Virus record (IMG/VR): IMGVR_UViG_3300037440_000408 | Coordinates: 1 to 30,025 of that record | Direction: 5' to 3' (one strand) | Source of the DNA: a virus | Lineage: Duplodnaviria; Caudoviricetes | DNA length: 30,025 nt | Shown: positions 1 through 30,025 of the stretch, piece after piece | Layout of the letters: every line of letters starts with the position of its first letter | How positions within the stretch are numbered: the first letter of the stretch is position 1 | The notes under the pieces: model-generated | Database searches by the model: none | Seen by the model: only the letters and a program-made list of their open reading frames with translations | Told to the model about the DNA's origin: nothing | Position numbers and translations under genes: made by a program

Positions 1-75
1 ATGTCCGGTGGTGTCCGTTTTGGGAAAAATGGTGCCTTGACCTGCGGAAACGCAGCGTAGAGCGCCTGACCTGCG

Positions 76-237
76 TCATCGGGGGTCAGCCCCAATCATG
101 AAGGCTATGGTGCCGCCGGCTGCGATGAGTGCGACCCATGCCACCGTCCCGTTCTCTGTGGTGGCGGCGGCGATCATCAGCACCACCGTGCAGGCGATCA
201 GCGTGGACAGAATGATCCCGTAGTCTCGCTCCCGCAT
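76..237 (-). CDS. small membrane protein (two hydrophobic segments)
   Basis: MRERDYGIILSTLIACTVVLMIAAA...VAWVALIAAGGTIAFMIG; ATG at 237, just after the HNH stop. Confidence 0.6.
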   Translation of the reverse strand: MRERDYGIILSTLIACTVVLMIAAATTENGTVAWVALIAAGGTIAFMIGADPR

Positions 238-239
238 GG

Positions 240-506
240 CTACCACCTGGTCCTCGGCCGGGGTTGCGGGTCGTGCCGGCGGGGGTCCCCGATCCGCTGA
301 TTGCAGGGCCGGCAGCTGGCGACCATGCGGGCCGGGTTGTCGCCGCCGGGCTGCCAGCCGTCCAGGTGGTGAGCTTCGGTTGCCCGGGCGGTACACACCC
401 CAGGTAGCCGGACCATGCAGCGCCAGCCGTCCCGCCGCAGCACCAGGAGGCGGATCCGGCGGCTGGCGCGGGTGCTGCCGCGGGGGCTACCCCTGCGTGG
501 TGGCAT
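240..506 (-). CDS. HNH endonuclease (terminase-associated type)
   Basis: VLRRDGWRC...C...ATEAHH...NPARMVASCRPCN motif; 88 aa; lies near the genome end. Confidence 0.85.
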   Translation of the reverse strand: MPPRRGSPRGSTRASRRIRLLVLRRDGWRCMVRLPGVCTARATEAHHLDGWQPGGDNPARMVASCRPCNQRIGDPRRHDPQPRPRTRW

Positions 507-930
507 CGTCGGCCTCCCCGCGCCGGGCGGCCGCCTTCACGAGCACCTCCAGCTCATCGATGCACACGTGGCTGTCGTCGCCCAACAGCGACCAGGTGAT
601 CAGGTCACCTGGGTCGATCAGGATGGCGAACCGTTCGTCCGGTTCCCAGTCGCAGTCACCGCCGGCACGGTTGTCCAGGTAGACCACGCCGTCCGTGGTC
701 AGCGCGGTTATGGCCCACTCGTCGGCCTGCTCGGCGAGCACCACACCGACCTGCCAGCCCTCGACCGGTGGTGGCGCGGCGGCCAGCGCCCGCTCGGCGC
801 CGTCGATCAGCGCCGGGTCGGCCTGCACGCTGTCCCACGCGTCCGGGGTGTTGACCTCGGAGCTGGCCTCGGCGCAGCCGGCCGCGATGAGCGCGGCGAG
901 CGCGAGCAGCAGTACGTTCCGTCTACGCAT
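487..930 (-). CDS. putative lipoprotein
   Basis: MRRRNVLLLALAALIAAG-C: basic N-region, hydrophobic core and lipobox Cys; acidic mature domain. Confidence 0.7.
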   Translation of the reverse strand: MRRRNVLLLALAALIAAGCAEASSEVNTPDAWDSVQADPALIDGAERALAAAPPPVEGWQVGVVLAEQADEWAITALTTDGVVYLDNRAGGDCDWEPDERFAILIDPGDLITWSLLGDDSHVCIDELEVLVKAAARRGEADDATTQG

Positions 931-1291
931 TGTCGGCCTCCTTGCGCCCGCTGGCGCGGGCCCACCACCCGCGCGGGGTGGCATCTCTCAACTTGCGGTA
1001 GGTGCCGCCGTACTCGTCGCTGACCTTCACGAGCTGCCCGGTGGCCAGCCCCTGCTCGATCAGCTTGCGCCATGCCGCCTGCTCAAGGTCGCGAGACGGG
1101 GTGCGCGGTGGCCACGGGTCCTGGCCATCGAGGATCCACTGGGCGACCGTCACCAGGTCGACCGGGTCGACCGGCCCGGTTGTCAGCGGGCCGCGGACGG
1201 CCAGGACGGTCCGGGCCTCGCGGAGTGCTTCGGCCCGGGCGCGCTGAAGGATGCCCAGGCTCGGCTCGGTAGGGGTTGCGGTGGTGGTCAT
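923..1291 (-). CDS. hypothetical protein
   Basis: Strong SD (AAGGAGGAG) before ATG at 1291; overlaps the next gene. Confidence 0.7.
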   Translation of the reverse strand: MTTTATPTEPSLGILQRARAEALREARTVLAVRGPLTTGPVDPVDLVTVAQWILDGQDPWPPRTPSRDLEQAAWRKLIEQGLATGQLVKVSDEYGGTYRKLRDATPRGWWARASGRKEADNA

Positions 1292-1313
1292 GATCTCCTC
1301 CTTAGGGTTGGGT

Positions 1314-1348
1314 GCCGGCCCGGGCGAGCTTGGTGCGCCCGGGCCGGC
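1314..1348 (-). promoter_or_regulatory. perfect 13-bp intergenic hairpin upstream of an SD
   Basis: GCCGGCCCGGGCG-CACCAAGCT-CGCCCGGGCCGGC on the minus strand. Confidence 0.55.
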
Positions 1349-1355
1349 GGTTTGG

Positions 1356-1691
1356 TCAGAACAGTGCAGGCTCAGGTTCGCCAGCGAACCGCATACCGTG
1401 GCCAGCGACGGCCTCCCGGTCACAGACCGCGAGGTAGGTCGCCCGATCCTCCGGACGCTTGCGCTTGATGCAGGCGTACTCGCGCGCCGCCCTGTACCAG
1501 CGGGCCAGCCGCATCACCTCGTCGAAGTACGCCGCGTACGTAGCCTGGTTCCACTGCTTCGGCGGTAGCGCCTCGCAGTACGTGTAATGCGGCCGGACCT
1601 GGATCGGCGGGTCCGGGTGCCCGTACTTGGCGCGGATGCTCAGGTAGGCGTCTCGGTAGACGTCAACCAGGGCGGGTCCCGTGTCGCTCAT
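1356..1691 (-). CDS. hypothetical protein
   Basis: MSDTGPALVDVYRDAY...; ATGA coupling with the upstream gene; globular composition. Confidence 0.7.
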   Translation of the reverse strand: MSDTGPALVDVYRDAYLSIRAKYGHPDPPIQVRPHYTYCEALPPKQWNQATYAAYFDEVMRLARWYRAAREYACIKRKRPEDRATYLAVCDREAVAGHGMRFAGEPEPALF

Positions 1692-2056
1692 GCGATGATC
1701 TTCCTTCCTTGCCGTGGGTTTACCTGGTACTCGCGGGACTCGTCCACCTGGTCGGCGATGACCTCCCGGGCGTCGGCGATGGCCCGGCTGGAGTCGATCC
1801 ACTCGCGCAGGTCCGTCACGCCCGCCTCCCGCATCTGGGTGGCCAGCTCCCCGAAGTTGCGCGCGCCGCTGGCCTCCATGGCGTCGGCCAGTAGTGCGGC
1901 GCCGCCGGCCTGCTCGTGCTCCTCCCCGGGCGACCCGATCGCGTCGGGTCGCCCAGTGGTCGCCACCGTGACTTGCAGCTTCCCTCCGGTACGCTGCGCC
2001 AACTCGTCGGCGATCTCTCCCAGCAGCTTGAGCAGCGTGGGCGTGCTCTCTTTCAT
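1688..2056 (-). CDS. hypothetical protein
   Basis: MKESTPTLLKLLGE...; SD-like AAGGA; ATGA overlaps at both ends. Confidence 0.7.
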   Translation of the reverse strand: MKESTPTLLKLLGEIADELAQRTGGKLQVTVATTGRPDAIGSPGEEHEQAGGAALLADAMEASGARNFGELATQMREAGVTDLREWIDSSRAIADAREVIADQVDESREYQVNPRQGRKIIA

Positions 2057-2472
2057 GATCCTTTCCTTTCCCCGCCGCTCGGTGCGGCGGAAGTCTTGGC
2101 TTTGCGACTCCGCAGCGGGCAGCGCGTCGCGGTCGGTCCGGCGGTAGCTTTGTGGGTGGTGCGCCAGTACGTCGGCGAATGTGTGCAGAGCTGGCATGCC
2201 AGTATCAGAGGCTCACCTGCTTTACCGGGTGCTCGCTGGCCGCAGCACGGGATGCCGGGCGAGCCCCCGGTCTCACCGGTCCGTGCAGCCGGCGGTTCCG
2301 CGACCGGTTGTGCATACACCGGGTTGGGGCGACCTTCAGCACAGATCTTGTGGCAGGGTCGCCCGTCGTCGTCGCGTAGTAGCGCGGGCTTCCTGCACAG
2401 CCGGCACGGGAGCGGCTTCCCACCCCAGTGGCGCCGGTCGCCCCAGTCCAGGAGTGGGCTGGTGTCACTCAT
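2053..2472 (-). CDS. Cys-rich putative zinc-binding protein
   Basis: CRLC, CHKIC, CC and CQLC motifs; coupled to neighbours. Confidence 0.6.
   Translation of the reverse strand: MSDTSPLLDWGDRRHWGGKPLPCRLCRKPALLRDDDGRPCHKICAEGRPNPVYAQPVAEPPAARTGETGGSPGIPCCGQRAPGKAGEPLILACQLCTHSPTYWRTTHKATAGPTATRCPLRSRKAKTSAAPSGGERKGS
2068..2096. repeat. 29-bp hairpin repeat, copy 1
   Basis: ttccccgccgctcggtgcggcggaagtct; 28/29 identical to 2486-2514. Confidence 0.85.
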
Positions 2473-2671
2473 TGTTCTTCTCCGGTTCCCCGCCGCTCAG
2501 TGCGGCGGAAGTCTGTCGTAGCCGGCGGGCGTGGCGGGCGGCGAGCCCGTGCCGGCGCCGGCGGGTGTGGTCGAGCTGGGCGTCCCGCAGGGCCTGGATC
2601 CGGGCGGTCCGGCGCTCGGCGATCCGGGCCAGCTCGGCGGTCAGCGCGTCCGGGCTTATATTGACGCTCAT
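2465..2671 (-). CDS. small basic hypothetical protein
   Basis: MSVNISPDALTAELARIAERR...; SD-like GAAGG; overlaps the next gene. Confidence 0.6.
   Translation of the reverse strand: MSVNISPDALTAELARIAERRTARIQALRDAQLDHTRRRRHGLAARHARRLRQTSAALSGGEPEKNNE
2486..2514. repeat. 29-bp hairpin repeat, copy 2
   Basis: ttccccgccgctcagtgcggcggaagtct. Confidence 0.85.
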
Positions 2672-2810
2672 GGTGTGCCTTCTGGGGTGTGCCGGGTGTG
2701 CCGTTCCTTAAGGAACGGGAACGGCACGGCACACCCCGCACCCCCACTAGAAGGGGTGGTGTGCCGGCACATGTGCCGCACACGGCACACCATCTGTGAC
2801 CTGCATAGAT
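2672..2810. other. putative replication origin (iteron-like array)
   Basis: GTGTGCC/GGCACAC repeats in both orientations around the 18-bp palindrome ccgttccttaaggaacgg (2701-2718); directly downstream of the helicase. Confidence 0.55.
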
Positions 2811-3923
2811 TCACTGTTGCGTCACCCGCCAGAACTTGGTTCCGTGCTGACCCTGGTCAAACTCGTCGACCAGCCCGCGCGAGACAAGATCGGCACACCC
2901 TTTCGAGATGGTCGGGCGCGTCAGCCCATGGCCGTACTTCGATGCGATGGCGTCGCCGATGGTCTGCACGGACAGTGGTCCGCCGGCTTCGGTCAGGACC
3001 GCCAGGATCTTCCGGACGGCCGGCCGGAGCCGCTCCGGGCCGTCCGTGTCGTCGCCACCGTCCTCAACCTCGGTGGCCTCCACTGCGTAGCGCAGCGGCG
3101 AGTTGAGGTCGACCGGGTCGTCGGCGTGGATTCGCCGCACCACCCGCAGCCGGCCACCGGGGATGCTGCCGCCGATCGCGTCCAACTCGGTGATGACGGT
3201 GGTCTCCCGGGTCTCCGGGTCGACCCGCCGGCTGACCACGTGGGCGGAGATCAGCACCCGTCCCCACTCGGCCGGACCCGCGCCGCTGATCCGCGACGCG
3301 CCGCGGCCTTCCTTCCGATTCTGGTGGTGGACCAGCCACAGCCCCGACGTGGCGGCCTGGCACAGGTGCTGGGCGGCTTCGAGCATGCCGCCCATGGCGT
3401 ACAGGTCGCTGCCCTTGGCGCCGCGCGCGGCCAGGTACAGCGGGTCGAGCGCGCTCATGACCGGCCGGAGCTTGCCCAGCTGCTCGGCCATCAGCGCGAG
3501 ATGTACGGCGTCGGCCAGGTGCGGCACCCGGGCGCAGATCGTGATCGGCAGGTCGTCGGCGACCAGGTCGCGGCTGGCGCAGACGGCGTCGATGCGGCGC
3601 AGTAGGTCGGCTTCTCCACCTTCACCTGCGAACCACAGGACCGGACCGGCCAGGTCGACCGGGATGGCGCCGAGCCACGGCTGGCCGGCGGCGATCGACA
3701 CCATGGCGTCGACCGTGTTCCACGACTTCTGTGCCTTGGCGTCGCCGGCGTGGACGCCGTAGTCGCCGGCGGGCCAGTAGCCGCGTAGCAGGAACCGGCG
3801 GGGGCCGGCGGCGTCGACTCGCGCGCGTAGCTCCTTCATGCTGAAGAACTGCAGCGGCGCGGGGGCGTCGTCCTGGTCGACCCGCTCGGCCCGGGCCTGG
3901 AAGCTGTCTGCCGGGTCGGTCAC
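2811..3923 (-). CDS. RepA-like (AAA_25) helicase/ATPase with C-terminal winged HTH
   Basis: Walker A-like GDAKAQKS, FAGEG, Walker B-like ALDPL, LVHH..K, ISGAG; GTG start overlaps the Prim-Pol stop. Confidence 0.8.
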   Translation of the reverse strand: MTDPADSFQARAERVDQDDAPAPLQFFSMKELRARVDAAGPRRFLLRGYWPAGDYGVHAGDAKAQKSWNTVDAMVSIAAGQPWLGAIPVDLAGPVLWFAGEGGEADLLRRIDAVCASRDLVADDLPITICARVPHLADAVHLALMAEQLGKLRPVMSALDPLYLAARGAKGSDLYAMGGMLEAAQHLCQAATSGLWLVHHQNRKEGRGASRISGAGPAEWGRVLISAHVVSRRVDPETRETTVITELDAIGGSIPGGRLRVVRRIHADDPVDLNSPLRYAVEATEVEDGGDDTDGPERLRPAVRKILAVLTEAGGPLSVQTIGDAIASKYGHGLTRPTISKGCADLVSRGLVDEFDQGQHGTKFWRVTQQ

Positions 3924-4873
3924 TTCGGCGCCTCCCGCGGTTCGGCCATACCGTTGCGGAGGCCCGACAGGATGGTTTTGATCGTCTCGGTTTCGCCGAG
4001 CCCGGTGGCGGCGGCAGCGCGGTGTAGTTCTAGCCGGACGGTGTGCTCCTCGAGGAGCCCGGCGCCGACTAGTTGACCGAGGCTGAACGCGGACCGGTTG
4101 AGCTGGTCGTTGCGGCCCGGCTCGCGGGCGGCGGCGACCGCGGCGGTCTCTTTCTCCAGCGCGGCGGCGGCGTACCTGTCGCTGGGGGGTCGCCGCGGCC
4201 CGGTGTATTCCTTCGGCTTGGGCCGGACAGGCTCGGTCAGCCGGGTCAGCAGCGGGTGCCACGGGGCGGGCTGGTCGAAGAAGTTGACCCACTCGTAGGT
4301 GCCGCCGCTGGCGTGCCCGGACGGGGCGGCCACTACGTAGTGCCCGCGGCCGCGCACGTCCAGGCCGAGCATGTCGGGGCCGAAGCAGTCTGCGCCGCCT
4401 TTCACCCCACCGTCGGGGGCGGCGTACAGGTAGTGCATGCCACCGGATCCGGTGCGCTGCCGGAGGGTGCTGGCCAGGTCGACACCCTTGCCGAGCATGT
4501 AGCCGCGGAGCCGCGCCCAGGACTGGTCACCGCCGTGGCGGGGGTCCACGTCGAGCACCGCGAGCCCGTTGCCGTCGGCCGGTAGCCCGATGTGCGCCAG
4601 CGGGTGGCGGGTCCACCAGTTGGCGAGGGTGTCCGGGTCGCTGGTGGCGTCGTACAGGCCGTGGCCGAGCCGTCCGCATTGGCCGCGGCAGGTTGCCCGT
4701 TCCGGGGAGTCGGCCGGGTGCGCCGGTGGGTGCAGGGGGTGTTTCCCTGGCGATTTGCAGGCCGGCCCAGCGTGACAGGCGCAGATTCCGGCCTCGACCC
4801 ACCAGACGGGGAACACCTTCCACTCTGCGTGTGCGTAGGTCCGCGCCATGGCCGCATTGGTGGTCTCGCTCAT
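3920..4873 (-). CDS. bifunctional DNA primase/polymerase (Prim-Pol)
   Basis: WKVFP, C-x-C...PGKHP, VLDVDPRHGG, TGSGGMHYLY, GLDVRGRGHYVVAAPS, PGRNDQLN. Confidence 0.92.
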   Translation of the reverse strand: MSETTNAAMARTYAHAEWKVFPVWWVEAGICACHAGPACKSPGKHPLHPPAHPADSPERATCRGQCGRLGHGLYDATSDPDTLANWWTRHPLAHIGLPADGNGLAVLDVDPRHGGDQSWARLRGYMLGKGVDLASTLRQRTGSGGMHYLYAAPDGGVKGGADCFGPDMLGLDVRGRGHYVVAAPSGHASGGTYEWVNFFDQPAPWHPLLTRLTEPVRPKPKEYTGPRRPPSDRYAAAALEKETAAVAAAREPGRNDQLNRSAFSLGQLVGAGLLEEHTVRLELHRAAAATGLGETETIKTILSGLRNGMAEPREAPK

Positions 4874-5313
4874 CCCGTCACCCCCAACCGGCGCCGGTAC
4901 GCCCGCTGCCGGCACGCTGGCGAGCAGTAGCGGCCATCGGAGCGTGGCGGGGTGAACGGGTCGCCGCAGTGCTCGCAGGGCCGGACGCGGCGGCTGGATC
5001 GGATGCGAAAGCGCGCCGTCTCTGCCTGCCGGCAGCGCTGAGTGCAGTACCGCCGGCCCCACCGCGTGTGGCTGTAGTGGACTGTCCGGCCGCACCCGAC
5101 GCAACGGCTGGACCTCCAGCCGTAACTGCTCTTGTAGTGTGCGGTGGCGCAGGTCTGGCAGAGCAGCAGCAGCTTGAACCCTTCGTTGATCCTCATGTAC
5201 TGGGATTGCCAGCGGTAGAGGTCGGCCACCGGCTGCCCGCAGTGTCCGCACGTTACGGGTGTCGGGATCGGGGATTTCCCCGATACGGCATGCGTAACGC
5301 TTCCCGCGCTCAT
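4870..5313 (-). CDS. multi-zinc-finger protein
   Basis: CGHC, CQTC, CVGC, YCTQRC, CEHC, YCSPACRQRAYR. Confidence 0.7.
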   Translation of the reverse strand: MSAGSVTHAVSGKSPIPTPVTCGHCGQPVADLYRWQSQYMRINEGFKLLLLCQTCATAHYKSSYGWRSSRCVGCGRTVHYSHTRWGRRYCTQRCRQAETARFRIRSSRRVRPCEHCGDPFTPPRSDGRYCSPACRQRAYRRRLGVTG

Positions 5314-5675
5314 GGCGCGGCGCCGTTCACTTGCGACACGTGTCGCGACTGAACAGTGCCATCCTGCTGTTCTTGCCGTTCACTTACGACATCTGGCGCG
5401 ACTGAACAGCTAGAACAGCTGTAGTTGTGCAGGGCCAGATGGACCCAGCCGACCGACCGGCCGTAGCCGTGGTCGACCAGCCAGGCCACGATCTGCCGCA
5501 CCGACATGCCCTCGTGGCGGCGGGCGTGCACTGCGGATACCAGTAGCAGCCGATCGTCATCGGAGGGTCGGCCGTACCCGTCGCGCTTGTTCCACCGCTG
5601 TATCGTCCGCTGGCTCACGGCCAGCATCTGTGCCAGAGCTGCGCTGGAGACCTTGTAGTTCGGTCGGCTACTCAT
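5310..5675 (-). CDS. HTH DNA-binding protein
   Basis: SAALAQMLAVSQRTIQRW and a second HTH-like GMSVRQIVAWL...RSVGWVH. Confidence 0.65.
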   Translation of the reverse strand: MSSRPNYKVSSAALAQMLAVSQRTIQRWNKRDGYGRPSDDDRLLLVSAVHARRHEGMSVRQIVAWLVDHGYGRSVGWVHLALHNYSCSSCSVAPDVVSERQEQQDGTVQSRHVSQVNGAAP

Positions 5676-6253
5676 GGCGCAGCCGCCAGCGACCACCGGC
5701 CGTCGACGCACGCGAACAGCTCCCCGTCGGCTGGCTCGGTCGGAACCTGGTTGCCCCATGCGCTCCACCCGAACCCGGGGGTGCGTGCGAACAGCTCCAC
5801 GTACGGCCCGGGTGAGACCTGCTCGACCAGCCGCATGAAGTGCGCCGGCTTGGCGGAGTGCCGCCCGCGTGGCCACTCGTACCAGGTGGAGATGGGCTTG
5901 TGCGCCGGTGTGACCGGCCGCCCGCGGGTGGCGAGGATCGCGTGCTCCGTGTTGTTCCGCAGGTAGTGCCCCACCCCGGGCTGCGGCTTGCACCAGGTGA
6001 GCATGGTGACCGGCCGGAACCCCCAGGCCCGGGCGACCTGGTGCGCCTCCTCAACCATCGAGTTGATCGCCCAGAGCCACAGGTGCGCGTCGGGTGCGGC
6101 CAGCGACTCCACCGGCATGTCGAGGATCTCGGCCAGCGGCATGGTCTGGTAGAACCTGCCAGCGTTCGCTTTGGTGGCCGCTGCGTGCGGGAGCGCCCAC
6201 GGCGGATCCGCCACGATGGTGCCGTACGGCGGGTGCAGGTCGGTGAGCTTCAT
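5672..6253 (-). CDS. MT-A70 family N6-adenine methyltransferase
   Basis: TIVADPPW, LWLW, WGF...LTWCK, G-H-YLRNNTEH, HSAKP, ELFAR, WGNQ. Confidence 0.92.
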   Translation of the reverse strand: MKLTDLHPPYGTIVADPPWALPHAAATKANAGRFYQTMPLAEILDMPVESLAAPDAHLWLWAINSMVEEAHQVARAWGFRPVTMLTWCKPQPGVGHYLRNNTEHAILATRGRPVTPAHKPISTWYEWPRGRHSAKPAHFMRLVEQVSPGPYVELFARTPGFGWSAWGNQVPTEPADGELFACVDGRWSLAAAP

Positions 6254-6453
6254 CCGGCACGCTCCAGCGCGCCGGCGCAGATCTTGCACTGGAGATGCGA
6301 AAACCAGGGCTTGCCGGCGGCGATCGCCCGGCCGCGGCTGGCTCGCTCGGCGGCGGTGCCGTGGATCAGGCTGTCGGTGATGGTCGGTACAGTGACGGTC
6401 GAGCCGTCGTCTGGCTCGCCACCGCCGGCCGGAGCCACCCGGCCGGCGTTCAT
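6250..6453 (-). CDS. hypothetical protein
   Basis: GGAGG upstream; ATGA overlaps on both sides. Confidence 0.5.
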   Translation of the reverse strand: MNAGRVAPAGGGEPDDGSTVTVPTITDSLIHGTAAERASRGRAIAAGKPWFSHLQCKICAGALERAG

Positions 6454-6737
6454 GTCTTCGCCTCCACCCGCTTGGCGGTCTTGGCGCGCGTCTTGGCCGA
6501 GTTGAGCGCCATGCGCCGGTAGTGGGCGGAGCGCAGGTTGGTGGCGACCCTGGCCAGGAACGCGGGGCCGGCGTCGGGGTGTAGCTCCCTCGCCTTGGCG
6601 AGGTACCGGTCTTCGGCCGCCTTCCGGGCCTCGGCGGTGGCCGCGCGCCGTTCGGCGGGGGTCAGCCGTGCCCATTTCTCGTCCGCGGCCAGGCCGGCGA
6701 CCATGACACGAATCGCGGGCGGGGGGAGGTTCCGCAT
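6450..6737 (-). CDS. basic helical hypothetical protein, first gene of the early operon
   Basis: SD GGAGAG before ATG at 6737; WA...R..AT..AR...HYRRMALNSAKTR pattern recalled from actinobacterial mobile elements. Confidence 0.7.
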   Translation of the reverse strand: MRNLPPPAIRVMVAGLAADEKWARLTPAERRAATAEARKAAEDRYLAKARELHPDAGPAFLARVATNLRSAHYRRMALNSAKTRAKTAKRVEAKT

Positions 6738-6911
6738 CGTCTCTCCGTAGCGGGTCAGATACCCGCTACGGCGGTGCTGCGCTCTTGTCACGCCATCCGT
6801 GCACGTGTAACGTCTGCGCAGTCCGGACCCTAACGGGATCGGTCTACAGGCCCCGGTGCGCGGTCTTCTTTTGCAGGTCGGCCGCGTGCCGGGGTGCCTC
6901 ATGTGAGGCTC
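6738..6911 (-). promoter_or_regulatory. long structured 5' leader of the early operon
   Basis: Stem-loops at about 6849-6898 and 6820-6845, and a perfect 11-bp stem at 6745-6771 overlapping the SD. Confidence 0.55.
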
Positions 6912-6917
6912 TGGAGA

Positions 6918-6945
6918 AGCTTACGCGTGCGCTGTCCCGTGTCAA
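6918..6945 (-). promoter_or_regulatory. sigma-A-type promoter of the early/replication operon
   Basis: TTGACA (6945-6940) - 16 nt - TAAGCT (6923-6918). Confidence 0.65.
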
Positions 6946-7068
6946 ACATCCCTCTGACCTGCGAAAGCACACCGACGTAAGATTCGCTACCAGCTTGTCC
7001 GCAGGTCAGCCGACGCCCTTTATCCACGCTGGTGGATACCGCCTGGTTGGACCTTGCTCGAAACTCCC

Positions 7069-7111
7069 AAAAAACTGTGACTGCCGCCACACCCTGTGGC
7101 GGCAGTCACAG
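7069..7111 (-). terminator. intrinsic terminator after the integrase
   Basis: Perfect 16-bp stem CTGTGACTGCCGCCAC/GTGGCGGCAGTCACAG followed by T6 on the minus strand. Confidence 0.85.
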
Positions 7112-7120
7112 ACAAACGTG

Positions 7121-8014
7121 CTATAACCGGTCCCCAGGCGAGTAGTTCCGGTGTGCCTCTCGCGCCCGGGACGCACCCAGCGCCGCCGCATAGCGATCGA
7201 GCATTTGGCGGCTGCGCCAGCCGGTCAGCCGCATCAGATCCCCCTCGCCGCCGCCGCCGCGTAGCCAGGCATCGGCCATGTAGTGGCGGAGCTGGTGCGG
7301 GTGCAGCGCCGGTACCACCCCGGCCTGCCGGGACCGGCGGATCAGGATCTGCCGGACCCCGGAGGTGGTGAGCGGACCGGCCAGGCCGAGCCACAGCGCG
7401 TCCAGGCCCGCCCGGGGGTGCCGCGCGCGCGAGCGTAGGTACCGGTCGGCTGCGGCGGCCGCCTTCCTGCCGATCGGCACACCCCTCGGCCGGCGGCCCT
7501 TGCCCAGCACGAGCACCACCTGATCGTCAAGGTTCAGGTCCTCCAGGCCCATGCCGACCAGCTCCGAGCAGCGCAGCCCGGCATCGGCCAGTACGTACAG
7601 GATGGCGCTGTCGCGCCGCTGGTCGTACCCCTTGCCCTCGCAGCAGCGCAGCAGCGCCCGGATCGTCTCCGGGGTGGGAACGTCCACCAGCTTCTCCGGT
7701 ACGGCCGGCTGGCGGATGCCGGCTGCCGGGTTGGTGGGGATCTCCTCCTCCGCGTGCAGCCACGCCAGCCACTGGCGGACCCCGGAGTAGTGCCGCACCA
7801 CGGTCTGCGCCGAGACCCGGTCCAGCTCGACGGCCAGCCACTGGCGGACGTGGTGGCGGGTCACCGCGGTCACCGAGCCGATGCCCTCGCTCCGGCACCA
7901 GAGCGCGAACCGGTCGACGCTCTCCATGTAGGCACGGGTGGTCGCCTCGGTGCGGTTGCGGATGCGCAGCTCCCGCCGGAAGCTGGCGGCCAGTAACTCG
8001 AAGTCGTCTCCCAT
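7121..8014 (-). CDS. int: tyrosine integrase (short, XerC-like)
   Basis: GLR.SEL, GKG, HQLRH, GW, RY catalytic set; adjacent to attP. Confidence 0.95.
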   Translation of the reverse strand: MGDDFELLAASFRRELRIRNRTEATTRAYMESVDRFALWCRSEGIGSVTAVTRHHVRQWLAVELDRVSAQTVVRHYSGVRQWLAWLHAEEEIPTNPAAGIRQPAVPEKLVDVPTPETIRALLRCCEGKGYDQRRDSAILYVLADAGLRCSELVGMGLEDLNLDDQVVLVLGKGRRPRGVPIGRKAAAAADRYLRSRARHPRAGLDALWLGLAGPLTTSGVRQILIRRSRQAGVVPALHPHQLRHYMADAWLRGGGGEGDLMRLTGWRSRQMLDRYAAALGASRAREAHRNYSPGDRL

Positions 8015-8027
8015 GCCGGCTAGCTTA
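8015..8027 (-). promoter_or_regulatory. -10 element for a probable leaderless int transcript
   Basis: TAAGCT 7 nt before the ATG; no SD. Confidence 0.5.
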
Positions 8028-8090
8028 TGCGCTGTGCTCAGGCTATGCTGACCGGGTGGGACGAGCAGACGGGCTGTTTCGGCTGGTCAG

Positions 8091-8132
8091 TGGCCCCGGC
8101 AGGAATCGAACCTGCGACACGCGGTTTAGGAA
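8091..8132 (-). other. attP core: 3' half of tRNA-Arg(CCT)
   Basis: TTCCTAAACCGCGTGTCGCAGGTTCGATTCCTGCCGGGGCCA contains the anticodon loop, T-arm and acceptor 3' strand; the 5' half is absent. Confidence 0.85.
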
Positions 8133-8230
8133 GTCTGAGCCGGCGTACGCAGTGCTGACGGGGGTTTTCGGCCCGGTCGAGGCTGGTTTTATCCGCTCGG
8201 ACCATCGACTGTGATGGAGGAGTATCAACT

Positions 8231-8539
8231 ATGATCCGCAGACTGATCGTCCTGGTGTCCCTGACCGCCATCATGCTAGCTGGCGCGGTGGCCGGCCCAG
8301 CCACCCAGCCGCCGCCGGCCCGCGGCTGGTTGGAGTTTCAGCTGATCTCCACCGGCAGCGCCGCAGCCTGGCTGGAGCACCGGGGCGCCCGCTACCCGGT
8401 GGACACGAACACGCTGCCGGGTGGGTGGCTGGGGATCGGGACGCTGGTGATCGAGGCGACCGGGTCGTGCCGGATCGTGATTGACGGTGTGGTGGTCGCC
8501 GAGGCGGCCGGCCCGGTCGCGGTCTGCTCGCACCCGTGA
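8231..8539 (+). CDS. secreted or membrane-anchored protein with MmpS-like C-terminus
   Basis: Signal-like N-terminus; SCRIVIDGVVVAE...C motif; SD GGAGG. Confidence 0.6.
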   Translation: MIRRLIVLVSLTAIMLAGAVAGPATQPPPARGWLEFQLISTGSAAAWLEHRGARYPVDTNTLPGGWLGIGTLVIEATGSCRIVIDGVVVAEAAGPVAVCSHP

Positions 8540-8574
8540 AGACTTCCCCGGGCCGTCCGGTCCGGGTGAATAGC

Positions 8575-8635
8575 GGCCCCGGCCGGTGTAGTGAGCACCG
8601 GAGCCCCGGGGCCTGAGGACCACTAGGAGGTCCCT
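8575..8635 (+). promoter_or_regulatory. two-hairpin leader partly occluding the SD
   Basis: GGCCCCGG[CCGGTG..CACCGG]..CCGGGGCC then GGACC-ACTAGGA-GGTCC over the SD AGGAGG. Confidence 0.5.
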
Positions 8636-8860
8636 GTGGCACAGATTACCGGCGCGTTCACGATCGAGGTGCCCCTCGACCGGATCGCCGAGCAGGTCGC
8701 CGAGCTGGTGGTGGCCAGGCTGCACGCGGCAGCCCGCCAGGCCACCGGCGGCGGTAGCCACGTGTACGACCGGGACGAACCGGACGGGCCGCAGGGCTCC
8801 GGCCGGCCGTGGACCGGTCCCCGGCACGAGGACGACGACGCCGGCGGGGGTGGGTCATGA
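8636..8860 (+). CDS. hypothetical protein
   Basis: AGGAGG 5 nt before GTG; ATGA coupling to the next gene. Confidence 0.65.
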   Translation: MAQITGAFTIEVPLDRIAEQVAELVVARLHAAARQATGGGSHVYDRDEPDGPQGSGRPWTGPRHEDDDAGGGGS

Positions 8861-9414
8861 CCGAGCCGATCCCGACCACGCCGCCGCTGGGCTGCCCCAG
8901 CTGGTGCACCACCGACCATGCCGCGTCCGACTGGCAGTCCCGGTACGTGAGCGAGGACGGGTTCACCGTCTACGCCGAGCGGATCCACAGCTGCGACGTG
9001 GCGGTGATCCCCAACCCGGGCGCGGGGGTCGACAAGCAGGTCCACGTCTGCCTGACCGTGGTTGACGACCTGGACAGCGGGGAGCGGCAGCCGGTGGTGG
9101 TCAACGCGGACGGCGCCGACTGTATGGAGCCGGCCACCGCCACCGCGGTGGCGGCCGCGATCGTGGAGGCGGTACGGGTCGCCCGCGGCGGAATTTCTGT
9201 GCGCCATGGCGCAGAGAAACTCGTCACCGACCCGGTTCAGCGCGCGGTGGTCGCGCTGTCGCACTTCGGCCCCGACGCCGGGATGAGCAGGGAGCAGGCC
9301 TCGGCGCTGCTGACCATGTGGTCACACGTCGGCACGCTCACCGCCGGGCAGCGGGAGCTGGTCGTAGACACCCTGTCGGACAGCGGCGACCAGCCGGTGC
9401 CCTCCGATGGCTAG
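8857..9414 (+). CDS. CPxWC-H motif protein (DUF6907-like)
   Basis: GCPSWCTTDH...IHS putative metal-binding motif. Confidence 0.6.
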   Translation: MTEPIPTTPPLGCPSWCTTDHAASDWQSRYVSEDGFTVYAERIHSCDVAVIPNPGAGVDKQVHVCLTVVDDLDSGERQPVVVNADGADCMEPATATAVAAAIVEAVRVARGGISVRHGAEKLVTDPVQRAVVALSHFGPDAGMSREQASALLTMWSHVGTLTAGQRELVVDTLSDSGDQPVPSDG

Positions 9415-9718
9415 GCGCGAGCGGCGGTACGTAGAAACCGAGGAGTATGTCGCCTTCATCCACCGGATCCTGCGAGCGCTGGGGACCCGGGTCGGCGACT
9501 GCGACGTAGAGATGCTCGCCAGCCTGGCCAGCCTGCCCGACCTGGTCGAGCAGCTGCTGGGTGAGACGGTTGACCGGCTGCGCACCACCCACGGCTACAG
9601 CTGGGCGGACATCGGGCGCGCCCTGGGTATCACCCGCCAAGCCGCCCAGCAGCGGTTTCATCGTCAACTGGCGGTTGACACCAAACCGCCCCCGGAGCCG
9701 GAGACTGACCATGCATGA
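9407..9718 (+). CDS. HTH DNA-binding protein
   Basis: GYSWADIGRALGITRQAAQQRF. Confidence 0.8.
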   Translation: MARRERRYVETEEYVAFIHRILRALGTRVGDCDVEMLASLASLPDLVEQLLGETVDRLRTTHGYSWADIGRALGITRQAAQQRFHRQLAVDTKPPPEPETDHA

Positions 9719-10751
9719 AGCCGCGCCGATCCCGCTCTCTACGGTCACTCCCCACTCAACCGATCGACCAAAGGGCCTGGTGCCGTACCGACCACATACC
9801 AAAACGCAACTGACTGTCTCCCGGGTGCTCGACCTGTTCGAGCGGATGCACGCGGCCGACGCCCTGCCGCTCGGCCCGCGGACCTGCGGCTACCGCCTGA
9901 AGGAGCTGTACGTGGGCGAGTACACCAAACGGGACTTCCCCGCCATCGGCGAGGTCGTCAAGAGGCTCCAGCAGGATGGCCGGCTGTCCTGGTCGTGGGT
10001 CGCCGACGCCTCCGCGGTCACGTACGTGGCGGACGGGTGGGACAGCCCGGACGAGTTTATCCGGCAGGCCCACACACTGTTTCGGCGTGACCGGCGCACC
10101 GGCCAGCCTCTGGTGCTGGAGGTGTACGCCGAGGCACGCGAGACTCTCGGGCTGATCCGACGCCTTGGCGCGGAACGGGGGGTGACGGTCTACTCGGGCG
10201 GCGGATCCTGCGGGCCGAACCTCGCCCACAAGGTAGCCGCCCGGGCGGTAGTCCGGGCGGTCGAGGTCGAGCAGTCCACCCTGATCCTCGGGATCTGCGA
10301 CTTCGACCAGGCGGGCATCCGCAACGTGCTCCGGCCGCACCTCGAACACCTCTCGGCGTTCCTGTACGGCACCGCCGGGAACGACAGGACCATTGCCTAC
10401 CAGGACACCACCATGTTGGATCTGCTCGATGGCGGGCCGTCGGCCTCGTTCCGACACCTGGCGCTGACCCCGGGGCAGGCCCGTGAGCTGGTGGAGACCG
10501 AGACCGACCAGCACCGCATTGACCGGTACGTCACCTCGGGCGCCGACCTGTGGACCCGGAACCTGGACCTCCTCGACCAGGTTCAGAAGGTCGAGACCGA
10601 AGCGCTGGATCCGGTAGCGCTGCGGGACATGGTGGTGGAGGTGATCGACCGGTCAATCGATGCCGATGCGCTGGAGCTGCTGGTCACCGAGGAAGACGAC
10701 CAGAGGGCCGACCTGCGAGACCGGTTCACCGAGCTGGAGACCGGCTCGTGA
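9711..10751 (+). CDS. Topo VI-A/Spo11-like winged-helix plus TOPRIM protein
   Basis: PRTCGYRL, QP..LEVYAE, GGG, CDFDQAG (DxD), LALTPGQ, ETEALDP. Confidence 0.65.
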   Translation: MHEAAPIPLSTVTPHSTDRPKGLVPYRPHTKTQLTVSRVLDLFERMHAADALPLGPRTCGYRLKELYVGEYTKRDFPAIGEVVKRLQQDGRLSWSWVADASAVTYVADGWDSPDEFIRQAHTLFRRDRRTGQPLVLEVYAEARETLGLIRRLGAERGVTVYSGGGSCGPNLAHKVAARAVVRAVEVEQSTLILGICDFDQAGIRNVLRPHLEHLSAFLYGTAGNDRTIAYQDTTMLDLLDGGPSASFRHLALTPGQARELVETETDQHRIDRYVTSGADLWTRNLDLLDQVQKVETEALDPVALRDMVVEVIDRSIDADALELLVTEEDDQRADLRDRFTELETGS

Positions 10752-10883
10752 GCTGCTGACCCCCACCGCCGGTGCCCGGGTGCTACGGTGCCCGGGTAGG
10801 GCCGGAGGGCTCCGTTGCGGACCTACCGGTAGCTGCGACCAGGTCGACCTCGGTCGGCCTTCCCTCCGGCCCTGCTCAGCCGC

Positions 10884-11093
10884 TCACGTACCTGAAGGCG
10901 GAGTGCGTGGCCTGCGCGGGAACCGGGCCAGGGTGCCGGCCCGCCGGTGCCGGGCGTAGCACATGTGGCACAGGCCCCGCGCGGTCCGGCCGCTGAGCCG
11001 GTGGCAGTCGTCGCAGAATCGCAGACCCGGGACCAGGGTGCGGCGGATCCCGCCCAGGTCGGCCTCCGGGTAGTGCAGCATTACGCGCCCCAT
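10884..11093 (-). CDS. small zinc-finger protein
   Basis: CDDC...ARGLCHMCYARHRR; start uncertain. Confidence 0.5.
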   Translation of the reverse strand: MGRVMLHYPEADLGGIRRTLVPGLRFCDDCHRLSGRTARGLCHMCYARHRRAGTLARFPRRPRTPPSGT

Positions 11094-11130
11094 CACGGTC
11101 GGCTCACCCGCTGGCGGGTCGCCGAGCCCA

Positions 11131-11229
11131 TCATGTCCACCCGTTCCGCAGCCCGATGAGGATCATCCCGCCCACGAAGATCACCGGTATGACGATGTAC
11201 AGGATGATCCGGTCCGGCGACCACCTCAC
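11131..11229 (-). CDS. 32-aa single-TM protein (absent from the ORF track)
   Basis: MRWSPDRIILYIVIPVIFVGGMILIGLRNGWT; GTGA overlap with the holin-like stop; GGAGG upstream. Confidence 0.55.
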   Translation of the reverse strand: MRWSPDRIILYIVIPVIFVGGMILIGLRNGWT

Positions 11230-11426
11230 CGTGGCGCCTCCTGCCCGGTCGGCAGCGGCGCCTCGTTCGCCGGCGCCAGGTAGGTCGACAGTGATGCCGC
11301 GACCAGCACGATCAGCCCGGCCACCTCCGGCGCCAGCTCCACTCCGGCCATCCGTGCAACCGCAACCACCGCGGTGGCGGTCAGCCCGCCCAGGATCGCC
11401 GCGACCAACTTCCGTATCCGTCTCAT
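11226..11426 (-). CDS. holin-like two-TM protein
   Basis: RKLVAAILGGLTATAVVAV...VAGLIVLVAASLSTYLAPAN; at the end of the late operon. Confidence 0.55.
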   Translation of the reverse strand: MRRIRKLVAAILGGLTATAVVAVARMAGVELAPEVAGLIVLVAASLSTYLAPANEAPLPTGQEAPR

Positions 11427-11439
11427 GCCCCTCGCCTCC

Positions 11440-11712
11440 TCATCTGTGCTGCACGTGGATGCGGATGCTCCGCTCATCGGTGCGCCCCTGGCTGGTCACG
11501 ACCCGGCCGGTGACTGCGTAGGTGGTGCCCGGGTTGCCGCCGGCCAGCCACACCGTCACCACCCCGCCGGTCTGGCTGGCGGCCTGCGGCTGGGTGAGCC
11601 CGGCCTCGACCGTGACCGGGAAGCTGTCGATCGTCTCCCCTTCGAGCAGCCATTTGGACCAGTCGAGCGCGAAGTCCAGCTCGGCGTCCGGGTCTTTCAT
11701 GTAGGTGGCCAT
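11440..11712 (-). CDS. putative fibre-tail adaptor protein
   Basis: KDPDAELDFALDW...VWLAGG...Y.VT..V.TS.GRTDERS pattern of small phage structural proteins. Confidence 0.65.
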   Translation of the reverse strand: MATYMKDPDAELDFALDWSKWLLEGETIDSFPVTVEAGLTQPQAASQTGGVVTVWLAGGNPGTTYAVTGRVVTSQGRTDERSIRIHVQHR

Positions 11713-11714
11713 GG

Positions 11715-13688
11715 TTACCTCACGATCCGGTAGGTGCGGTCCTCCGGCGGGATCCGGTAGGTGCGGTCCTCGGCCGGGATCCGGTAGGTCCGCTCCGCGG
11801 GGGTCGGCCCGGCCGTGTCGAGCTGGTCCGAGCCGGGCCAGGCTGCCAGCAGCAGCACCGCGCCGTCCCCGGTACCGGCGACCGCGGGGGTGCCGGTTCC
11901 GGGCGCTGCGGCCAGCTGGAGCGTGCAGGTAGCCCCTGTGCCGCCGGTGGCCGGTACCCCGGCACCCTGCCCGGCGGCCAGGGCCAGCCCAGCGGGTGCA
12001 CCGCTGCCGGAGTGTTCTTCGGCGCCGCCGCCGCCGACCTCACCACCCCCGAGCCCGGCCGTGAGGGTGAGCCCGGCCAGGGTGCCGTTTCCGGTGATCG
12101 AGGGGGTGCCCGTGCCGGCGGCCGGGGTGAGCGTGACGCTCTCGGCCTGCCCGGTGCCGACCGCGGCAGGCGAGCCCTGCCCGGCGGCGGCCACCATGCT
12201 CAGACTGGTGCCGGTTCCGCCGCCGGCCGCTGCAGGCGTCCCGGCACCTGCAGCGGCGGCCAGGGTGAGCCCGGCCGGCTCGCCACTGCCGGAGTGCTCC
12301 TCTCCACCGACGCCCCCGGTGCCGGGACCGGCCGTGAGGGTCATGCTGGCGGGCTGGCCGCTGCCGGCGATCGCCGGGGTGCCCGCGCCGGCGGCCGGGG
12401 TGAGCGTGGCGCCGGCGCCGTCGCCGGTGCCGCCAATCGCGGGGGTGCCGGTGCCCTGCCCGGTGGTCAGGGTCAGGCTCTCGGCCGTACCGTCGCCGGA
12501 GTGCTCCTCCGGCGGAACCGGCCCCACGTCGGCTTCAAGCCACGAGTTGGTTGTGTTGACCAACGCGGTTATGGTTCGGCCGCCGCCGCCGCTCTGCTTC
12601 TTCAGCTCGACGGACACGGCGACCCGGTCGCCGGGGACCCACGGCTCGTCGAACTCGAAGTCCTGGGTCTTGACGCCGGTGGTGTTCTGTTCGCTGCTGA
12701 AGATGGAGCTGTTCAGCAGTGTGCCGGCGGAGTTGTACCGCTGCACCCGCCACCGGTAGCGCAGCGTGCTGGCGGACACGGCGCTGATGTTGATCGAGGT
12801 GCTGAACGTCGGGTCCAGGACGACGGTGTCGGCGGGCAGGTTGAAGTGGAACCGGAACACCTCGGTGAACGTGGTCGACGAGATGCTGGCGGAGGTGAGG
12901 CTTGCGAGGGTGCCCTGGGTGGGGTTCAGGTCCCAGACGATGCCGGTCGATCCGGCCTCGTTCTGAATGTTGCGCATGAAGTACGTGGTGAGCAGGAAGA
13001 TCCCCGACTCGAAGTCCTGGAAGTCCAGGGAGGAGTCGATCAGCGGCGCGGCCGAGGTGGTGCCGATCTCGTCGGCCAGCCCGGGCGACAGGTCCTCCAC
13101 CATCGTCTGATTGCTGATCTGGTTGAACAGCCACCAGGCGTCCGGGGCGGCATCCGACCAGCCTTCCATCTCGGACTCAAGCTGAGCGGTCTCGATATCC
13201 CCGTCGGCCGCCCAGGGCACTTCGAGCCAGCCGCCGGCGGCGCACACCCGCCCGTCGTAGTGCTCGCTGGTGCCCTCCCGGCTGAACCGGATGGTGCCCA
13301 GCTCGCCGGGGGCGGTCCAGTTGGCGAGTGCCGTGTCCCCGTCGGCGTGCCCCCAGCTGGCGGTGTCCACCTCCAGGGTGGTGAACCGGGGGGTGGCGGT
13401 GCCGGTGGGCTTCAGGACCACGGCGAGGGTCCACTCCAGCGGGGTGACGGTGGGGCCGATCGAGGTGGCGGCGCCGGAGGTCAGCACCAACCGGTTGGAG
13501 CTGTCCAGCGACAGCCCGCCGAGGAAGCTGCCGGCGGCGTCGTGGAACCCGAGCAGCATCCGGGCGGTGCCGGTGTCGTCGGCCCGGAACAGGTGCGCGA
13601 TGGCACCATGGGTCATCCCTGCGAGGTCGCCGGGCTGGCGGATAATGTCGTCCGCGACCTCGCCGTCTAGGACCCGAACCCGAACCAC
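11715..13688 (-). CDS. fibre/adhesin-like virion protein (LamG/ConA-like N-terminus, Gly/Ala/Thr repeat stalk)
   Basis: Beta-rich N-terminal domains, about ten 22-aa repeats, C-terminal RTYRI x3. Confidence 0.7.
   Translation of the reverse strand: MVRVRVLDGEVADDIIRQPGDLAGMTHGAIAHLFRADDTGTARMLLGFHDAAGSFLGGLSLDSSNRLVLTSGAATSIGPTVTPLEWTLAVVLKPTGTATPRFTTLEVDTASWGHADGDTALANWTAPGELGTIRFSREGTSEHYDGRVCAAGGWLEVPWAADGDIETAQLESEMEGWSDAAPDAWWLFNQISNQTMVEDLSPGLADEIGTTSAAPLIDSSLDFQDFESGIFLLTTYFMRNIQNEAGSTGIVWDLNPTQGTLASLTSASISSTTFTEVFRFHFNLPADTVVLDPTFSTSINISAVSASTLRYRWRVQRYNSAGTLLNSSIFSSEQNTTGVKTQDFEFDEPWVPGDRVAVSVELKKQSGGGGRTITALVNTTNSWLEADVGPVPPEEHSGDGTAESLTLTTGQGTGTPAIGGTGDGAGATLTPAAGAGTPAIAGSGQPASMTLTAGPGTGGVGGEEHSGSGEPAGLTLAAAAGAGTPAAAGGGTGTSLSMVAAAGQGSPAAVGTGQAESVTLTPAAGTGTPSITGNGTLAGLTLTAGLGGGEVGGGGAEEHSGSGAPAGLALAAGQGAGVPATGGTGATCTLQLAAAPGTGTPAVAGTGDGAVLLLAAWPGSDQLDTAGPTPAERTYRIPAEDRTYRIPPEDRTYRIVR
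11724..11804. repeat. 27-bp tandem repeat x3 (coding)
   Basis: gatccggtaggt at 11724, 11751 and 11778. Confidence 0.85.
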
Positions 13689-13694
13689 GGCAGC

Positions 13695-14006
13695 CTACTT
13701 GGCGCCGAAGATGAACCCGGAGATCGCGAACCGCTCGAAGTTGATGGCCGCGGGCAGCGTGGCGGCGGAGGTGTAGATCTGCCAGAACAGGAACACGTCG
13801 GCCTCCCAGCTCCCGATCCTGGCGGTGTCGCTGGTCCCCACACCACCGTCGCCCATGTTGTACGGAGGATCGCTGAGGGTCTTGCCGGCCTTCCAGTCGT
13901 GGAACGCCTTGGCCCTCCGCATGACCTCCCGCAGGTCGTAGGCGATCCGTCCGGCGATCAGGTTGACATCCTCGCCGTTCTTGATTTGTGCGTCGAAGCC
14001 TGCCAC
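13695..14006 (-). CDS. hypothetical protein in the fibre module
   Basis: SD GGAGG before GTG; fits between neighbours. Confidence 0.65.
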   Translation of the reverse strand: MAGFDAQIKNGEDVNLIAGRIAYDLREVMRRAKAFHDWKAGKTLSDPPYNMGDGGVGTSDTARIGSWEADVFLFWQIYTSAATLPAAINFERFAISGFIFGAK

Positions 14007-14033
14007 GGCTGTCCCTCCCTTGTGTCGAGTGTG

Positions 14034-14375
14034 CTAGGCGGTGGAGTAGGGGGCGGTGTTCAGCGTGTAGGTGCCGGCGGTGGCGAAGTTCTGGGATGCG
14101 GTCAGCAGCTCCCCGTACAGGAAGGTGGCCCCGTCCCACGCTCCCCAGCCGGTGACGGTCACCCCGGCCGGGATGTTGAACACCGCGGCCGAGGCGATGT
14201 CCCCAGCGCCGGCGGTGGGGGCGCTGTACGTCTTGGCCACCTTGGCGTAGCTGCCGCCGGTGACTTCGTTGGCGCCGGTGGTGCCGGCCCCGGCACCGGT
14301 GTGCATGCTCAGCTGGGTGACCGTGCCGGCCACCCCGGAGTAGCCGCGGTTCAATGCGGTGGTGCTGTTAGCCAT
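14034..14375 (-). CDS. small tail-fibre-associated structural protein
   Basis: LSMHTG...GANEVTGGSYAK...FNIPAG.TVTGWGAWD. Confidence 0.7.
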   Translation of the reverse strand: MANSTTALNRGYSGVAGTVTQLSMHTGAGAGTTGANEVTGGSYAKVAKTYSAPTAGAGDIASAAVFNIPAGVTVTGWGAWDGATFLYGELLTASQNFATAGTYTLNTAPYSTA

Positions 14376-14387
14376 CTCCCATTCTCC

Positions 14388-14525
14388 TTATCTCTGGTCC
14401 TCGTCCGGGTCCTGGCGGTCCCGGAGCAATGCTTCGATGGCGGCCAGCCGCCGCCGGATCATCTCGACCAGCCCGACTACCGCCCCGATGAGGGCCAGGA
14501 TCGCCGCGTGCAGCCCCTCGATCAT
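14388..14525 (-). CDS. small membrane protein (TM plus coiled tail)
   Basis: MIEGLHAAILALIGAVVGLVEMIRRRL...; ATGA coupling. Confidence 0.55.
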   Translation of the reverse strand: MIEGLHAAILALIGAVVGLVEMIRRRLAAIEALLRDRQDPDEDQR

Positions 14526-15190
14526 GCCAGCCACCCCTCCAGCCACCAGGTCACGTCTACGAAGTCCGCTGCCCCGTCGGCAATGACCTCCATGCTGGAC
14601 ACGACCACGTCCCCCGTGTACTTGCCGGCGGCCACCTGCATGGTGTGGGCGGTGTCGGTGGTGGAGTCCCGGTGGGAGTACGCCTGATAGGCCGGGTTCG
14701 CCGTCCCGTCGGTGGGGAAGATGTCCACCACTGACGTGTTGGATTCGACGGTTCCCCACTCGGCGACCCGCCATGCACCACCGGTGGTGCCGCTGTGCAG
14801 CGGGGTGCCGAGCGCTCCGTTCGACTGGATCGGCACCCATCCGTAGACATGGTTCCCGACCGTGCCGTCATCGTTGACCTGAACGTTGATCTGGCAGGTG
14901 GCGTCCACGTCCCCGGTGAGGGTGAGCCGCAGCCGGCTATATCCGGCCGGCACGGTGAGCAGGAAGTTGCCGGCGCCGCGGGTGCCGGATGAGATGAGCC
15001 GCCACCGGGTGGCCGCGACCGCCGCCTCCAGCGCAGCTACCCGCGCCTCCAGCGCGGACAGCACCGTCGACTCGACCCGGGCCAGGTCGGTGTCGATTGC
15101 GACCGCCAGCGCCCGCATGTCTGCAGGCACGTCCGGCACCTCACCCGGCTTCGGGTACTTCCAGGCGTAGGTCGGTGTGAATCCTGGCAT
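14522..15190 (-). CDS. minor tail protein
   Basis: YP...PDVPADMRALA.AID N-terminus, short coiled coil, beta-rich C-terminus. Confidence 0.7.
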   Translation of the reverse strand: MPGFTPTYAWKYPKPGEVPDVPADMRALAVAIDTDLARVESTVLSALEARVAALEAAVAATRWRLISSGTRGAGNFLLTVPAGYSRLRLTLTGDVDATCQINVQVNDDGTVGNHVYGWVPIQSNGALGTPLHSGTTGGAWRVAEWGTVESNTSVVDIFPTDGTANPAYQAYSHRDSTTDTAHTMQVAAGKYTGDVVVSSMEVIADGAADFVDVTWWLEGWLA

Positions 15191-15204
15191 TCAGCCCACC
15201 CCCC

Positions 15205-15930
15205 TCACAGTCCTATCACGATCATGAACCGGTCGGCGAAGAACGCCTGAGCCGGTGGCTCCAGGCTCCGGTACTTCGCGGTGAAGGTGTGCAGCCCGGG
15301 GTTGAGCCCGGTCACCGTGTCGCCCATCAGCGCGGTGGCCACGTGCAGCGCGTCAATGTCCCACACCAGCTCGTTCTCGGATGCCGGCGCCGCCACGGTG
15401 CTCGCCCCAGAGACCGCGAACGACATCGACACGCCCTTGTTCGGGGCGGATGAGACGCTGGCGCCCCACAGCACCACGGCCGTACCCGACTCCCCCACCT
15501 CCACGTCCGGGACGGTAGGCCCCGGCGTGGCCAGGTCCCCGTACGTCCCGGAGACGGTGGGCTCGGCGTCGGCGACCCCGGCGCGTTTGATCCCTTCGGC
15601 GAAGATCAGCCGGGACAGCTGCTTGGCCAGGCCGGCGCGCATGAACCGCACCGCCTTGTCCGCCGCCTCGGTGCCGGGGGTCACCCACCGGCCGTCGATG
15701 GCCAGCGACCCGCGGCGGGTCACGATGTCCACCACCGTGCCGGGGGTCCACGACAGCGCGTCCGGGGTCATCTTCAGCGGCGGGTTGGTGAGCACCGCCC
15801 CGTTGTAGGCCACGGTGCCGCGGAACGTGTCCGGGTCCCAGGTGAGCAGCACCCCCTTTCCGGCGCGGCCCGCCTCGGCCGGCCGGCGGGTCAGGTGCGG
15901 GGTCAGGTCGTCGCTGGCGTGGGTGGTCAT
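15205..15930 (-). CDS. minor tail protein
   Basis: Follows the tail hub; C-terminal TGLNPGLHTFTAKYR. Confidence 0.7.
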   Translation of the reverse strand: MTTHASDDLTPHLTRRPAEAGRAGKGVLLTWDPDTFRGTVAYNGAVLTNPPLKMTPDALSWTPGTVVDIVTRRGSLAIDGRWVTPGTEAADKAVRFMRAGLAKQLSRLIFAEGIKRAGVADAEPTVSGTYGDLATPGPTVPDVEVGESGTAVVLWGASVSSAPNKGVSMSFAVSGASTVAAPASENELVWDIDALHVATALMGDTVTGLNPGLHTFTAKYRSLEPPAQAFFADRFMIVIGL

Positions 15931-18308
15931 GGTCCGCCCCCGATCGCCACCTGGGCGCGCTCGCGCATGCTGATGGCCATTCGGCCCAGATCCAGCGGGA
16001 TGGTCACCGCGCCGACGGTCCGCAGCGACCGGCTGTCCCCGGTGTCGACGGTGACCACCTGGAAGGGGTCGAGCGCCGGATTGGGCACCGTGTCCAGCTC
16101 CACCACGTCCGGGAACCCGAGCGAGCGGCGCAGCATCGCCTCGGCCGCGGACCGGGCCTGGTCGTCGTTGCCGATCAGCGGGCTCACGAAGAACCGGGGC
16201 ACCTTCCCGAACGGCCCACCCCAGCGGGTGGGGGACAGCGGGTTCGCGTCGATCGCCACCGCCCGGGCGGGCAGCTGGTCGTCCAGCCCCTCACCGGTGG
16301 CCACCACCGCGTTGTAGACCTCCTCCCGGGACAGCCGCCGGCCGGCGAAGCCGAGCCCACCACCGCGGCCGGTGGCGATCTCCCACACCGGCGCCGCATC
16401 CTCCGGGGCGGTCTCGAACCTGAGCACCCCGGCCCGATCCCAGTAGACGATCTTCCCGTGGGCGCGGGCCAGGTCGAGCAGCCCGGCCAGCCGCTCCTCC
16501 TCCACCACCCACAGCCGGCCAAGCGGCTGCTGGGGCGTCTGGTCGTCGAATGCGATCACCGCGTCCGGGTAGATGTCGAAGACCAGCTCCTGAACCACCG
16601 ACCCGACTGTCCGGTCGGGCTGAAACTCGACCGGGGCGAGCATCCGGGCGTCCCGGATGCCGGCCATCCGGTCGTACCCGACCACCCGGACAGGCCCGTC
16701 GGGTGCGTTGTCCTGTTCCGCCACGTCGATCCGGTAATAGCCCAGCGACACCCGCAGCGGCGGCGCACCACCGAGGTCCACCAGGTAGGCGAGGTGGATC
16801 TCGTTTCCGAACGGGGCGAGCAGGTCCGACCCGCGGCGCGGCCACATGCCCTCGCCGGGGGTCTCCAGGTTCACGCTGCCGCGGATCTCGGCGCTGCCGT
16901 CCAGGGTGACTTCCCCGCCGAGCACCTCGATCTGGGTGCCGGCCGGCGTCTGGCCGGTCTGGAAGCTGGTGCACACGGTGGCATGGATGCTGGTGCGGTG
17001 GGAGCCGGTCAGGGTCCGCAGCAGCGCCCCGGTGGCCACCGGCGGCGGCGGGTCACCGATCACACTGAACTGCCACAGCCCCTGTCGGGTGGTGCCGCGC
17101 CAGCACGCCAGCCGGATACTGAGCACCGAGCCCAGGTCGGCCACCTCGACGGTGCCGTACTGGTCCCGGCCGGGCACGTCGGGCATCGCGTCGAACCGGG
17201 TTACCGCGCCGCTGGGGGTGGAGTCCAGCGATGCGGCCTGCAGCACCGGGAACCCGCCGACCGAGCCGGCGCCGGAGTCGATGCCGTTGGCGTGCCGGTC
17301 GCCGTGCCAGATGACGGTGCGGCCGGACCAGCCCAGGTCGCCGATCATCTCCGCAATCTCGGCCCGCTCGGTGGCGAACGCGCCCCACGAGTCGGTAGAG
17401 GTGCCCGCCCACTGCGAGCCGGACAGCAACACCAGCAGCTTCGCCTCGCCGTGGTCGGCCAGTATGGACCCAAGCCAGGCTTTCTGGGCCGCGCCGAGCA
17501 TCGTCTTCGACGGCCCGTCCGGGTCGTCGTTGGGGGAACGGTTGAACCGCACGTCCAGGGACACGAACCGGACCCGGCTGATCTCCCACGGATGGTAGAT
17601 GCCGTCCAGCCCGCCCAGCGGCGGGTGCGGCACCCGCTCCCCGTACACCTGCAGCGCGTTGGCTTTGGTGGCCAGCGTCCCGTCGGAGTCGTTCGGGCCG
17701 TAGTCGTGGTCATCCCAGATCAGGTCGAGCGCGAGCTCGCGGTACAGCGAGGCCTGGTTGGTCTGGGCCAGGATGTCGTCGTAGCCGGCCCGGTAGTTCG
17801 CCAGCGACCCGCCGCCGACGATGCCGTGGAAGTCGCTGCCGAGGTCGTAGTAGTGCAGGTCCCCGAGGTGAGCGAACCGGCGCCAGCCGGCAGCGTGCGC
17901 GTGGCCGAGGATGGTGCCGAAGATCGGGCTGTTACTGATCCGGCCGGCGGCCAGCGGGGTCCCGGCGGCCGGGACCGACGGGAGCCCACCGGCGCAGCTG
18001 GCGCCACCGACGGTGAACGAGCCGGGCAGCCCGGCCGGCGGGTCGGTGAGGAACCGGCCGACCGTCAGGGTGTCCACCGTCCCGTTGTCCTCGACCCGCC
18101 AGAAGTGGGCGGTGTCCGGGGCCAGACCGGTGATGGCGACCTTCGCCACCCCCTGGGCGTCGACCACCTGCGAGCCGGTGAACACCGCCGCCGCCATGGC
18201 CGGGTTGTCGGCCACCTGCACCCGCACCGGACCGCCCCCGTCGACCCGCGCCACGAAGGTGGCGCCGCCCGGGGTGGCCGCGCCCACCACCATGGATACG
18301 ACGGCCAT
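15927..18308 (-). CDS. PhoD-like phosphatase fused to a tail hub/minor tail (DUF5047-like) domain
   Basis: HLGDLHY, WDDHD, LDVR..RS, MLGAAQKAWL, GDRH; C-half LAPFGNEI, LGYYRI, GYDRM, VYNAVVATGE, PNPALDP. Confidence 0.8.
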   Translation of the reverse strand: MAVVSMVVGAATPGGATFVARVDGGGPVRVQVADNPAMAAAVFTGSQVVDAQGVAKVAITGLAPDTAHFWRVEDNGTVDTLTVGRFLTDPPAGLPGSFTVGGASCAGGLPSVPAAGTPLAAGRISNSPIFGTILGHAHAAGWRRFAHLGDLHYYDLGSDFHGIVGGGSLANYRAGYDDILAQTNQASLYRELALDLIWDDHDYGPNDSDGTLATKANALQVYGERVPHPPLGGLDGIYHPWEISRVRFVSLDVRFNRSPNDDPDGPSKTMLGAAQKAWLGSILADHGEAKLLVLLSGSQWAGTSTDSWGAFATERAEIAEMIGDLGWSGRTVIWHGDRHANGIDSGAGSVGGFPVLQAASLDSTPSGAVTRFDAMPDVPGRDQYGTVEVADLGSVLSIRLACWRGTTRQGLWQFSVIGDPPPPVATGALLRTLTGSHRTSIHATVCTSFQTGQTPAGTQIEVLGGEVTLDGSAEIRGSVNLETPGEGMWPRRGSDLLAPFGNEIHLAYLVDLGGAPPLRVSLGYYRIDVAEQDNAPDGPVRVVGYDRMAGIRDARMLAPVEFQPDRTVGSVVQELVFDIYPDAVIAFDDQTPQQPLGRLWVVEEERLAGLLDLARAHGKIVYWDRAGVLRFETAPEDAAPVWEIATGRGGGLGFAGRRLSREEVYNAVVATGEGLDDQLPARAVAIDANPLSPTRWGGPFGKVPRFFVSPLIGNDDQARSAAEAMLRRSLGFPDVVELDTVPNPALDPFQVVTVDTGDSRSLRTVGAVTIPLDLGRMAISMRERAQVAIGGGP

Positions 18309-18862
18309 CAGATCACCACCACGTCATCCGGGCTGGCCATCAGCGCCAGCAGCGCCGCATAGGACGGGTTGGCGGCCAGCACGTTGTCATAGCCCCCGTA
18401 CAGGTTCAGCAGCGCGGCGTACGTCATGGAACCGCCGATCACGTCGGGGCCGTCGGGGGCAACCACCCGGCACGCCAGCCGGAAGTAGCGCCGCGGCGAG
18501 CGGGCCGACCGGGTACGCCGGGCCTGGCTGCTGTTCCCCAGCCGCACATACCCGCCGGGCACCGGGCAGTCCGGCGGGGTCTGCACCAGGTAGGTGCCGC
18601 CGGCGGCAAGCCGCAGATCCATGTTCCTGGCCTCGACCGCGGTCGGGGTGGCGATCTCCAGCTCGAAGGTCGGCGAGCTGGGCACGTCGGTGATCGCGAT
18701 CGGAACCGACCGGCCGCGCGGTTCGAACATCACCTCCCGCTGGTCGCGGTCCACGTCAGACCAGTCGGTCACCGTGACCGGGGCGTTCAGGAACTGGTGC
18801 CGGATGCTCTTAAGGATGATCCGGCCCCCGTTGTCCGGTGTGATGCTGACGGTCTGCGACAT
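18308..18862 (-). CDS. distal-tail (Dit)-like protein
   Basis: Position between TMP and hub; GRSVPIAITD motif. Confidence 0.55.
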   Translation of the reverse strand: MSQTVSITPDNGGRIILKSIRHQFLNAPVTVTDWSDVDRDQREVMFEPRGRSVPIAITDVPSSPTFELEIATPTAVEARNMDLRLAAGGTYLVQTPPDCPVPGGYVRLGNSSQARRTRSARSPRRYFRLACRVVAPDGPDVIGGSMTYAALLNLYGGYDNVLAANPSYAALLALMASPDDVVVI

Positions 18863-19767
18863 CAGGTCACGTCCGCGAAGTAGTGCTCGATGATGGCGCA
18901 GCCCGGCGCCCCGGCCCCGCCGGCGCGCGCTGCCTGGGATGCGGCGTTCCGGGCGCCCGACCCGCCGCCGCCGAACCCACCGGCCGGGGCCGACCCGGCA
19001 GCGCTGAAGGCGTGCGTGGTGCGGGCACCCGGCCCGAACATGCCACCCGCGCCCCGTCCGCCGAAACCCGCCAGGCCGCCGCGGATCAGCCCGTAGTGAC
19101 CGATCTCCCCCGGGATGATCAGGTCCGCGCCCGTGGTTGTCAGTCCGGAGGAGCCGCCCGTGTTCTGGGCGTTGCCGGAGGTGGCCGGCGAACCCGAGCC
19201 GCCGGAGCCGCCGGACACCGACAGGTCGGTGCCGACCGTGCGGGTGAAGCTGACCGCCCCACCGGCGCCGCCGGCGTTCGCCCCGGCCGTCCCGGCGGCA
19301 CCAACCGCGCCAATGGTCACCGTCTCCTCATCGTCCAGGTCCGCGGCGGGAATCCAGGCAACCACGATGCTGCCGTAGGCGCCCCCGCCCGCTTCCGCGT
19401 TCTCACCGGCTGCGGTTGCGGCCACGCCCCCGCCGCCGGATCCCGGTTGTACCAGGACCGCCTTGACCGCGACCAACCCGGCCGGCTTGCTCCACTGCCC
19501 AGTTACCGTGATCAGCATGATGTTGTCCTCCGTGCTCGCTTGCGTGACCCGGTAGTGGCGGAGCACCCGGTCCCGGTATTCGTGGTCCGAGATGACCGCC
19601 GCGCCGGCCTCGATCGGCAGGGCCAGCCCGCCGCGGACCGGGAACGTCCGCCCGGCGGGGAAGCCGGCCACGTCGGACCGCTCCACCAGTACGGCCCCGT
19701 TGGCGAAGTCGGCCAGCAGCAGCTGCACCCGCCAGGTGTCCTCGTGGAAACTCGCAGTGACGGTCAT
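18862..19767 (-). CDS. minor tail protein with glycine-rich domain
   Basis: WSKPAG...GSGGGG...GGGA.G...VTIGA.G...GAPGCAII.HY. Confidence 0.7.
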   Translation of the reverse strand: MTVTASFHEDTWRVQLLLADFANGAVLVERSDVAGFPAGRTFPVRGGLALPIEAGAAVISDHEYRDRVLRHYRVTQASTEDNIMLITVTGQWSKPAGLVAVKAVLVQPGSGGGGVAATAAGENAEAGGGAYGSIVVAWIPAADLDDEETVTIGAVGAAGTAGANAGGAGGAVSFTRTVGTDLSVSGGSGGSGSPATSGNAQNTGGSSGLTTTGADLIIPGEIGHYGLIRGGLAGFGGRGAGGMFGPGARTTHAFSAAGSAPAGGFGGGGSGARNAASQAARAGGAGAPGCAIIEHYFADVT

Positions 19768-21473
19768 GCCAGCCCCACCCCCGTGGCCAGCCGGCCACCG
19801 AGCCGCCGGTCCCTGCGGCTGACCACCCGCACCAGCGACTCGTCAACCGCCCGGCCGTCGATGACCACCGTCACATGCGTGTCGCCCAGCTCCGTCTGCT
19901 GCTGCTCTCGGGTCAACACCCGCTCGCCTGCCCGGGCGAGGATCGGTACCTCCCGGCCCAGCGGCCCGGGCACCACCCCGCCGGTGTGGAACCGGTTGAC
20001 GTGCGGGGTCGACAGGGTGAACCCGCCGAAGGTCTGCCCCAGGAACTTCACCGGCGGCAGCGTGAACGACAGGCTGTTCCACTTGTCGATCACCCAGTTG
20101 ATCGCGGACCTGAACGCATCCCTTATACCGTCCCACATTCCGGATGCGGCCGAGCGGAACTTCGCCCCCAGCCCACCGAAGAACCTGATCAGCCCATTGA
20201 ACGTGCCGACCACCAGGTTCCGCACCCCGGTCCACGCGTCACCGATCCCCGAGGCGACCACCTTCGTGGCCGTCGCCAGGAACTGCCAACCCCTGACCAG
20301 CATGGCCGTGGTGAAGATCAGCCCGCGGATCACCAGCACGGTGGTCCCGACCGCCCCCACGAACAGCGGCCCCAGCACCGGCAGCACATACTTGACGATG
20401 AAGTCGGCGACATCCTTCAGCCCCTTGCCGACAAAGATCAGCTCATCCTTGTGATCGCGCACCGCCTCCGTGATGTCATCCCACGCTTTCTTGGCCACCT
20501 TGATAGCGCCCTCGACCAGCGTCTTGAGAACCGGGATCACGTTCTCTTCCAGGTAGCCCCACAGGTCCTCCAGCCGAGGAAGCACCTCATCGCGAACCCA
20601 GCCGGCGAAGGTCTGCAGCGCCGGAACCACCTCATCGCGAACCCAGCCGGCGAACCGGCGGACCGCCGGCGCCAGGTGCAGCTCTACCCACTCCGCGGCC
20701 TTCTTGATAGCCGGGGTGGCCTTGACGATCAGCGTCTGCGCCCAGTCGCGCAGCTTCGCCTTTCCGGTGGCCAGCGTGCGGGACAGGGTGTCGCCGCCCT
20801 CGGCGTACGCCTTCTGTGCGTCGGCCGACTTCTCGAAGATCAACTCCTGGGTGGCGATCGCCTTGGCCTGTTCCAACGCGGCCCCGGTGAGCCCCTGCTG
20901 GCCTTTCTTGGCCAGCCGCGCCTGCACGTCGGACTCCATGATGGAGATGCCCAGCTGCTTCAGGCCCTCGCGCTCGCCAAGCATCGCCTTGGCGAGGATG
21001 TCGGAGACCTCGGCCGAGCTGAGCTTCCCGGATGTCCACTCGGACAGCGCACCCGACAGCCCGACCACGTTCGTGGCCATCTTGGTGGCTTCCTTGGCGC
21101 CGAATCCCATCGGCTTCAGCAGGTCGGCGAAGGAGGCGGCCAGCCCGACCGCCTCGCGGGTGGTCAGCCCCATCGCGGCGCCGTTGTCCTTGGCCCACTT
21201 CTCCGCCACGCCGAGTTGGTCCTCAAAGACAATCTTCGCCTTGTTGGCGGCCAGCTCCCACCCGGCGGCCTGGTCGAGCAGCTTCGGGCCGAATGCCACC
21301 GCCGCCACCCCGACCGCCGCCACCGCCGCGGCGCCGGCCAGCGCGGCGGTCTTCAGCCCGGACAGGGCCTTGGAGAATCGGCCCACCGAGCCGCCGGCCC
21401 GCTTGCTGGCGGCGTCTATTCCGCGGGTGTCCCCGTCGAAGCGGGTCCGGATGGTGCGCACCCCGACGGCCAT
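19764..21473 (-). CDS. tape measure protein
   Basis: Ala/Gly-rich helical; AMLGEREGLKQLGI; periodic W/F repeats; FHTGGVVPG..G...ILARAGERVL. Confidence 0.9.
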   Translation of the reverse strand: MAVGVRTIRTRFDGDTRGIDAASKRAGGSVGRFSKALSGLKTAALAGAAAVAAVGVAAVAFGPKLLDQAAGWELAANKAKIVFEDQLGVAEKWAKDNGAAMGLTTREAVGLAASFADLLKPMGFGAKEATKMATNVVGLSGALSEWTSGKLSSAEVSDILAKAMLGEREGLKQLGISIMESDVQARLAKKGQQGLTGAALEQAKAIATQELIFEKSADAQKAYAEGGDTLSRTLATGKAKLRDWAQTLIVKATPAIKKAAEWVELHLAPAVRRFAGWVRDEVVPALQTFAGWVRDEVLPRLEDLWGYLEENVIPVLKTLVEGAIKVAKKAWDDITEAVRDHKDELIFVGKGLKDVADFIVKYVLPVLGPLFVGAVGTTVLVIRGLIFTTAMLVRGWQFLATATKVVASGIGDAWTGVRNLVVGTFNGLIRFFGGLGAKFRSAASGMWDGIRDAFRSAINWVIDKWNSLSFTLPPVKFLGQTFGGFTLSTPHVNRFHTGGVVPGPLGREVPILARAGERVLTREQQQTELGDTHVTVVIDGRAVDESLVRVVSRRDRRLGGRLATGVGLA

Positions 21474-21934
21474 CAACGTGCCCCCGCGCTGAACGACCGG
21501 GCGATGTCATCGGCGGCCCGCCGCCACGCCGCGATCACGTCGTCCGCGTTCCGCTCGGCGGTCGGGAAGAACCAGTGTCCCTTGCGGCCGGAGTGCCGCC
21601 GGCCGAACTGCTTGTAGGCGTCGGAGCCGAACTCGGAGCCGAACAGCACCTTCCACGCCGGGACTTTCCGGCGGCCCACCTTGGCGAACCCGCCGGCGAC
21701 GATCGAGGGCACCCGGTCCCGCCGCGCCCGGACCGTCTTGGCCAGCAGCGGCGACTGGGGGGCCTGGTCGGACATGGCCGCCGCGCGCGCCCGGCCGGCC
21801 AGCGTCTCGGTCAGCTCAGTCGACCGGTTCCGCAGCGCCTTGGAAGCCTCCTTCGGAAGCCGGCGGTACGCGGCCAGGGTCTCCCTGACCCCCTCGATGC
21901 GCACGGTCACGACCAGTGCTCTTGACCGGGCCAT
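21473..21934 (-). CDS. HK97 gp10-like protein
   Basis: VRIEGVRE...EFGS...WFFP; SD AGGAGG 5 nt before ATG at 21934. Confidence 0.6.
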   Translation of the reverse strand: MARSRALVVTVRIEGVRETLAAYRRLPKEASKALRNRSTELTETLAGRARAAAMSDQAPQSPLLAKTVRARRDRVPSIVAGGFAKVGRRKVPAWKVLFGSEFGSDAYKQFGRRHSGRKGHWFFPTAERNADDVIAAWRRAADDIARSFSAGAR

Positions 21935-21943
21935 GCGCACCTC

Positions 21944-22404
21944 CTATCCGGACATCTGCTGCCCCTGCGAGTCCGGCTCGCCCTTGCCGGCGGCCTCCTC
22001 CAGCACCTCGACCGCGGTGGCTATCGCGCGCCAGCCTTCTTCGGCCCAGACTTGCGGGGGGACGCCGGTGGCGACGGCGAGCTGGACACAGACGTAGGCG
22101 AGGCTCCCCCTCGGGTAGGGTCCGGCTGCTCCTGGTCGTCTTCCTGCTCCTCCTCACCCGGCTCGATCTGCATGGTCTCGGTGAACTGCTCCAAGGTGCC
22201 GGCGAACATGCCCAGCCGGCGGCAGCAGATCCACCCGAGCCGGTAGATCTCCAGGAAGCGGATCTCCTCCAGCGCCTGCAAGATGGTGGTCGACTTGTTC
22301 GGGGTGGTCTTCTCCCACAGGTACACATCGCGGGAGTCGGCCACCACCACATACGCGTCCCCGTCGTCGGGGGTGACCCGCAGGTGGATGGCGAACATGC
22401 TCAT
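21944..22404 (-). CDS. tail assembly chaperone, long form via predicted -1 frameshift
   Basis: -1 frame after GAC CCT reads YPRGSLAYVCVQLAVATGVPPQVW...MSG* and ends at the SD of the next gene. Confidence 0.65.
22021..22404 (-). CDS. tail assembly chaperone, short form
   Basis: MSMFAIHL...acidic stretch, DPT, then low-complexity Ser/Pro tail. Confidence 0.75.
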   Translation of the reverse strand: MSMFAIHLRVTPDDGDAYVVVADSRDVYLWEKTTPNKSTTILQALEEIRFLEIYRLGWICCRRLGMFAGTLEQFTETMQIEPGEEEQEDDQEQPDPTRGGASPTSVSSSPSPPASPRKSGPKKAGAR

Positions 22405-22910
22405 ACCGAGGCCCCGATCACGATGATGTCGTAGGTAACCGCGGTTCCGCCCGCGCCGTTGGCGACCTTGAGCAGGTCGCCGGTGCCGGCGGTCACCGCG
22501 TATCCGACCGCGTCGGCGGGGCCGGCGAAGCAGGCCACCACCGCACCCGGCCGGACGGTCAGCGTGCCGGTGGCGCCGAGCAGCGCCGCCCATGCGTTGC
22601 TGGTCGCGTTGCCCACCACCACGTTGTTCGTGTTCGCTGCCAGGGTGGCCACCACCAGCCCCTTCACCCGGGCGAACGTGACGGTCGCGCCGAACGCGTC
22701 GACCAGCACCCCGGCCAGGTCCAGGTCCTCGGTCGCGGATGCGGCCAGGGTGCGGGTGTCGTGCCAGATCCGGTCGGCCTGCCCAGTGCCGGTGCCGTCG
22801 GCCAGGCTGGTCTGCCGCATGTAGGACAGCGGCGCGGCCGCACGCACCAGGTCCAACACCTGCTCGTGAACCGCCTGCACCTGCACGGTCAGCTTGGTTG
22901 CCAGGGTCAT
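22401..22910 (-). CDS. virion structural protein (beta-rich)
   Basis: GTG.GQAD.IW.DTRTLAASATEDLDLAG; between tail tube and chaperone. Confidence 0.7.
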   Translation of the reverse strand: MTLATKLTVQVQAVHEQVLDLVRAAAPLSYMRQTSLADGTGTGQADRIWHDTRTLAASATEDLDLAGVLVDAFGATVTFARVKGLVVATLAANTNNVVVGNATSNAWAALLGATGTLTVRPGAVVACFAGPADAVGYAVTAGTGDLLKVANGAGGTAVTYDIIVIGASV

Positions 22911-22913
22911 GGC

Positions 22914-23336
22914 TCAGCTCCCTACCCTCGTGTAGCCGCTGACAACGTCCCCGATCACCTGCAGCGTGATCGAGGTCATCTCGGTGGTGCGGATGTCCCC
23001 GCCGGCCGGCGGCGCCTTCAGCTTCACGCTGCCGGTCCACCGGACGTGTTCGGCCGGGATGTCGGGCAGGTGGTCGAGCTGGAAGGCCGCCGTCTCACCG
23101 GAGTGGTTCCACAGGAAGTCGCTGATACCGTCCGAGCGCCAGTCGGAGTAGAGCTCCAGCTCCAGGGTTCCTTCCGGGTCGGTCGCCTCGACATCCTCCC
23201 CGTCGGGACAGAACGAAAACAGCCGCTCCCCGTCGCTGATCCCCGGATCGAGCAGCCACCGCTTGACCTGACACTCGAAGCTGATCACACCCAGCGTGAA
23301 GGTGATCAACTTGAGCCGTCGCTGATGTAGTGACAC
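22914..23336 (-). CDS. major tail (tube) protein
   Basis: FECQV...FC...DW...GISDFLW...WTGSV...GG; synteny. Confidence 0.7.
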   Translation of the reverse strand: MSLHQRRLKLITFTLGVISFECQVKRWLLDPGISDGERLFSFCPDGEDVEATDPEGTLELELYSDWRSDGISDFLWNHSGETAAFQLDHLPDIPAEHVRWTGSVKLKAPPAGGDIRTTEMTSITLQVIGDVVSGYTRVGS

Positions 23337-23339
23337 TGG

Positions 23340-23714
23340 CTACTCCTCCTCCGAAAGCGGTATGTCGACCTGCACCAGGTAGGCGGGCAGCACGCCCTCA
23401 TCGCCGGGCGGGAAGCTGCCGGGGTCGGCCCGGGTCACCACCCCGGCGGTGTGCTCCTCCACCGCGCCGACCACCGCCGGCACCAGATCCCACAGCATCT
23501 CCACCGCCCGCTCGTTGTTCGGGACCACCACGAACACCGTCCAGCGGGCCGAGGTGGGCTCGCGGCAGACCACCTCCCAGGTGAGCGCCGGCGCGCCCAG
23601 GATCGCCGTGGGGCCGTCCACGGCCGCCCCCGGGTCCCGGAACACGCGCAGCCCGTCCACGGTCGCTACGGCCGCCTCCAGCGCCACGGCCGCCGCCTTC
23701 ACCTCGCCGGCCAT
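23340..23714 (-). CDS. tail terminator
   Basis: Size, synteny and LPAY C-terminal motif. Confidence 0.6.
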   Translation of the reverse strand: MAGEVKAAAVALEAAVATVDGLRVFRDPGAAVDGPTAILGAPALTWEVVCREPTSARWTVFVVVPNNERAVEMLWDLVPAVVGAVEEHTAGVVTRADPGSFPPGDEGVLPAYLVQVDIPLSEEE

Positions 23715-24073
23715 CAGCCCACCGCCGGCAGCGCGTGCCGGCCGATCCGCAGCAGCCGGTCAATGTCCGGGTCGAAGGAGGGCACCCGGCTGGCGCCGAG
23801 CTCGCCCATGTCGATCAGCGCGGCCGGGGACCGCTTGCGGGTGTTCCACCGGCTGGCGAGCCGCACCGTACCCAGGATCAGATCCGGGGTCGGCGCCGGC
23901 CGGTCGGTGGCGAACCCGTCGTAGTTGAACCGCGGCCGCACCCGCTGCACGAAGGAGACCGCCGCGTCCAGGTACCGCTGCAACTGGGTGTCCTGGCCGT
24001 CCAGCGCGGACGTGTCCTCCCCACGGGAGAGCATGTCCTCCTTCAGGTCGGCGAGCGTAGGCGGCCAGGGCAT
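23714..24073 (-). CDS. head-to-tail adaptor
   Basis: TLADLK...LDAA...LASRW..RKRSP...DPDIDRLL. Confidence 0.75.
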   Translation of the reverse strand: MPWPPTLADLKEDMLSRGEDTSALDGQDTQLQRYLDAAVSFVQRVRPRFNYDGFATDRPAPTPDLILGTVRLASRWNTRKRSPAALIDMGELGASRVPSFDPDIDRLLRIGRHALPAVG

Positions 24074-24079
24074 GGCGCA

Positions 24080-24400
24080 CTACTCCAGCGGGTCGGTCAG
24101 CCGGGCCGCGGCCACCGTCAACGCGGTGACCCCGGAGTAGGTGACCGGGTGCAGGGTGCCGTACGCGCCACCGACCACCGGGATGACCACCAGGCCGGTG
24201 TTCGCCGGCACCGACACGGCCGACAACCCCTCCACGGTGACGGTCTGCGCGGAGGTGTGGGCGTTACGCACCACCAGCACCACCGGCAGGTGCCAGCCGC
24301 CGTGCCCCACCCCCTGCGGCACGGCGTCCCCGCCGCCGGTCGCGGCGGCGAAGGACAGGCTGGCGCCGGCCGCCGCATTCTGAACGGTGAGAGTCGCCAT
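24080..24400 (-). CDS. putative capsid decoration/structural protein
   Basis: MATLTVQ...AAA.GGGD...LVVRN...VTYSGVT.LTVAA. Confidence 0.55.
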   Translation of the reverse strand: MATLTVQNAAAGASLSFAAATGGGDAVPQGVGHGGWHLPVVLVVRNAHTSAQTVTVEGLSAVSVPANTGLVVIPVVGGAYGTLHPVTYSGVTALTVAAARLTDPLE

Positions 24401-24403
24401 CGA

Positions 24404-24694
24404 CTACTCCTCCTCCTCGAAGGTGACATCCGGCGGGGCCGCGTCGATCAGGCAGCTGTGCTTGCGCAGCGTCCCGTCCCGGTTGACCAGCACGTCCGGC
24501 CGCTGACAGTGCGGGCAGACGATCCGCTCCCCGGGTACGAACACCAGGTCCGGCTCGGGAGCACCGTCGCCGGGGACTTCCTGGGCCGTCTCCGGGGCCT
24601 CAGCGGCGGGCGCGACCGGGGGTCCGGGTGGAGGGCCCTCGATCTCCCACCCAGAATCCCGCAGCACGTGCCCACCGGCGCGTGTGACAGCCAC
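24404..24694 (-). CDS. hypothetical protein with CxxC/HxC motif
   Basis: GTG 2 nt after the capsid stop; CPHC...LRKHSC. Confidence 0.55.
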   Translation of the reverse strand: MAVTRAGGHVLRDSGWEIEGPPPGPPVAPAAEAPETAQEVPGDGAPEPDLVFVPGERIVCPHCQRPDVLVNRDGTLRKHSCLIDAAPPDVTFEEEE

Positions 24695-24696
24695 GG

Positions 24697-27600
24697 CTAC
24701 GCGCCCACCGTGTGCCGGATCGCCGACAGCCCCACCGGCCGAAGCAGGTGGGTCGCGAAGTAGCCGAACAGCGCCAGGTCGATGAACGTCGGGCCGGACC
24801 TCTCCTCGTACCGGAAGACCAGGGTCGGCGACTCCCACGCCCACGCGTCCATGCTGTTCAGGGTGAACACGTCGGCGTCACCCGCGGCGTTGCCGGTGAT
24901 CGCCCACGCGGGCACATGCGCCAGCCCGTCCACGAACCAACCCACCTGCACCGCGTTGCCCACCCCGGCGGCGTTCTGGGCGCCCACCGACGGCAGCAGC
25001 GGCCGGTCCTGCGCGTCCTCGGCCGTCGCGAACGCGGAGGTTGCCTCCTGGCTGAGCAGCGCCCGGTCCGGGGCCCCGAACCGGCGGAAGCTGTAGACCG
25101 CCAGCGCCGCCCGCACCCCACGCAGCAGCTCCAGCCCGCCGAAGGTACCGGCAGCCGCCGACCCGCCGGTGGTGGTGCGCACCTGGGCACCGGACGGGAC
25201 GAACCCGGCGGTGATCGTGCCACCCTGCCCCGAGCTGCCGTTGAGCAGCGTGTACACCTTGCTCTCGCTCTGCCGCGCGTAGCTCTCCCGCATCGCGTTG
25301 AGCGCGATCTGGTCGATCACCGGGTTGGAGCTGTCCACGATCTCCCGGGTCAGCTTCAGCAGCCCCGAGATCGCCGTCGGGGTGACCGTCTTGGTCGCGA
25401 ACGCCAGCGTCCCGTCGGACGGAGGAGTCCCCTCCACGTGGTCCGCAGTCGCCCCGGTCGCAGAGCCGAAGATCGGCACCACGAACGGAGTCGAATTCTG
25501 GATCACGCCCCGGGACAGCGCATTCACGAACGGGCGGCCCTGCGCCAACTGCGGCACGAACAGGTCCGGCCGGTACCCCGGCGGGATCACCTCGGCCGCC
25601 GATGTGGTGGTGGTCGGCCCGAACGACAGCAGCTGGTTGGTGGCGAACGCCAGCCGGGAGTGAGCAATCTTGCTCATCTCTTCGGTCTGCTGGTGGAACT
25701 TCCGGATCCGGCCGTACGCCTCATCGTCCCGGTGGAAGTGGGCCGCCCACGCGTCGCGCACCAGGCAGCTTCCGCCGCCGTTGAACGTGTAGATCGGCGC
25801 CTCACGGGTCACCACGAACCGGGCCGCCCGCACCGGCTGCGGCCCGTCGGTCTGCGGGTCGTGGATGTTTTCCAGCGCCGCCTTGATCCCTGCGCTGAAC
25901 GAGTCACCCAGCGACTTGGCCAGGTCCGCGGTCAGCTTCTTGTGACCCTCGGCCATGCTCTCGCCGAGCTTGGTCACGTAGCCGTCCATGTCGAACTGGG
26001 CGGCGGGCGCCGCCGGCTCGGTCTTCTCGGGCATGGCGCCCTTCCCTCCATCTCGGGTTGCTTTGACCGCGGTGACCCGCGCGTCATCGAACGCGGGCAT
26101 CCCCGTTAGGGCGACACCCCGCAGCGTGGCCTGCCGCACCAGTCGAACCGACTCGTCGGACGGGTCGGGCTGCCACTGGTCGCCCATCTCGTCGTCGAAG
26201 TCGACCTCGATGCTGAAGCCATCCCAGCTACCATCCCGGGCCTTTCTCAGCGCCCGGTCCTCCTCCGGTCCCTCGCCGACCTTGAAGGTCGTATCCAGCC
26301 CGCGGCTGGTCGACTGGAGTCGCATCGCGTGACCGACGACCTCGCGGAAGTCGTGATGCAGGTTGAGCTTCACCCTGGCCTCAGTCGACCAGCGAAGCGA
26401 TCCTTCGGCGAACCGCCACTTGGCGAACCCTGAACGGGCAACCTTGCCCCACGGAACCGCCAGACCTGAGATCGTGCGCTTCTCCACGTTCACCCGGAAG
26501 GTCTCCGCGACCTCCGCGGTGTCAAACCGGATCCGGGTCACCCCGTCCCCGTCCGCCTCGAACGCCAACCCCGCCGGCTGGCCAAGCTTGTGGCCGTTGC
26601 TACCGCTCATCGTTGGCTCCCTGCCATTCGGGCGGGCCGGTGGCTGGGCCTGCCGGTCGCCACGCTGGTCCACCCGGGCGCGCTGCGCCGGAGTCAGCGC
26701 CGGCCGATTCTCCAGCTCCCGGATCTCGTCATCGGTGTACGCACCCACCTCAAGCCCGGTCTTGTACGTCGTCATCCGGGTCAGGGTGTCCCCGCGGAGG
26801 AACCCGCCGAAGTCCACCCGGGCCTTGTAGCCGCGGGGGGTCACGTCCCGCATGCTCAGCCGATCCTGAACCGCGGACACGTACGGCCCGTACGTGTCGG
26901 TGATCTTGTCCTGGCGCCGCTCCTCACCGTTCTGGTAGGTCCGGGAGGTGGTCGACACCCCCAGGTCCTCCGGGTCCACCCCGATCGCCCGGGCGATCTC
27001 CAGCACCGCATGCTGCCGCTGATCGGCCAGCTGCAGCTGCTCGGGGTTCCAGCTCAGCGTCTTGGCCTCCAGCCCACCGACGTAGCCCCACGCCCGCCGG
27101 GACCGGGCGGCCTCCCACGCGTCCAGCGCCACGTCGACCTCGGACCGGTCGGTCCCGTCGCCGGCCGAACGCGGCTCGGCCGACAGCGAATCGGCGCCCT
27201 CCGCCGGCGAGAAGTAGCCCAGCGGCAGCGGGTCGGTGGCGTACAGCGCCGCCGCCCGGTCCAACTTCAGACAGGTGCGGATCGCCCTCGCCGCGTGCAG
27301 CAGCAGCGGCGGGTTCGGCGAGTCAAACCGGATGATCTCCCGGTCCGGGACCGATACCCCGTCGATGAACACCTGGCCGTCGACCGGGAACAGCTGATCC
27401 GGGCTGATCTGCGACTGCGACTGGAGCCCGCCAGTTGGGGCCACGTGCACCGCCTGCACCGGCACATGCCGGGCCTGGACCGGGAACCCGTGCCACCCGA
27501 ACGCAGTCACCCGCCACCAGGCGATCCCCTCGAACAACAAGTCCTCGTACACCTGGCTGAATATCACACTGGTCGGGATGTCCGGGTCCGGCTGCTCAAA

Positions 27601-27882
27601 CAGCGGCCACTCGGCCGCCCGCCGGTCCGGGCCGATCTTCCGCAGCGGCAACGTCGCCGGCGTGCAGACCAGGTTGCGGCCCCGCAGCACCGCCATACAC
27701 TGAAGCGCCTCAGCGCGGGAGATCCGCGGCTCGATCGCCCCGCCGGCGGCCATTGCCTCCAGCATCTCCGGGGGGACCTCGACGGTGAACCGGGCGGCCG
27801 GGCGGGGGCTGACCATGGTGGCTCGGGGCGTGGCGGGTCCGGTCTGGTCGAATCCGAACAATCTGCGCCACCCTGAGGCCAC
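24697..27882 (-). CDS. portal - prohead protease - major capsid fusion
   Basis: Portal motifs (EIARAIGV, TYQN.E, EIRELENRP) at about 27882-26611; HK97-type protease (ISGLAVPW, HHD, DGFSI, PAFDDARV) 26610-26035; HK97-fold capsid 26034-24697; no stop between them. Confidence 0.88.
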   Translation of the reverse strand: MASGWRRLFGFDQTGPATPRATMVSPRPAARFTVEVPPEMLEAMAAGGAIEPRISRAEALQCMAVLRGRNLVCTPATLPLRKIGPDRRAAEWPLFEQPDPDIPTSVIFSQVYEDLLFEGIAWWRVTAFGWHGFPVQARHVPVQAVHVAPTGGLQSQSQISPDQLFPVDGQVFIDGVSVPDREIIRFDSPNPPLLLHAARAIRTCLKLDRAAALYATDPLPLGYFSPAEGADSLSAEPRSAGDGTDRSEVDVALDAWEAARSRRAWGYVGGLEAKTLSWNPEQLQLADQRQHAVLEIARAIGVDPEDLGVSTTSRTYQNGEERRQDKITDTYGPYVSAVQDRLSMRDVTPRGYKARVDFGGFLRGDTLTRMTTYKTGLEVGAYTDDEIRELENRPALTPAQRARVDQRGDRQAQPPARPNGREPTMSGSNGHKLGQPAGLAFEADGDGVTRIRFDTAEVAETFRVNVEKRTISGLAVPWGKVARSGFAKWRFAEGSLRWSTEARVKLNLHHDFREVVGHAMRLQSTSRGLDTTFKVGEGPEEDRALRKARDGSWDGFSIEVDFDDEMGDQWQPDPSDESVRLVRQATLRGVALTGMPAFDDARVTAVKATRDGGKGAMPEKTEPAAPAAQFDMDGYVTKLGESMAEGHKKLTADLAKSLGDSFSAGIKAALENIHDPQTDGPQPVRAARFVVTREAPIYTFNGGGSCLVRDAWAAHFHRDDEAYGRIRKFHQQTEEMSKIAHSRLAFATNQLLSFGPTTTTSAAEVIPPGYRPDLFVPQLAQGRPFVNALSRGVIQNSTPFVVPIFGSATGATADHVEGTPPSDGTLAFATKTVTPTAISGLLKLTREIVDSSNPVIDQIALNAMRESYARQSESKVYTLLNGSSGQGGTITAGFVPSGAQVRTTTGGSAAAGTFGGLELLRGVRAALAVYSFRRFGAPDRALLSQEATSAFATAEDAQDRPLLPSVGAQNAAGVGNAVQVGWFVDGLAHVPAWAITGNAAGDADVFTLNSMDAWAWESPTLVFRYEERSGPTFIDLALFGYFATHLLRPVGLSAIRHTVGA

Positions 27883-27930
27883 GCTGTCATCGTACGCTTG
27901 AACTCTCAATTATTGAGCGCTCAACCTAGG
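27883..27930. promoter_or_regulatory. divergent promoter/operator region between portal and terS
   Basis: TACGAT 6 nt before GTG at 27882 (leaderless); two TTGA-N4-TCAA boxes at 27898-27909 and 27913-27924. Confidence 0.6.
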
Positions 27931-27938
27931 GATTTCGG

Positions 27939-28247
27939 ATGAGTCCGGTACGCGATGCTGACAAGCTGGTGCTCCCGCAGGTCCGGCACACCATCGAGCA
28001 ACTGCCGCTGCTGGCGGCCGATAGCGCCGCCGCCACCCTGGCTGAGCGGTACGCCGACGCGATCGACCAGCCCAGCTGCCCCGAATGCGGAGGCCACAAG
28101 CAGGCCCTGATCGACCTCGGCCCCAAACTGCTGGCCGTGCTGGAGTCCCTCGGCGCCACCCCGAAGGCCCGGACCGCCGCCGTGAAGGGAGGTGAGTCCG
28201 CTGGCCAGGGTGCCCTCGCCAGGCTCCGGGCTGCTCGGACGGGCTGA
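27939..28247 (+). CDS. terS: terminase small subunit
   Basis: D.AA..LA.RYADAID...LGPKLLAVLESLGATPKAR; directly upstream of terL. Confidence 0.75.
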   Translation: MSPVRDADKLVLPQVRHTIEQLPLLAADSAAATLAERYADAIDQPSCPECGGHKQALIDLGPKLLAVLESLGATPKARTAAVKGGESAGQGALARLRAARTG

Positions 28248-29688
28248 GCCGCGCCTCTGGACACCCCCGGCGCGGCGGCTCACCCGCGCCACCAGCCGCG
28301 GGTACGAGGTCGCCGACTTCGCCGAGCAGGTCCTCGGCGAGCCGCTGCTCCCCTGGCAACGCTGGCTGGCCATCCACGCCTTGGAGTTGAACGCGGACGG
28401 CACCTACCGCTTCCGCGTCGTATTGGTGCTTGTCGCTAGACAGAGTGGGAAATCCTACGTACTGCGGGTCGTCTCCCTGTGGCGGCTGTTCATGGACGGC
28501 GCCCGGCTGGTCCTCGGCGCTGCCCAGTCGCTCGACATCGCCCGGGAAGTGTGGCAGGCCAGCGTCGACACAGCCAAGAGCGTCCCCGACCTCGCCGCCG
28601 AGATACCCCCGAACGGGGTCCGCTACGCCAACGGTGAACAGTGCCTCACCACCACCGGCGGCGGCCGCTACCGGATCACCGCCGCCACCCGCTCAGCCGG
28701 CCGCGGGCTGGCAGTCGACCAGCTCAACCTTGACGAGTTGCGGGAGCAACGGGACTGGCTGGCGTGGGCGGCGCTTTCGAAGACCACCATGGCCCGCGCC
28801 AACGGGCAGATATGGGCGTTCAGCAGCGGCGGCGACGACCAGTCGGTGGTACTCAACCACCTGCGCGAGGCGGCCCTCTCCGGCCGCGACCCGTCGATCA
28901 TGCTCGCCGAATGGTCCGCCCCCGACGGGTGCGACCTCGACGACTGGGCCGCCATCGCCCAGGCGAACCCCGGACTCGGCCACACCATCTCCGCCCAGGC
29001 CATCCGCACCGCCCAGGCCACCGACCCGCCCGGCACCTACCGGAACGAGGTCCTCTGCCAGAAGATCGAATCCAGCGGCGACGACGCGATCGACATGATC
29101 GCCTGGCGGGACCTCGCCGACCCGGCCGGCACCCTGGAGAGCTACCGCGACCAGGTAGCCGCCGGCATCGACGTAGCCCCCGACGGTGCCCACGTCGCCC
29201 TGATCGCCGCCGCGGTCCAACCCGACGGACGCAGCGTCCGCATCGAGCCGGTCGCCACCTGGAAGTCCACCGACGCGGCGAGGGTCGAGCTGCCGGACCT
29301 GCTCGACCGGATGAACCCGCGCGCCACCGCGTGGTTCCCCTCCGGCCCGGCCGCCTCGCTCGCCCCGATGCTCCGCGCCCGGAAGGGCTCCCTAGAGCTC
29401 AAGGGCGGCGCGGTCTGCGAAGCCTGCCAAGGACTCGCCCAGCTGGTCACCGACCGACTGCTGATCCACCCCGGCGACCCGCTGATCGACGCCCACGCAG
29501 CCGGGGCGATCAAGCTGCACATTGGCGACGGATGGCGATTCTCACGCAGAGGCGGAGGTCACGTGAGCGCGCTGTACGCCGCGAGCGGCGCGGCGTACGC
29601 CGCACTCACCGTCCCGCAGGTGGTCAGGATCAAGCCCCGGGTGGTGGCCGGCCGCCGGCCGAGGGCCGCAGCGGAGGCGACCCGGTAG
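28192..29688 (+). CDS. terL: terminase large subunit
   Basis: LLPWQ, Walker A VARQSGKS, Walker B LNLDELRE, ANPGLG, GIDVAPD. Confidence 0.93.
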   Translation: MSPLARVPSPGSGLLGRAEPRLWTPPARRLTRATSRGYEVADFAEQVLGEPLLPWQRWLAIHALELNADGTYRFRVVLVLVARQSGKSYVLRVVSLWRLFMDGARLVLGAAQSLDIAREVWQASVDTAKSVPDLAAEIPPNGVRYANGEQCLTTTGGGRYRITAATRSAGRGLAVDQLNLDELREQRDWLAWAALSKTTMARANGQIWAFSSGGDDQSVVLNHLREAALSGRDPSIMLAEWSAPDGCDLDDWAAIAQANPGLGHTISAQAIRTAQATDPPGTYRNEVLCQKIESSGDDAIDMIAWRDLADPAGTLESYRDQVAAGIDVAPDGAHVALIAAAVQPDGRSVRIEPVATWKSTDAARVELPDLLDRMNPRATAWFPSGPAASLAPMLRARKGSLELKGGAVCEACQGLAQLVTDRLLIHPGDPLIDAHAAGAIKLHIGDGWRFSRRGGGHVSALYAASGAAYAALTVPQVVRIKPRVVAGRRPRAAAEATR

Positions 29689-29754
29689 CGGCGGCTGAGG
29701 GCGGCTGCGCTGATCAGACCCGCGGAGGCCAGCACCAGGTGCCGGGCGGGAACC

Positions 29755-29847
29755 CACGGTTTCCGGTCCCCGGATCGGAAACCGTGTGAGCCCCGGGCGC
29801 GCGCGGCTCGCAACTTCTGGTTCCTGAGAGCCAGAAGTTGCGAGCCG
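29755..29847. terminator. two long inverted repeats downstream of terL
   Basis: 29755-29786 (arms match 14/15) and 29804-29847 (perfect 17-bp arms). Confidence 0.55.
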
Positions 29848-29902
29848 AAGGAGCGAGCTGGGGGGAGAGGCGAAGTGCGGACAGACTCCACGCACTCTCA
29901 AG

Positions 29903-29931
29903 ATCATATCGGACCCCCGAGGCGGGTGCAA
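29903..29931 (-). promoter_or_regulatory. candidate leftward promoter, antisense to terL
   Basis: TTGCAC - 17 nt - TATGAT. Confidence 0.5.
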
Positions 29932-30025
29932 ACCTGTCAAGCACCGACACGACAACGATCCCGCAACGATTCGCGAGCCGGCCAGATGGCCGGCCACCAG
30001 GCCGGCCCCGGGGAGAGAGGGCTCT

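Follow-up and report, generated by a model that had tools for sequence, protein, structure and literature searches.

We analyzed a window of 30,025 nucleotides, this being the whole stretch of viral DNA (Caudoviricetes) recorded as IMGVR_UViG_3300037440_000408, and within it a gene that belongs to a soil-type bacteriophage. The minus-strand ORF that runs from 18308 to 15927 was confirmed to encode a PhoD enzyme fused to a tail hub (Table 1). In a single-chain AlphaFold2 model of the fusion protein (mean pLDDT 92, pTM 0.91), the PhoD part (residues 1-417) and a Mu gp44-type hub (residues 428-793) were joined by ~10 residues, with this linker forming the weakest-confidence block within the chain (pLDDT 63). 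The stop of a predicted Dit-like gene overlaps the start of the fusion, the start of a conserved minor tail gene overlaps its stop, and the fusion occupies the hub slot in a tape measure-Dit-hub gene order.

Table 1. Coordinates of the fusion gene, its parts, and the adjoining tail genes in the window.
Feature	Position	Strand	Basis
PhoD-hub fusion ORF, 793 aa	15927..18308	(-)	ORF call, Pfam, PHROGs, AlphaFold2
PhoD N-terminal Ig/fibronectin-like domain, residues 1-90	18039..18308	(-)	PhoD_N below cut-off; all-beta model
PhoD catalytic domain, residues 93-417	17058..18032	(-)	Pfam PhoD; 2YEQ structure and profile match
Linker, residues 418-427, including PPPP	17028..17057	(-)	Alignment; low-pLDDT block
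Tail hub (Tal/gp27/gp44 type), residues 428-793	15927..17027	(-)	Hub structure matches
DUF5047 part of hub	16539-16916	(-)	Pfam
Conserved minor tail gene, cluster c2, adjoins hub	15205..15930	(-)	phrog_7565
Predicted Dit-like distal tail gene, 184 aa	18308..18862	(-)	phrog_16363; fold look-alikes; position
Glycine-rich tail fibre-type gene	18862..19767	(-)	PF21722, phrog_863
Tape measure protein	19764..21476	(-)	10 tape-measure PHROGs, best E 2e-21

The original prediction had a PPPP linker joining the two halves. The proline run is present (residues 420-423, window positions 17040-17051), but it is not conserved among the 76 aligned rows, all of which have a linker of 9-15 residues, and the idea that PPPP marks a conserved hinge, or a site of cleavage, was therefore dropped. 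A misassembly at the linker, raised earlier as a risk, was also rejected. At least 75 full-length relatives exist, and the fusion is therefore not an artifact; the same PhoD-hub fusion was identified in 27 of 81 fetched loci, and a prophage (locus L107, genome G254) has exactly this arrangement. GC and GC3 contents were similar in the two halves of the ORF (0.723/0.947 and 0.724/0.932). Moreover, a single contig of run X1 spans positions 16984-19189, including the linker, with zero differences and a depth equal to that of its neighbours, although X1 may be the source sample and is thus not an independent line of evidence.

Profile searches assigned the N-terminal part to PhoD. The Pfam PhoD profile (PF09423) matched residues 167-341 at 36.8 bits, above its cut-off of 27, whereas PhoD_N, with 23.1 bits over residues 20-88, fell short of its cut-off of 30. 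A phosphodiesterase family of PHROGs covered residues 1-398 (E 2e-94), and an NCBIfam search of the fusion protein returned no match. Bacillus subtilis PhoD (2YEQ) was recovered at only E 0.28 in a single-protein sequence search of the PDB and at E 1e-14 with a profile of the clade, and it was the top structure match of the PhoD part (Z 34.3, rmsd 2.8, 391 residues aligned), in keeping with the PhoD fold that had been proposed. The architecture, an Ig-like N-terminal domain and a metallophosphoesterase beta-sandwich, is shared with B. subtilis PhoD and Streptomyces chromofuscus phospholipase D (PMC4223295), as are a Cys/Asp/Tyr/His iron site and Asp/Asn calcium sites. The fusion differs from B. 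subtilis PhoD in being ~19% identical, in lacking a Tat signal, in being joined to a hub, and in belonging to a separate phage-tail clade.

All of the motifs first noted in the N-terminal ~420 residues (GD..Y.D, WDDHD, LD.R, and GDRH) are present, as G149-D150-x-x-Y153, W198-D-D-H-D202, L-D252-x-R254, and G-D337-R-H339, and the predicted Fe/Ca ligands (C105, D150, Y153, D199, D200, N206, D207, D337, and H339) additionally include C105 and N206/D207, which had been missed. The iron site comprises C105, D150, Y153, and H339. Position 105 is Cys in 33 of the 76 rows and Asp in 43, and PhoD subfamilies with Cys or Asp at that iron ligand are named in PMC4223295. D199, D200, N206, D207, and D337 are the counterparts of the calcium-site residues D265, D266, N271, N272, and D436 of B. 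subtilis PhoD. Assignment of N206 and D207 as calcium ligands is likely, not certain, in that it requires a one-residue shift in the D199-N206 loop, which is one residue longer here. According to PMC4223295, mutating C180, D207, D265, D266, N271, N272, or D436 abolished or cut activity of B. subtilis PhoD, and counterparts of those seven residues are present here in the same order. The ligand set is complete in 67 of 76 rows and the calcium site is altered in the other nine; D150, Y153, H339, and D199, called iron ligands, are invariant (76/76).

As had been proposed, the protein has no signal peptide: a beta-strand begins at residue 3 of the model, nothing precedes query residue 1 in 75 of 76 rows, and a twin arginine is absent from the first 30 residues in all 76. 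The PhoD part is thus PhoD-like by fold and site, without a canonical Tat signal, and is not a canonical secreted PhoD. Two other families were rejected. The His2-Asp-Asn second-metal set of purple acid phosphatases, as described in PMC4223295, is absent, with only Asp/Asn at the site, and purple acid phosphatase structures scored lower than PhoD (Z 31.7 versus 34.3). Membership in the GDPD family was rejected given no match to PF03009 in a Pfam scan to E 0.01.

The proposal of a DUF5047-like tail domain in the hub position was likewise borne out. Pfam DUF5047 matched residues 465-590 (E 1e-26), the tail family phrog_1887 covered residues 430-782 (E 5e-40), and residues 437-787 matched the hubs of Milano, 7-7-1, Mu (gp44), MuSo2, VgrG, and eCIS over ~300 residues (Z 20-24.5). 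A homologue of the hub in phage Samy is annotated 'baseplate hub protein', and Mu gp44, the MuSo2 43 kDa protein, and Samy SAMYPH_23 share with the fusion both the ~300-residue hub fold and the tape measure-Dit-hub order. The Dit assignment is a prediction from position and from Atlas look-alikes that have a tube-type fold (TM 0.53-0.71). The Dit-like gene directly precedes the hub gene in transcription order, lying upstream in 25 of 27 fusion loci and in 36 of the 40 PhoD-less ones, and the c2 minor tail gene is found within 1.5 kb of 22 and 32 of these hubs, respectively. Enzymes and spikes of Tal proteins are usually C-terminal or inserted, whereas here a 45 kDa enzyme lies ahead of the hub, and a single lineage exchanges it for others. 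The accessible text of PMC11302927 (Samy) and PMC6893835 (P318) holds nothing on the fusion protein.

A survey of homologues with and without the enzyme domain revealed that PhoD is absent at 40 of 67 hub loci, and tail assembly can thus do without it. Among 33 further hub proteins (436-1388 aa), 13 carry PhoD, seven an M14 zinc peptidase domain with HxxE, one a BNR propeller, and two GH32/43/130-like propeller domains, the latter called by an Atlas score of 0.93 (P0128) and by likeness to P0128 (P0136). A tree of 52 hub rows placed all 21 PhoD fusions, all seven M14 fusions, and three of four propeller-type fusions in a single clade (support 95) that contains no bare hub and in which M14 and propeller fusions are interspersed among PhoD fusions. 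Because the fusions form one clade with interspersed cargoes, the N-terminus of the hub is a swappable slot for hydrolases, among them predicted glycosidases. This single hub clade with exchanged PhoD, M14, and propeller-type cargoes is what is new here. A LamG/pentraxin-like domain is inserted in the PhoD, M14, or Dit of relatives, including within the PhoD domain of at least five.

The PhoD module is also joined to members of two further tail families or is found on its own directly behind tail genes, and at all 14 PhoD loci without a DUF5047 hub it follows a tail-type gene. Among the best 100 database representatives, 57 have one of the three tail partners and 95 have PhoD starting within 10 residues of the N-terminus. 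Profile comparison detected no homology to the hub for the other two partners (phrog_1885 and phrog_5313 type) or for cluster c16 (probability <=3%). The PhoD of the fusion belongs to a phage-tail clade that is well separated from the canonical PhoD genes of the hosts themselves, and a phylum-wide sample of 400 further genomes yielded zero matches at the level of the tail clade and three weaker ones. Six chromosomal copies lie outside prophages, five of which keep the ligands, so the enzyme serves purposes besides entry; their neighbours vary and offered no substrate clues.

The closest cultured homologue is ORF22 of Thermobifida phage P1312 (PMC4569894), which belongs to the same PhoD clade (37% over residues 1-407), has the same ligand pattern, and lies two genes past the tape measure gene, but is joined to CBM_4_9-type domains rather than to a DUF5047 hub. 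Its authors (2015) read it as a signal-peptide-bearing secreted protein and preferred a role in degrading DNA, with teichoic acid hydrolysis as an alternative. ORF22 was not among the 24 virion proteins detected, nor were tail ORFs 13, 15, 16, 18, and 21 (PMC4569894 Table 1). Virions are known to carry teichoic-acid phosphodiesterases with a different fold, GDPD. A functional parallel is offered by these virion GDPDs, for which cleavage of wall phosphodiester polymers at entry has been proposed or shown: the baseplate enzymes of Lactobacillus phage Ld17 and the Schaalia (actinomycete) phage Xhp1, as given in the accessible part of bioRxiv 10.64898/2026.10.08.757619, and enterococcal tail GDPDs (PMC10194240). 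These too are tail-module phosphodiesterases that have been taken over by hosts, but they are an unrelated family and, in those sources, are located on baseplate or BppU-type proteins and not ahead of the hub. The fusion, although not a GDPD, may act similarly.

Gp27/gp44-type hubs form trimers on the Dit ring. If the hub studied here does likewise, three copies of a PhoD-fold Fe/Ca phosphodiesterase would be displayed at the tail tip, where they probably cut phosphodiesters of host wall glycopolymers at adsorption. The enzyme lies ahead of canonical hub residue 1, its linker is always 9-15 residues long, and the two domains are modelled together with a pTM of 0.91, and it would therefore remain attached, at the side of the tip. 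The enzyme would take up its metals in the cytoplasm while the virion is being assembled, and the virion would substitute for Tat export as the exit route. The substrate may be teichoic or lipoteichoic acid in some hosts and, in others, either a polymer of sugar-1-phosphate units or the phosphodiester link between wall polysaccharide and its peptidoglycan anchor point.

The original prediction favoured a wall enzyme over a phosphate-scavenging auxiliary gene. The envelope-hydrolase part stands, because M14 peptidases or glycosidase-like propellers fill the same slot in close relatives; the further step, to teichoic acid as substrate, was unsupported. No link was found between PhoD carriage and teichoic-acid polymerase genes, with canonical TagF in six of 16 PhoD-carrier genomes (four of nine prophage carriers) versus 147 of 285 others (Fisher p 0.31; genome completeness not given). 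Neither canonical TagF nor a Stealth polymerase was among the matches in prophage carriers G006 and G094. Stealth polymerases were identified in eight of 16 carriers, a count with no background rate for comparison, and LicD-like matches in one of five. LCP anchoring enzymes are near-universal in the group, and their presence in all five TagF-lacking prophage carriers therefore does not discriminate. Phage YongM, which encodes a distant homologue, infects a cyanobacterium, a host in which one would not expect teichoic acid. Literature searches on phage PhoD tail proteins with teichoic acid returned no relevant paper, and those on DUF5047 in phages and on actinobacterial wall glycopolymers returned nothing.

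Counted against an enzyme at the tip that cuts wall phosphodiesters were the absence of P1312 ORF22 among detected virion proteins, the lack of a TagF link, the cyanobacterial host of YongM, BE1-type copies outside the tail module, chromosomal copies, and PhoD-less hubs; the substrates of the M14 and propeller cargoes are themselves putative.

A bolder proposal, which we regard as speculative, is that an actinophage hub lineage has an N-terminal plug-in site for wall hydrolases, the commonest cargo of which, a phage-specific PhoD clade, cleaves the phosphodiester by which wall polysaccharides are attached to peptidoglycan. If so, any such polymer would be stripped regardless of its sugars, carriage in TagF-less hosts would be explained, virions would have a second class of de-shielding phosphodiesterase that is unrelated to the first, and many of the phoD genes of phages that are now listed as auxiliary genes of phosphorus cycling would be entry enzymes repeatedly captured by hosts.

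It is improbable that the tip enzyme is instead a phospholipase D that, once the tip has reached the cytoplasmic membrane or polymers linked to lipid, attacks these and so helps the DNA to enter. S. chromofuscus phospholipase D is the second characterised PhoD member and shares the Cys ligand (PMC4223295), some chromosomal copies finish with a helix that is hydrophobic (L119, hydropathy 2.8) or amphipathic (L109 and L112, moment 1.4-1.7), and TagF would not be required; however, the peptidase- and glycosidase-like alternative cargoes and lectin-like inserts point to the wall, and a 45 kDa side domain would be poorly placed for crossing peptidoglycan. We give similarly little weight to the domain mainly binding a phosphorylated receptor, or freeing virions from debris, matrix, or wrong hosts as a receptor-destroying enzyme, with wall penetration not needing it. 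The LamG inserts in PhoD, the altered calcium sites, the probable side position at the tip, and the lower adsorption of Xhp1 without its GDPD (accessible part of bioRxiv 10.64898/2026.10.08.757619) are consistent with such a role, but the four invariant ligands argue for catalysis, and dedicated fibre genes adjoin the fusion.

Still less probable is a phosphate-scavenging auxiliary enzyme, either virion-borne or produced inside infected cells, whose released phosphate would feed replication. PhoD is the common phosphate-starvation phosphatase (PMC4223295), and homologues occur in a cyanophage, outside the tail module in BE1-type phages, and on chromosomes; yet the fusion has no export signal, is joined in frame to a structural protein that would be produced late, with three copies in each virion, interchanges with non-phosphatase cargoes, and lies far from the hosts' canonical PhoD genes. 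Cleavage of the PhoD part after synthesis, to act apart from the virion in lysis or superinfection exclusion, is the least credible reading, since the 76 linkers have no visible conserved cleavage motif and tightly kept lengths and the joint arrangement is modelled confidently, even though stand-alone copies sit between tail genes and endolysin in seven loci, P1312 ORF22 was not seen in virions, and no endolysin match was found within the window.

If the fusion is read as a wall phosphodiesterase at the tail tip, phages would have, besides GDPD, another and unrelated enzyme family for attacking wall polymers with phosphodiester bonds, and the tail hub would offer a naturally modular site that exchanges phosphodiesterase, peptidase, and glycosidase-like domains. 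The cargo in the slot may reflect the barrier posed by each actinomycete host, and the soluble 45 kDa domain offers a direct handle for testing. Several virome papers reportedly mention phoD alongside auxiliary genes; its neighbours should be checked before a virome study counts it as an auxiliary gene of phosphorus cycling. The broad branch to which the PhoD of the fusion belongs has distant members (26-32% identity) that include alkaline phosphatase D of YongM, a Streptomyces BE1-type 'hydrolase', and a Microbacterium 'purple acid phosphatase', which differ from the fusion in having no hub fusion and other gene contexts and whose function is stated as unknown in PMC12352085. The BE1-type homologue has tRNA genes around it and is located well away from the tail module, and that of YongM ranked seventh of 32 proteins by mass spectrometry of concentrated cyanophage, in a preparation whose purity is not described in the accessible part of the source (PMC8875764 Table 4).

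The PhoD-hub feature is real and widespread among phages of filamentous actinomycetes. The virus record (30,025 bases, 70% GC) carries integrase, primase-polymerase, head, and tail genes, and its fusion ORF contains every motif listed in the original prediction. Profile searches of this ORF placed PhoD above the Pfam cut-off and PhoD_N below it and also matched DUF5047, as had been proposed; PHROGs assigned residues 1-398 to a phosphodiesterase family and residues 430-782 to a tail family. Misassembly at the linker was rejected, since base composition is alike in the PhoD and hub halves and a single contig, from what is probably the source run, spans the linker with zero differences.

Protein searches recovered 157 relatives of the query, with DUF5047 and PhoD regions in at least 80 among the 120 listed, from named genera that include Glycomyces, Micromonospora, Stackebrandtia, Actinoplanes, and Thermobifida. 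Of these 80, the 75 without large inserts or truncation were taken into an alignment (A1; 76 rows with the query, whose numbering is used here). Across 50,697 phage genomes, no single record covered 80% of the query. A survey of homologs with and without PhoD yielded 27 fusions and 40 PhoD-less hubs among 81 loci.

The assignment of a DUF5047-like domain to the hub position also held. Residues 437-787 matched Mu gp44, the MuSo2 43 kDa protein, Milano, 7-7-1, VgrG, and injection-system hubs (Z 20-24.5), and a Streptomyces phage Samy protein annotated as baseplate hub is 29% identical to the query. Related loci share a recurring order of tape measure, Dit-like gene, hub, conserved minor tail gene, and lysin, and the Dit-like gene lies upstream in 25 of 27 fusions and 36 of 40 PhoD-less hubs, counts that are not independent given the many close IMG/VR relatives among the 81 loci. 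Together, the fold matches and gene order indicate that DUF5047 forms the initial part of the hub, with PhoD joined on before the position at which solved hubs start.

An AlphaFold2 model built from the 76 aligned sequences (mean pLDDT 92, pTM 0.91) had B. subtilis PhoD as its top structural match (Foldseek E 2e-21; Z 34.3); this outscored purple acid phosphatases, and that identity was rejected. According to PMC4223295, activity of B. subtilis PhoD requires C180, D207, D265, D266, N271, N272, and D436; the query counterparts, in the same order, are C105, D150, D199, D200, N206, D207, and D337, with Y153 and H339 as further iron-site ligands. All ligands are present in 67 of 76 rows, the other nine departing at the calcium sites, and D150, Y153, D199, D252, R254, and H339 are invariant. 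No signal peptide was found on the fusion, as originally noted, and neither the model nor the 76-row alignment leaves room for one ahead of the fold. The fold match, ligand set, and lack of a signal peptide suggest that the domain is likely a non-secreted Fe/Ca phosphodiesterase that is predicted to be active. A secreted PhoD was rejected for want of that space, although fold and site are PhoD-like. In five of 76 fusions, D200 is replaced by N together with D337 by S (A1 positions 200 and 337); this alters the calcium site, and activity may have been lost or changed in these proteins.

A hub-only search recovered 33 further proteins (436-1388 aa) in which the N-terminal cargo was PhoD (13), an M14 zinc peptidase (7), propeller domains (3; BNR and GH32/43/130-like, with an Atlas score of 0.93 for one), or Ig repeats (1); the rest had a bare N-terminus with a near-end insert (7), a C-terminal GH16/alginate-lyase-like extension (1), or no assignment (1). 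The M14 fusions have an HxxE motif, and some carry a LamG insert. In a FastTree reconstruction of 52 hand-picked hub domains (local support values without bootstrap), 21 PhoD, 7 M14, and 3 propeller fusions formed a single clade (local support 95) that included none of the 20 bare-N-terminus hubs. Cargoes were intermingled within it: a PhoD fusion (P0005) grouped with a BNR fusion (P0129), and another (P0066) with two M14 fusions, both with support of 100. The most economical explanation is a single hub lineage that acquired an N-terminal cargo site and swapped its cargo several times.

The PhoD module is also found fused to phrog_1885-type, phrog_5313-type, and other tail proteins, or stand-alone after them. 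Among the best 100 PhoD representatives (50% identity), 57 had one of three tail partners, 28 were stand-alone or short, and 15 had other extensions. Tail partners were scattered throughout the PhoD tree, in which deep support was weak and a long branch led to the hosts' canonical PhoD genes. A LamG/pentraxin-like domain of 210 residues is inserted in PhoD, M14, or Dit of relatives. In the family to which G001 (a Micromonospora) belongs, 16 of the 301 genomes searched had a strong match; the settings of 15 comprised nine prophage tail modules and six sites without phage neighbors. These six chromosomal copies occupy four separate places in the tree, some have a C-terminal membrane-type helix, and none has a signal peptide; they likely reflect repeated domestication. 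The L119 copy follows HerA-type ATPase and AIPR genes in a defense-island-like setting.

Features of the window and of related loci
Feature	Location	Strand	Remark
PhoD-hub fusion ORF	15927..18308	-	single ORF, 793 aa, within tail module
Triple-fusion ORF of 1070 aa: portal, prohead protease, major capsid protein	24697-27909	-	profile matches
Terminase-large-subunit-like frame	28192-29688	+	motifs in translation
657-aa protein, Gly/Ala/Thr-rich repeats	11715-13688	-	after tail module
Small gp80-like gene	14034-14375	-	after tail module
ORF with DPPW motif, adenine methyltransferase-like	5672-6289	-	by eye
M14-hub fusions (loci)	L043:6897-9107, L056:6327-9143, L069:6060-9083		M14 ahead of same hub
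M14-hub fusions (proteins)	P0131, P0134, P0137, P0142, P0144, P0145, P0147		M14 ahead of same hub
GH16-like and alginate-lyase-like C-terminal domains	P0153		hub relative
Chromosomal tail-type PhoD copies	L109:7857-9272, L111:5888-7186 (unpublished G108), L112:7038-8393		no prophage neighbors
Chromosomal tail-type PhoD copies	L114:7986-9212, L119:7848-9455, L122:1463-3166		no prophage neighbors

On balance, and with moderate confidence, we favor a role for the fusion at the tail tip, where it would act as a phosphodiesterase on the host envelope. The original prediction of an envelope enzyme rather than a phosphate gene gains from the cargo exchange and tail partners; its choice of teichoic acid as substrate does not fare as well. 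The teichoic-acid polymerase TagF in canonical form (E 1e-60 or better) was identified, in genomes whose completeness is not given, in 6 of 16 carriers versus 147 of the 285 non-carriers (p 0.31); among the nine prophage carriers, four had it. A looser limit added a split copy in G125, a divergent copy in G204, and only weak partial matches in G006, G094, and G300. Stealth polymerases were present in 8 of 16 carriers (both tallies include the unpublished G108 and G219), and G006 and G094 had neither polymerase beyond those partial TagF matches. A prophage need not suit the wall of its current host. LCP enzymes, which form the phosphodiester anchor of wall polysaccharides, were present in all five carriers tested. 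Teichoic acid is not expected in the host of cyanophage YongM. A distant PhoD homolog ranked seventh of 32 proteins in concentrated YongM (PMC8875764). Based on these counts and the YongM homolog, the substrate is likely some envelope phosphodiester, with classical teichoic acid as one candidate. Phospholipid is a possible substrate, with S. chromofuscus phospholipase D as precedent. A phosphate-feeding gene fits poorly with cargo exchange, PhoD on several tail proteins, and LamG inserts, a pattern that fits a surface-acting virion module.

The GDPD family supplies established cases of virion phosphodiesterases acting against wall polymers: Ld17 (as cited) and Xhp1, whose GDPD was shown on the baseplate and required for plaques in a 2026 preprint (bioRxiv 10.64898/2026.10.08.757619). 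GDPD genes number 22 among 544 enterococcal tail lysins in PMC10194240. GDPD is unrelated to PhoD, and a GDPD identity was rejected for the query. For the PhoD tail-region gene of Thermobifida phage P1312, PMC4569894 names teichoic acid hydrolysis as the second of two proposed functions, takes the product as secreted, and did not find it among the virion proteins, where five annotated tail proteins went undetected too. Five genes after it, ORF27 (L001:17071-18066) encodes a glycosyl/glycerophosphate transferase, a hint of wall-polymer modification next to a hydrolase. PMC12352085 calls the role of such phage genes unknown, and searches of the openly accessible literature turned up no publication that describes a PhoD-hub fusion or treats DUF5047 in phages. 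The exchangeable cargo site and the several candidate substrates make this more than routine annotation, tempered by the GDPD and P1312 precedents.

Elsewhere in the window, the portal-protease-capsid fusion is conserved: 31 IMG/VR loci match it almost from end to end, and an open frame of at least 880 aa is present in 22 of the 31. The terminase-like frame and the portal and tail genes are on different strands; neither this frame nor the DPPW ORF had an NCBIfam match. A tblastn comparison of the window (1-30025) with 38 lysin-slot proteins from related loci gave no match, and the window contained no terminal repeat or tRNA; it may be an incomplete contig or encode a divergent endolysin. The repeat protein and gp80-like gene are probable fiber or decoration parts.

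What the first reader, a model, noticed from the sequence alone, without database searches (positions are those of the whole stretch)
24697..27909. Portal, protease and major capsid encoded as one ORF with nested SD-led internal starts
Seen: one stop-free frame holds all three domains. Each junction has an in-frame ATG with its own SD: AGGGAG-6nt-ATG at 26610 (protease) and GGAGG-10nt-ATG at 26034 (capsid). The 5' start looks leaderless (TACGAT-6nt-GTG at 27882). Known: HK97-type heads need 12 portals but hundreds of capsid subunits; protease-capsid fusions are known in small actinophages, while a triple fusion is much less familiar to me. Inference: three nested C-coterminal products set the stoichiometry, tether the portal to capsid subunits to nucleate assembly, and are trimmed by the embedded protease. 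Caveat: the protease start reads ATGA, so a single indel in the linker would restore an ordinary portal stop.
Basis: partly seen in the sequence, partly recalled or inferred. Interest (0 to 1): 0.88.

Follow-up and report, generated by a model that had tools for sequence, protein, structure and literature searches.

The report
Portal-protease-capsid gene with nested starts
This phage, like over a hundred relatives that likely infect actinobacteria, encodes its DNA-entry ring (portal), head protease and capsid protein in one unbroken gene; conserved start signals likely make shorter, more abundant products from it, and its own protease is predicted to cut the chain at conserved phenylalanines.

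Summary
Confirmed; not an indel artefact. The 1070-codon frame holds portal, S78 protease, a helical scaffold and an HK97-fold capsid. Of 121 distinct related loci, 76 are fully fused, 38 split off the portal, 7 split off the capsid and none split both; fused copies sit in prophages of cultured actinomycetes. SD-led starts mark the capsid junction in 61 of 76 fused loci and the protease junction in 56 of 76, beyond synonymous-codon controls. In new genome loci the protease start held in only 5 of 14, so it is lineage-specific. A -10 box precedes the portal start in 53 of 77 portal-fused versus 1 of 33 split loci (leaderless). The linker changed length at least 67 times in frame, against about 4 splits. 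Near-invariant Phe residues lie in disordered linkers; F450 tracks the portal fusion (72 of 79 versus 3 of 34; only 4 independent contrasts), suggesting cut sites. No transcript, protein or cut was measured, and tethered nucleation is untested. The scan noted this layout twice before on other DNA; ten literature searches found no description.

The parts
24697..27882 (-). Single head gene: portal - linker - protease - scaffold - capsid; 1061 aa (about 115 kDa) from the probable GTG start (the stop-free frame extends to TTG 27909)
27889..27894 (-). -10-like hexamer TACGAT, 6 nt before GTG 27882: inferred promoter of a leaderless mRNA
   Evidence: TAnnnT 5-8 nt before the portal start in 53 of 77 portal-fused loci, 1 of 33 split, 6 of 1549 background windows
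27898..27924 (.). 13-bp inverted repeat in the short gap between the divergent portal and terminase genes; possible operator (inferred)
26695..27882 (-). Portal domain (aa 10-405), HK97 family
   Evidence: PF04860 E 8.6e-26; PDB 3KDR, 8CEZ
27787..27789 (-). F41: isolated conserved Phe before the portal core; candidate cut site
   Evidence: Phe in 109 of 113 loci; pLDDT under 50
26608..26622 (-). SD (AGGGAG) + ATG 26610: inferred internal start of a 637-aa protease-scaffold-capsid product
   Evidence: 56 of 76 fused loci, synonymous resampling mean 24.7, max 36; 5 of 14 in new genome loci
26560..26562 (-). F450: conserved Phe in the portal-protease linker; candidate site that frees the portal
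   Evidence: 72 of 79 portal-fused versus 3 of 34 split loci; 74 of 79 versus 6 of 34 by a wider rule
26050..26499 (-). Prohead serine protease, family S78 (aa 471-620), with H519 and S566 (DGFS)
   Evidence: PF04586; His and Ser invariant in 40 aligned proteases; their catalytic role is recalled family knowledge
26032..26049 (-). SD (GGAGG) + ATG 26034: inferred internal start of a 445-aa scaffold-capsid precursor
   Evidence: 61 of 76 fused loci, resampling mean 40.3, max 49; 11 of 14 new genome loci; 7 of 7 loci where the capsid gene is separate
25621..26034 (-). Scaffold (delta-like) region, aa 626-763, with long predicted helices
   Evidence: AlphaFold2 helices at ORF aa 641-680 and 716-753
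25621..25623 (-). F763: invariant Phe before the capsid N-arm; candidate maturation site giving a 307-aa capsid protein
   Evidence: 113 of 113 loci; pLDDT under 50; solved actinophage capsid chains of 301-315 residues
24697..25620 (-). HK97-fold major capsid domain and TAG stop
   Evidence: PF25209, PF05065; Foldseek to HK97 and actinophage capsids, E about 1e-11 to 1e-9
27939..29688 (+). Terminase small (27939-28247) and large (28192-29688) subunit genes, divergent from the head gene
   Evidence: PF23931, phrog_9; divergent in 12 of 75 distinct loci, same strand in 47, not found in 16

Best explanation
One gene encodes portal, protease, scaffold and capsid in a single frame; it is likely translated from three nested starts, and the products are predicted to be cut apart at conserved phenylalanines by the built-in protease. 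Step 1 (inferred, about 0.85): a promoter whose -10 box lies 6 nt before GTG 27882 makes a leaderless mRNA; this start gives the 115-kDa full-length chain, the only possible source of portal. Step 2 (inferred, about 0.9): the SD-ATG at 26034 gives the 47-kDa scaffold-capsid precursor that builds most of the shell. Step 3 (inferred, about 0.75 in this phage): the SD-ATG at 26610 adds a 68-kDa protease-scaffold-capsid form; some lineages lack this start. Step 4 (inferred, about 0.65): in the prohead the S78 protease cuts after Phe in [A/V/L]-x-F-[A/S/T/D] sites (F41, F450, F763, perhaps F462), leaving a portal of about 45 kDa and a 32-kDa capsid protein. Step 5 (speculative, about 0.35): the 12 full-length chains bring 12 proteases and 12 scaffold-capsid subunits to the portal vertex, which favours shells that start on a portal.
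For: Shown: frame and domains; 76 of 121 distinct loci fully fused, spread over all deep branches. The junction starts are real gene starts in relatives that split there: capsid start SD-led in 7 of 7 portal-protease|capsid loci, protease start in 18 of 38 portal|protease-capsid loci (window missed long N-terminal inserts). In fused loci: 37 of 48 and 39 of 48 versus 42 of 840 and 46 of 1359 background windows; 56 and 61 of 76, above all 500 synonymous resamplings. Start codons are graded: capsid ATG 55, GTG 6; protease GTG 34, ATG 22. Frame kept through at least 67 linker-length changes against about 4 splits within the family, although 46 of 112 frame-shifted tails would be 45 aa or shorter, like natural ones of 18-63 aa. 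Five of 7 isolated conserved columns are Phe; F41, F450, F462 and F763 lie in segments with pLDDT under 50. F450 goes with the portal fusion.
Against: No RNA, ribosome-profiling or proteomic data. The protease start is missing in 20 of 76 fused loci and 9 of 14 new ones. F450 versus fusion rests on 4 independent contrasts: same direction 3.4 on average, never opposite, sign-test p 0.25; split proteases often simply start downstream of that position. F462 and F471 are also conserved and may be structural, so a conserved Phe need not be a cut site. 45 of 121 relatives have a split layout, so the tether is dispensable. Loci are related, so Fisher p-values overstate support.
Confidence: 0.7

Rival explanations
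1. Tolerated by-product: three ordinary genes lost their stops in frame; each keeps its own start, the protease trims the junk, and the fusion gives no assembly advantage.
For: Portal split off about 4 times and capsid 4-5 times within the family; split clades thrive (38 of 121 loci). Cultured distant relatives have a separate portal.
Against: At least 67 in-frame linker-length changes against about 4 splits, with short tails and 173 single-base routes to a stop in 1103 linker codons on offer. 6 of 76 fused loci have no candidate start codon from the portal end to 12 codons before the protease core, so there the protease probably depends on the fusion.
Confidence: 0.3
2. Pure polyprotein: all subunits come from the 5' start at 1:1:1 and the surplus portal domains are degraded or act as scaffold.
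For: No translation data exclude it; some fused loci lack a detectable SD start at one junction.
Against: SD-start conservation at the nucleotide level in hypervariable linkers, at varied spacings, beyond synonymous controls; the same starts serve split genes.
Confidence: 0.06
3. The portal is released during translation (programmed frameshift onto the overlapping TGA, or similar), so little full-length product exists.
For: The protease start reads ATGA here, and many split relatives end the portal at that overlap.
Against: An A after the start codon is no more common at the protease junction (18 of 56) than at the capsid junction (24 of 61); a -1 slippery heptamer occurs in 1 of 76 linkers; stops in the other frames are not conserved in position (tails 17-536 aa). 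+1 shifts were not tested.
Confidence: 0.04
4. Assembly error or a recent one-off frameshift in the linker.
For: Only one run holds the stretch, and it may be the source sample.
Against: 76 distinct fully fused loci, including isolate genomes of Micromonospora, Actinoplanes, Jiangella, Amycolatopsis, Actinophytocola, Labedaea, Prauserella and Kribbella.
Confidence: 0.01

Closest known systems
Protease-scaffold-capsid fusion of small actinophages (Arthrobacter AN/AX/FE, Microbacterium EE, Gordonia CW/DM, Rhodococcus RRH1; PMC7302621, PMC5513430, passages read)
   Same: Protease, scaffold and HK97-like capsid in one gene; best cultured matches, about 31% identity over portal and protease. 4 of 5 such genes checked carry exactly one in-frame SD-led ATG, just after the protease.
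   Different: Their portal is a separate gene; genomes are 14-18 kb; here the portal is in the same frame and the contig is 30 kb with integrase and primase/helicase genes.
HK97 head module (portal, protease, capsid with N-terminal scaffold domain; PMC10275583, passages read)
   Same: Same folds and order; cleavable N-terminal scaffold on the capsid protein (103 + 281 aa in HK97; predicted 138 + 307 aa here).
   Different: Three separate genes in HK97; portal-scaffold contact is non-covalent there; HK97 cuts after Lys (recalled), here Phe is predicted.
Nested in-frame head genes: lambda C/Nu3, Mu I/Z, herpesvirus UL26/UL26.5 (recalled; the lambda protease-scaffold fusion is mentioned in PMC5513430)
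   Same: A C-coterminal product made in excess from an internal start, and processing by the embedded protease.
   Different: Those nest scaffold inside protease only; neither portal nor major capsid protein is part of the frame.
Portal-MuF and portal-effector (polyvalent) fusions (PMC7302621, PMC5512222, passages read)
   Same: Portal carries a C-terminal extension into the head; two such portal-ADP-ribosyltransferase fusions turned up among relatives.
   Different: The extension there is cargo made at portal copy number; here it is the protease and the shell protein itself.

Membership tests
HK97-type head module | HK97-family portal fold | tested here: met
   PF04860; 3KDR, 8CEZ
HK97-type head module | S78 prohead protease with conserved His and Ser | tested here: met
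   PF04586; H519, S566 invariant in 40 sequences
HK97-type head module | HK97-fold capsid with N-terminal helical scaffold domain | tested here: met
HK97-type head module | Portal, protease and capsid as separate genes | tested here: not met
   one frame; 0 of 121 family loci split at both junctions
HK97-type head module | Proteolytic removal of the scaffold domain | not testable with these tools
   candidate site F763 only
Small-actinophage protease-scaffold-capsid fusion | Protease, scaffold and capsid in one gene | tested here: met
   (phrog_2263 covers aa 463-1065)
Small-actinophage protease-scaffold-capsid fusion | Separate portal gene | tested here: not met
Small-actinophage protease-scaffold-capsid fusion | Genome of 14-18 kb with few non-structural genes | tested here: not met
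   30-kb contig with integrase, Prim-Pol, AAA helicase, methylase
Nested in-frame head genes (lambda C/Nu3 type) | Conserved in-frame internal start with its own ribosome-binding site | tested here: met
Nested in-frame head genes (lambda C/Nu3 type) | Internal product actually translated in excess | not testable with these tools
   no RNA or protein data
Nested in-frame head genes (lambda C/Nu3 type) | Nested product is scaffold only | tested here: not met
   it includes the major capsid domain
Polyvalent portal-cargo fusions | Enzymatic or effector cargo fused to portal | tested here: not met
   only portal, protease and capsid families match

The most novel reading that the evidence does not exclude
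A widespread actinobacterial phage family builds its whole head from one retrovirus-like polyprotein gene: a weak leaderless start makes the only portal, covalently pre-loaded with its protease and first capsid subunits, so every portal ring is a ready-made nucleus; internal starts supply the bulk shell, and a Phe-specific S78 protease frees the parts. This would be a natural covalent test of portal-nucleated capsid assembly.
Probability: 0.35. Interest if true: 0.88.

Novelty: new variant of a known kind. Interest (0 to 1): 0.7.

Why it matters
A head needs 12 portals and hundreds of capsid subunits, so one frame for both looks impossible unless starts are nested and the chain is cut. How a single portal nucleates the shell is still put as a hypothesis for HK97 (PMC10275583). 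This family offers natural fused and split versions of the same proteins, so the value of a covalent portal-capsid link can be measured directly. It also predicts a Phe-cutting prohead protease, and a hidden capsid start inside the 'capsid and protease fusion' genes of easily grown Arthrobacter and Microbacterium phages. Databases label these proteins by one domain only, which hides the layout.

Tried and rejected
Indel artefact: rejected. No RNA holder listed, so expression could not be examined; run X2 holds only relatives. Cultured phages and plasmids: no record covers 80% of the window protein or of two divergent fused proteins (0 of 293, 785, 188 phage records with a match; 0 of 24 plasmid records). 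'The protease must always be tethered': 0 of 121 loci split at both junctions, but only about 2 are expected under independence, so not claimed; a distant locus (L314, 36% protease identity) has three separate genes. ATGA overlap and -1 slippery site as signs of a portal stop: no enrichment. The consensus promoter scan did not pick up the portal promoter (needs a -35 match). RNA folding at the three starts showed no clear signal (z 0.53, 0.15, -1.72). Sequence search of PDB found portals only, so the mature capsid N-terminus could not be aligned residue by residue. A first scoring of junction starts by best duplex energy picked false starts in GC-rich DNA and was replaced by a motif test. No complex prediction was run. 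Literature: searches found no description of a portal-protease-capsid gene; Liu and Mushegian 2004 on prohead protease genes was not held and most subscription papers and all supplements were unseen.
Full report
Observation. The minus-strand frame 27909-24697 is stop-free for 1070 codons. Pfam finds a portal (aa 103-401), an S78 prohead protease (477-617) and a capsid domain (794-1051). An AlphaFold2 model built on 58 aligned sequences gives three separately folded parts joined by low-confidence linkers, with long helices between protease and capsid (mean pLDDT 74, pTM 0.41); Foldseek matches HK97-family portals and HK97-fold capsids. The window is a whole 30-kb virus record with head, connector, tail and short tape-measure genes, integrase, primase/polymerase and helicase: a temperate siphovirus-like phage; an actinobacterial host is inferred from relatives.

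Not an artefact. A contig of run X1 covers both junctions without a difference, but X1 may be the source sample. The stronger evidence is the family. One search gave 495 hits; 118 of the 119 non-self proteins listed are 950 aa or longer, though that search admits only 583-1857 aa. At 50% clustering, 70 of the best 150 representatives are 900 aa or longer; of 24 scanned, 19 had portal plus protease hits, only 2 of them also a Pfam capsid hit, 3 a portal hit alone, and 2 were portal-ADP-ribosyltransferase fusions. I then fetched DNA by short patterns. Of 285 sequences examined, 249 held all three domains (36 partial were dropped); 121 were distinct at 90%: 76 fully fused, 38 portal | protease-capsid, 7 portal-protease | capsid, 0 split twice. 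Scans ranked by one domain alone gave 37 of 80, 25 of 36 and 22 of 37 fully fused. Searching whole genomes with the protease alone, 12 of 14 matches at E under 1e-50 in 401 genomes of the Amycolatopsis family, and 15 of 20 at E up to 1e-35 in 401 genomes of the Actinoplanes family, lay in open frames of 960 aa or more; in 401 genomes drawn from the whole class only the seed genome did. No cultured phage record covers 80% of the protein.

History. On a portal+protease tree of 113 family rows plus Arthrobacter phage Maggie, fused forms occupy every deep branch; the portal junction changes state 5 times (one on the outgroup branch) and the capsid junction 4 times (2 and 5 on the earlier 75-row tree). 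One clade for all portal-split forms is rejected (AU p 7.5e-95, group named after the tree was seen). The outgroup branch is long, so 'fused is ancestral in the family' is likely but not firm, and module swapping is evident (L001 has a 97% identical protease and a 57% identical portal). Among 79 portal-fused rows the linker length changes at least 67 times (lengths estimated from BLAST ends). If frame did not matter, two in three such changes would split the gene. Junk tails do not fully explain the constraint: 46 of 112 out-of-frame tails would be 45 aa or shorter, against natural tails of 18-63 aa, and 173 single-base routes to a stop exist in 1103 linker codons. I infer selection to keep the fusion.

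Nested starts. In 48 fused loci an in-frame ATG/GTG with an SD core 4-13 nt upstream occurs in 37 protease-junction and 39 capsid-junction windows, against 42 of 840 and 46 of 1359 equal windows inside the domains, and 0-3 of 48 out of frame. In the larger set: 56 and 61 of 76. Holding amino acids fixed and resampling synonymous codons 500 times gave at most 36 and 49, so the signal is in the DNA. Capsid starts are mostly ATG (55 of 61), protease starts in fused loci mostly GTG (34 of 56), but ATG in split loci (16 of 18), which fits graded output. Against universality: in 14 new fused genome loci the capsid start held in 11 but the protease start in only 5, and 6 of 76 fused loci have no ATG/GTG/TTG from the portal end to 12 codons before the protease core (closer starts were not excluded). 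At the 5' end, TAnnnT lies 5-8 nt before the portal start in 53 of 77 portal-fused loci, 1 of 33 split loci and 6 of 1549 background windows; split loci more often have an SD (15 of 33 versus 7 of 77). That contrast comes mostly from one large split clade. Reading TAnnnT at this spacing as a leaderless promoter is established actinobacterial knowledge (recalled), not measured here.

Processing. In an alignment of 72 fused proteins, 7 columns are highly conserved among variable neighbours and 5 are Phe: F41, F450, F462, F471, F763. F41, F450, F462 and F763 fall in segments with pLDDT under 50; F471 starts the folded protease. They share roughly [A/V/L]-x-F-[A/S/T/D]. F763 is present in 113 of 113 loci, and a cut there leaves 307 aa, matching solved actinophage capsid chains of 301-315 residues. 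F450 is present in 72 of 79 portal-fused and 3 of 34 split loci, while F462 is kept in both (76 of 79, 33 of 34); a wider rule gives 74 of 79 and 6 of 34, and the 4 independent contrasts go the same way 3.4 times on average, never the other way (p 0.25). This is what a site that frees the portal should do, but split proteases often just start downstream of it. No cut was shown, and the delta-domain cleavage sites of actinophages are stated to be unpredictable from models (bioRxiv 10.1101/2022.09.09.507160, passages).

Mechanism. Most likely a leaderless transcript gives a little full-length chain, the sole source of portal; the internal SD starts give protease-capsid and, in bulk, scaffold-capsid; the embedded protease trims all three after Phe. 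In HK97, ten coiled-coil towers of 30 scaffold domains surround the portal and portal nucleation is put as a hypothesis (PMC10275583, passages). That the portal C-terminus faces the head interior is recalled; if so, 12 tethered protease-scaffold-capsid units could sit at the vertex. Whether this helps assembly is untested, and the 45 split loci show it is not required.

Comparison with what is known. Protease-scaffold-capsid fusions in small actinophages and portal-MuF fusions are described (PMC7302621, PMC5513430, PMC11953736: passages); portal-effector fusions too (PMC5512222: passages); PMC13669383 (passages) has nothing on this layout. Nested protease/scaffold genes of lambda, Mu and herpesviruses are recalled. 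Ten searches found no portal-protease-capsid gene; Liu and Mushegian 2004 was seen only as a title in a reference list and was not held; subscription papers and supplements were not seen and could mention it. Database names give one or two domains only. This scan noted the same layout twice on other DNA, with the capsid start; added here are the leaderless portal start, the lineage-specific protease start, the split layouts, the frame-selection count and the Phe sites.

Verdict. Real, old and widespread; a new variant built from known parts. Interest 0.7: surprising to capsid-assembly specialists and directly testable in cultured lysogens, but every step beyond the gene layout is inferred.

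Noticed in passing
L284:3704-5287, L285:2896-4485, L286:4008-5627, L288:2980-4572, L287:4214-6073: The annotated protease-capsid fusion genes of cultured phages Maggie, Hernandez44, Schiebs and MooKitty each hold exactly one in-frame SD-led ATG, just after the protease domain; Emperor's single one lies before the protease. A hidden capsid start is likely in 4 of 5.
   Followed up: partly
window 27939-29688: The terminase pair is inverted and divergent from the head gene; same in 11 other of 75 distinct loci including Jiangella. The HNH gene usual beside terminase lies at the far end of the contig (240-506).
   Followed up: partly
window 27898-27924; L097, L098, L049, L010 upstream of the portal start: Short inverted or 31-nt-spaced direct repeats just upstream of the -10 box, different in each phage; none found in L092 and L099. 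Possible operators.
   Followed up: partly
window 1-30025: No endolysin was recognised among the ORFs scanned; only a weak holin match at 11229-11477. No terminal repeat, so the contig may be incomplete.
   Followed up: no
window 15927-18308: Tail-region protein with an N-terminal PhoD-like phosphatase fused to DUF5047.
   Followed up: no
window 9561-10751: ORF matching phrog_6247 (DNA topoisomerase-like) next to an HTH gene, on the strand opposite the structural genes.
   Followed up: no
L009:2123-7888; L010:3015-7888: In Actinoplanes and Jiangella prophages the integrase lies only 2-3 kb from the terminase and tape measures are 400-490 aa: very small prophages or satellites.
   Followed up: no
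L004, L005, L006, L070, L138, L191, L213, L250 (protease N-terminus); P0080, P0081, P0086: Small extra domains are inserted in the linkers or before the protease in several relatives: possible head cargo.
   Followed up: no
P0187, P0242: Portals of this family fused to an ADP-ribosyltransferase domain instead of protease-capsid.
   Followed up: no
BFVD A0A6J5S481: A 1201-aa 'portal' from an uncultured phage aligned over 654 columns: perhaps a distant multi-domain head protein.
   Followed up: no
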